Source: Glycera tridactyla (Eukaryota). From it: a stretch of 64,000 bases of DNA. The position numbers and the translations under genes are program-made. Where the stretch lies: positions 15,314,001-15,378,000 of the forward strand of contig OZ286462.1 in NCBI GenBank assembly GCA_965644265.1, written 5' to 3'. A model generated the notes under the pieces. That model did no database searches. It saw only the letters and a program-made list of their open reading frames with translations, and had not been told where the DNA came from. This document shows, piece after piece, positions 1-64,000 of this stretch (positions are counted from its first letter, which is position 1; each line of letters starts with the position of its first letter).

Positions 1-1049
1 TGAAACCAGCGTGAAATTGACATATTTTGCGTTCTAATGTGAAATATACAAGAGTACCTCGACGTGGTCACATTTCTAGTCGTCGGAGATGTCAAAAATG
101 TCTGTCGGCAAGTTTCATTTCAATCTGACGCCAATTCACCATGCTGAGACGAAAAACGTACCCGCCACGATTAAGCTTGACAGACTGTAACAACTCTTCA
201 CTTCAACATATTCGATCAAATGAGAAGATCAAAGATTGATCGAAGATTGACCATCGAACTAAACTGAAATACAGAGTCTTGAAATCCGGGTGATCAGGTT
301 CTCTGAAAATCCACTGAGAGAATCGACAACATGTCAAGATGTGTCTGAATCTAGGATTGGTCATTGCTCCATTACGGTGTTCGTGGAACTTTATTGGAAT
401 TACACAGCCCGTGGTTCATTGGGACGATGTGGTTAAAAAATTCTCCAAGTTGTGAGCTCATACTTCTTTTTCAAATGCTTTTGAAGCTTGGTGAAATGAA
501 TTATCTGATGCAATCCAGATCCAATCTCTTCCCAAGTAGTAAGCCCCAAAGTTCACAATTCATCCGATAGGTTAGACACCTGTTGCATATAATGATGACC
601 CATGTAGTCTGGTGGAGGAGCAACGCATTCTGTACTGTGTCAAACTCGGTCCCCTAATATCGGATAAAAGCCGCCTACATGACGGTATTCGTCTGTGAAT
701 TTTCGACTATCCCAGCAATGCATCACCCTTCTATCAAGTACAGTTTATATGCGAATATTATTCTTATCTTCCCCTCGATCCCCTGTTTGGTGTGGCATTT
801 TACTGTCTACAGCATACGGGCCTGGGGTCATTCCAGTATCAAACTGCACTTGTTATGCTTCGATTTTGAGCGGAATTTGGTATGGATATATGTAGTGTTC
901 CTATGTCTTCTCTGAATGAATGAGAATGATATTATATGTCTCATCACAATCAATAATGATCCAGGTGGCCTTCATGCAAAAATGAAGATAATCCCAGTGT
1001 GGTATGTGATCCCATCCGAAAAAAATGAAGGATTCTCGTTTCTCAAGTC

Positions 1050-1320
1050 GATTCATTTGAATCGAAGGAGTTGGGTTTCCATAATGAATTCATTGGAATC
1101 AAAGGAATTGGGTTTCTCTGATCGATTCATTGGAATCAAAGGAATTGGGTTTCTCTGATTGAATCATTGGAATAAAAGGAATTGGGTTTCTCTGATTGAA
1201 TCATTGGAATCAGAAGAGTTGAGTTTCACCGGTTGATTTGTCGGAATTGAAGGATCTGGTTTCCCCAATTAGTTTTTTTGAATCGGAGGATTTCGGTTTC
1301 TCTTGTTGATTTATTGGAAT
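1050..1320. repeat. About 37-bp minisatellite, about 7 degenerate copies
   Basis: Recurrent gattcattggaatcaaaggaattgggtttctctgat(c/t). Confidence 0.85.
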
Positions 1321-1497
1321 ATTCAGCACACACAAATTTATTCAGGCACGGAACAGCTATATGACTGTAATCATGGCCATTGTATAGACGTTATGATATA
1401 GTTGAGATAGTGCTTGTGGTACGTTAAATAGAAACATATCAACCAACCAACATTGATGATGTGTGAGAGATTATATGTAGATTATGTCTCATTACAG

Positions 1498-1733
1498 ACT
1501 TCGATATTCTGAAGGGTTTCCTGGAGAAGTCGCGCACAGAGGTGGAGGTGTGGCGTGTGACGAAGGGCATCTCACCGGATCAAGCGCGGGAGATGCTCAA
1601 GCGCATGCGCGATGACCGACAGGTCAAGAACTATCTCGTGCTCACTACCCCTCCTCTCATTCGTCGCTTCTTTCGATCAGCTCGCAGATTGGGCATGATC
1701 TCCCCAACGTACAATTGGATGGTACCCAACCTC
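1498..1733 (+). CDS. iGluR-family receptor, exon A (amino-terminal domain)
   Basis: attacag|AC acceptor and CTC|gtgagt donor. Translates (D)FDILKGFLEKSRTEVEVW...MLKRMRDDRQVKNYLVL...ARRLGMISPTYNWMVPNL, matching the iGluR ATD 'LGM...Y.W/Y...NL' segment. Phase 1 in, phase 0 out. No upstream exons found in the window. Confidence 0.85.
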
Positions 1734-1948
1734 GTGAGTAATCAAAGTGCATTACTTTATTGTCTTTCTTTGCTTTTGCTGCTCTTACAGGATTGTGGGT
1801 TACTCATCACATTGCCAAGGCTTCCCAATGCTCCAAGAATTTTATTCCGATGATAAGTAGAAATGTACACAATGCTCTCATGGCAATGACCACACCTGAC
1901 TATGAACATTCATGTACGAATGTTCACCGATTACACACTCCTTATATA

Positions 1949-3133
1949 TGTTATGCGCCAACGGCCGATCGGGGCGATCGGCCGATAGCGCTGCGCCGAC
2001 GATCGATCGGTCGTTGGCGCAGGAATCGGTCGATGGCACTGCGCTATCGACGGCCGGGGAGCAGATGACAATCCATAATGACTGAAGTTTGCCAGAAATC
2101 GTAACTTTGCACTCGTATTTGGGGAGGATAAACACATTGAAAACTTATGAAACCTCCATCACATACTCTTATGACTTATGCTATTAAAACCCCGTATTCA
2201 CTTTTGATGTATATGGAGCGGTTGATGGAATATCCAGCATTAAAATGGGAGGTTGGCGAGTGAAAAAACAAGATGGCGGCGATTGTTCACATCCAATATC
2301 GACGACTTTCGATGAAGATTTAATGACATAAATACATTGAAATCGAGATGTAATACATATGTTACGCGCCAACGAGCAATCAGCGCGATCGGCAGATAGC
2401 GCTGCGCCAACAACTGATCGTTGGCGCCACACACGGTCGATAGCGCTGCACTATCGGCAGAATTGGCTCACGTGAGATGGCGCGCATACTTCGCTATAAA
2501 GAAGTTTGCCATGAAATCGTAACTTTGTGCCCGGATTTGGAGATGATAAACACATTGAAAAAATATGAAACCTTCGTCAAATAATCTTATGACTCTTGTT
2601 ATTAGAACCCGACGTTTGCCTTTGTTGTATATTGAACGGTGGCCGAAATATCAAGTGTCAAAGTTGAGAAGCCGGCAAATGAAAAACAAGATGGCGGCGA
2701 TTGTTTACATCAGAAACCGCCGACTTTCGGCCACAATATCGCCAGAACGAATGCATGGACATTAACCGAATCCCGCCAGTTGATGAAGCTGGCCTTCCTG
2801 TTCTCATATCTGCGACCTGCATTCCAAAATCTGTCACTTTGTCTGACATCGATCAATTGTTGGGCGATCGATCGATCTTGGTGCCAACGATCGATCGGTC
2901 GTTAGCGCAGCGCTATCGGCCGATCGCGCAGATTGGTCGATGGTGCGTAACACATACAGTCGATAGGAAATTTTGTTTTCTTCATACCTCGATGTATATC
3001 GTGAATGAAATCTGTCAATAGGCTTGCCATCCATCAATTATTGCGCGATCGATCGATCATGGCGCCAACGACCGATCGATCGTCGGCGCAGTGCTATCGG
3101 CCGATCACGCAGATCCGTCGATAGCGCATAACA
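1949..3133. mobile_element. MITE-like non-autonomous DNA element (outer copy) with about 70-bp TIRs and TA flanks
   Basis: TA|TGTTATGCGCCAACG...gatcgatcggtcgttggcgc at 1949-2020 is the reverse complement of gcgccaacgaccgatcgatc...gcgcataaca|TA at 3062-3133. Confidence 0.8.
2360..2952. mobile_element. Second copy of the same MITE family inserted inside the first
   Basis: Has its own TIR pair (tgttacgcgccaacg... / ...ggtgcgtaaca). Interior 2500-2730 is homologous to 2085-2310, and 2835-2880 to 3010-3062. Confidence 0.75.
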
Positions 3134-3999
3134 TATACATCCAATACACAAGTCGGAGAGAATCCCAAAAGATCATATGACTGTACATTTACGTATATCC
3201 ATCAAACCTGGAGATATTGTATTCGAGGACTACTTGCTGGAGTTCTATGATGGCATCGGTACTTGTTGAAAGAGTTTCGGGTTTTATGGGTGTCTTGCAC
3301 CTGTCTCACAGCCTACATCCTGTAATCATGAAGGATCTTCGTATGTAGGCTAATGATATCTAATGATACTGGGATGCTGCTGGGGGGGGGGGGGGGGGGA
3401 GGGTTATAGGCGTCGGTCAGGGGTATGTGGTTCGCTAATTCATTCAATTATTTGTTTCATTTATCAGTTCGATAATTCATCTATCTATTTCTATAATTTA
3501 TCCATTTATTTATTTCCTTTTTTCCCTCCTTCTCACATTTCATCTATTCATTTTCTACTTTACTTATTCATCCATTTATTTCTCCATATCCAAAAAGAAG
3601 CCAGCATGGGAAAATGTTTCTGTATATTAATTGCGATTTTATGTCAGATATTGAGCAACTTTCACTCCACGATACCCATATGGCTCATCAGTTTCGAATA
3701 CTCAGAATAACATCTCCTCGTAATATCAAGGATACGAAATTACTATTTGTTGTTCGTGTGTATTAGGGTCTGAATCAATATCCAAGGATATAAAAAAAGA
3801 GATCTCATCCACAATATGCTTCCCTATGACCTATCAAGCCGAGAAGCATTCTTTTTCGATGAAGCATAACTTTTTTTTACAAATATTCTGATAGAGAGAA
3901 GTTATATTCATGAAATATATGGCGTCAAGGCCCAACCAATCAGTTGTGGCATACAGAATATTGCATCGACTCTTGAAGTTTGCCATCTAGTACATATTA

Positions 4000-5175
4000 T
4001 ATGGACACTCAAGCCACATTTTTCTACTCTATTCCACAAACTGAGTAGTCCATAGTGGTGGCATTCACCTACAACCACAAAGCACTTCATAATGGACAAG
4101 CAAGTCTCATTTTCTATTACATTCCACAAACTGAATAGTCCTTAGTGGTAGCATTCACCTACAGCCACAAAGCACTTCATAATGGACAAGCAAGCCTCAT
4201 TTTCTATTCTTTTCCACAAACTAAAAAGTCCATAGCGGTGGCATTCACCTACAGCCACAAAGTACTTCATAATGGACAAGCAAGCCTCATTTTCTATTCT
4301 TTTCCACAAACTAAATAGTCCTTAGTGGTGGCATTCACCTACAAATACGAAGCACTCCATGATGAACAAGTCTATTCCATAGACTGAATAATCCATAATG
4401 ATGGCATTCACCTATAAATACCGAGCACTCCATGGTGGACAATCAAGCCTCATTTTCTATTCTGTTCTACAGACTAAAAAGTCCTTAGTGGTGGCATTCA
4501 CCTACAAATACAAAGTACTTCATAATGAACAATCAAGCCTCATTTTCTATTCTATTCCATGGACTAAATAATCCAAAATGATGGCATTCACCCACGAATA
4601 CAGAGCACTCCATGGTGGACAAACAAGCCTTATTTTCTATCCTATTCCACAGACTAAATAATCCATAATGGTGGCATTCATCCGCAGATACAAAGCACTT
4701 CATGGTGGTCAATAAAGCCTCATTTTCTAATTATTCCAAAAACTGAATAGTCCTCAGTGGTGGCATTCATCTACAAATACAAAGCACTCAGTGATGAACA
4801 AGCAAGCCTCATTTTCTATTCTATTCTACAGACTAAATAGTCCTTAGTGGTGGCATTCACCCACAACTACAGAGCACTTCATGGTGGACAATCGAGCCTC
4901 ATTTTCTATTCTATCCCACAAACTGAATAGTCCATAGTGATGGCATTCACCTACAACTACAAAGCACTTCATGGTGGACAATCAAGCTTCATTTTTCATT
5001 CCACTCCACAAACTAAATAGTCCTTAGTGGTGGCATCCACACACAAATACAAAGCACTTCATGATGAACAAGCAGGCCCTATTTTCTAATCTATTCCACA
5101 AACTAAATGGTCCATAGTAGCGGTTCTCAATTACAACCACCAAACACTTCATCATTGACAAGCGAGCCCCTATTT
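4000..5175. repeat. 90-bp minisatellite, about 13 copies
   Basis: attccacaaa at 4031, 4121 and (variant) 4211; unit ...tagtggtggcattcacctacaa...aagcacttcat...gacaagcaagcctcattttctatt. Confidence 0.95.
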
Positions 5176-5801
5176 CACAGCGGTATGTACACGTTGAGAG
5201 TGGCGTTGGTGCTCTCAGACGCTTTCTCATAAAATCATAGCATCTGTAGATGGTTACTTTATTCGTGATCCCTCTTTTCTCCCACCCATAAAACAGTGTC
5301 CGGAGATTTGTCAACTCTTCTTCATTTCTGTCAAGTTTGATGTCAAGTGAAAAGAACGATTTATCGAGCTCATAGGTCACTCTGGTAGTTTGTGATGGCA
5401 CTTGTCAGTGTCAGAAATGTGACCTGATACAGCCGAAAGAGGTATGTGGGTGTGAATAGTTTGAGCTAGAAACGTATTCCAGCATTTGCACCCAATCTAT
5501 TTGCGGAATAAATGAATTTGTCTTGCTGCTAGTAGTCCATGAAAGAAACTGTGAAGTTATACCAGACTGGCACTTTCCAAGACAAGGAAATTATCCATCT
5601 ATATGTATACATGATCTATTTGAAGTGTTCTTCACCTTTCCTCATCTAAACTTATCATGTCAATGACAAAGGTCCTTTCAATACAGTCAACTAATCAAAG
5701 TTAGCCGTAGAGCTATGAATTGTCGTGAACATTACTTAACTATTTCCTCTGCTTTTCCATTTCTGTTCCTGAGGTCATTTTCGTTATGTTCTGTTGCCCT
5801 C

Positions 5802-7976
5802 TCTTTGTTACTCACCCTGATGAGATGGAAACGAGATTTATGTCTGGTTGAAGTCGGATGAAGATTTTGGAGCCTTATGAAGCCTTCATTATTAGTACAA
5901 CGAGATACAATGGATTAGTTCCTCTTGTATTCCGATGTATTCAGCACGTGTGTCTATTGCATCAAATCTATGAGGCATCATCCAATGACTATTTCAGTCT
6001 GGGATCTAGGCCTTGTCCTCTTTACACATATATTCAGTTGCGAAGTTGGGATATTCCGCAAGGGAGCAAACTATTGGACGGTTAGTATCCTTGACAAACT
6101 TGTTGAATTGATAATGTGATGGAAAGGTTGATAGCGTTTACATCAATATGATCATTTTTGAGAACATCAATGTCATTACCATCATTATACAATCTCCTTC
6201 CACCCTCGAATTAAATATCGGATCTGTTGATAACAACAATCTCCACATTTTCTAACCTTTTTGATCGTCTCTTTCACCCATCATCTGATATATTGTCACC
6301 CAGTTCCGAACAATTCAGTTCGCAATGAAGTACTTTCAGTAGCACCCTCCTTCATATTCTGCTGATTACTAAACACCCGTATCTGGCGTCACTTACCAAT
6401 GTTTGATGTCAATCCCCATGTTCGATGTTTTCTCATGTAATTTTGTATAGGTCATGGTGGATGGCCGGTAATGGAAGGATAGAAATATAGTTCAATCTTG
6501 ATAGGTATGCATCGTTCGATCAACTGAATTGATGATAAATTTTCACTGTGTTTGAAATGTTTGCATCGCATTTGGAACGTTTGCACCGCGGTTGAAATTG
6601 GCGATACTGCGATGGCCCATAAGCGCCATCAAAATATAAGGTCCTCCACTGTATCACACATTTCCACTAAAATGGAAACATCTCTGCCACAGTGGGAACA
6701 TTTCAACCCAGACGGAAACGATCCGAACATGGTGGAAATTAAACTAAATTTTCACCATGGAGGTAATATTTCCACCACTGTGCGAATGTGTAGTATGTTG
6801 GAGGTCGGGATAATTTTCAATGATGGCACTCATGGGCCATCGTATCAAACAGTGGAGGTTGAAATAATATTTCGATGGCATCATTGAACAGCGTACTTCT
6901 TTGTTACTCACCCTGAAAAGATGGAAATGAGATTTATGTCTGGTTGATGTCGGATAAAGATTTTGGAGCCTTATGAAGCCTTCATCATTAGTACAACGAG
7001 ATACAATGGATTAGTTCCTCTTGTATTCCGATGTATCCAGCACGTGTGTCTATTGCGTCAAAACTATGGGGCATCATCCAATGACTATTTCAGTCTGGGA
7101 TCTAGGCCTTGTCCTTCTTACACATATATTCAGTTGCGAAGTTGGGATATTCCACAAGGGAGCAAACTATTGGACGGTTAGTATCCTTGACAAACTTGTT
7201 GAATTGATAATGTGATGGAAAGGTTGATAGCGTTTACATCAATATGATCATTTTTGAGAACATCAATGTCATTACCATCATTATACAATCTCCTTCCACC
7301 CTCGAATTAAATATCAGATCTGTTGATAACAACAATATCCACATTTTCCAACCTTTTTGATCGTCTCTTTCACCCATCATCTGATATATTGTCACCCAGT
7401 TCCGAACAATTCAGTTCGCAATGAAGTACTTTCAGTAGCACCCTCCTTCATATTCTGCTGATTACTAAACACCCGTATCTGGCGTCACTTACCAATGTTT
7501 GATGTCAATCCCAATGTTCAATGTTTTCTCATGTAATTTGTATAGGTCATGGTGGATGGCCGGTGATGGAAGGATGGAAATATAGTTCAATCTTGATAGG
7601 TATACATTGTTTGATCAACTGAATTGATAATAAATTTTCACTGTGGTTGAAATGTTTGCATCGCATTTGGAACGTTTGCACCGCGGTTGAAATTGGCGAT
7701 ACTGCGATGGCCCATAAGCGCCATCAAAATATAAGGTCCTCCACTGTATCACACATTTCCACTGAAATGGAAATATCTCTGCCACAGTGGGAACATTTCA
7801 ACCCAGACGGAAACGATCCGAACATGGTGGAAATTAAATTAAATTTTCACCATGGAGGTAATATTTCCACCACTGTGCGACCGTGTAGTATGTTGGAGGT
7901 CGGGATCATTTTTAATGATGGCGCTCAGGGGCCATCGTCACATACAGTTGATGGCATCATGGAACAGCGTACTTCT
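5802..7976. repeat. Recent head-to-tail duplication of about 1.1 kb (5802-6897 and 6898-7976)
   Basis: tctttgttactcaccctga at 5802 and 6898 (offset 1096). Near-identical ORF-track peptides occur in both copies. Confidence 0.95.
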
Positions 7977-8391
7977 CACATGGGCTGACACTCATACATT
8001 ATCGTCACACTGGTTATCGTTTCAGCACTTCGTACGTCAAAAAGTCAAGTACAAAGACCTTTTTACTCCGTGGTTTGAATTTTGTTTTTGTGTTCCCTAA
8101 AGGGTGTCAAATTGGTTGCTTTTGGTGGCTTCTTCCAAGATGGATATGACCCTTTTCAAGTTTATCTGCGCAACTATGCATACCATCGCATGAACAAGAG
8201 AGCAATCTTAAAAGTCATGTTGTAGGTTCTTAAGCAAACCAAAGTGAATCTACTTCTGCTGGGCTCATAGATAAAATCACTGCGCATACACTGGGATGCC
8301 CTAAGTGAACAGTAGCTCATTGTATTCTGACCAGTGCCGAATGCATTACAACAGAAACAAGAGCGCCCAAGGGCGCCGAGAGATCTCCGAA

Positions 8392-8394
<3 letters not shown>

Positions 8395-8454
<60 letters not shown>

Positions 8455-8478
8455 GACGAAGAGACAGAGAGAGAGAGG
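8395..8478. repeat. (GA)n microsatellite
   Basis: Direct reading. Confidence 0.95.
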
Positions 8479-8994
8479 AAAAAACAAACACAGACAGGGA
8501 AAAAGATGGATGGATCGGGGTATTGACGAGCCTTCCTTCTGGAATATGGGGCAGCGAGTCATGAGCGAGCCACCCGTGGATTTGTCTTGTACGATTATGG
8601 CCACATTTCATCACAAACAGAGGCGTTCGCAAGAAGTTCATAAAATCGCCGTCATTCATGCTTATTAGGTTCGGAGCCGGGACTACTTTCGCCAAATCTC
8701 TCTGTCTCTCTGTCCATCTCTCTGTCTGTCTGTCTGTCTCTCTTTTGATTCCTCGATATCCATTTGTCTTATCTCCATGTATAAATCTCGAAAAATCTGT
8801 GTTTTGGTTGATGTGATGGTTCGGAGGGGAGTAAAGTAGTGCTTCTTCTTCGCACCTCATTACCAGGTTTCATTGATCAATGCGCTGATTCATGAATGAA
8901 GTTGTAGAAAGCGTGTGTAAAACCAGCCAATCAGAAATCAGGATTGGCAGGCATTTACTATTTGTGCGTAGCTATACATCTCTGAGCGATCTCA

Positions 8995-9260
8995 TCTGTG
9001 TGCTTGGGTAATCGGCAACAAAAACGAATGTTTGGCGAAATGTCCATTACGTAATCGGTACATTTCCTCAAATAGTCGTTAATCAGATCGATAAATCATC
9101 TCGAAATTGTGTTAGATTAGATCATTCGATCCTTTCACACAGATCCGATCAAGATTCGTTTGATTATATCAGCCTCCAGAGTCAGAATCAGCGAAGTTAG
9201 AAAGCATTTCGAGCAAAGAGGTGATAGCATAGTGATCTCCAACGGAGATCACAAAAACGT
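8995..9260 (+). mobile_element. Dispersed repeat with terminal GATCTCC..GGAGATC hairpin (copy 1)
   Basis: Collinear similarity to the reverse complement of 31705-31975 (gtaatcggc.acaaaaacga; gtcgttaat; cctttcacacag; tcagaatc.gcgaagttag; gatctcc...ggagatc.caaaaac). Confidence 0.7.
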
Positions 9261-9489
9261 TCATACATCGCATTTTCTCTTCTGAAACGGAGGTAACATT
9301 TTTGGCCATCGACATGGTGGTGGTTTTGATATAGATATAGTCGTACAGCTTTTTTTGACTCGGGTATCTGTGTGAGGAAGAAATGGCTATCTGCTCTCTC
9401 TACTGCCTCTTTTAATGAAGATTCTTGTGTGTGCGACGTGGATGTGTACGTGTGAGTGTAAGCACATGTGTGCGTGTGTGTTTGTGTCT

Positions 9490-9795
9490 GTCTGTCTGTC
9501 CATCTGTCTACCTGCCTTTTTTCTTCTGGTCTGTCTGTCCATGGTTGTGAGTATTAACGTGTTTCTATTATTGTATGAGTGACATTTGTCAGATATGGAG
9601 ACGGACACATATAGACTGTCGGACGTGACCAAATTCAATACTGGCAGACAGACATACAGCGAGTCTAAAAGACAATATGCAGAAAGATAGACATGTAGTT
9701 ATTCGGCAAGATGTAGGACGAAAGAGATAGGGAGAGAGAAGACAGAGAGAAGACAGAGAGAGGAATTGACAGGAATTGAATTGAAGTAGGAGATA
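9490..9795 (+). repeat. About 300-bp microsatellite-rich dispersed repeat, copy 1
   Basis: ctgtctacctgcctttttt...gagtgacatttg.cagatatggagacggacac...atatgcagaaagatagacatgtag recurs at 13795-14215. Confidence 0.85.
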
Positions 9796-10749
9796 AAGAT
9801 AACTCTAATGAATGCCTGAACTATTCCGACATGATGCATGCTCAAGCTAGATACACCTGGCAATCCGTATCTCACTTCCATCATTGAGACCACACGTAGT
9901 TCTATCAGGTATGATCATTCAGGATCATCAGATATATCAGATATGATCATTCAAGATCATTTTAATGTTTGCTGATTGAATAGCTAATATTTGAACACGA
10001 GTGTTACAGGAAATGATATCAGGCATGTACAATCTAAAAATTTCTAACTCATTCAAATAGAAGAAACTAAATTAGGAATTTATATAGAGACAATTGACCG
10101 AGTAGACCTCTGTCTGTACGCAAAGCAGTGCACCAATTGCTGCTCCTATATCCATAATGTGTAATTAGTTATCCAGTATTATTATCTAATATACCAATTT
10201 GTTATTGACCTCATAGGGTAATGGCTAAATATTGACAAAATACCCACATCACTTTAGATATGTGAAGGTTCCCACCTCTCTCAAATGGATAAGAAATTCA
10301 GAATCAGAAGACATTGTACAATTTCGAAAATTCACAAGGTCATCAGGCTCTCCATAGGACACATGGAGTCACCCCATATTTTCAAATCTACTTAATTACT
10401 ATTCATCACGATCAGGTGTCAGATGATAATGCTAATTATTTTTCATATGGAATAGTATTATGAGATATGTTAAGTCTGGCAACAGAAACTTAATCTTCAT
10501 ACAAAAAGACATGTAAAAGTGTAGATACTGGGCACTGTAACATTCAGCAGGCAAAATAAGATTTTGTTGGCAGCAGCAAATATCGGTCCCAGGAGTTAGG
10601 AAATGAGCAGTGCTCCCACTAATAACCTCAGACATTCGCATCATAGAACCAAGTTAGAGTTTCTCAGGAAGCACCAAAAAGTGGTACCCGGAGTAACGAA
10701 ATAAGCAGTGCTCCCACTAATGACCTCAGACATAAACATCAACATGGAA

Positions 10750-13534
10750 ACAACAATCTACATGTAAAGATCACGTGAGCGTAAGTGAGAAGGAATTTCA
10801 TTCCATATCTTATGGCTTTGGATGAAAAAGTTCTGTTCAGTTGATCTTAGGACAGTTCTAGAAATTTTGAGCAGATTTGCACCAATTGATCTCGTCATGT
10901 GCCCATCTGTGTGCATGGATTCAAAATTATCCCTATAAATACTCAGTAGGTGAGCCGGGCACATGCCAATGTTGATCATTTTGAAAACACATGCAGCATG
11001 ATAATTTCTTAGGTTCACTAGAGAAGGCATGTTTGACTCACTCAGTAAATAATTTGTCAATGTCATTCTGTTACAACGTAAACAGGCTTATTTCGTTATA
11101 ACTCACGCCCAGTTTTTTTTTGCATGGCAGTCATCCAGGCCTTGTGAGAGGACATCACCATGGTCAAACAAGGGAACAATTAGAGACTTTGCTAGAAATA
11201 ATGCCATATCTTCGTCGATAAAGAAACAAATTCTTCATAAAAAGCTGGTTCTCGAGCAAACCTTCTTTATGATACAATAAACATGTTGGTCAAATTTGAG
11301 CTGCGGGTCAAGTTCCATGCCAAGATAAGTAAAGAACGACACTCGCTCAAATTTTAGAAGGGAAGACACATTTGATAGGTTTTGCAATCTAGGGCGCGTT
11401 CCAAAGATCATAAATTTTGATTTCTTGAGATTTGATGTCAACTTTTTGGTTTTAAACCAGTCTTCCAAAGAATCCAAATCTTCAAGTAAAAGTTTACGAA
11501 TATCATTTTCTGTCTTTCCCCTTGCAAAAATGGCGGTGTCGTCCGCATACATGAAGACTTGAGAGTTTCTAACCATGGATGGTAAATCATTAATATACAA
11601 GACAAATAGGAGTGGCTCAAGGATAGAACCCTCGGGCACTCCTATTTCAACATCTTCAAACTCAGATAATATATCCAAGAATTTCACAGCCTGAAGTCTG
11701 TCTGCTGGGTAAGAGTGGAACCAAGCGAGCGCAGAATTATGAAAACCCAAGTATTTTAACTTAGAGAGTAAAATATCATGGTTGACAGTGTTGAAGGCCT
11801 TAGTCGGATCCAAAAACACCACTCCACATAATTCCCCTTTATCCATGGAGTGATACACTGAATCACAAAAGCCTAGCAGGCATCTGGTTGTGGAGTGATG
11901 TTTCCGGAATCCTGACTGGGCCTCTGAGAGAATAGAGTACTTAGCAAGATACTCATGGCACTGGATATGAATCGCCCCTTCTAGAAGTTTACTAAGAGTT
12001 GATAAAACAGAAATCGGTCAAAAGTTACTCGTAGAGATAGAAGGTCCCCTTTATGCAATGCAGTGACAATGGCCCATTTCCATAAATCTGGGAATCTATG
12101 ACTTCTAATACTGAAATTTATCAATTCATGTAGAATGGACATCAATGGTTCACCACCCGATTGGACCATTGCCGCAGTTATTCCATCTTCTGCACTTGCA
12201 TTGGAGTTCTTCATTTTTGACATACACTCAATCATTTTTTTTTAGACAGCACTTTGAGCTCAAAAACAGGTGCCCAGCGATCCAGATAATCAGTGGCAAT
12301 ATTGTTGCAAGATGGGATACTTGAGATTTTCCAATAGATGCAAAATAGTCATTGAAACCCTTAGCAGTCTCAAAGGGTGAATCAGGCCCTTTTTTTTTTC
12401 TTTGGACTTCGAACTGGACTTGAAACTTGGCCAGAAGGATCTGATAGTAGACCATACCTTCTTGGAGTCATTGCCTGCCTGCTTGATTTTATCACAAACA
12501 ACATCTGTTTTCAGTCGTTGTTTCAAATCATTACATTGCTTTATTATTTCATCCCTTCTATCAGCATCGAATTGCCTCTGACTGCATTTGAATTTTGTAG
12601 CCCAATAAGTATGGGCATCGATCAAGAACAGAAAATGATTGTTTGCCCAGCCTGCGTTGATGATCCTCCTGTTACAAGTGATCCAGGGCAAATGCCTATC
12701 AACAATACACCCCAGACTTTGGGAGACCGCTTGGACAGCATCATCTAGATCAGAGAACAAGTATGAACCAATTTCTGAATTCTTCATAACATTCTGATAC
12801 AGTGTTCCATTAAAATTTGTGAAACTTCGAAATGTATTCATTTGTTTCTTTTTAGGGATTTTCTCTCTGTGCCGGGAAATAAAAACAATACAGTGGTCGC
12901 TTAGACCAGGGTCAATCACACCACTACAAGAAAACTGTGAGCAATTGTTTACATAAATATGATCTGAACAAGTGGCACTGGATGATGTTACTCTAATCGG
13001 AGATACAATAGAATTTTTAAGATGATATTTCTTCAAAAAAGATTTCAATTCCATACACTCTGAGTTTTGGATCATGAGATTTATGTTCATATCCCCGAGA
13101 ATGAGACAGTCTGCATACGCATCACCAACTATGGAGTCAAATGAGCCGCTTAAAGATTTGAGGGCTTTCTCTGCACTGCCAGAGGGTGGTTTGTAGATTC
13201 CACAGATGAAAGAAGGTCGAGTATGTGGAAGTTGCAACTTAATCCATAAAAATTCCACGTATGGAGAGCAATATCTTCCATTCGAATTTTCACAGTGATT
13301 ATGAGTATTTTTAGTATAAATTGAAATACCACCGCTCGACAATTTGCCTGACGCAGATGTCCTGTCACATCTCCACATGGAGTACCCATTTATTTGAAGT
13401 TCCGCATCCGAAATCAAGTTGTTCAGGAAAGTTTCAGTCAGAATCAGCACATTTGAGTTACTGGTGGTTAGTAACAGGACCAACTCATCAAACTTGCGCA
13501 CAACACTTCTAATATTCAATGCACAAAAGCCCAT
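10750..13534 (-). mobile_element. Decayed non-LTR retrotransposon (CR1/L2-type LINE) ORF2: APE endonuclease + reverse transcriptase, frameshifted
   Basis: LNIRS, LTETFL, GIYKPP, LGDMNIN and SDH endonuclease motifs (12290-13534). RPISV, FLDPTKAFNTVNH, GVPEGSILEP and YADD RT motifs (11235-12235). C-terminal KIWNEIP segment (10758-11066). Confidence 0.93.
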
Positions 13535-13794
13535 TTTCTGAAAATCTTATAGGTGATTTATGGTGAATTCGATATTATTTTGTGTTGAAAGGTACTGAGC
13601 AGGCACAGCCATAATATAATCAGGTTGCCGGCATCATAAAGGAAAGTTTGGTAGTCCACACAAGTGTCTGCAGCAAGCAGACTACACAAAGACAAAATCA
13701 AAAGGAAAATGCACAATGAAAAATGTTCAATAGTCAAAAGGCAATTTGTGTGTGTGTGTGTGTGTGTGTATGTGTGTGTGTGTGTGTGTGTGTT

Positions 13795-14215
13795 TCTGTC
13801 TGTCCGTCTGTCTACCTGCCTTTTTTCTTCCGGTCTGTCTGTCCATGGATGTGAGTATCAACGTGTTTCAATCATTGTATGAGTGACATTTGACAGATAT
13901 GGAGACGGACACAATATAGACGGTCGGATGTGACCNNNNNNNNNNNNNNNNNNNNNNNNNNNNNNNNNNNNNNNNNNNNNNNNNNNNNNNNNNNNNNNNN
14001 NNNNNNNNNNNNNNNNNNNNNNNNNNNNNNNNNNNNNNNNNNNNNNNNNNNNNNNNNNNNNNNNNNNNNNNNNNNNNNNNNNNNNNNNNNNNNNNNNNNN
14101 NNNNNNNNNNNNNNNATATGCAGAAAGATAGACATGTAGTCATTCAGCGAGATGTAGAACGAAAGAGATAGGGAGAGAGAAGACAGAGAGAGGAACTAAC
14201 AGGAAGTAGGAGAGA
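13795..14215 (+). repeat. About 300-bp dispersed repeat, copy 2 (interrupted by N-gap 13936-14115)
   Basis: Direct repeat of 9490-9795. Confidence 0.85.
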
Positions 14216-16072
14216 GAAAGAGAAGAAAGGAAAGAAGAAATAGCGAATCAGGATGAAGGTATAGAAATGTGTCAGCATGCATGGTTCGTGATGGTTCTTG
14301 ACCCACTCAACTGGCCTTCATCTGTTTGACCTGCCTTTCTCATATTGCATGCTTTCTCTACTCATGAGCTTGTACTCATCCTTGTGAATAGATTTTGTAT
14401 TCGATATCATACACGCTGCTGTCATTTCCAATGTGGTTACTTACTCTCGCATAATTTTCGATGGTTGCCAGTCTGATTTTATCGTCAGAATGCAGTGTGC
14501 GACTCATCCATGAGAGGAATTTATGTTCTATGTCATTCGTAATCCTTACTAAAAAAAGGCGGCACTTTTCTTCTACTACTACTAGACGTTTTCTTTTTTG
14601 TTTTGACTTTCAAGCATCAAGTCTGGGTGACAACCGGGGTCGACCTGCGGTCCTGGGGTCATAGCGAGGGCAGCAGTGATATATAGCTCTATGTTTGCAT
14701 GTCTGTGTCTATATGCTCATGACGGTGCTGGGCTCATCCCTTCACTAGCACCTTCCCGTCACCAGCTCTGTTATAAACCATGATGCAATTGTAATGAAAT
14801 TGCAATAAAAATGGACCGTCACAGCAACTCCAAATTTTGGGAAAAAGAGAATCTGTTCGAAACCTGTTCGAGTCTTGTCACCATCACGAGAATATTATTG
14901 AATGTCTGACGCCTGGGATTCGAGGAGTAATCGCAGCAAGATCCGTGTAAGCATTCCCTAGCTTTGCTTGGTGGTGCATGTTCCGCTGTCAAGAAAGCTT
15001 GGTCCTGCATGTGGCAGCATTTTATATACATTCATGGATTATTATTCCTCTTTGTTTTTGCCCTGGCGTGAAATGATGGTTATCAAATATGCGATCATCC
15101 ATGCATTGAAACCACAATCGCTCGGATATAATTGATTTCCATCATGCTGTTATGGAAACTCATTGACCTGAGATCTTGTCGGATTGGTTGATTTGACTAA
15201 TATGTCACTCGCTATATCGTGTGATAGACTGCCTTCCGAGATACAGGTCATGATCTTTCTATAAGTGTTCGATGTTTGACTAGAAGTTCCTCGATTATTG
15301 ATACAATTTCAGGTCGAGGCCATTAAGCATAATCCATTCCTGCGTTCCCAAAATGTGTCCATCTTCCGAATAAATGCATTTGTATGTTTTCCAGCCAGCG
15401 CTCTCAACTGATGACATCAAAGTCTTAATTTTGATTCAAGACATTCATTACATGCTCTTGTCTGCACCACTCGATACTCTGGAAATCTTATCTATGGAGG
15501 GATGTCTCCCAAATCTACACATTATTTCACTACTCAATCACATATGTAGCTTCGGAAGGCTCTTACAATCTTGTAACTACCCACAGTTTAGTTGATACTC
15601 AAATAGAACAGTCATGTTTGATTAGTGGCCCATAAATTCATTCAGAAATACTTTCGATATATTGTGTAGCTCAGTGGCTCTCACAGTTCACATATCTGGC
15701 GTCGACCTGGTGCCTCCTCTTGCAAGTACCCTAGACCTTATCACCTCTGAATGTACTATCAAAGCTATATGACCACTTCAAAAGACATACTTCGACCATC
15801 TAGAGCTCTTGCTATCAACCAAGGATATCAAGATTTCAGAAAAACAATTACTACTCTGGCAGGTCAAAAAAAGTATAGCCTGTGGATATCATTTGTTTGA
15901 GAAACCTCGGCGATATTGACGTTTTCTCCGATATTTGGCTTTCAGATTTCAGAGATTTCCATTGGCTGGTCATGTCTTGGATTTGTTGGCGTTTATAACT
16001 GTGTTTGGAGCTCGAACAGATATTGATTTCTTTCCACGTCTTCATTTGATCATCAATAGCATATGATACGCT

Positions 16073-16130
16073 TTTAATCCGATCACCCTTAAAAGAGATA
16101 CTCGGTCACAGATAATTCATGAACTTTATT
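16073..16130 (-). promoter_or_regulatory. Candidate polyadenylation signals of the ASB-like gene (AATAAA 16130-16125, ATTAAA 16078-16073)
   Basis: These are the first canonical hexamers I could find on the minus strand downstream of the stop at 17594. Confidence 0.35.
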
Positions 16131-16524
16131 GAGGTAATATTGATCACAGCATTGCACCTGACAATGGACACATATAAAGAATCACAACGACACCCATTTC
16201 TCACTTATATCGACTGCATTCAATATGAATCTTTCTCATTTTGTGATAGGTGAACAGCTTGTATCGAAATGAAATACCATCAACAGCCATTATGAACTCC
16301 GATCGATATCAAATTGTTCAAGTATTCATGAAAAGATATATCAACTGGATATCTGATACAGTTTTAAAGAATGTGCCTGATTTTTCAGTTGGAAGCCAGA
16401 CATCCTTGCATCGTTCACGCCGCACATATGTGTTGGAACCCTCAATGCCCTTTACCATTGTTATGAACGTATCCAGGGGTATCATATAGGGAAAATGTAC
16501 ATTGTTTTCCCATTTGTTGTCCAG

Positions 16525-16740
16525 GTGTCAGATGATATTTCTAAGAACATTTTGGAGGATATCCAGGTGTCCGTGACAGCCATCAGTTTGGTGAATGAGA
16601 CAGAGCGAGGTCGTCATGGTGATCTTCTTGAGAATATAGAAGCTGCTGGCATTTTTGATGCGATACAGATGTTACTCAAGATCAAACGTGCAAATCTACG
16701 CCAGCTTACTGGGGAACAAATTCTCACCAAAATCAATCAG
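16525..16740 (+). CDS. iGluR-family receptor, exon B (ATD)
   Basis: ttgttgtccag|GTG acceptor and CAG|gtcagt donor, 216 nt, phase 0-0. VSDDISKNILEDIQVSVTAISLVN...EAAGIFDAIQML...ILTKINQ resembles 'NITGF.LV...EAAL.YDAV...' and joins in frame to exons A and C. Confidence 0.8.
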
Positions 16741-17593
16741 GTCAGTCCATCTTATAGATTCATGTGTGACAGTCGCTGTATGTATCCTTGTCCCGGGTGA
16801 GATTTATGTATCATGATTCATATCGCTATAATTAAGGCAGAGAAGGATGGGGGCTATAGACGGTCAGCCTTGTTTCGGACGCCTATTTTTCTTCATCATC
16901 CTCAAGAAGCTGCGATGCCGATGCTTTTTCAAGAAATATCATCTTGAGTTGTTAATAGGATCATAGGGATTTGACAGAAATACCCAATATCATTGAGGGA
17001 AACTATGGATTCAGCGTGAGTATTGACATTGGAAGTAACAGGCCTGGTTTACTATCTATCACATACGATTTTGCCAACAAGCACTCGAGAAAATGGTGAA
17101 TTTGTAGTTCTTATACTACATCGAAATATAGGAGCGACAAAGTCCATCATGAGTAATAGCATACATATTTGTTGTTCGGATGAACATCTCGGAGAATTTC
17201 CATCAAAAGAGGTGCCAGAAAAACCGGACCGACTGTGAATTAGGTACGATCTTATAAACATTAGATCTCATATCCTCAGTCCAATCATAGCTGGCTTTTG
17301 AAGAATTAGAAGTTAACGTTGGATATAACATTCCAATCGTAAACAGAGAAATGCCCAATCTCATCATGTTCACTCGATCGAACAATCTCTTCATATCAAA
17401 ATGACAACAGAAAATCCATATATTCAAGAGATATGTGCTTGATAGGCAATTGCCATTTGGCATCTGAACCGATGGATTGGGTCCCATATTCTCCTGAGAA
17501 TCTTCTTTTGCATTTGAGCAAGTATTCTGCCTGAGAATGCCGTACAATTACTCATCTGGTCTTGGTGATTCGATTCTGAGTGTCAGTAGGCCA

Positions 17594-18901
17594 CTATTCG
17601 ATGGACTCGAGGTCATGACACAGTAGATATCGTCGGATTGAGTTGGGTAGATTGAGGGCCTCAACAGCAGAAGGCAGATAAAGATTTGCCTTACTACGAA
17701 GACAGAGACGACAAAGATGACGGAGAGAGATAGGTTCAGTAAAATAACGCATCAATCGAGCTATGTACACGCGCGCATGCGCACGGGAATCAATGCCTAA
17801 TTGGACGCCCTCCTCCTCCGATGTCAAGTCGAGTGTGGTCATGATCGACGACGGAGTCCTGTAACTGCCTGTTTCTGCGTCATCGTCGTCATTTTCGTCA
17901 TCACTGATGCGGTCATCCCCATCACAAATTTGCTCCTCATCAGAACTGGCATCTTCCTGGAAGAATGCGCGAACGTCGGCAGTGCTACATGCGGGTTCCG
18001 ACTGCACAGAGCGTGATGACGCCGTAAGGACGGACATTTGATCGTACGCCATTCTCTGCTGACGACGTAACTGTCGCATGGCATCTTTGGACGAGAGATG
18101 TTCGACGCGGATGTAATAGGCACGTTGAATTGTACGAATAGTTGCCTCGCCGAAGCGACATCCCGCCAATAGGAGGACATACGCCATGACGTAATTGCGG
18201 AATTGACGTAACGCATGACGGATCAAACTGACGTTTCTGCCACGATCATTATACAAGAGACTATTGACGTTACCGCCATGAATGATCAACTTCTTCACGG
18301 CGCTGAGTTTGTTACGATCGACGGCTAATTCGAGTGCCGTGCGGGGGCCGTACGCTACGCTGATCCGACGATTGATATCTGCTCCGGCTTTTATTAGTAA
18401 CTCCATCACGTTCGAATCTGGCCATCGCAAACTTCGCATCAGAGGCGTTGTATGACTACGATACCAAATAAAACTCGCACCTGCACAAAACTCCGGACTG
18501 CATCCATGAGCTAACAACTCTGATATCACCGATTTCATGGCTTGTGCCCTCTGCTCTAAGGCTTGATAGTCCGTGCTGTGAATTTGTTGAGCGTATGGTA
18601 GAAAGAAGTTCGGGGAATAGATATAATCGACGGAGGTTGCGAGTTGTAGTAGGGGCGTTGGCTGCAGACCCATGTCAGGTCGAACGCATACCTCTGGGCG
18701 TGCTCCGTGTTGTAGTAAGTATCGCACGATCTCCACGTCGAATACGGCCAAGGCACAGTAAAGTGCCACCTGTCCACTACAAGGGTCACTAATATTGACA
18801 TCAGCTTTGTATCTGATGAGACTCTCTATCATCGCCATGTTACGATCCAGAATGGCATACATCAAAGGGGTATAGAACTGGATACTGCTACACTCGAATG
18901 T
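17594..18901 (-). CDS. ASB-like gene, last exon (several ankyrin repeats, acidic linker, C-terminal SOCS box)
   Basis: ttctcttgtag|ACA acceptor, 435 codons plus stop. Ankyrin motifs TPLMYA, TPLLQLA, TPLMRSL, TALELAV and GADVN/GADIN. SOCS box PISLRHLCRLCLR...LNLPNSIRRYLL. Spliced product about 554 aa from ATG 22503. Confidence 0.95.
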   Translation of the reverse strand, partial: TFECSSIQFYTPLMYAILDRNMAMIESLIRYKADVNISDPCSGQVALYCALAVFDVEIVRYLLQHGARPEVCVRPDMGLQPTPLLQLATSVDYIYSPNFFLPYAQQIHSTDYQALEQRAQAMKSVISELLAHGCSPEFCAGASFIWYRSHTTPLMRSLRWPDSNVMELLIKAGADINRRISVAYGPRTALELAVDRNKLSAVKKLIIHGGNVNSLLYNDRGRNVSLIRHALRQFRNYVMAYVLLLAGCRFGEATIRTIQRAYYIRVEHLSSKDAMRQLRRQQRMAYDQMSVLTASSRSVQSEPACSTADVRAFFQEDASSDEEQICDGDDRISDDENDDDDAETGSYRTPSSIMTTLDLTSEEEGVQLGIDSRAHARVYIARLMRYFTEPISLRHLCRLCLRSKANLYLPSAVEALNLPNSIRRYLLCHDLESIE

Positions 18902-19419
18902 CTACAAGAGAAAACAAAGAAATAACGTTCAATAAATACTTATCTCGCACAAGAACGTGGTGATTATGACCCAACTTCAAAACTCCGAATACGGTTCGCT
19001 CTCTCAAACTGTGCACTTCCAGTGTAAGCTGTCATTAGTGTAGGACATGAATCTGTAGGTTTGTGTCTGCCTTGGGGTTTTCTTTGTGATGACAAGCTTT
19101 GCTTCTTCAAATGAGGTCTGTCTGTCTGTCTTTCCATCTTTCTGTCNNNNNNNNNNNNNNNNNNNNNNNNNNNNNNNNNNNNNNNNNNNNNNNNNNNNNN
19201 NNNNNNNNNNNNNNNNNNNNNNNNNNNNNNNNNNNNNNNNNNNNNNNNNNNNNNNNNNNNNNNNNNNNNNNNNNNNNNNNNNNNNNNNNNNNNNNNNNNN
19301 NNNNNNNNNNNNNNNNNNNNNNNNNNNNGCTCAGTTGCTTGCTCTTTACTCACCCCTCCCCCTCTATCTTTCACTCTGTCGTCCTCTCTCCCTCTCTCTT
19401 CCCCATCACGCTTACTCAC

Positions 19420-19572
19420 TGACATATCCTGGGCGTTGACATCGGCACCAGCTTGGATCAAGTACTCCGCCCCGCCTACCCAGCCAGCCTGTACTACCAA
19501 ATGCAAGGCGGTTGCTTTTCTTTTCCGCCAAAGAGGACCATTGTCAGATTCACCACCCAGCTTCACATACTC
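19420..19572 (-). CDS. ASB-like gene, exon 3 (first ankyrin repeat)
   Basis: aatctgcag|GAG ... TCA|gtgagt, 153 nt. ...TALHLVVQAGWVGGAEYLIQAGADVNAQDMS is an ankyrin consensus. Confidence 0.9.
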
Positions 19573-21477
19573 CTGCAGATTGAGAGCAGATGGACATGCA
19601 AGATATGGAATTCCAAGCTGATACAGAAGTAAAGTATTATGAAGAAATTATTCGTATATGTGATTACTGAGCTGGTACACAAGTGTGACCTGGTCAATCA
19701 GTGATATCAGTATCAGATAATGCGTAGATACTGTGACCTGATTAAAATTCAACTATCAGTATCATGAACATAGCCAAGCTGACACAAAAATGTGAAGTAA
19801 TTGATTACCCAACAATATCAATGCTATACTTAGTGAATAGAGTCGTTTGAGATCAACAAACAATTTCAGTATAAGTTTTATAACCATTATTGAGCTAGTA
19901 GAGACGTGTGCAATGAAAAATATGATCATGATCAGAATCATTATCGTGAACAATACTGCGCAGATGCAGACGTTTGAAAGCGTCCAAAGGCGACTGATAT
20001 CAGTATCAGTATCATTAGTATCTCTTGTAGACTGATGGTTATCTTAGCAATATGAATACACCATCATTCAATCTCTGTTCTAAGCGTGCTCCTGGAACTA
20101 CTGAATGTCAGCTATTCGGCCTGTGCATGGACTTTTACCAACATACTGAGTTAAATACACTATATTCTCGACGGAAAACCCGATTTCGCTAAGTACTATA
20201 TCTTTAAACGTTCCTTAAAGTATCTTCAGAAGCATACAGAAACGGGTTAACGGCCTCCCCATGCGGGTATAGTTTGATCCTATGTACTCATATATCTGTT
20301 CTGTATTCACCTCGCGCAATACAATCTTGTTACCAGACTCGGGAAACCTCTGATGGTCTCGCAATTTGATATCAGCAGTTTGCAATCACCAACGCTTCCA
20401 CATTTGTATGTTTGCATCACAAGACTATCCACTTACCACAGCCATGGAAGTCTTAGTGTTCGCGCTATTTCACATTTGTATCTCTGAGAGAAACCATACT
20501 ACATGTCGGGGGCTTTTTGTATCGTATATATCACATGAGGTAGTTGTCATTTTTGTCCCCCATTGTTTCCATGTCGGCGCTCACGCACAGATGAAATAGA
20601 ACTCTTCCTATGGCTTGAGCATCCTAAATAGAAATTATGTTATGTTTTGTTATTAGCACTAATTGTATTGACATACAGAAAAGGACTGTGATGTGGGCAA
20701 TCATTTTGGAACATGCAAAAACTGGCGGCTGCATTTATCTATTAGCGTCATCATCTAGTGTCGCCATTTATGTCTCTGATTCTGCTATCACTGTTAACAA
20801 CATCGCGACCAGCCAGACTCTTGGCCGTTTATGTGTCGTGATGGCATTACGAGATACCATAGCGATGAAGATAACATTCATCAGTGTTGGAGACACTGAA
20901 TTGTCAATATTATTGGCATATAGATCTTACGTTATGGCTCCTTGCCAAACCGAGTATTCCGATGAATTTGATAATGTAGATCCTGTCAACTGCGCCAAAT
21001 ATTCCCCTATCACGCGTGAGTGATTGCTGCGCATTGTGTCCTGCTCCGGTTCTTCACAAAAAAATATATCCTGATTCCTGATTGCGGGAAGTTTCTACAT
21101 GGACGAGTCTCCCCCCCCCCCCACCAACTCACATTACCTTTTGACATTCATTCATAGCAAAACCAATCTGGTGTGAATTCACACATTTTTCCCGGTGTTC
21201 AGCATAGCCAACACTGCCTTAGTGTGGACGCAACCTCACAAATGGTCCCCACGCTGCTCAAAACATTATAATAGTGAATGCATGGGAACAGAACATTCAT
21301 TTAGAAATTTGGTGACATTTTCATTTGAAGTGGGAATCATTTATCAGTTATAGGAGAACGCTTCAAAGCATTTCTTCAAGTCAGGATCTATTCAAATGTA
21401 GTTTGTCACACCTTGTTATCAAAAGTCTTCATTTCATTATGAACAAATGTATCCTATCGTCAGGGCTTCCCACTCAC

Positions 21478-21621
21478 CGGGGATTCGAAGGAGAACTGAG
21501 TCCCGGTGAAGGTTGGATCGCTTCTCACTAATTCCTTCAACTTGGAAAGGGCAAGATTTGGCTGCAGCTTGTATGCATCCAACATGCTCTGCAGCCGCTC
21601 CATCTGCCGATTTCGCTCCTT
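21478..21621 (-). CDS. ASB-like gene, exon 2
   Basis: acaattacag|AAG ... CCG|gtgagt, 144 nt, phase 0-0. KERNRQMERLQSMLDAYKLQPNLALSKLKELVRSDPTFTGTQFSFESP. This frame is not shown in the ORF track. Confidence 0.75.
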
Positions 21622-22443
21622 CTGTAATTGTCACAACAAAACATGAAGAACGGACCGGGTCAAGAGGCAACTTTTCTGGAGACAATGCCGAATGATGAGA
21701 AATATGCACAGAGAGAGAACGAGAGAGAGGTGGGAGAGAGAGAAGAGGGGAGAAATGAGGACGAGAGATAGGCAAAGAGAGGAAGAATAGTAGTGATCGA
21801 GAGAAAGAGAGAGATAAAATGAGGGAGAGAAAGACAAGGAGGGAAGCACTCATCTCATCAATTCTCCTCACTCTTTATATCTACATTCGAAATGGTGTGC
21901 TGGTATGCATGTGTTTTGTGCAGAGCCAGATTTCACGAAACTTGAGATGAGTGAAATTCATGTCATAGGAACCATCCTGATGCAACTCAGTGAGGCATTC
22001 GTTAGGAGTTACCGATAGCACAGAACAAAGTTCACTTCGTTGGTGCATTTTGTATGGGTCATCTTCAGTGGTAGTACCCAAGTACCGAAACAAGATCGAG
22101 ATCCTCAGGTGAAGATTGGCCACTTGGTGAATGAGTCACAACCAACACAATCAGACTATGACCGGAAGAAAGGTACTCACCTAACGCAGTCTGTCAATCA
22201 TACTTGTCAAACGAGGAGGTGAAGGTCAAAAAGATGGAAAAGAGAGCCCAATTAGTCCGAGCTTTAGTAAACTGAACTGAAATAAGGTTGTCTTTATCTG
22301 TATGAATGTGAAGTATAGTCACATATTTTCCTGCTGCTCGTCACCTGCTTGGCTGGACAATCTCGCCGATGATATCTTCTATATGTTAGCTGTTGATCTG
22401 CCCAGAAGGGTGTCGTCCAGTTGGCGGAGTGATTTGAACTCAC

Positions 22444-22530
22444 CTGTTTGGAACGTCTTAGAGGATTAAGACAAGCCAAAACCTCGCTGCGCTTCATCAC
22501 CATACCAGTCTCACTCGATTCTTGTGAACC
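22444..22530 (-). CDS. Nested ankyrin/SOCS-box (ASB-like) gene, first identified exon (ATG at 22503)
   Basis: Minus strand gttttcag|GGT acceptor and CAG|gtgagt donor. (GSQESSETG)MVMKRSEVLACLNPLRRSKQ, phase 0 into the next exon. The acceptor implies another upstream exon that I could not locate. Confidence 0.65.
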
Positions 22531-22812
22531 CTGAAAACACAGACAGCCATGATTTGTTGAAGATTGCGAGGCTAGCTATCTTTGGAAGAGGCCCCTACAT
22601 AATCGGCCATAGTTGGCCGTATTCAATAAATGTTATGGACATTCGATATGATCCACCAGGTGAAAGATGTTCACAGATCGACAATATTCATATCTTACAC
22701 TCTCCTCGGGGAAGGCCCTCATCTGTTATTCTTATTTTGCAGTTCATCGCTGATTCATGAATTCCCACTAATACATAATTGGTTATTGTGGTGCAGGAGC
22801 ACTATCGAAGTA

Positions 22813-22914
22813 CAGTTGAACCTGCTCTAAAAACCACCTCTCTATAAAGAGCACCTGCCTATAAAGACCACTTTTCGATGCGACCGAAGGTGGTATTATA
22901 GACAGGTTCGACTG
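22813..22914. mobile_element. pogo/Tigger-like (Tc1-mariner superfamily) MITE, 102 bp
   Basis: TA|CAGTTGAACCTG ... CAGGTTCGACTG|TA TIRs with TA duplication; internal repeated ataaaga(c)cacc motifs. Confidence 0.85.
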
Positions 22915-23096
22915 TACATCTCTTTATGGACAGGTCTAATAGCGAATGCTGCACTACTTTGTGGCGGAGTGAACATAGACTTGATGCAGTTTATTTTGCT
23001 ATTCAAGCAAAGTTCGAGACATGTGGGTTTTTGCTTGGTTCAATCGCTTCTGAGAATGCGAGTCGAGTAATCTGTCGACACATCTTTGGTTTTGAA

Positions 23097-25786
23097 TAGA
23101 GGACAATCAGCATATATCTAGTTTGCGTGTGTTCTACTGCATGAAGAGAAGCTCGTTCTACCTGAGTATAACATACAAGTGCTCTCTATATTTAGATAGA
23201 GGACAATCAGCATATATCTAGTGTGAGTGTGTTCTAATGCATGAAGAGAAGCTCGTTCCACCTGAGTATAACATACAAGTGCTCTCTCTTATTGGATAGA
23301 GGACAATCAGCATATATCTAGTTTGAGTGTGTTCTAATGCATGAAGAGAAGCTCGTTCTACCTGAGTATAACATACAAGTGCTCTCTCTTATTGGATAGA
23401 GGACAATCAGCATATATCTAGTCTGAGTGTTCTAATGCATTGAGAAGCTCGTTCTACCTAAGTATAACAAACAAGTGCTCTCTATATTTGGATAGAGGAC
23501 AATCAGCATATATCTAGTTTGAGTGTGTTCTAATGCATTGAGAATGTCGTGCTACCTGAGTATAACATACAAGTGCTCTCTATATTTGGATAGAGGACAA
23601 TCAGCATATATCTAGCTTGAGTGTGTTCTAATGCATGAAGGGAAGCTCGTTCTACCTGAGCATAACATACAAGTGCTCTCTATATTTCGATAGAGGACAC
23701 TCAGCATATATCTAGTTTGAGTGTGTTCTAATGCATGTAGAGAACCTTGTTCTACCTAAGTATAACATACAAGTGCTCTCTATATTTGGATAGAGGACAA
23801 TCAGCATATATCTAGTTTGAGTGTGTTCTAATGCATGAAGAGAGGCTCGTTCTACCTGAGTATAACAAACAAGTGCTCTCTATATTTCGATAGAGGACAA
23901 TCAGCATATATCTAGTTTGCGTGTGTTCTACTGCATGAAGAGAGGCTCGTTCTACCTGAGTATAACATACAAGTGCTCTCTTTTTTTGGATAGAGGACAA
24001 TCAGCATATATCTAGTTTGAGTGTGTTCTAATGCATGAAGAGAAGCTCGTTCTACCTGAGTATAACATACAAGTGCTCTCTATATTTAGATAGAGGACAA
24101 TCAGCATATATCTTGTCCAAGTGTGTTCTAATGCATGAAGAGAACCTTGTTCTACCTGAGTATAGCATACAAGTGCTCTCTATATCTGGATAGAGGACAA
24201 TCAGCATATATCTAGTGTGAATGTGTTCTAATGCATTAAGAGGAGCTCGTTCTACCTGAGTATAAGATACAAGTGCTCTCTATATTTGGATAAAGGACAA
24301 TCAGCATATATCTAGTTTGAGTGTGTTCTAATGCATGGAGAGAACCTTGTTCTACCTGAGTATAACATACAAGTGCTCTCTATATTTGGATAGAGGACAA
24401 TCAGCATATATCTAGTTTGAGTGTGTTCTAATGCATGGAGAGAACCTTGTTCTACCTGAGTATAACATACAAGTGCTCTCCATATTTGGATAAAGGACAA
24501 TCAGCATATATCTAGTTTGAGTGTGTTCTACTGCATGAAGAGAATCTTGTTCTACCCGAGCATAACAAACAAGTGCTCTCTATATTTGGATAGAGGACAA
24601 TCAGCATATATCTAGTTTGAGTGTGTTCTAATGCATGAAGAGAACCTTGTTCTACCTGAGTATAACATACAAGTGCTCTCTATATTTGGATAAAGGACAA
24701 TCAGCATATATCTAGTTTGAGTGTATTCTAATGCATGAAGAGAACCTTGTTCTACCTGAGTATAACATACAAGTGCTCTCTATATTTGGATAAAGGACAA
24801 TAAGCATATATCTAGTTTGAGTGTGTTCTACTGCATTAAGAGAATCTTGTTCTACCTGAGCATAACATACAAGTGCTCTCTATATTTGGATAGAGGACAA
24901 TCAGCATATATCTAGTTTGAGTGTGTTCTAATGCATGAAGAGAAGCTCGTTCTACCTGAGTATAAGATACAAGTGCTCTCTATATTTGGATAGAGGACAA
25001 TCAGCATATATCTAGTTTGAGTGTGTTCTAATGCATGAAGAGAATCTTGTTCTACCTGAGTATAACATACAAGTGCTCTCTATATTTGGATAGAGGACAA
25101 TCAGCATATATCTAGTTTGAGTGTGTTCTAATGCATGAAGAGAATCTCGTTCTACCTGAGTATAGCATACAAGTGCTCTCTATATTTGGATAAAGGACAA
25201 TCAGCATATATCTAGTTTGAGTGTGTTCTAATGCATGAAGAGAACCTTGTTCTACCTGAGTATAACATACAAGTGCTCTCTATATTTGGATAAAGGACAA
25301 TCAGCATATATCTAGTTTGAGTGTGTTCTAATGCATGAAGAGAACCTTGTTCTACCTGAGTATAACATACAAGTGCTCTCTATATTTGGATAAAGGACAA
25401 TAAGCATATATCTAGTTTGAGTGTGTTCTACTGCATGAAAAGAATCTTGTTCTACCTGAGCATAACATACAAGTGCTCTCTATATTTGGATAGAGGACAA
25501 TCAGCATATATCTAGTTTGAGTGTGTTCTAATGCATGAAGAAAAGCTCGTTCTACCTGAGTATAACATACAAGTGCTCTCTATATTTGGATAGAGGACAA
25601 TCAGCATATATCTAGTTTGAGTGTGTTCTAATGCATGAAGAGAATCTTGTTCTACCTGAGTATAACATACAAGTGCTCTCTATATTTGGATAGAGGACAA
25701 TCAGCATATATCTAGTTTGAGTGTGTTCTAATGCATGAAGAGAATCTTGTTCTACCTGAGTATAGCATACAAGTGCTCTCTATATT
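23097..25786. repeat. 100-bp satellite/minisatellite array, about 27 copies
   Basis: ggacaatcag at 23101, 23201 and onward; unit gataga ggacaatcagcatatatctagtttgagtgtgttctaatgcatgaagag...ttctacctgagtataacatacaagtgctctctatatttg. Confidence 0.98.
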
Positions 25787-27657
25787 ATGAGGTGGATCAG
25801 GATCGTCATTCGGCATGGGAATCGTCAAAGTGCAGCCTCTCTCGGACGTGTGGAACTAGTGTGAATGAGTATGATTCACAGGTGTCGTACGTCATTAGTC
25901 TGTAGAGAGGGTATGGTCATGAAGAGTTTGTTTTCACTTCTGAGTGTTAATATGTAGAATCTTATATGACGTGTAACAATAGGGAAGATGCTCTATCATA
26001 GTGCTCTGCATGAAGCAACTATCTTATGATCCTGGTGTTGGTATATGTTTCGCAAATAAGCATTATATAAGTTATTGCATTGCATGGACTTTACTATGAT
26101 CATACTCATATCATTCAACGTTCCATGTAGCAACAAAGAAGAGCAGTGCTGAATGATCCTACCTATACCTATTCCATGGGCACACACAGAGGACGCTGAC
26201 CTGCAAAACTATCAAAAGTTACCTATCAACCGAAAAACCAAATAGGAACTATTACCTGCATGCGCAGGATTATTTGAAGGGAGTGTGATGATCAGGAAGA
26301 GATTGTTCTCATTCCCCATACGTGATGATATGGAAAATGATATATGAACTCCGGTAGGGAGCCCTCATTATCACTGGCCATAGGTGTTTATATGCGAGGT
26401 AATATATCTCATAGATTAATGTGTAACAAACAAATTTGAATGAAGGTACCTCTCTCAAAAGTGGACTTCAGGCAAGAAAAAAAACAAGATTGCCGTCAAA
26501 ATTCACTGATTATTCCTGATCCATCACAATCATGGCCAAATCGATATAACAATTCATATACTCATATAAACTGTATTTGATACCCACAAAAAACATATAA
26601 TCAAATGAAAACGTGACTAGAATGGGACATGCTATCCAGACTTTTGTGGCTAGCAAAAGAGCATTTTGGGCAACATGATACACAAACTGTGTTTCACCAC
26701 CTATTTGTTTGACTGAGAAGTGTTAGAAAAGAATATAAGCGAAACAGTCTGAGAGTGTGGCCAGACAGTATGTTATAGTCCATGTTACATTATAATGCTG
26801 TTCTGCTACACACTTGATTGAGTTTCCATGCAGACTGAGTTCATATAGAGAAGTAATTGGGATGATAGACCGAGGTATGTATGACAAGCTTGCACCATAT
26901 ACTGAAGGTCGAATAGAAAAGCAGGTCACTTCTGGCTGTAGCTCTACTATGTCTCAATCACTAATCTCATGATCAGGCACAAAACAACTACATCTTCTTC
27001 TATCAAACCAGACTAACGCTGTGCACAAAATTTGCAATATCTTCATCCATACTCTTCTTATTTTCATGAAATCAAAAGTGAATTGAAGCGGATGAACATC
27101 TATATACAATTGGCATTCCAAACCCATGCATAACTATTTAGAATTACATTGAATTTGAAAAATTGCCTACGACTGCAGAAAGCTAGCATACCTTGAGTCA
27201 TCAAGCATCAAGTTGTGGTCTGAGACCCATGACCTTGAATTTCATCAATAACTGCACATTATGTCTACCTGCTGTTCCAGTCTGAGTTAGTATACAGATT
27301 TGCTCTACTTTCTCTTTCATTTTTGACAACCTGGAATTTGCCACAAATGTATCAAAATCTTCATCTAGGGTGCAAGTCATGTCCAGTAACTTTTCACTCA
27401 TCAAGATATATCCTTCAATGACACTTGTGTAGTGTGGTAAATCGGATCCAAGGTCATCACAGGCAGATGATGAAAGAAAAGGTTCGTAGGTGACCTTTTT
27501 CAAATCAAGGTTAACTGATGGCTCATCTCGAGCAGCAATCACTACTGTGTTGCCACCTTCTTTTGAGGATTGACCCACGGACTACTGCATTTCTAACAAA
27601 TATATGCTTCGAGGGAGATCTGTGCTCCCCATTCTGCCTCGAATAATCATGGACGTA

Positions 27658-28144
27658 TTTGCAACTTGGGTTATGTTTCAAAGTATGGATCAATGATGGT
27701 GATGGTGATGAGGGTGAACCCACCAGCAAGGATATCCTGCCACACNNNNNNNNNNNNNNNNNNNNNNNNNNNNNNNNNNNNNNNNNNNNNNNNNNNNNNN
27801 NNNNNNNNNNNNNNNNNNNNNNNNNNNNNNNNNNNNNNNNNNNNNNNNNNNNNNNNNNNNNNNNNNNNNNNNNNNNNNNNNNNNNNNNNNNNNNNNNNNN
27901 NNNNNNNNNNNNNNNNNNNNNNNNNNNNNNNNNNNNNNNNNNNNNNNNNNNNNNNNNNNNNNNNNNNNNNNNNNNNNNNNNNNNNNNNNNNNNNNNNNNN
28001 NNNNNNNNNNNNNNNNNNNNNNNNNNNNNNNNNNNNNNNNNNNNNNNNNNNNNNNNTTTGCAACTTGGGTTATGTTTCAAAGTATGGATCAATGATGGTG
28101 ATGGTGATGAGGGTGAACCCACCAGCAAGGATATCCTGCCACAC
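27658..28144. other. Assembly artefact: identical 88 bp on both sides of N-gap 27746-28056
   Basis: 27658-27745 equals 28057-28144, which suggests overlapping contig ends. Confidence 0.75.
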
Positions 28145-28217
28145 AGACAGACAGACAGATAGACAAACAGACAAACAGACACACATTCAGACAGTCAGAC
28201 AGATAGATAGATAGATA

Positions 28218-28266
<49 letters not shown>

Positions 28267-28380
28267 AAACAGACAGACACAAAGACACACAGACGGACAC
28301 ACAGACACACAGACACACAAACGGACACACAGACAGACACACAGACAGAGAGACGGATGGGGATGGATAGATAGATAGAA
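28140..28380. repeat. Compound (CAGA)n/(GATA)n/(CA)n microsatellite
   Basis: Direct reading. Confidence 0.9.
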
Positions 28381-28844
28381 TGGACCTTCATCGGTCTTCA
28401 GCAGTTCGGCGATAATATCTTGAATGACGCTAGATATACATAAATTTGACACGTTACCTTCTGATACGGATTACCACAATGTTGGTGCAAGAGTGGAGTT
28501 TCGGTGATTAGGATGTGAAAATCATATAGCTGTAGGTAGAAGTTTTCCCGGGACTCTTGTCTTTGCTACCTTGATATTCTGCTTGCATGACATCGAAGAC
28601 TGCAGAGTATGTGGTTGAGGACTTCGATATGATAAGCTAGCAACAGCCCTTCCATTCCACCACCAGGGGGACTTCTTGCTACAAGCACGGGGTCACTCCT
28701 TCATAATGGAAGATTGACGGTGCCACCATGGATGGCCATTGTCCTCACCGACAACTTTCACATTACTGGTTTGACGTCGCTGGACGACAGAGGGATAAGC
28801 TGAGGTGCAATGATATGACCATGAGGGGTAGAAGAGCACTGGCT

Positions 28845-29018
28845 GCAGTAGTAGCAGTAGTAGTAGACGTACTCGTAGTAGTATTAGCAGCACTGATAGT
28901 GATGGTAGTAGTAGAAGTAGTAGTCCTGATGGTATTCATAGTTGTGTTAGTAGTCGTAGTAGTAGCAGTGGTGGTAGTAGTAGTATTGATAGTACGCTTG
29001 GTAGTAGTAGTGGTAGTG

Positions 29019-29090
<72 letters not shown>
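28845..29090. repeat. (GTA)n trinucleotide microsatellite with degenerate flank
   Basis: Direct reading; it explains the poly-Val and poly-Thr ORFs. Confidence 0.95.
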
Positions 29091-30644
29091 TAGATGCAGT
29101 TCATATCGATCTCCCTCGATGACAACTCATCACTTATGATCGTGTCGGATCCCACTGGCCCTTTCTGTTCTCACAAAAATAAGCAGTTGAATTCCATTCT
29201 TTGCTGCTGTGGTAGCTAACATAATTCAATTCAGTTGAAATATACTCGTCCTGCAGCAATAACCATTTCTGGATTTCTCAAGAAGTATCCCCAGCACCCA
29301 TTCAAGAAGAGGCGATAGCACACCTGAAGATATTGCATGGTGTGCTGGCGTCCGTGTAGTCACAGCAGGTGCACGTCAGATGCCAGGTAGGCCACCAGAC
29401 TCTCTGCATCCTTTGCTGCTATGGCAACAATGGGATGCATCAAGTGCTGGCCCCACCTGTTCATCAATGAAGCCGGTCCGAAGGGTCTCTTTCAGCCTTC
29501 ATTAATATGACATGGGTACTTGCAATTTGCATATAAGACAAATGATGAATGAAAGCATCTAGTCATTGTGGATGCATTCATGGTAGTGGTACTGGCCCCG
29601 GTAAATTGTGTGTCCTTTGGTGACCTATGGAGAATCTCCATCAGATCAAGATGGGATTAGTGGTATAATGAGGCAGGAAGTCACGAAGGTACCTCCATCG
29701 GGTATTTCCAGTGGGTGGCTCGACAGTGCTTTGCGGATAGGAGCAGATAATTGAATAGAATATTCAAGTATAATTTTCTAATATCAGACGCAGTTCAAAG
29801 TATACAACAAACATGATCATCTGGAATTGAAGAACAAGGAATTGGCTATTAATCTCGTTGATCGCTTATTCTTTGGAGATCGTAGATTAAGCAAAACAGG
29901 TACATTGAATGACTTGGTATTGGAAATGCAAATGAGTGCATCGGCGAAAATGAATTGAGATGAAACAGCTTCACTTAGCATTCGCCGTAGGATCCCATCA
30001 TTCTTGACTGCCTTACCTACGCCATACGATATGATCGAATGAGGTTTCTTGTTATAGGAGAATATGAACTTGGAAACAAAAACAAGCAGGTACACCATTT
30101 CAATCTGCTAATTGTTCAATGGATTATGTGAAATTACAGGCGATCTTCAAAAGATGACTTGCAATAATCTGCATGATTTTCGAAAGGATTTGCCTTTGTT
30201 TTAATAGATTCACATGGCGAATCTGCCGGCATCATCGACTGCTCTTCGTTCTTTGTTCGATCAAAGAGAGTGAAATCTGCTTGACATATTTTACGGAATT
30301 AGGTCAATCATCTAGGTCACGTGAACTTATTTCAGGTTTCATTTATAGTCACTGGAATTTCCTGATAGCCTGGTAATGAGTCTCTCCTCATTCTGATCTC
30401 ATTACTGAGAATGGCACGCACACCTGTCAAATTTGAACGGGATAGACTTCAATGCTCATACATATTAAGATGAACGCTGGTTCTTCAGGGCGAAGACAAC
30501 TGATCACTGTCCATACCTTCTCCTTGGCGTCGAAAGTCGACAATACCTCTTTCCCTCATTCAGATTGAGTACCACATCTTTATTACCCCATACCATGACC
30601 GGTAGAATGACTAGCTGCCGAACAGTGGGCAATTTCCAGTACAA

Positions 30645-30812
30645 CACCGAGGAAACTCACCTGGCTATTTCTGACATTGATAAAGAGCATCAAGATGCAT
30701 GTTATATAATTCGCTGATGGGTCACTGTGACCGAGGAAACGCACCTGGCTATTTCTGACATTGATAAAAAGCATCAAGATGCATGTCATATAATTCGCTG
30801 GTGGGTCACTGT
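30645..30812. repeat. 84-bp tandem duplication (2 copies)
   Basis: ccgaggaaac at 30647 and 30731. Confidence 0.9.
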
Positions 30813-31117
30813 CAGACACATGAACGAAGAGAAACCAATATGTTGGTTTGAAATATGTGACTTCTGTTTCCGGTGAAAATTGTAAGCTATTTCAAGCTGA
30901 GCCGGATAACGATGCTATTCTCCTGTATATCCACACACAATTGATGCAATTGCTACAGTCTCAAAAAACTTGCCACAGGTATCATATGACTGTAAATGTT
31001 CTGTTTGAGCAATGTGAAATAGAATTTGAAATTTCCATCTTTGTGATCCTGCATCGGAATCTCACGTAGGTGCCAATGTGGTTAGGAAATGAAAAAATTA
31101 TATGCGTACTTTACAAA

Positions 31118-31303
31118 CATTTGAACTTGCTCTAGACCCTGTCTTCATACAAAGACCACCCGCCCACAAAGGCCACCCAAGCCTCAAATGTGATTTTTTT
31201 CCAATAGGGAACAATCTCTCTCCAAAGACCACCTGCCTACAAAGACCAGTTTTTGATGCACTGCTCAATTCACATGAGTGGTCTCTATAGACAGGATTGA
31301 CTG
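31118..31303. mobile_element. Longer copy of the same pogo-like MITE family
   Basis: Degenerate left TIR catttgaacttgctcta, right TIR tatagacaggattgactg|TA, and aaagaccacc repeats. Confidence 0.7.
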
Positions 31304-31704
31304 TATAACTGGTCAAAGGTCGAATATCCCTGACACATTGGCTCTGTGCTTATGTCGCCTATTCACAAAAAATGTATTGTATTCTGAAATAAAATGGGAT
31401 TATACCAGACCAATCATAATTGGTTGAAATCATCTGAGAACCCATATTTGGGCCAACTGTGTAAAATGTGTAACAGTTCATATGGGGTAAACTGTGTTCA
31501 ACTGTGGGGATACATGAAACATCATGTGAACCGAGTATACTTGAAATCTAATTCCATCTAAACATAATGTGAACTGAATCACTTAAACGTCCATGTAAAA
31601 CGGGACATAAACTTCACCTGAACTTGATACATCTTGTCAACATGAGGTATAAGTACTCCAGTTTACCAAGTAAACGTCATATTTCATGCAGTGTACTTAC
31701 GACA

Positions 31705-31975
31705 GCGGTTTTTGAGATCTCCGCCTGCGGCTGGAGATCTCCATGCTATTGCCTCGCTTCTTGACCTGCACACTAACTTCGCCGATTCTGATGCTCGAAA
31801 CTGTTATCATCAACGGATTTTGGGTCAAAGCTGTGTGAAAGGCACGAATGCTGTAATCTGACACAATGTCAACATGATTTATTGATTCCATTAACGACAT
31901 TATGAGTAACTGTAGCGATTACTTAATGGGAAATTATCCGTACACTCGTTTTTGTGGCCGATTACTGCAGCACAC
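31705..31975 (-). mobile_element. Dispersed repeat with terminal hairpin (copy 2)
   Basis: Same motifs as the 8995-9260 copy, in the opposite orientation. Confidence 0.7.
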
Positions 31976-33371
31976 AGATCTCGGCAGCACAGATATGTTC
32001 ATTGCATTCTCACAGGGTAGTGTTTGGGAGAGGAGCTGTCACCAGCGAGTGCTGCTGATTGCCGAGTGAACCGTCGGTAAAGGTCATCGAATGTCTGTGA
32101 ATCCTATAAATTATACATCCTCCCCTCTCTCCAATTCTCTCTATCTCTCTCTGTCTGTCTGTCTATCCCTCTGTGCGTGTGTCTCCATCTCTGTCTGTAT
32201 GTCTGTCTCTGTATCTCTGTCTCTGTATCTCAATTTCTTTCACCAACAATTATAATGATGATAATGCATGTAGCAGAAGTAGTAGCAGTGATCCCAGTAG
32301 TTCATGTGAATGTTGTTGCCATAGTAACATCCGCATGAATAACAATAATATACAATCACACTCCAGATTACCATCAGAATTTTCCACTTCAGTATCTCGA
32401 TTATCTTAAGCATCACCATTGAGAGAAACAGAGGAAGAGAGCAAGCGAGAGAGACAGAAAGAAAGAGAGAGTGCAGATATGGAGACAGGAGGACAGACAC
32501 ACAGTGCTAAACATTCTCTTTTCTGACATATCAAAGGATATGGTAGTGATCTGGTTGATCAAATTTGGAGTCCTTTCATTTCTCGTACAATGGAAGCTGA
32601 GTCATCAATTCTGGCATTGCGTGGGTTGGAAATTTTTATGAGAGCATCTCAGTTGTGGGGCATGGGGTGATGGCTGATACATAGTCATTATCAAGGCACG
32701 TTGAATGAGCCACACAAGCCCTATGCCTTTATTGTGTTGACATGGATAATTATTCCCTCAATGATAGTCATTATAAGTCTGGCTCATCCCATACGCACGA
32801 CATCATATACCTACTCCTGTGCGAGCTCGGGATGTATCATGCAGGTCTCGATCCTACAAGAGCTTTTAAAGCTTATAGCTGATAATAATCATAATACTGA
32901 CAAGAGTATTAATAATGATATCACCACGAGTAGAGTAGAAGATTACTCTCAACAACATACAATCACCAGTGATCGAAAAGTGAGAAAATTATGTTGAATT
33001 TCAGTAGACAGGTCTGACTTCGCACATTGCCAATGAAGACGTACATATTCAATCGGGACTTCATTCAAAGAAAACACAGCTGATGCCAGCACCCTGAACA
33101 TCCAAACCATATCACAGCATACTTTTCTCATTCAACTCATCATGTCAATAGCTATGTGCTCATAGTATGTTCTGATACTATTCACAGCCTCCTCTGTCCG
33201 GAAGTAGGTATGCATAGATGTTAACTAATATATCATTCTGCTATGTGCATAAGGGAAAAGATCGTCGCTGGACATGCCTGGTTGAGGGTAATTGAGTTCT
33301 ATGACATCCGAAAATCATCTCACACCGCGCCAAACAGCATTGATTTGAGCTTGTACGATTGAATTAACTGC

Positions 33372-35520
33372 TTTGATTTGAAAATCTTTATTCAAGGAGC
33401 AAGGACAACGTCGTACTACGTGCTCAAAAGGTCAGCTTAACTATTAACAATAAACATATGTACAAGACAATTATAATGTATATAAGAAATGTGAGAGATC
33501 CCTGTAGTGTCGTATGTTGAACTATTAGGTATGTGAAAATATGGAAAATATGAAAAATCAGCAGTTACATACAAAGGTAACAGTATGGAGGTGGATGGCT
33601 GGAGGATAGTGAGGAGTGACTATATAGACTAGGTATAGTAGTATGAATATGTACAGCTGGCTATTCCAAAATTCGAAGACATTTTATATGGCTGTCAAAC
33701 TCGGGCAAGACGTGATGGCTAATCAATCAAAATGGTATCATGCCTAGATATGCATGTAAACAGATATTAATCAAACATAATATAAATATACACAGATATA
33801 CACAGGTGAAGATAAACATGAATCAAGGCCATATAGTTATTTACAGTGGTGAAGACAAATATAAGTTAAAACTATATGCCCCTGGTAGCTATGATGCTGG
33901 ATCATTGTGATTTTATGGGCATGGCAGATAAGCAAAAAGATATGATGGGCTAATGTGAACAAGAAATGGTATTCGAGATGGATGGTAGACATTACATCAC
34001 AAGCAGCCTTATAATTCTGTAAGATTTCCTGGCGTATCTTTCATATGCTGGAAAGTGCCTTGATGTGCTTTTTGAAATTTGAAATATTATTGGGAGACCG
34101 GATATGGTTAGGGATCGAGTTCCATAATTTGATTACTTGTGGAATAGTTCGAATCTCCATGAAATGAGTGCGGCAACGCCTGATTTCCAGGTCCAAGGTC
34201 TTGGTTTGCCTGGTTTCCCGACTAGAAATATTAGCTCGGTGGTGATAGATTCATGAAGTTGAGAAGTTCCTATTCAATGAACCAACTCGAACATTTCCAT
34301 AGATAGTTGCCTATGCAATAAGGTTTCAAGATATGGTACCTTTAGACTAGTGTGGCTATCACTTGCAGAGAACTGCGCCATCCTAGGCATTTGATAATTC
34401 TAAGCAACTTTTTTGACATACCTGAAGTCTTAACTTGGATTTTCCATTCATTCCACACAGGACATAACAATTAAAGCAGAAAAGATGTTGAATGAGGGAG
34501 TGATAAATGAACAGCGCTCTTTTTTCGGTAATGAATGGTCGAATATGAGAGAGAGCGAATCTCTGTGTCATGACCTTTTCTAATACATACTCGCAATAGT
34601 TATTAAAGGAAAGGTTTTCATCCAGCATGATGCCTAAGTATTTGTATTGACTAAGACGAGGTATATGTGTTCCCTGAAAAGCAAGTTGCTCTGCATCAAT
34701 TCTCTGCGTTTGCTGGTGAGTACCGAAAAACATTACACTAGATTTCTCCAGGTTCAAGGAAAGCTTCATGTATGCAAACCAACTTCGTAGTGTCGTGAGA
34801 TCATCTTCTAATTTTGTGATTATTTCGACTTCTGTTCTACCAGTTGCACATATGGCCGTGTCGTCGGCATTGTTTTAGGACTGATGGCAGATGGTTAACA
34901 TACAACACAAATAATAATGGGCCCAGAATAGAGCCTTGGGGTACTCCATGAGTAATTTCTAGGCGTTCAGATAAGACACTTCCCAGTTTCACTCTTTGAG
35001 AACGTCCAGTTAGGTAAGATTCTAACCAAGATGTTGCAGAGTATATGAAGCCTTCTTCGGTTAACCGTTGGATTAATCTGACGTGATCCACTGTATCAAA
35101 CGCCTTCTTCAGGCGACAGTCAGCTCATCATCAGCAATACTCAAATTCAAGAATGTTTCGGAGGGGCTCAAAAAGTCGAGTTTGCTTTTTTTGCAACAGA
35201 TGATGGACTTCAGAGATTTGTGGGTAATACTTTGGATGTTGAGAGATCCGAAACTAATGCTAGGCAAATTTGATAGAGCTGTTGATAAGTAGTTGATATC
35301 AGAAAGTGGAAGTGCGCTCGGGAAGACATGTGTTTCCCTGCGTCTGTTGAGGTACATGAGAATAAGGTAGTAGTATCTATATGGATTGTTACACTGGGAG
35401 AAGTGGCGTTATCTGAATAATCGTTGAAAAAAAAATCAGATATAAAATATAAGATATGATATATATTGTAATATAGAGAGCGGATGGGTCGAATCTTCTG
35501 CCTGAAATTTTTGACCAATA
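33372..35520 (-). mobile_element. Internally deleted CR1/L2-type LINE with recognisable 3' end
   Basis: Minus strand: endonuclease start (SLNIQS...SETFLN) fused at about 35110 to RT (LKKAFDTVDH, GVPQGSILGP). RT C-terminus LNLEKS...YKYLG...LWNSIP. 3' end AATAAAGATTTTCAAATCAAA at 33392-33372. Confidence 0.85.
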
Positions 35521-35799
35521 ATATTTGCTGACTGCCTTCTAGAAATTTAGTAAATTTGAACTTGACTTAGCGGGCGTGTAGCTCAGTAATGCAGTAGGTG
35601 CAACGGAACTTGCACAGTCTTGTAATCTTCAAATTCATGATTCATTTCACATACATGTAATAGACAACCCAAGCAACTAAACAACAATAGCAATATACAC
35701 ATGTACTTAAGAGAGATCGGAGACCTGTCTCAGTGAATATTCGCAAATAGTATAGGGCAGTGCTAATTCGGTGCTAGTACAGTGGCTAGTGTCCAAGTG

Positions 35800-36065
35800 A
35801 TGTCCAGATACCATTGATCATGTACTTCTGTTGAAGCAACTTAAAAAAGTTGGATTTAGCGAAACTAGCACTAAATGGATAGCTTCGTACTTAGGCGGCC
35901 GCACTCAGGCAACAGAAATCGACCAAGCAGTGTCCCAATCTCTACCGGTCAGTTATGGAGTGCCCCAAGGATCGATAGTGGGACCTTTGCTCTTCATCTT
36001 GTACACTAACGACCTTAGACAGAATCTCGATTTCTGCCATCCTTTCCTGTACGCGGATGAAACTT
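35800..36065 (+). mobile_element. Short LINE RT fragment
   Basis: DTIDH...KWIASYLGGRTQ...GVPQGSIVGPLLFILYTND...YAD. Confidence 0.9.
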
Positions 36066-36490
36066 CACCCCGGCAAAAAACCTGAAATCTTCAAATCATC
36101 ATTTTAGTTGTCGAACCGCAGATTATATGGTGGACACGTGTATCACCACAGTTGCAGCAAGGTGTTGTCCTGATGACTTCACCTCAGCAAAAGTAGTAGA
36201 CGTAGTTGGTGGGTGCTGTAGCAGGGTGTCGTTGAAGGTCGGCTGGAACATCAAGCAGGAATTGCAGCAGGTTGTCATCCTGACGACTTCACCCGGCAAA
36301 ATCGGAAATGATCAAAGCGTCACCTCGGCAAAAGTAGAAGACGTAGTTGGTGGGAGCTGTAGTGGGGTGTCGTTCAGGGTCGGTTGGAACATCAAGTAGG
36401 AATTACAGCAGGGTGTCATCCTGACGACTTCACCCCGGCAAAACCGGAAATGATCAAACCATCATTCTCACTGTCAACCCGAGGATTACA
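36060..36490. repeat. About 141-bp degenerate tandem repeat, about 2.5-3 copies
   Basis: cgtagttggtggg at 36201 and 36342; acttcacc(c)cggcaaaa occurs three times. Confidence 0.75.
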
Positions 36491-37684
36491 TTAAGTTATT
36501 CCCTTGGGTGAGAAGATGCTGATAGATGCGGATCCAGATATTGTAGCAATTGTAGCAATTGCAGCAGGGTGTCATACTGCGTTGTAACAGAGGCTTCAAT
36601 CCCACGCAATCGATGCTGTTGCAAGATGTCTATCTAATGACTCCACCACGGCAATATCCACTGAATAGGTTCACAGGCCAATAGCTTCACGAGTGCTATA
36701 AGGAGATGATGTTCTGAGGAGGAACCAGCGCCAGTGTATTTGAACTTGCAGGAATGCTGTGACGCCACCGGGATCCATGACAATAGGTCAGTTGCTCATT
36801 TCCCTATGACCTTGGAATCCCTACAACCGACCTCAAGCGTTTACTATTGCATAGCAACACGGTACGAGTATCCATACAGTCATTTCTATGGTGACTGATG
36901 TTGGCGAGGTAGGCCTGTTGTTCGCGGGATTAGCGGGTGGCGGTAGTGTTTTACTGCATCAACAAAATTCGGTTGGAATTGATTGTCTTGTACTAAAACT
37001 CGTGGCAAACATAATTCTTCGAATATATGCGAACCTATGTAAATAGATTCAGAGTCTTCGGAGTTTGTGAGAGTACAGCGGGTGTCAGGAATTGCTCCCA
37101 TTCTCGTACGTCCTGTCTTTTGAATGAATGGGTTCTGCATGAAAGAGTCGAGAAAAAAGGGGTGACACAATCTCGGAGAAAAAAACGGAAGATATATTAC
37201 CAGGCATGAGCTACACATCACCAGGGTTCAATTGACGATATGAGATGTGAAAGTGATGATTATAGGTCATTAGCACTCCTATATTTGAGGGAATCTCTCT
37301 TCAGCCATAAGGATACCACAGATGGGGAACTGCACTTACTCAGATTTGAGCTTTGTTCGATTTTACCTAACAGCAGCACCGAGTAAATCGGGGCCATCAT
37401 GGTTCCACCACTGCTGATGGGATGCAGTCGAAAAACGAATATCAACAATCAAATTCACGCCATCACACCATGTGATATCTCCAGATGCGCTATCGCCTAC
37501 TCATAGATTAACGCGGGCGATATTTCTTGGACATCTGAGGTTTGTCGGGTGAGAACTCCTTTTGTTCTGTTTGAGTTTCTGCTACGATCGGGCATGTTTT
37601 GACATTACCTCAGTAGGTCGTGTGAGGAGTATCGGCTTTGTAATCTGTACATTTCCAGTAATAAATTCTCAGTTAAGATTGTCT

Positions 37685-38515
37685 TGTGATAAAGTGCATG
37701 ATGATCGGATCCCTTACAGGAAATCTCAACTCGAACGTTGTCAGTGTGGGATTCCGACATATAGCACTAAATTCTTACTTATAATTGCCTCGTGATGAAG
37801 TGCATGAATGTCAGATCCCGTTACAGGAGAACTGAACTCAAACGTTGTCAGTGTGGGATTCCGACATATAGTACTAAATCCTTACTTATAGTTGCCTCGT
37901 GATGAAGTGCATGATTATCAGATCCCGTTACAGGAGAACTGAACTCAAACGTTGTCAGTGTGGGATTCCGACATATAGTACTAAAGTCTTACTCATAATT
38001 GCCTCGTGATGAAGTGCATGATTATCAGATCCCGTTACAGGAGATCTGAACTCGAACGTTGTCAGTGTGGGATTCCGACATATAGTATTAAATTCTTACT
38101 TATGATTGCCTCGTGATGAAGTGCATGATTATCAGATCCCGTTACAGGAGATCTGAACTCGAACGTTGTCAGTTTGGGATTATGATATATAGTATTAAAT
38201 TCTTACTTATGATTGCCTCGTGATGAAGTGTATGATTATCAGATCCCGTTACAGGAGATCTGAACTCGAACGTTGTCAGTGTGGGATTATGATATATAGT
38301 ACCAAAGTCTTACTTATAATTGTCTCGTGATGAAGTGCATGGTTGTCAGATCCCGTTACAGGAGATCTGAACTCGAACGTTGTCAGTGTGGGATTATGAT
38401 ATATAGTACTAAAGTCTTACTTATAATTGCCTCGTGATGAAGTGCATGATTGTCAGATCCCGTTACAGGAGATCTGAACTCGAACGTTGCCAGTGTGGGA
38501 TTCTGATATATAGTA
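37685..38515. repeat. 107-bp minisatellite, about 8 copies
   Basis: gtgatgaagtg at 37792, 37899, 38006 and onward. Confidence 0.95.
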
Positions 38516-41194
38516 GATCTAAACTACAACATTGTCCGTATGGACATTTGACATATAGTGAAAAAAGCCACAACTACATGACAGTCATTCTCCCAACACC
38601 CTTAACATTTCTATCAGGCCAACATTATATATTCTCACTTACATACCCATGTTCCCTGTGGGTTTGCACATGAGCTTGGGTATCACGCCTGAAACATAGT
38701 TCACAAGCATATATGACACACGTATGTGAGCACGTATCATATGTTGCTTATGGAATTATCCGTGTATGTTTCATATCATGGAGAACACAAGCAACCTCGA
38801 ATTACGCCGGAAGTTGTGACGGTGACAGGTGACTATTGGACTAGGCTCGACCTGGAATGACTGTGTCCATCCGCGAACCCGCACTACTTTCCGGAAGGTC
38901 ATGTCTTGTGATCAACATGGATCACTCCGATCTCACCAATTTCTGTATATGATAGCCACTCGGATTCGTGTGATTTCCCTGGAGATGTCATCATCATTAT
39001 GGAAAACATGCCTCCCACGATGATAGCAGCAGAGCGGATGTTGACTCTGACAACAGCACCCCCTGGTGTGCTACCACTATTGGCACCTTCATGCGATACT
39101 ACCTCCGAACAACAGGATAGGATTCTCTCAGAGTCCGCCATATTCGAATTGATTCCCTGCAGTTCATGTCTAAATTGAATCTACCTGAACTGTTGTATTT
39201 GGATCCATAACGAATACCACAGATTGAGTTGATCGATTTGCTCTGCTAATGGAGAGAGAATGAAAGTGGTTCGATGTCGCCGTGGTGCTGGTGCTGACGA
39301 TAGTGTTTCNNNNNNNNNNNNNNNNNNNNNNNNNNNNNNNNNNNNNNNNNNNNNNNNNNNNNNNNNNNNNNNNNNNNNNNNNNNNNNNNNNNNNNNNNNN
39401 NNNNNNNNNNNNNNNNNNNNNNNNNNNNNNNNNNNNNNNNNNNNNNNNNNNNNNNNNGATGGTTACAGTGATGGCCACGGCGTCATGTGTGAGTTTTATT
39501 GTCATTCTTGTCATTGTCATTGTTGCTGTTGTTGTTGATTTTTTTCTTGATGGTTTATATCATGGTGCTGACTCTAATTGAGGTTGAGATGGTCTTGAAG
39601 GGCGTCGAGGTCATTGGTGTGAGGTTGTGGAGCCCTAATTGTTGCTGGTATCAAGGGTTTCCGTGGTGGTGCTGGTCTGATGGTGGTGGTTATCAATGTG
39701 GAATATAGTGACGAATGTCAACGCTGCTCGCCCCCACATTGACTGGATAATCTGGCTGATACGTTCTTCTGAAGAATATTGCCTGTTGAGCTATCGAGAA
39801 GTGTGTTGTCTTGTCGGCAGAATATCTCAAACCTGTTTTGAATGTCACAAGGGATGCAGACAAGCGACAACCTTCATCACCATGCCAATCTCACTTGATT
39901 CTCATGAGACACTGAGAACACAGACAGTCAAGAAATAGCAAAGAATGTGAGCTATATTAGCTATATCTGAATGCTTGGCTTGATTCGCCAGGCAAATGAT
40001 GACCGTATTCCATTATTCTCACGCAAAGCCTTCATAAGTCATCCAGGACTGAGTATTGAACCGTAATCACTGCCCAATTCACTACCCAATTCAGATTGCG
40101 GTCTACCACGTATTCAATAATTCCGAAAAAGGAAAATTGGTTATTTGCACTATTGTACTAATTTCTAGGAGCTAGGTTTGATGCCGGATCCTGCACCACT
40201 TTGTTGTGCAGTGAACATCATCGTGAATTGCATTGCTTTATGAGCGAAACGTAAGGGATAACACAGCGTTGCTGAGCAACTTGTTAGATAGAGTGTAAAC
40301 CTTTCAATTCGCAAGACCGTTACGAGTGTATGCTCCATATCGAGGTTACTCGCCCAGTGGGCAACATGTCAGCCACATTTCAAGCACCCCCATAGAGTGG
40401 TGATATATATTGAGGATGAAGCAAAAGGTTAGGGTAGGCTATGATTCATGTGAACAATACACGTCAATATAGGGAAACATTTCAATGATAAAGTAATGTA
40501 TGACGTGTTGAGATATGGAAGATGCTCCAGAATTTTTTCATGATGGTCCCTTACTGTATTTTGTGAATATCATTTTGACTTAGATGGCAAACTTTGTATG
40601 ATGAAGCTCATAAAAATAACGATGTTGCGCAGGAGATGACTTAACTCCTGCACAATTGCCTGACTGAATTGATGATATTGACACTTTTTCGAAGAGACTG
40701 GTATGACATCTTATATCAATATTGTTATGCCTTGTATCACCCACATTGAGATGGTATGTGTATATCTTGTATACTCTGCGGATACCATCAACCTTTGGAA
40801 TTCACGAAATGAAGATGAGGATGACGGAAACTGCATATCATCTTCTGGCCGATAATTACATTGTTGTCAGAGAAGTGTATGCTATGTGTGGCACCTACGC
40901 TCCGATAAGTTCATAGCCATTCTGCCTCGAGTTGTGATGTTAGTATTTGCAACATGGGNNNNNNNNNNNNNNNNNNNNNNNNNNNNNNNNNNNNNNNNNN
41001 NNNNNNNNNNNNNNNNNNNNNNNNNNNNNNNNNNNNNNNNNNNNNNNNNNNNNNNNNNNNNNNNNNNNNNNNNNNNNNNNNNNNNNNNNNNNNNNNNNNN
41101 NNNNNNNNNNNNNNNNNNNNNNNNNNNNNNNNNNNNNNNNNNNNNNNNNNNNNNNNNNNNATCCAAGCTTATGTAGACCTTGTTCTGCTTGCAG

Positions 41195-41299
41195 ACTCGA
41201 TTCCAGGGTGTAACAGGACCTATCGAATTCGATCAGAACCGACGACGAATCAACTTCAAATTCAATATCACGGAATTCCGAACCAAGGAGTTCGTCAAG
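41195..41299 (+). CDS. iGluR-family receptor, exon C (end of ATD)
   Basis: ttctgcttgcag|ACT ... AAG|gtgagt, 105 nt. TRFQGVTGPIEFDQNRRRINFKFNITEFRTKEFVK matches the conserved 'FEGLTG.I.F....R.NF.L.I.E' motif. Confidence 0.92.
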
Positions 41300-41659
41300 G
41301 TGAGTCAATGGGCTACTACAACAGACAGACAGACAGACAAAGAGACAGACAGATGGACAGACAGTCATACAGACACATAAATATAGGGGCAGGAAGAGAG
41401 GCAGGTAAAAGGAGAAAAGGCGAGAAAGCATGTGTGAGAGAACAACTAGGATTGAGACGGAGAAAGGTAGAGCTGGATCGTTTTTTATGGAATAGGGTTG
41501 CTAGTGGAGTCACAGAATAATTACAACAGCAGCTCTAAGAAGATGAGAAACTCTCATGTATTAACAGTGCTCCTAGAATGAAATGAAATATTAGATATTC
41601 GAACTACGTCAAAAGCATTGGGGGAATGAAAGAGATGTTTCATACATGTGTAATTACAG

Positions 41660-41791
41660 GTTGGCGAATGGAGGGCCCTGCCACCTAGTGATCTTCGCAA
41701 GAAACTGGTGTGGATGCCAGAAGATGGCGATGATAGTTCGACAGGGATATTCCCGTTGAAAGGACGTGTATCTCGAGTAGTCACAATATTG
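41660..41791 (+). CDS. iGluR-family receptor, exon D (ATD-S1 linker)
   Basis: taattacag|GTT ... TTG|gtaagt, 132 nt. VGEW...FPLKGRVSRVVTIL matches 'VG.W...L..VTTIL'. Confidence 0.92.
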
Positions 41792-42605
41792 GTAAGTAGA
41801 TCAATATCATTTTCTCAGATCAGACTAAAGGACTTTTATTATATTCCCGCAAAAATGATTGATAGGGACCGACCGTTGCTATCCACTGTTGCTCAAACGC
41901 TACCTGGGTTCTCGATTTCTAAAAAATAGTCAAAGGAAAGTATTATCCATTATGAGCGTCATACTACGGTGAAACATCACGCATAGTGATTCGTTGCCCT
42001 CAATTCAACTTGGTTAATTATGTGGTGCTATTCTTTTTTTAAGAAAATGGAAAGGTAACTTTTCATTTAAGATATGCAGTTTTAACCTTTCATCTGCATC
42101 AAGGGTTGTCATGAAGCCCCATCGCTCTTTGAAGAATTTAATCCAGATTCAATTGATCAGAAAAAAGGACATCTTTTGCCAGAATACTTGTCATTGAAAA
42201 TTGATCACTCGATGAAACCATCAATATAAACCACATCGAAAGGTGTCTTGCACAAAGCAGCGGCATGAATGAGCAAATCCCCTCAAAGTTACAGGTATGG
42301 TATATGGTTCCCTACCTGACCCATATACTCCTATGCTAGGAGAGATCATTCACGATCCACGTTATTTGGAACTTGAACAAGATCTGATGTGTAGCATATC
42401 TCCGTGCGCTCTGAATGTCTTACAATCTTAAGCGTGAAAACATCATCTATACACACATCGGGGTTGAAACTCCCCTCCCCGAATATATTCAACGCATATG
42501 CCCCGTAAGTATGGAAATACCCGAGTATATTGACGGCCATGTTCCATCCTGGTAACAGGTAGGGTATACATTGTCTTTTCAGCTCGATCTATATATTCTT
42601 TCTAG

Positions 42606-42809
42606 GAGAAACCATTCACGATGCTGAAAGAAGATCATGAGCTTCGCGAAGGCAATGACCGTTATGAAGGGTTTGCAGTGGACCTTCTCGAACTCATCGC
42701 CGAGGAACTGGAATTCGAATACGAAGTTTACATCGTACCCGATGGTCAGTTTGGCTCGAAGAAACCTACCGGCGAGTGGAATGGAATGATCGGAGAAGTG
42801 CTGAACGGG
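42606..42809 (+). CDS. iGluR-family receptor, exon E (S1 ligand-binding segment)
   Basis: tctttctag|GAG ... GGG|gtgcgt, 204 nt. EKPFTMLKE...RYEGFAVDLLELIAEEL.F.YE...DGQFGS...GEWNGMIGEVLNG is a canonical S1. Confidence 0.95.
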
Positions 42810-43077
42810 GTGCGTTATGATCTCTTGTCTGCTAGTGGCTTTTTGTTCTCCATGTAGAACTCCAGATGTCAGTTGAGTCCGACTGCCGCAGGATGTCAGC
42901 CCCCCGGAGGGGAGGGTGTGTGAGAGGTGTTGTGTGTGCCCAAGTGTGTGCTGATGTGTACATGTACGTGGGTGTGAGAGTATGCGGACAGAGTGGGTGG
43001 GAGTAAACTTCAGGGTGGGTTTCCACTCGGAACTTGACGGTGGATAGGTAGGGGAATCGGACATCCATATGGATAAA

Positions 43078-43078
43078 A

Positions 43079-43170
<92 letters not shown>
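43078..43170. repeat. (CAGA)n tetranucleotide microsatellite
   Basis: Direct reading. Confidence 0.95.
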
Positions 43171-44061
43171 GGATCTATGACATCCCCCCATTCATTCACA
43201 GCCATGGAAGAATCGCATCAGCCATTATGCCTAGTCACATATAAAAAGCCTGAGTGTGTTTTCGCTTGTCTCAATCTCTCTCATTCCGCATCATCGGCAT
43301 TGAAACAGGGTTTAAAGGTAATTCGCATGACGGGGATACACGTTTATGCTCAGGTCACGAAAGCCTTTCAACTACCATTGTCAACAAAATCCCTGAAAGA
43401 TTTGAGTCAATCTATGTATCCCTAAGACGACAAATACAAAGTGTGAGACAATGATATGCAGGTGTATGAATAATAGCTTGCTGCTGATATCGTCTCACCA
43501 GTAATTGCACATCACAAATATTCGTTCGCCTATATACTGCTATATGCAGATTTGTCCACACATCCATCGACACATTCTACTGAACAATGTGTTCAATGAC
43601 TGCATGCTCGAATCGGATTTTCACCCCCCCCCCGCCCAATTGATCAGGGATGAAATTTCAATTAGTTTTTGACCTTTACCTCACCTTCCTCCCAGAGAAT
43701 GAATGATAATGAAGATAAAGATGAAGATGTGATCAGGGATGTAGTTTCGAATAGTTATTGACCTTTACATGACCCTCCTTCCTGAGAATGGATGATAGTG
43801 AAAATAGAAATACAGTAGTGACATTCCATCAAGAAATTTGAGATACAATACGTTAAGCTTTGCCAGGATGTATCCCTCACAAAGCCTTGACATGTATCGG
43901 TTTAGGGCAAAACGGGCTGAGCAAATGTTCGGCTAGTCGGCTACACTTGAGAAATTGCAAAGGCTGCGGTGATTAAAACAAAAATGACACAGAATTAATT
44001 GCATGGGATGAACACTCTACAATCACCATCACTACCTAAATGACAAGTACTCATTCACACC

Positions 44062-44395
44062 TAGGTGAAGTAAAGTGGTGGAATGGAGAGTTTCCACTGA
44101 GTTATCCCTCCAGAGAAGTGCCTCTTCAGTGAGTGGCGCAGATCTTACAGATCTGTGTAATAGTGCAGGTCCGGTGTGGAAAGGTGTACCTTGTCTATGT
44201 TGGTCACCCATCCGAGGTGGAGCCCTGTTCACCCTTGTAAACAGCACCCCTACCTATATGCTAATTCACACCAGAGTGAAGTATAGTGGTGAAGTGAAGA
44301 GGTTTTACGCAGTTACCTCCTCACAGAAGTGCCTCCTCGGTGAGTGGCGCACATCTTACAGATCTGTGCAATGATGCAGGTCCGGTATGGAATAG
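44062..44395. repeat. Two diverged copies of a 115-bp motif about 210 bp apart
   Basis: gtgaagta.agtggtg...agaagtgcctc..cggtgagtggcgca.atcttacagatctgtg...tgcaggtccggt.tggaa occurs twice. Confidence 0.8.
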
Positions 44396-44868
44396 TGAAG
44401 GTAGTGTTAGAAGGGTGAGATGATGATGGGATTAGTGATTGCAGCTAGGTCCAAGTAATTGTGCCAAGTGTGCTACGTGGGTGGCCCGGATTGCGTTAGG
44501 TGATTATGATGAAGCGTTCTCAGGAACTGTAATCAGCGCTAACTTGATTACGAATGACAGCCAAGGCCCACCATCACTCTCACCCCCATCACCATCCATC
44601 TACGATATACAAATAGCATATTGTTATGAGATTGCCACAACACCATACTCCATCTAGCGTCAAGTACCTGTGAGGTGCCTCGTCGTCCTCATAGCTGGGC
44701 ACATAAAGAATAAATACGGGAGAGATTGAGGAGAGATCCACCAAGAGAGGGAGTGGAGTCGGAACAGAGAACACTAGACAGCGATAGCGAGCAAGATAGA
44801 GTGAGGTGGAGAGAGAGGAAGGGGAAGTGAAATATATTGAGAGAGAGAGGAGTGGGAGCGAAACAGAC

Positions 44869-44914
<46 letters not shown>

Positions 44915-46243
44915 CAAGAGAGAGTCAGTTCGCTACAGCCAGGTAGGTGTTCTGTCAAATCCATTCATAGAGGCGTGAGATCAATCATGAATCAAGTGAT
45001 ATTTGCCTGAATGAACTTCCAATGACGACGCTCCAGGCCTTCTGCCGAGGGGGAAGGAGCGGGGCAGAGAGGGAAAGAGAGAGAAAGAAAGAAAGAAAGT
45101 GAGGGGTAGATGAAGGGGAAAGAGGAGTGATGGATTTAAATATTTTGATACATAGTCTCGTATCTCGGTTATCACATTGTTGTGTCCTTTAAAGAGATTT
45201 GACCGTCTTCGCGGAATTCGATTCAACTTTCTTTCAATTCGTACAAAGAATACAATTGCATGCAATCAAACATACGTTTTCAGTACGACGAAATGTATAT
45301 ATGAAATATGATGGATGAGATGGTAAGTTAAGAGTTGTTAACACTACAAAGAAATATAAAAATTTTCAATAGATGGTAGTAATTTTGGTGATGATGAATG
45401 ATTTATGATATTAAATGAAGATGATGAATACGCATTGAGGACGGTATGGTCACTGGCTACTCGGTTCGTTTTTTGTGATGTTCGCGTTTCTTCTAAACTA
45501 GTTCCTATATATTACACAGGTAAAGGTAAAATATGGTGTCAAGTCTTTATCATTTATGAAGGTATTTCACCAATATACAAATATTAAGGTAAGAATATGA
45601 ATATTCACTGCGAGCCATCAATATGGATGATGATATTCACTCCCCAAGGTTCCACACGATATCGTGTATATTGCTTGACAGGATCGGAGAAATACGAAAT
45701 GAAGGGAGAATATCATATAACACAAAGATAGGAAAATGGCAACGATATGTAGCCGGTGATCAAACAAGCAAAAGAGCTGTGGTGACAAACACCATAAGTC
45801 TAAATAATACCGCAAACTTCTCTCGACCATGGTTAACAATGCCAAGGATGCTCACAGGTGAGAAGTGAAGAGATATCCATCGTCAATGAATATATCATAA
45901 CACGAATAATAGATTGTAAAATTTGGCGATACTGTTATATATACAGGCCATAGGTCATTTTTCAGATACAGAGTGTGGGTGTGCAGCTTCCGTCCTACTT
46001 CAAGCAAGTACTCGTGTACGACATGAAACTTTCGAGAAATCGATGAATAGTCATGATGAAACACCAACCTTCGTGCATCACAAGTGCACGCATATGAATT
46101 GAATCTGATGGTGGTTTCAGCACATAAGTTCATCACATATCCCCCGAGAGGCTAAGCATGTTGTGTGATAAACTGTGTGCTCTTTTAGAAAGTAGCTCAT
46201 TTTTAGAGGCTGACCAAGTTTATCTTTTCGTCTCTTTTTTCAG

Positions 46244-47076
46244 AATGCGACGATGACAATGGCGCCACTTAGTATCAACGCCGACCGGGAGAGGGCCATC
46301 GATTTTACGAAGCCATTCAAAACACGCGGTATTGCTGTTCTGATGAAAACGCCGGAATCCCAAGCGTCCTATTTCCAGTTCCTGAAGCCACTTTCCACCA
46401 CTGTGTGGCTCTGTATACTCCTCGCGGTGTTAGTGACATCTGTTATCTTGTATGCGCTCGAGCGGTACAAAAACAAGTCGCGGCGTGGCGACACTCAGTC
46501 ATTTCGAGTGCGGGAGAGCTGTTGGTTTGTTTTTGGAAGTTTAGTTCAGGTGGGAACGGATGTGTCCCCAGTTTCCATTGCTGGTCGTATGCTCACCAGT
46601 GCATGGTGGTTATTTTCTCTTATGATGGTTAGCACATATACCGCCAATTTAGCCGCTTTTCTGACTGTGAAAAAGATCCAACCCCCTATCTCAACAGTTA
46701 CAGACCTGGCAGGCCAGGCTAAGATCCAGTTCGGCACTGTTAGAAACAGTGGAGTGGAGTCCTTCTTCAAGAAGACTAAAATTCCTGCATTCGCTGAAAT
46801 GTGGGCCTATATGGATGATGTCTTTGAGGACACAATGGTGAATAACACTTTAGATGGACTTGAAAGGGTGAAGCAGGGCAATTATGCATTTCTTTGGGAT
46901 AATACCGTGACATCATTTATGGCCAAAGAGGACTGCAAGTTCACTGAGATTGGCCCATCGTTTGATCCCAAGGGGTTCGGTATAGGGGTGCCACCCGGTG
47001 CCACTTATCGTGAACCTCTTTCTCTTGCGATTCTCAGGTTGGGCGATGATGGGAAAATATCCGAACTGGAGAACAC
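46244..47076 (+). CDS. iGluR-family receptor, exon F (end of S1, M1, M2 pore loop, M3, S2)
   Basis: tttttttcag|AAT ... AC|gtgagt. Contains APLSINADRERAIDFTKPF, M1, WFVFGSLVQVG, STYTANLAAFLTV, GTVRNSGVESFF and YAFLWD. Confidence 0.97.
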
Positions 47077-48174
47077 GTGAGTGGAACTGCCTTGNNNNNN
47101 NNNNNNNNNNNNNNNNNNNNNNNNNNNNNNNNNNNNNNNNNNNNNNNNNNNNNNNNNNNNNNNNNNNNNNNNNNNNNNNNNNNNNNNNNNNNNNNNNNNN
47201 NNNNNNNNNNNNNNNNNNNNNNNNNNNNNNNNNNNNNNNNNNNNNNNNNNNNTCCGTCCGTTTGTCTGTCCATCCTGCTATCTGTCTGTTCATCAACCCG
47301 TTGGTGTGCCATTATGTCAGTCTGTTCTCAATGTGTTGCACTGAATATGAAGGGTTTGGTATGCGAATCATTTATCTCATCATTGAAGGCATATCATCGA
47401 ATATATGATGTATCTGTCACAGACTATGAAATTTCATTGTGCACATTCCTACATCATACCTAGACGGTTTTTTTTTAAATCCTGCGATTCCACTAATGCC
47501 ATCAGCGTGAAATCTGCTCTTAATGAAATTGCGACTATTTGAGCGTTTTTTCGTGACAGATTACCAATGCAATATCATTTGCTCGGAACCTGCATCTAAA
47601 CAATTATGTACATAATGGGAAATGGCGAATGAGCAATTAGAGCAATTAGAGCAGTCCAGTCCACTGGTCATCTCGTCTTGGTGCTGAATACCAAACTACG
47701 CAGCGTTCCCACAGAGTGTCAAGGCTGACATAGAATAATTCCCTCATATTCACATGACTAGAGCCTCATGGAATCCCATGACAGGAACACAAAGTGAAAT
47801 AAGACTGATTCTATCCAATATTTCTTCAATCCTGCCTCCATACCAGAGACATATAATGTTAGGACATTTTTAATTATGTGATTCAACTGAGTGAAGGCAG
47901 CCAAAAATATTGTAGGTAATTTGTGTATGAATACAAGAAAGTTATGCACCACCCCTGCATAGTCCCGGGGGGGGGGGGTGGAGTTATATAATCGGACAGG
48001 GAGGTTGATGGGCGGGGATAAACAGGCAAGAAGTGGACCATGACGTTTTTTATTCACTTCTAATGCCTATAACTTCAATCCAACATGGCTGTCAGGCTTT
48101 CAGCATGAGTTTGAACTGCATGAGTTCGAGGCAGAAAACATTCTCCATTGTGTGACATGGCGCTGTTGTTGTAG

Positions 48175-48412
48175 ATGGTGGGGTGGTGGTAATTGCGAGG
48201 ACTTTACCAAGCCGACGGCGGATACTACCTCGGAGCTTCAGCTTGAGAATGTCGCCGGTATCTTCTTCATCCTTTTCGGCGGATTCGCCCTCTCCATCCT
48301 CATCTGGGCGCTTGCTCGTCTCCTCGCCATACCCAGGCAACGTTCAGCCAGGAAGGAGAACAGTAGTTATTCCTTACCAGATGCTAATGGTAGGTATCAC
48401 TCTCATCCCTGA
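48175..48412 (+). CDS. iGluR-family receptor, exon G (pre-M4, M4, start of C-tail); donor at 48389/48390 or read-through to TGA 48410-48412
   Basis: gttgttgtag|A completes phase 2 (ENT-WW). WWGGGNC...LQLENVAGIFFILFGGFALSIL is a canonical M4 region. AATG|gtaggt is a plausible donor. Confidence 0.93.
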
Positions 48413-50904
48413 CTTGAAAATGCCTACTCAAGAAATACTTGCATAAATATTCGCAACGGCTCTAGTATAGAATCCTGGATGGATATACGGAATATCGAAA
48501 CTGGTTAACATGTCTCGTGAATGAACTCTTCAACAAAAATGAATGGCAATTTTTAGACGTGTTGGTGAACCAGATTCGATGAGTTGACATTGAGTGACAA
48601 GTTTTGAAATTATGGGGAGAATTTCAATCATTTGGCAAATTCAGATACCAGTGTTTCACCAATGTATGTGATTGATTTCATGATGGATGAAGGTGTATAT
48701 TGCAAAATCTTTGAGCCATCTTCGATCTTGAAAATCCAAATCAGACTAGATACTGTTCCTATACACATGACCAATATGAAATGAAAACTACAGATCTGAC
48801 CAAGTGTGTATCTACCATCTCTCGAGGTGTGAATAAGTACGGACACATTTCTGAATTTATATGGGGGTTCTGGTTCGACTTAATCTCATAGATAACACCT
48901 GCCAATAACTATACATGGTTACGCAAATCGTAATCTTGTACACATCTTTTTCGGATTTGACAAAATGATGTTGAGTCTTGGTCTCACATCAGCAAAATTA
49001 AAAATCATTGCTTCAGATTAATTCCGGTAGGTGTCATCCTCACTCTGCCTGATGTAAACAATGAATGGCCGTGGTCAATGACCTCTCCGAAGCCGCCATC
49101 GTGCTGACCGGGGTTTTGATATGCCAATCATAGAAATTGCTTTCCATAATGATTGGCATATCAAATATGATATCGCAATAATCAACTGTATCCATGATCC
49201 ACTCATGACAACACTCCATTTGATCGAATATAATTGACTTCTTCTTAATGATATCAACTTCGTCTTGATGGTTTTCGGTGAGCTTCAACGACATACCTTG
49301 ATCTCAAGCGCACGTGCTGATTGAGTCTTCAGGCGCAGCCATCAGATAGAGCTGAAATAGAGAGGGAAAGAGGACCGGAGAGAGATGGAGAGAGATAGAT
49401 GGAGAAAGAGACGCATAGATGACTCAAATACGGAGTCAGAGATGGGGAGATGGAGAGAGAAGGAGTGAGGTGGGGAATCAGAGGGTATTTGAAAAAGAGG
49501 GGAGCGACGAGGAAATGGGGGGGGGGGGGAGACATGGAACGGGAAAGCGTCTGGGAGACGGCGCGGGATGATATTTCCAGATAGATAGCAGGCATCAATT
49601 ATGCACTGAAAAATATGCAAACAGAGGCGGCCCGCTACACTCATCGCATGGTTATATACTTTTTCCAAGATATTATCTCAAACTTCCCTTTTATTCTCCT
49701 TTATAGTGAATAGTCGAAAATGTCTCGGTGAGTTCTGTCTATTTTCGGTAGTACAGCATTCCCCAGCCTTGCATGTCCTCTCCAGCAAGATGCATATCAG
49801 CATGAGGATCGAATTGAGCATCAATGGCACTTCAATATAGTTGGAAATGTGCCCATTCGGATGAATTTTCCCAAAACGAAGATCGGTCTTAAAACTACAG
49901 CTACCTTCGATTCATCCGATTTAGTCCTTATCTTATGATAGGAGCATTAACCGAACCTGCTCAAGAAATCACAAAGGCCACCTGCCTACTAGAAACCCCA
50001 CTGAAATCTAATCACGATCGTTTCTTCAACAGAATAGAATCACTTCACGAAGGCTAGCTGTGTACAAAAAACAACTCTTGGATGTGGCCGAGGGTGGTCT
50101 CTGTAAATAGACTCGACTGAGTCACTGTCAATGGCGCTCATTGTCTCGCTCATCCACATCCTTTATGATGCTGATTCTGGCGGATACTTCCATCGAGTAT
50201 TTGTCAATATGAGATTCGAGTAGATTTGCTGTTATAATTCTCAAACACATGGCACGGAATCTCACCGCTTCAATTCGGAGTCACTCAGTGAAGGTTTAGC
50301 CAGTAACCGCAAATCAGTGTGAGATGCATCTTGCCAAATGCTTAGCTGTCTGCATGCTTTGCACCCTTCCAAAACCCTTCATGAAGTTGGTCATTAGGGT
50401 TGGATGAAATAAATATAATTCAGCCTTTAAAAATCATTATATACAGTGTGTTTGGATAGGAGCGGGCTCTTCACGAGCTGACGAAGGCGGGATTTGGTGG
50501 TCCTTTCACTGAAGATGTGGTAGCAAATGCATGACTGTGACACCTGACATGCAGCGAAAAAAAAGGATTTTGGTTCTGATTACATGGTTGCACTTGTAGC
50601 AATAGATTCTGGTCCGTTTCACTAAGTGTATAGATGGACTCCTATAGTTACCCAGACAACTAACGTCATCTTCAGTAAGACAGGCACCTTGGTTGTGCTG
50701 TGACATCACAAAGCGACGATACAAATGTAAGAAATGCATGTTAGACCTAATTCCATCATCATTTATTAGAGTAGAATACACTCTTTATCCTTGACTACTC
50801 ACGCCTAAATATTTTCCATTTCTCAGAGTATACAATCACAATCACATAGTCACGATCATGAGATGAGCACTCTACGTCCACCACCTTCACCTGTAGTTAA
50901 TCAG

Positions 50905-53200
50905 ATACAGATATAGATACAGATACAGAATTTTGCATTGCATAAGATATTATACATGGATGGTATTTACAAAGGACCCTAACGGGTTTTATATATGCTT
51001 ATGCAAACAAGTACAAATTGGTACACATGAGAACAATAACAACTGTTTTTTAAGTCAGTATTTACACTATCATACACTCTTTCATTCACACATCCACTCT
51101 TTTACACTTGTGTATATCATGCTTGGTCAGAAAAACAGTAGAATATGTAATAACCATCATATTATAGTGCCATGAGAATACAAATGCAAATACAAGTAAA
51201 TATCGGGTGCCCAGTAAGGGTTATTCCCGTTGTACATAATTAAAAGCAGTGTCTGAAACAGTAGTTTAAGCAGAATATGGACACATGGCTATTGACACAT
51301 CTTCACCACTGATCATATGAGGTAGGAGATGTATAGGTATGTACAAGTGATGAACAATCACTCGGGTGCCCAATTGGGGTTGCTCAGGCATGAAAAAAAA
51401 ATGTTAGTATGCAACTGATCATATAAGATAGGAGATACACTGGTATGGACACGTGATGACCGATTATTGAGTGCCCAATTAGGGTTGTTCCCAGAGTAAG
51501 AAGAACTCTTCAATCAACATGCGCAGTATGTTAGTACCACATGATCATTGTCAAGTTCTCACCAATTTCTTTAGACTCGACATCGAGTCACATGTTCTGA
51601 CTTCGGGTCTAGCACAATTCCAGTAGGACACACCCCTTACAAGGAAGTTTCTATCACTGAACTTAAGATGCGAATGCGGTTTTATCAAAAGTTTGTTCTG
51701 TATGATCTTGCCATTTGCTCTAGTCAGAGGTCCGGAAATTCTTGGCGTTGCCCACTTGAAAAAGTCTGGGTATAGTACCTTCCCATTGGTAATCATACGA
51801 AACACTTCTATGATTGTATTCTGATGTCGTGAGTCAGCAAGATAGGGAATATTGAGCGTATCATGAAGAGATCCAGCAGAGTAATCCCAGCTTTTTTGAC
51901 AGATGACGCTCAGACATCTGTTTTGGGATACTTGAAGGCGTCCACTGAGGGTGGCAGAGCATGAGTCATAAACATAGTCCAAGTAAGTTAAAAGGGGATC
52001 GATAAGGCTTTTTTATAAGAATACCGCAGTATCTTTGCTGATTGAGGGTCTTAAATAATACAACGCTCTTCGACGAAAATCAACTTTCCTTATCAAATAC
52101 TCAATATGATCTTTAAATGTCAGGGTGGGGTCCCTCTGTACTCCCAGGTATTTATGTTTAGATGTTTGTACAACACACTGGTCGTTATACGATACTCAAA
52201 GCGGTCTACATCTGCGTAGCCATTGCTCGGTGCCGAAAAACATTGTGTTCGATTTGCTCGAATTCAGTGTCAATTTCATACGCCTGAACCAGTTGGATAT
52301 CAGAGCCAGGTCAAAATTTAATTCAGCTTCAATATCATCAACACAATTACCTCTTGCCAAGAGGGCTGTGTCATCAGCGTACAAAAAAGGGGTTGTATGG
52401 TCTAGACAATCGTTGATACTATTAACATAAAGAATGAATAGTAAGGGGCCCAGGATGGACCCCTCGGGCACCCCACACTCAATGGGTAGCTGCGAAGAGA
52501 TTATCCTGATTTTCGTTGCCTGAGTCCGCCCTGACAAATATGACTTAATCCATGCCAGACTGCTCTCATCAAAACCAAAGTGTTCCAACTCTTTAATTAA
52601 CAAGTCATGATCCACAGTGTCAAAGGCTTTTTTCAGGTCCAGGAAGAGGACTCCACTGGCCCTACCTTCATCGGCTCCCTGGTAGATCTTATCCGGGAGA
52701 CCCACAAGACAGCTGCCAGTGGAGAACCCCTTCCTGAACCCGAATTGAGCCATATTCAAGAGATTGTGTCTATCTATATATTTGGTTATCTGTACATGCA
52801 CCACTTTCTCAACAAGTTTCCCTAACACAGGCAACAGTGATATTGGTCAGAAGTTACCGAACCCTCTGGCCGACCCGCCCTTGTGAATAATGGTTACAAG
52901 TGCCTCTTTCCAGCTGCTCGGGGACTTGTTTGACATGACGGATAGATGAAAAATATAATCTAGGATTGGGCTTATAACAACTGCTGAGACTTTCAGGAAA
53001 TAGCTTGTGATCTCATCAACACCCGACGCTGAGGAGTTGCTGAGTTCCATAATATATTCCCTGATATCAGAAGGTGAGACATCACATAGAGTAAAATGGC
53101 TGTCAAAATTTGGGACATTCCGTGATTCTACAGTTTCAGGTTCAACAATCAGCCATCCGAGTAGATTGATAAAGGCGGGAGTACTTTTGAACATCCCTGA
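50905..53200 (-). mobile_element. 5'-truncated CR1/L2-type LINE (RT and C-terminus, probable 3' UTR and (TGTATC)n tail)
   Basis: WKEALVTIIHKGG, QFGFRKGFST, FLDLKKAFDTVDH, GVPEGSILGP, YADD and RGVSYWN (51551-53194). The extension to 50905 is inferred from the tail-like microsatellite and is less certain. Confidence 0.9.
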
Positions 53201-54027
53201 TACAGAAATTAAAGCAATTGAACCATATCAGGTAATAGGGATCTGTTTAATAAGGTGCAGGTATAGAGGTGAACCACCGACCTTCATCAAATTCCGTATC
53301 CCATTGCAGAATAGCGCATTCTCTCACATGTTGGTTGTTTGCCTGATGACTCGTGAGCATCAGTTGGGCTATATTGAAACATCTTTACAATTTGTCTCAG
53401 TAAAATCATGCGATGAGCACCAGCCATGGTATCTCGAGACGTCCATGCTGTGATGTCATTAATGTAGGGTGAAATGATATCGGAATCACAGACATCTCGC
53501 TGTGATGTCATGTAATGAGCCATCTCGGTCGCCATAACTAATTGCATACCTGTCTAATAATCAAGACACTGCAGCGATACCACCTAATCACTCAACATAT
53601 TACATTCACTGTGAATACACGCCTCTCTGAACTGACAGACCAATTGGCGAGCTGGTCGGACCGATAAACAGGCAGAACGCTAGACCAGTGGACTGGTGAG
53701 CGACCCTGTTGGCTTCCAGAGGACTTTAAAAGGCTGGAGACAGGCTTCAGAAATTTCTCATTTGTTTGCTTAATGTGTATCCATATCAGAAACATTCCAC
53801 AACTGCTCCTGATTATATAATCTCCACTCATAGCATGGTTCCGCCATAGCTCCTCGCATGCCATTAACACATTCAAGGACACTGCAGCGATGCAAGCCTG
53901 ATCATTCCGCATACTACATCCACAGGAACTACACGGTTCTTATAAGACCCCAAAGGCTGGAAAATTCCCCAGACAGACAGACAGACATGTGAACGGACAT
54001 ACGGGCGGACGAACGGACGGACGGACG

Positions 54028-54143
54028 GATGTCAGTGAGTAAGTCAGTGAGTAAGCGTGATGGGGAAGAGAGAGGGGGGGGGGAGGAAGACAGAGTGAAT
54101 GATAAAGAGGGGGGGGGGGTGCGTAAAGAGCAAGCAACTGAGC
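54028..54143 (+). repeat. Inverted copy of the ASB exon-3 donor and intron start (19329-19425)
   Basis: atgtcagtgagtaagcgtgatggggaagagaga...taaagagcaagcaactgagc is present at both loci. Confidence 0.85.
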
Positions 54144-57100
54144 NNNNNNNNNNNNNNNNNNNNNNNNNNNNNNNNNNNNNNNNNNNNNNNNNNNNNNNNN
54201 NNNNNNNNNNNNNNNNNNNNNNNNNNNNNNNNNNNNNNNNNNNNNNNNNNNNNNNNNNNNNNNNNNNNNNNNNNNNNNNNNNNNNNNNNNNNNNNNNNNN
54301 NNNNNNNNNNNNNNNNNNNNNNNNNNNNNNNNNNNNNNNNNNNNNNNNNNNNNNNNNNNNNNNNNNNNNNNNNNNNNNNNNNAGATGGGCATACAGGCGG
54401 ACGAAGAAAATAGATGGGTTCACAGACAAAATTGCGTAGAGAACGACCTCACAGCTATGGTAAAAGAATTACTGTGTTGAACACTGTTGTCGATTGGATT
54501 AGAATCGATTCAATGTGGCAAATACCAGCAAATCTGCTTAAAGACAATTAGAATATCGATCGTTCATCCTCCACACCATCTCTCATCCCGACGGCCCCCC
54601 TGTATAAGTGAAGTATTCTCAGAAAGTGAAATTTCATCTTGTTTCGAGTCCTGCATATAGTTAAGAAGCAGTGTCAGGTCTGAGAGTCAACTTCGAGCTG
54701 TTAGAGAAATTAAGAACATTATTTCAAGGTTCATCATGTAGGTAGAAGTGTATCAGAAACGTCGGACACTTCCAGATCGGACGCTTCATTTGTGTTTAGG
54801 GTGCGCGGGAATGAAACTAGCGTGATATCGTAACATCCATCTCCCCTTGATCTGCAGACACTCAGAATATACCTTCTTTCTGAATGATTCTTGAAGTTTA
54901 CTGCAATAAAACATCCACCTTCCACGTGGGACTGATTCATAGATTGAAACGAGGGCAGTGGTTGTCTCAATGTACCCCTAGGCTAACCATACATAGGACT
55001 GATGTTTGTTGAACTCATATTAAAGATGATGGGTGCATCTCACATATTGTGATGATCTCCCTTTATGATCATACCATTGCTCTCGTTCTATTGGATTACA
55101 TACGACAAATCTGCTGATACATTTGGTTGCTCTCAGTGTTTGGAACGACAGATACATGGCCGCATGGTTCATGACAACGGATTCGAATGATTACACAGCC
55201 AAAAGACTGACCAACCACCTGTCATGTTCGGAGTGCACATTCAAAAGCTTATTGTGACATACTGAAGATAATAATCCCGGTTGTCTTTTTACCACTTAGC
55301 TATGAGCCATTTTTTTTCAGAGATGCACCCTCTCGGCAGCAACATAGACAACGGACACATATTGAATACATAGAAAATACAACAGTTTCATCGCAGAGGT
55401 AAACCTTCATGGACGTGACCCTCATACCTCAAATCCTTTCCTAGAAAATTAAAATCTGCAACTATTTCTATATGCAGGACTGGTGATTTTTCTCTACAGT
55501 CAAACTTCTGAGTAATTTGATTCTGGACTCGATTGCTGATACTGAAGCTCCATATGATGTTGTTTCTATGCCTTTTTCAATTATAGTGATGTGTCTAAAC
55601 ACCTAAACCTCCACACTCCCATTCTGTATTTCGCACCAAACTCAACCCGGTCATTCGACCATATATAAGACATACACAATAAATACTTTTGAGTTAGAGG
55701 AGCTTGTTTTGTATCGTATGTATGTTATTCTATTCTGACATAAAAGCGACAATCATACTGGGTTCCTTCAGCTTCTTCTGTGTGGAGGACGGATATAAAC
55801 TCATGTCATGGATAAGATGGTAAGAGTCAGGATCCGGTTCATCGGAGGGAATGGGGAGTTGGGTTGGGTAGTGTGCGGTAAGGTATGGTAGGGAGTAGAA
55901 TACGGTCGGAATGACGAGGTGGTCGGTATGGTTGGGTAGGTTACCGTAAGTAGGGCGGGGTAGGGTGAAGTAGACTAAGGTAGGGTGTGGTACGGTACGG
56001 TTGGTAAGGTAAATAGGGTCGGGTAAGATGAGGTAGAAAAACGTGGAGAACAGTAGGGTAGGTTAGGATAGGGAAGGGTGTACGGTATCGCGGGTGTTTA
56101 CTCGAGTAGCTCTATATCTAATGTGTGAAATATATTCAACATGGCTACCTTCGAACACGCAGTTTACGAGAGTAGGACTGGAACCAGAATGCCCCTTCAG
56201 AACTTATTCGGCCTGGTCACATTTTTTCCCTGTTTCCATTTTGCTGGGTTGATCTGACCATGTGTATCTCCAATTACAGCTGAACATTTACACTTGAAAC
56301 GATTTTACTTCAACTGCCACTATCTCAATATCCAAGACGCATCTAATCGATTGAGTTGATGAATGCCAAAAGTATCTCTCAAACTACGTTCTTCAGGTCT
56401 GGGTTAGCACTAGTAACAGGTGAATTTCGTAGTGTATACGTAGGCTACGTATCAGGAGGGCTGGGTTCTACAGGAGATCATTAATCATGGGGGAGATTGG
56501 CAATATCTGCCCTGTCGCGTGTGGATTGCTTTATACACAGACCATGTAGCGGATTACACGAGAGATGGACAACCGACCCACACCAGGATGGGGTCGATGC
56601 AGTACAAAATCCTTCATGGCGTATATGAATATTTGCTCAGGTGGTCATGATTGTTATCGTTCCCATCAGAGAGAAAGTGTACTTGGCTCAGCTGATTAAT
56701 GCCACAGAAGGGCAGTAGGATGATAGGTGTGACCAGTGAAATATGCTGCATGGCTGGAATATTAGGGGATTGGAAGCCCAATATGCTTCATCTCGCGGTC
56801 AATGTCATTGACCTCTCTGACATATATTGGTACGAACCTAGTAGATATCTTTTTGAAGAATGCCCACTTGTGTCTAACTTAGATCATATTTTCTGTGAGA
56901 GCCAAGAAGGTCAGGGAGTGATTCAATCCATATCATTTCACCTCCACAAAAGGACAGAAAACATGAGTCTTGAGAGACTAAACTCAGGTCATTTTACCTC
57001 CCCTCAAAGACCACAAAAATCCGACTCTACTCGTATTCTTTCACCATCATTCACGGACCATTTCCCTTTTGAGAGAAGCTCATAAAGTAAGGACCATAAT

Positions 57101-57743
57101 GGGCGGGTCTCGATTGGTTCCATTCAAATCAAATCTTTTCACCTCCACGTATTGAAGAAGAGGGCCAGAATGAGGAAATGCCAAGTTGAATCTTTTCAAC
57201 CCCATTTGAGATCCAACAAGGCCAGATATCAGGTATCATGTCGATTGATATTATGCAGATAGCAAGGACTTCTCAATATAGCTCAGTCATTTCTCTTATC
57301 AACAAACTACCTTGCCAACCAACCGATAATTATTTAATACCATCTCGTCCATCTCCTCTAGTCTGGGGGGGGGGATGGCTTGAGCCCTACTCAATCAAAC
57401 AGTCATGCATAAGTTGATGTCATAAAAGTGAGATATTCTAACTGATGATTGATAATCAATCACCCAGAATGATCGATCATGTTATCACTCGTTTGCTCAT
57501 GATACGAGATTGAACCAGAGGGTCTGTATCACCGTTATGCGAGTGTGATATTCCTTCGAATCAAATCAAACATAAATTGATAGGTCGGTCTCAAAATGGA
57601 TGATTGACATTTCTTATCAAATTCTGTCCAAGAATACCATCTCTTCCCACTGTGATGACAATGGACTTTTTGATAGATTCTAATGACCCTGTGTGAGAGA
57701 CCATCTCCATACAAAATCGATGATGATGAAAATATTCGTTGGT

Positions 57744-57843
57744 GTGAAATCCTCTCCATAAGGGCCACTCGCCCATGAATGGTAGCTCACAAAGACAAGT
57801 CAAAGGCGCAAACAGCGATGGCTTTTGTAGACAGGTTGGACTG
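57744..57843. mobile_element. Degenerate pogo-like MITE copy
   Basis: Right TIR gtagacaggttggactg|TA; left end decayed (gtgaaatcctctccataagggccac). Confidence 0.5.
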
Positions 57844-60800
57844 TAAACATTGTGATGCTTTACACATTTGAGTGTACTTCACGAACTTTACAATTCGATC
57901 TCCCATTTGCCATCAAAATATAGCAATAACTTATGGAAAACTGATGCTTGGAGTGTCCGTGGTGAGGTTTTATTTCGATAACAGATTGCACCCACTGGAC
58001 TTGGGCATTCAGGCGGTGATATCATTGACATTTTACATTACTCAGTGGTATAGTAGGTTGTTTCCAAGTACTCCACCGACGCCCATTCAAGAAACTTGCG
58101 CCGACTAAGCGGTCGGTCGTCAAGGCTATCTCACTTTTGATTACTCATTTCTTGCAAGAAGCCTCTTGACACTTGCTGCATACCAAGATTTTGCCATGAA
58201 GAACAGGATAATGAAGGATAAAGACGTTGCATGATGCATGAATTTTCATACTCATGATACTATATGAGCTCTGAAAAAATGTTCATTCCAGCTGACAGGA
58301 AAGCCATGAAAGACTGAACTACCAAACTTCCCTTTTTCAAAACAGTATACAATGCTGCGGGAAAGACAGTATTCATTTCCACAATTAAGATATTGATGTT
58401 GATGTTGACCTCAAAGTATTAGTCAAATCCATGATTCTTTCTACCATTGTCTTTCACACAATTCTATCCAAAACATTTTCTGGTATGACAACATACCATA
58501 ATTCATAACATGTTGCCTTCTTTGAAGGAGTCTTGAAGGACTCTTGAAGGTACGATTCATGTCTGACGCCTGAGTCTCTCAAAATGGTTGATGCTCACAG
58601 GGATGGCCAACAATCAAACAGACATTCACATTCCATTGCCTATCCTCACAAATGTCATGAGTCTGGCTCAATCGCTCAACATAAGCAGTGATGTAGGAAT
58701 GAATCATTTCTTCACATTGCTCAATAACTCCATGAATACTGGACAACAAATGTTTGAATATTCCACCGAACGGAGAACGCTCATCGGCATATTTTCAGCA
58801 TCATGTTTGTAGGCATTAGCCATTTTTTTTCAATTTGTCCATCATTGAAGCAATGGTCATGCTTGATGATAGTATATTTTCGGAGTGGTTGTCCGAGACT
58901 ATGGCTGTTGTACATGGCTGCATCTGCTATGTCTGAGGCCAGGTATTCGATAAAAGCGGTAGGCATTTTTCTAGTTTTGGTGCCGATGGTTCCTGTGTGT
59001 TTGTTCCTCTGTTGTCATAGGTATCTTTGTTGTGATCGATCACTCTGAGGACTTTCGAATGTCCTAATCAATCGTCCATCTAGTCAGATTTACCTGAAGT
59101 GTGCACCGAACTTGATTGATGGTGTGATGAGAATCGTTTATTCAAGCTTAGCCAAAGATTTATGTCTGGAGGAGTGAATCAATTCTCGAATTTATTTTCG
59201 GGAAAATTGTGAAAGTGTTCAAAATATATAACTTGATAAGCACTAGTGAGAAATCTTCTACTGGTGTACTTCATTGCCACCGTTTGTAAAAGATATATTA
59301 TTGATGTCTGTGATGGCTACCTTTTGTGAAAAAAGTTAATGGCTGGAAGTGAGAATAACACTGGCTGGAGGGGAGGGCAATTCTGTTGATGAATTGCTGA
59401 CAGAAAGGCTTTCAGAAAACAGATCCAGATCCTTTTTAATTGCATTATGATTGCGAATAGATCCGCCAGTCACCATTTGTTCTCACGTTTACATCTCATG
59501 GATCAGCTTCCAGCATTCATCAACATGCGTCGGCATGGGCTCTTCATCAAAAAGGAGGTGAAGGACGGTCACTTAATTTCGATTCTATGGTCAAAACATC
59601 ACAACTGATTCGTGACTTGGTTCCATATTCAGAGATTGTGGTCATCACTGGACTCGTCTTTCAGACGAGATCAACGCTTCAATAAATCATGAAAATAATC
59701 TGGCTCATCGAATAGTCTGGTTATGAAACTTTTCGCTGCCTGAATATGTCTCGTAGCAGAATCTCTCCGTAACACAATCTTTTTAATCACGAATTTCAAC
59801 GCAAATTGGGAGTCAGCACTAGGCGCTCTTCTGCTCTCAGCAGTCGTACCTCGCAACAGGCTTCACTTCACAGACAGGAATTTCCAGCTGAGAGGAGCCA
59901 GCTACTGAAATGCTGCCGGACCAGAAATCTGATTGGACAAATATACATTTTCTTTTTTGTCATTTAAATCATGCATATTTTATTGTCTGTGATGTTCTCT
60001 CAGTGGCATTAGCCTTTGAATGTTGGAACTGTATGCCCTCTTGGTCACGCATATCTTTGACCAAATCATTGGTCATGTACTTCTTGGTCTCTCATATGAT
60101 CCGCCCGAACACCACCATGTACCTGGTACTATGTAAAATCGGTGTGATTATTCTTGAGTGGAAATTTTGCGAGGGGTTATTCCGATGAAGCACACTAATG
60201 ACACAATCCGTCATTTACTGTGTATTTTCTGTGTGGTTAGTTCGTGTGATAAGTTGTAACCGACTTAGAACCACACTTATGGCTCATATATGCTCTGGTC
60301 ATACACAACTACCCTACAACTAGTTAGGCAGGATTTCTACCTGTACCTGATCCAATCGATACAAAGGTCCAGTCCTTGTTATTGATTGATATGCACTTAT
60401 TATTATCTCACATTTTCTTTTCGGCCAAATTATTTTGTAATATTGTGGTGTTATTGTTTGTCTGTCTCTCATACCATTCTTGTGTATATCTCTGATCCCA
60501 TGATTGATTGTATCAATTGTGTGCTGAATATATGGCTGTCCTCATCTCGGAAAGGAACATGGTATTCGTGCCAAACTGTTGATATAAAATCGAAATCAGA
60601 TCAAATCAGAATCACATCAATTGATTGCCATCACTATCTTCCGGAGAATGCTGATGTGGCAGCTGATTTATTTCCATCACCAACTTCTTCTGAACCAGAA
60701 CCAAGAATGGTTGAAATATGTCGCAGATTTTTGATATACACCAACTACAGGTTGAGCATTCAAACTCAGATTGAATTTGATTGAGTGGCATCTACAGCTT

Positions 60801-62307
60801 TTCGGGAGATTGGAATCTGGTTAACTGGAGGATGACATCGATCGACTCATGAAAGCTGAACAGCCACAAAAGTTGGTTGTTATTCGCGCTCATATTTCTG
60901 TGATGGCTCTTGTATAATTACGATTGTCTTTATTGTATTTCAGGTTCAACTACAATACCAAGTTACGATGCCTGTGGGAATCAGCCAAAAGATGACGTGT
61001 GAATGTGGACGCTTCACTGGCTCACGGGTGAACAGGCGAATGATGAGTTTGGAATGTGAGCGAAGGCCGATGTTGGTGCCTCCTTGGGTGAAAAGTTACA
61101 ACTAGTTACCAGAGTCCTGTGCAATGTTACTGTGCATAACAAATGCAATGCATGAATAGTTAAATACTTGGAAGTTTCATCTTTGAGAATGAGAACAATT
61201 ATCACGTTTTTCTATTTTCCGAGCTCTTCTATCATACGCAAATTCACAAAATCTTTTAAGGACCAAGCACTCTTCAACTGTTTGGAAATTGCGCTGATTT
61301 TTCATCTGTCCCTGTACCCCAGGATGCAAGTTGGATGTTCATTGTTGCACCAAGAACTATATAATGACAATGAATCCAGTGTGCACTATATGATGAGCTG
61401 GAAAAGTGGAGTCACCTGGTTATCAACTGAACAGGTTTGTTTAAAATAGAGGGCGAGTTTCGAGCTGGGATATGTGGCACAGATGGACGGGATCCATCCA
61501 TTACTGGAGATCACATGGACACATAGAAGGCAACGCTGATCTGGGTCATGCAGGAGAAAGCTCTGTACTTCAGCGCTCCAGTGTGCCCGACTATGAATGA
61601 GACGAGGCTATGGGCAATGATGACTGGTGAAGGTTGCCCAATTCGATGCAGTCAGCTTTGTGTCTATGGCCATATACTGCAAGGGGAAATGATGCAGTCA
61701 CAAGTTTGGACAGGTTTGCCAAGAAATTTATTTGTGAAGTCAGGTGAACTTGGTGAAGCTATCAGACTTTGGCCCACTAGATCTGCATTTTTCCCATCTG
61801 TTTATTCATAATCTTCATCATTAGAAAGTACCTAATCACACAGATCACAATACAACCTGTGAGTTCCTCTTCAAATTCCAACTTCGGGAGCTCGAATGAA
61901 AGTACGCCGGAACATACGTGATAGATATATGTCAAACACTTTCAGACTGGCTGCATATATTTCGTTGTTTCCCCGCTCAGAAATGCGTCTGTGATGTATT
62001 CATTAGATCTCCTACTCCCCTGTCAGATATGGCTCATACATTTCTGAATGATAGTGATCGAAGTATTGTGAACACGATGCATGGTCACAATATACCGACG
62101 AGATTTCATTCAATATATGATGTCGGAACAAATTCAAAGGGTCAGCGTTGCTGACAGGGGATAGGTCATTATGTTATCCCGACCTCCTTTGCGTTTCACC
62201 CAGTTCTAACTTCTAACTTTTCCCCCTTGCAAATCGCATCGTTGCTTGAATTATGGATTCACTCTAACAACTATCGGCACCGGGCGTGGATATTTCTTTT
62301 CATATAG

Positions 62308-62402
62308 TGTCACTGCCTTCGCAGCGAACGTGGATTGAACGCGAGCTGCAAGAACTGCGTAACGTGCGTTTGAAATGGGTACAACATACAGTCGGATGGT
62401 AG
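62308..62402 (+). CDS. Candidate terminal coding exon of the iGluR (VSLPSQRTWIERELQELRNVRLKWVQHTVGW*)
   Basis: atttcttttcatatag|TG acceptor, phase-1 compatible with the 48389 donor. CpG-rich like the other exons and reads as an amphipathic helix. No homology support available. Confidence 0.4.
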
Positions 62403-64000
62403 AGTGATACCGGATTGATAATACTAGGTAATTGATCTACCATGGCCCATCATTGAAGAAAATCACATTCTCACCGTGGATAGGATGTTACCAATGCAAT
62501 GCTTTGCACTGCAGTTATGATTGATTACCTCCACGATTATGAAAAGTTCATACCATGGTTTGCTCGTTCCCACCACGAGAACTATTCGATGCCCGGGTTG
62601 AAATAGTCACACCATACTTGTGATCAGTTTACACTGTTGAAGTTGTAATTACATTTGGAAATATATTTTTTTTCTGATGCCACTTATGGGTCACTGTACT
62701 GTCCTGTCTCATGAAACGCAAATGAACTTGCAGTATTGACATGGTGAAATCCTAATGATCGAGGCATATCTCGAGGCATTGTCCGGTTCCAGTAGATCCT
62801 TCAACACATGCATGGCAAAATAGGATTCTGATGGGTTGTTTGGGATCGGAGTAATATCAATATCCAAACAAACTTTTCTTAAGGATGCCTGCCTTGCGGG
62901 CATCCTTCTTCTTATCACTCTCGTTTGGGACTGCAGTTTAGATGACCGAAAATGGAACATATTTTGACATTTTTTTTGGTAGCTGATTGAAAGTGATAAA
63001 CTTCTCCGATTCCCATGCAATCTTGTATGGTTGTTGTGAAAGCCTGTCTGCATTGCATAGATTACTTGGATAGCTCTTCATGAGTCTATCTTCCATGAAA
63101 ATGGCTCCCACTTCCAGAAAATTCTTGCCAACTCATAATCGATCTTGGCTTGCCATCAGGTTTGAAACCGATAGTGATATGAATACTCTCTACTTTTTCT
63201 GTTCATTTCAAACTGATGTTTCATTGCATTATATGTGTATAAGTTTCAGCATTTTGATCCTGGAAGCCATCTGATCATTTGATCACACCATTTGTTCCTT
63301 CATAGGTGAAAATTACATGTTTTCAGGTCAGGTTTGAAGATTAAGACAGCTCCTGTATCAGCTGTGTACTGGATAAATGAGGCGCCCATGTGCAGACGAA
63401 AATGGAAGAGCAGACGACAAATATCGAACTAACGGTTGAAACGATTGAAACGGTGGGTGGGTATGTGGGTTGCTGGGAAGTGGATGGTCATTTGGGTGGG
63501 TGGGTGGGTGGTCGTATGAGTGGGTGGGTGGGTGGATGGTTGACTGCCTGAAGGACGGGGGTTTAAAGGACCTTAAACCTGGACAATCAAACAAATGATC
63601 AGTCAATACTTCATCTGGCATCCTTTTTTCGGCATACAGGCCTAGTTTGTAAAAGAACACTATGGCAGGATAAGAGGCCACCGCCAAATACTTTATGATG
63701 TATCCTTGCTAACAATATCATATTCGGTGTAGAAGACCCAGCAGATACCTCTTCTCATATCTCAATAACACTGGTATGTTTGTGGTATGAATAAATTGTA
63801 TCGATTCATATAGCTTGATTCGAAATGATTTAGTATATTACATTATCTCTGAACAAAGTTTGATTAGGTAAATTTATTATGATAAGAATATGTGATAGAA
63901 ATGTAGCAGAATATGTGACTCTGTCTTCCTCTTAGTGTAATCAACAGCGCCAGCTCAACCCTTTAGTTTGTACATATGTGTATATGAGCAAATCTCTGTT

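What the first reader, a model, noticed from the sequence alone, without database searches (positions are those of the whole stretch)
46253..46900. Glutamate-receptor-family channel whose ligand pocket looks built for glycine/D-serine-type ligands, not glutamate
Seen: S1 APLSINADR keeps the alpha-carboxyl Arg (GluA2 R485 equivalent, 46286-46288), S2 reads GTVRNSGVESFF (46748-46756 = S-G-V where GluA2 has G653-S654-T655), and AFLWD (46895-46900 = W-D where GluA2 has L704-E705). S1 has DGQF rather than DGKY. Established: GluN1 (S687/S688/V689, W731/D732, F484) and GluD subunits show this pattern, and Val and Trp at these sites explain glutamate exclusion in GluN1. The rest of the protein (Q-type pore, KKTKI..F..MWAYM, M4) is non-NMDA-like and lacks the vertebrate delta insert. 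Inference: a delta/epsilon/orphan AKDF-type invertebrate receptor gated by glycine, alanine, D-serine or GABA.
Basis: partly seen in the sequence, partly recalled or inferred. Interest (0 to 1): 0.72.

Follow-up and report, generated by a model that had tools for sequence, protein, structure and literature searches.

The report
Worm glutamate-receptor gene with glycine-type pocket
This is an apparently intact channel gene of the glutamate-receptor family, probably from an annelid worm, whose binding pocket carries the residues typical of glycine/D-serine-binding relatives rather than glutamate-binding ones. It belongs to a conserved group in worms, molluscs and ribbon worms that has been seen in family trees but, in the literature I could search, never tested for function.

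Summary
The 833-nt exon at 46244-47076 (+) encodes the end of S1, M1-M3 and most of S2 of an ionotropic glutamate receptor. It has Arg at 46286-88, S-G-V at 46748-56 where GluA2/GluK2 have G-S/A-T, and W-D at 46895-900 where they have L/M-E.

Seven exons with canonical splice sites give an open 653-residue frame. The 5' end lies upstream of the window.

The scaffold is kainate/AMPA-like: the best solved matches are GluK2/3. In a careful tree the gene falls in a strongly supported clade of 28 sequences. Every named one is from a lophotrochozoan: mollusc, annelid or nemertean. That clade lies outside the delta, AMPA and kainate clades, so it is an orphan or Phi-like AKDF receptor. It is not delta or epsilon.

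All 28 sampled clade members have S/T653 and W/F-D. All 20 AMPA/kainate sequences have G653 and x-E. The pocket is therefore a conserved state shared by non-AMPA/kainate AKDF receptors. It is not a one-off.

Published rules predict a non-glutamate ligand, most likely glycine, D-serine or alanine. GABA is not excluded. I found no functional test of any member.

Molluscan members were already predicted to bind glycine (Zeng 2021).

Verdict: new member of a known kind, of moderate interest.

The parts
1498..1733 (+). Amino-terminal-domain (ATD) exon
   Evidence: Profile of full-length clade relatives hits this frame (E = 3.4e-11). tblastn with Pecten and Tubulanus proteins also hits it. AG/GT sites, in frame.
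16525..16740 (+). ATD exon (weakly supported)
   Evidence: The profile hit is weak (E = 0.19) but colinear: profile positions 240-301, between the two neighbouring exons. AG/GT sites and phase 0 keep the frame open.
41195..41299 (+). Last ATD exon
   Evidence: Pfam ANF_receptor matches the end of its profile (2.3e-05). Clade profile E = 4.8e-08. AG/GT sites.
41660..41791 (+). ATD-LBD linker and start of S1 (...RVSRVVTIL)
   Evidence: Matches the ...KVVTII / ...RVVTIL start of S1 in relatives. AG/GT sites, phase 0.
42606..42809 (+). S1 exon (EKPFTML...EVLNG); Phe at the GluA2 Y450 position is at 42750-42752
   Evidence: Pfam Lig_chan-Glu_bd 3.7e-19. tblastn with Sinanodonta and Capitella proteins. 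Same exon boundaries in orthologous locus L024. Pocket column.
46244..47076 (+). Core exon: end of S1, M1, pore loop M2, M3 (STYTANLAAFLTV) and most of S2
   Evidence: Homologues occur as exon-sized open frames of 273-276 residues in many lophotrochozoan assemblies. Boundaries are conserved in L024.
46286..46288 (+). Arg at the GluA2 R485 position (binds the ligand's alpha-carboxylate)
   Evidence: Conserved 36/36 in the clade.
46547..46549 (+). Gln at the pore Q/R site; Asp at +4 is at 46559-46561
46748..46756 (+). S-G-V at the top of helix F (GluA2 G653-S654-T655)
   Evidence: Clade conservation: S 41/41, G 38/41, V/I 41/41.
46895..46900 (+). W-D at the GluA2 L704-E705 positions
   Evidence: Conserved 42/42 in the clade.
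46976..46978 (+). Phe at the hinge position GluA2 Y732
   Evidence: Conserved 40/42 in the clade.
48175..48412 (+). M4 exon (WWGGGNCEDF...M4...), short tail and stop codon
   Evidence: tblastn. tblastx to L024. AG acceptor, frame open to TGA at 48410-12. An alternative GT donor at 48390 cannot be excluded.

Best explanation
The window holds the 3' four-fifths of an apparently intact gene for a channel-forming ionotropic glutamate-receptor subunit. The gene belongs to a clade, so far seen only in lophotrochozoans, of the AMPA/kainate/delta/phi (AKDF) subfamily.

The channel part is AMPA/kainate-like: Q at the Q/R site, acidic +4 residue, an SYTANLAAF-type gate, M4, and the LBD disulfide cysteines.

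The clamshell keeps the residues that hold an amino acid's backbone: Arg485, Pro478, Ser480 and an acidic residue at 705. The residues that hold glutamate's side-chain carboxylate are replaced. G653 becomes S and T655 becomes V. Trp at 704 and Phe at 450 are inferred to fill the space.

Inferred mechanism: a small neutral amino acid closes the clamshell and opens, or as a co-agonist helps to open, a cation channel. Glycine, D-serine or alanine is the most likely ligand; GABA is less likely. Glutamate is a poor or null agonist.

Shown here: gene structure, family, clade, pocket residues and their conservation. Inferred: the ligand, gating, subunit stoichiometry and expression.
For: Family and intactness:
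- Searches give a seven-exon, 653-residue open frame with all AG/GT sites.
- The exon boundaries are conserved in an orthologous locus.

Pocket mapping by two alignments: F450, P478, S480, R485, S653-G654-V655, W704-D705, F732.

Published rules:
- Positions 653/655 are G/T in glutamate binders and S/non-polar in glycine binders, with R485 and an acidic 705 fixing the backbone (PMC6307864).
- Helix-F SSV/SAV marks glycine/D-serine-selective NMDA subunits, and all glutamate-selective receptors in that paper's alignment had G at the first position. G674S alone gives GluA2 glycine and D-serine responses, and GST->SSV gives alanine/glycine preference (PMC13648236).

Comparison with sequences of known ligand:
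- GluD1/2 have SAV/WD.
- The D-serine/glycine-activated Trichoplax TRIADDRAFT_18262 has SSV/WD with Ser at 480.
- The sea-star orthologue of the GABA-gated delta has SSL/WD, with Val at 480 and Gly at 478. The window protein has S480, P478 and V655, so it is nearer the glycine/D-serine set.

Purifying selection on the pocket: near-invariant in 41-42 sequences from several phyla.
Against: - I found no functional test of any member of the clade in the papers searched.
- S-G-V, with Gly in the middle, is not among the motifs tested in the papers read.
- Mutagenesis shows the motifs are imperfect predictors. A cnidarian epsilon receptor with SQP responds to glutamate, and pocket residues alone do not set selectivity in deltas (PMC13648236, PMC10861852).
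- An oyster receptor placed as early-branching delta gave no currents in oocytes (PMC10861852). I could not tell whether it belongs to this clade.
- Expression of the window gene is not shown: no sequencing run was listed.
- The first ATD exons and the signal peptide were not found.
Confidence: 0.6

Rival explanations
1. It is a GABA-gated excitatory channel, like the delta receptors of sea stars, acorn worms and acoels.
For: GABA-gated invertebrate deltas share S653, W704-D705 and R485 (PMC10861852; my alignment of the Asterias, Saccoglossus and Convolutriloba relatives). Gly at 654 may enlarge the pocket. The AU test does not reject a sister relation of the gene's clade to delta (p = 0.21).
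Against: The delta relatives of the GABA-gated receptors have Gly at 478, Val/Ile at 480, Leu at 655 and Tyr at 450. The window protein has Pro, Ser, Val and Phe. These match GluD2 and the Trichoplax D-serine receptor better at positions 480 and 655. The gene is outside the delta clade.
Confidence: 0.15
2. Despite its motifs it is an ordinary glutamate-gated AMPA/kainate-like channel.
For: The closest solved relatives are GluK2/3 and GluA2, even for the pocket-bearing S2 segment alone. Exceptions to the motif rule exist, such as a glutamate-responsive receptor with SQP (PMC13648236). NCBI names relatives 'glutamate receptor 2-like' or 'kainate 2-like'.
Against: All 20 AMPA/kainate sequences sampled have G653 and x-E705. 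None of the 28 clade members does. The Thr that binds glutamate's gamma-carboxylate is Val/Ile in 41/41. GST->SSV or SAV in GluA2 drastically lowers glutamate potency (PMC13648236).
Confidence: 0.1
3. It binds a ligand but does not gate on its own. It would be an obligate co-agonist subunit (GluN1-like role) or a delta-like synaptic organiser whose channel stays silent in homomers.
For: Vertebrate deltas with the same pocket type are not gated by ligand, and an oyster relative gave no currents (PMC10861852). The genome holds a close paralogue with Gly at the Q/R site at C10:89.98 Mb, and further pocket variants on the same chromosome. That is compatible with heteromers.
Against: The gate, pore and M4 are conserved. 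Wild-type invertebrate deltas do gate (PMC10861852). Nothing in the sequence marks an inactive channel.
Confidence: 0.2
4. It is a decaying or untranscribed gene copy.
For: No RNA evidence could be obtained. The 5' exons are not all found. Assembly gaps lie in the introns.
Against: The 653-codon frame is open across seven exons with canonical splice sites. The core exon is 73% identical to an orthologue with the same exon boundaries. Every pocket and gate residue is conserved.
Confidence: 0.04

Closest known systems
Molluscan 'Phi' (GluF I-IV) and 'Zeta' iGluRs of Zeng et al. 2021 (PMC8437780); the 'lophotrochozoan phi clade' or 'AKDF group II' of PMC12226733
   Same: These are mollusc and annelid AKDF receptors outside AMPA, kainate and delta. 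Some scallop members were predicted to bind glycine from positions 653/655. The nearest full-length relative of the window exon is a Pecten maximus protein (XP_033742742.1, 62% identity).
   Different: I could not match accessions, so equivalence is inferred from position in the tree and from the species. Deuterostome Phi subunits are reported never to have Q at position 586 (PMC6307864), whereas this gene and most of its clade do. Annelid and nemertean members extend the group beyond molluscs.
Delta receptors: vertebrate GluD1/GluD2 (D-serine/glycine binding, not ligand-gated) and invertebrate GluD (GABA-gated)
   Same: S-x-V/L at helix F, W-D at 704-705, Arg485 and Q at the Q/R site.
   Different: The gene lies outside the delta clade. 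It lacks the 7-residue vertebrate insert after helix F. It has Phe rather than Tyr at positions 450 and 732, and Pro rather than Ala/Gly at 478.
NMDA glycine-binding subunits GluN1/GluN3
   Same: The pocket logic is the same: helix-F S-S/A-V and W-D (PMC13648236). From my own recollection of GluN1 (F484, P516, T518, R523, S688, V689, W731, D732), the window protein agrees at nearly every contact except T->S and S688->G.
   Different: The scaffold is not NMDA-like. No NMDA chain is among the best 60 solved matches, even for the pocket segment. The pore has Q where NMDA subunits have N. No NMDA sequence could be put in my tree.
Kainate receptors GluK2/GluK3 (closest solved structures)
   Same: 36-40% identity over S1-M4, the same M1-M3 and gate, and the KK[ST]KI...MWA[FY]M segment.
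   Different: G-A-T/M-E in GluK2 against S-G-V/W-D here, and Tyr against Phe at positions 450 and 732.
Trichoplax epsilon receptor TRIADDRAFT_18262 (GluE3alpha), activated by D-serine more than by glycine (PMC13648236)
   Same: Ser at 480, S-S-V, W-D and Arg485.
   Different: It belongs to a different subfamily and served as the outgroup (100/100 split). Identity is 32%.

Membership tests
Ionotropic glutamate receptor superfamily | S1-S2 clamshell interrupted by M1, pore loop and M3, followed by M4; an SYTANLAAF-type gate | tested here: met
   Pfam Lig_chan and Lig_chan-Glu_bd. GluK/GluA at E about 1e-67. STYTANLAAFLTV is present, and the M4 exon was found.
AKDF subfamily (AMPA/kainate/delta/phi) | Falls with AMPA, kainate and delta sequences to the exclusion of epsilon sequences | tested here: met
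   Careful tree: the two Trichoplax rows (one the epsilon receptor TRIADDRAFT_18262), on which the tree was rooted, are split from all others at 100/100. The gene sits among the AKDF groups. No NMDA or Lambda sequences were in the tree.
Delta class (GluD) | Placement inside the clade holding vertebrate GluD1/2 and invertebrate GluD | tested here: not met
   The delta clade has support 98/95 and excludes the gene. The gene's clade has 98/97. A sister relation of the two clades is not rejected (AU p = 0.208).
Delta class (GluD) | Vertebrate-type insert after helix F | tested here: not met
   46 residues lie between positions 655 and 704, against 53 in GluD1/GluD2. Invertebrate deltas also lack the insert, so this feature alone is weak.
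AMPA or kainate class | Placement inside the AMPA or kainate clade; pocket G653-x-T655 and x-E705 | tested here: not met
   AMPA 100/99, kainate 100/98 and AMPA+kainate 100/99 all exclude the gene. The pocket states differ.
Phi class (GluF) | Placement with deuterostome GluF sequences, sister to AMPA+kainate | tested here: inconclusive
   The clade groups with AMPA+kainate and one Ptychodera protein at 90/75. No certified GluF sequence was available to me. Q586 is present here but is reported absent from deuterostome Phi (PMC6307864).
NMDA subfamily (GluN1/GluN3) | Closest relatives are NMDA subunits; Asn at the pore N site | tested here: not met
   No NMDA chain is among the best 60 solved matches for the exon or for the pocket segment. 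The pore has Gln. This was not tested by tree.
Glycine-type ligand pocket (published sequence rule) | Arg485 and an acidic 705 kept; Ser at 653; non-polar residue at 655; bulky aromatic at 704 | tested here: met
   R, D, S, V and W at these columns in two alignments. The rule is from PMC6307864 and PMC13648236.
Glycine-type ligand pocket (function) | Glycine, D-serine or alanine binds or gates, and glutamate does not | not testable with these tools
   Needs electrophysiology or binding assays. The tools here do not return model coordinates and offer no docking.

The most novel reading that the evidence does not exclude
This conserved family of annelids, molluscs and nemerteans forms fast excitatory cation channels gated by glycine, or by D-serine or alanine. 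The channels combine a GluN1-like pocket with an AMPA/kainate-like, Q-pore scaffold. If so, glycine would act as an excitatory fast transmitter or ambient signal through iGluRs in lophotrochozoan nervous systems. The glutamate pocket of AMPA/kainate receptors would be the derived state within AKDF.
Probability: 0.3. Interest if true: 0.6.

Novelty: new member of a known kind. Interest (0 to 1): 0.35.

Why it matters
No receptor of this clade has a known agonist in the papers I could search. The clade is widespread, with mollusc, annelid and nemertean members, and its pocket is almost invariant. One oocyte experiment on a member with a complete cDNA would settle the ligand for a whole receptor class. 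It would also show whether excitatory glycine, D-serine or GABA signalling through iGluRs exists in protostomes, a question that Rosano et al. 2024 left explicitly open.

For annotation, relatives of this gene are named 'glutamate receptor 2-like' or 'kainate 2-like', which probably misstates their ligand.

The finding itself is not surprising to a specialist. Non-glutamate pockets are common in AKDF and epsilon receptors, and the molluscan relatives were already flagged as candidate glycine binders.

Tried and rejected
- **RNA evidence.** The look-up of sequencing runs listed no run, so splice junctions and expression could not be checked and read laying was not used.
- **Published names.** I tried to tie the clade to published names through supplements.
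  - The oyster GluD sequence of PMC10861852 could not be read from the stored supplement.
  - The stored part of the Ramos-Vicente alignment has no 'PLSIN' string. Capitella CAPTEDRAFT_92293 is not in their gene list. The file is cut, so this is inconclusive.
- **Delta membership.** Rejected by the tree. 'Sister to delta' could not be rejected.
- **Word searches by length.** The exon-sized query could only reach fragments. A profile query was swamped by vertebrate AMPA/kainate proteins. The amphioxus delta query gave delta references. The large search was then used to get full-length neighbours of any length.
- **Possible transcript.** A contig holding S1 and the core without an intron (P0029) could not be shown to be RNA.
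- **Structure prediction.** Not run. The tools return no coordinates and no docking, so a model could not discriminate ligands. The fold is already certain from sequence.
- **Human entries.** Two human UniRef entries came back. They went into no tree and no pocket table. In one search the longer one was among the proteins of 780 residues or more passed once through a phmmer step that located the start of S1.
- **N runs.** They were left as they are.

Full report
**1. What is in the sequence**

Window 46244-47076 (+) is one coding exon. An AG acceptor precedes it and a GTGAGT donor follows at 47077. Read one base past the donor, to 47077, it translates as 278 codons without a stop. It carries Pfam Lig_chan (7.9e-35) and the end of Lig_chan-Glu_bd.

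Its best solved relatives are kainate receptors GluK3/GluK2 (232 bits, E about 6e-68), closely followed by GluA2. The exon encodes the last strand and helix of S1, M1, the pore loop, M3 with STYTANLAAFLTV, and nearly all of S2.

**2.

The alignment to GluK2 printed gives these pairings:
- APLSINADR opposite APLAITYVR, so the Arg is kept.
- GTVRNSGVESFF opposite GAVEDGATMTFF, so S-G-V stands where GluK2 has G-A-T.
- YAFLWDNT opposite YAFLMEST, so W-D stands where GluK2 has M-E.

A separate MAFFT alignment with a rodent GluA2 sequence gives the same columns. In mature GluA2 numbering, which I assigned from motifs, the protein has F450, P478, S480, R485, S653, G654, V655, W704, D705, V708 and F732.

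In one search I first mislabelled the Y450 column.

The pore has Q at the Q/R site and D at +4. The stretch between helix F and W-D has 46 residues, as in GluK2, against 53 in GluD1/2. So the vertebrate delta insert is indeed absent.

**3. Gene model**

Homologues were used as guides: tblastn, two profile searches of all open frames and tblastx to an orthologous locus. Seven exons were placed:

| Exon | Coordinates | Content |
|---|---|---|
| 1 | 1498-1733 | ATD |
| 2 | 16525-16740 | ATD, weakly supported |
| 3 | 41195-41299 | last ATD exon |
| 4 | 41660-41791 | linker and start of S1 |
| 5 | 42606-42809 | S1 |
| 6 | 46244-47076 | core |
| 7 | 48175-48412 | M4, tail and stop |

All have AG/GT sites. 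Joined, they read as one open 653-residue frame ending in TGA.

The intron at 16741-41194 is 24.45 kb long. It holds an antisense ankyrin/SOCS-box frame, in agreement with scan note s1-303011.

One further ATD exon lies about 1.0-1.2 kb upstream of the window (E = 4.8e-18). The first exon was not found.

The three LBD/TMD exon boundaries are the same in locus L024, which carries the 73%-identical orthologue P0001. They also agree with the annotated Sinanodonta, Capitella and Mya proteins.

Expression could not be checked, because no sequencing run was listed.

**4. Relatives**

- The word search found 71 homologues. Most are exon-sized frames of 273-276 residues from lophotrochozoan assemblies.
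- The window's own genome (2.04 Gb; window at C10:15.31-15.38 Mb) has a close paralogue at C10:89.98 Mb. More distant ones lie at 90.14, 34.9 and 43.76 Mb, besides AMPA-like and kainate-like genes.
- The exhaustive search gave full-length neighbours, named:
  - Pecten maximus XP_033742742.1 (62% identity)
  - Elysia and Plakobranchus 'glutamate receptor 8'
  - Babylonia, Ostrea, and the nemerteans Tubulanus and Lineus
  - the annelid Owenia
  - Aplysia GluR6, in a neighbouring subclade
- Earlier scan notes call this genome an annelid. In the trees the gene sits in the half of its clade that holds Capitella teleta, and the molluscs form the other half. That fits an annelid source but does not prove it.

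**5. Phylogeny**

The careful tree has 67 rows and 403 columns, was built under LG+C20+F+G4, and is rooted on the two Trichoplax rows, one of them the epsilon receptor TRIADDRAFT_18262.

| Group | Rows | Support (bootstrap/SH-aLRT) |
|---|---|---|
| AMPA | 10 | 100/99 |
| Kainate | 10 | 100/98 |
| AMPA + kainate | 20 | 100/99 |
| Delta (vertebrate, tunicate, amphioxus, ambulacrarian, acoel, one nemertean) | 16 | 98/95 |
| Clade holding the window gene (all named members lophotrochozoan) | 28 | 98/97 |

The window gene's clade groups with AMPA+kainate and one Ptychodera protein at 90/75. A tree that forces it together with delta is only 3.9 log-likelihood units worse (AU p = 0.208).

So the gene is not a delta, AMPA or kainate receptor. 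Which of them its clade is sister to remains open.

This matches published descriptions of a lophotrochozoan Phi-like or uncharacterised AKDF group (PMC8437780, PMC12226733). I could not match accessions, and I had no certified Phi, NMDA or Lambda sequences.

**6. The pocket in context**

Within the gene's immediate clade:

| Position (GluA2 numbering) | Residue | Count |
|---|---|---|
| 485 | R | 36/36 |
| 653 | S | 41/41 |
| 654 | G | 38/41 |
| 655 | V or I | 41/41 |
| 704 | W | 42/42 |
| 705 | D | 42/42 |
| 732 | F | 40/42 |

Over the 67-row tree:
- All 28 members of the larger clade have S/T at 653 and W/F-D.
- All 20 AMPA/kainate rows have G at 653 and x-E.
- Deltas mostly have S/T-x-V/L and W-D.
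- The two Trichoplax rows have SSV/WD.

The 'non-glutamate' signature is therefore the common state of AKDF receptors outside AMPA/kainate. The window gene retains it rather than inventing it.

**7. What the pocket predicts**

Ramos-Vicente et al. (PMC6307864) state the rule. R485 and an acidic 705 fix the amino-acid backbone. Positions 653/655 are G/T in glutamate binders and S/non-polar in glycine binders.

Wang et al. 2026 (PMC13648236) report the following:
- Every glutamate-selective receptor in their alignment has G at the first helix-F position.
- G674S alone gives GluA2 glycine and D-serine responses.
- GST->SSV or SAV drastically lowers glutamate potency and favours alanine/glycine or D-serine.

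The same paper shows exceptions and warns against firm prediction.

Rosano et al. 2024 (PMC10861852) show GABA-gated invertebrate deltas with S-S-L/W-D. They also show that pocket residues alone do not set delta selectivity, and that an oyster relative gave no current.

Against sequences I could align, the window protein agrees better with GluD2 and the Trichoplax D-serine receptor (polar residue at 480, Val at 655). It agrees less well with the sea-star delta type (Val at 480, Leu at 655, Gly at 478).

Phe at positions 450 and 732 is a feature of this clade. From memory only, it matches GluN1.

S-G-V itself has not been tested in the papers read.

**8. Verdict**

'Orphan AKDF with a glycine/D-serine-type pocket' holds. 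'Delta' and 'epsilon' do not. The agonist is inference.

The gene is a new member of a known kind that is functionally uncharacterised in the literature I could search.

Noticed in passing
window 17594-18865 (-), also 18964-19566 (-): An open frame with ankyrin repeats and a C-terminal SOCS box lies antisense inside the receptor's 24.45-kb intron (16741-41194). Pfam gives Ank 6.6e-14 and SOCS_box 4.2e-09.
   Followed up: partly
window 52196-52834 (-); also 34383-35091 (-) and 35831-36085 (+): Reverse-transcriptase fragments lie downstream of the gene and in the long intron. RVT_1 scores 2e-30 for 52196-52834; the others look RT-like by eye only. They are probably decayed non-LTR retrotransposons.
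   Followed up: partly
G000:C10 at 89.98, 90.14, 34.9 and 43.76 Mb (loci L010/L005/L006, L003, L002, L004): Four paralogues of the same clade sit on the same chromosome. Their helix-F motifs differ (SGV, TYA, SHV, SHT), all have W-D, and their Q/R-site residues differ (G, G, L, L). The set could supply heteromer partners with different pores.
   Followed up: partly
P0346 (Aplysia californica GluR6, NP_001191542.1), P0341, P0342: A molluscan subclade next to the gene's clade has a genomically encoded Arg at the Q/R site and no acidic residue at +4, with SQT/SQI and W-D in the pocket. Aplysia GluR6 was listed as an 'orphan' in PMC5225553.
   Followed up: no
P0324 and P0326 (Owenia fusiformis); L003; P0038; P0043: An annelid subclade has T-Y-A/C at helix F. 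A Tyr near this site was proposed to block the pocket in some amphioxus epsilon subunits (PMC6307864). These may be ligand-independent subunits.
   Followed up: no
P0329 (Ptychodera flava XP_070554380.1): This hemichordate protein has SQP/W-D and Q586. It branches beside the gene's clade and AMPA+kainate. It may be a deuterostome counterpart (Phi or 'group II'), but its place is unresolved.
   Followed up: no
window 41316-41370 and 42950-43190: Runs of the unit GACAGACA, reading TDRQ or SVCL in translation, flank the receptor's exons and create long spurious open frames on both strands.
   Followed up: no
window about 39300-39480, 40954-41160, 47096-47260 and 54140-54390: Runs of N lie in the introns and downstream of the gene, one of them only 35 bases before the exon at 41195. 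They were left untouched. A short exon hidden in one of them cannot be excluded.
   Followed up: no
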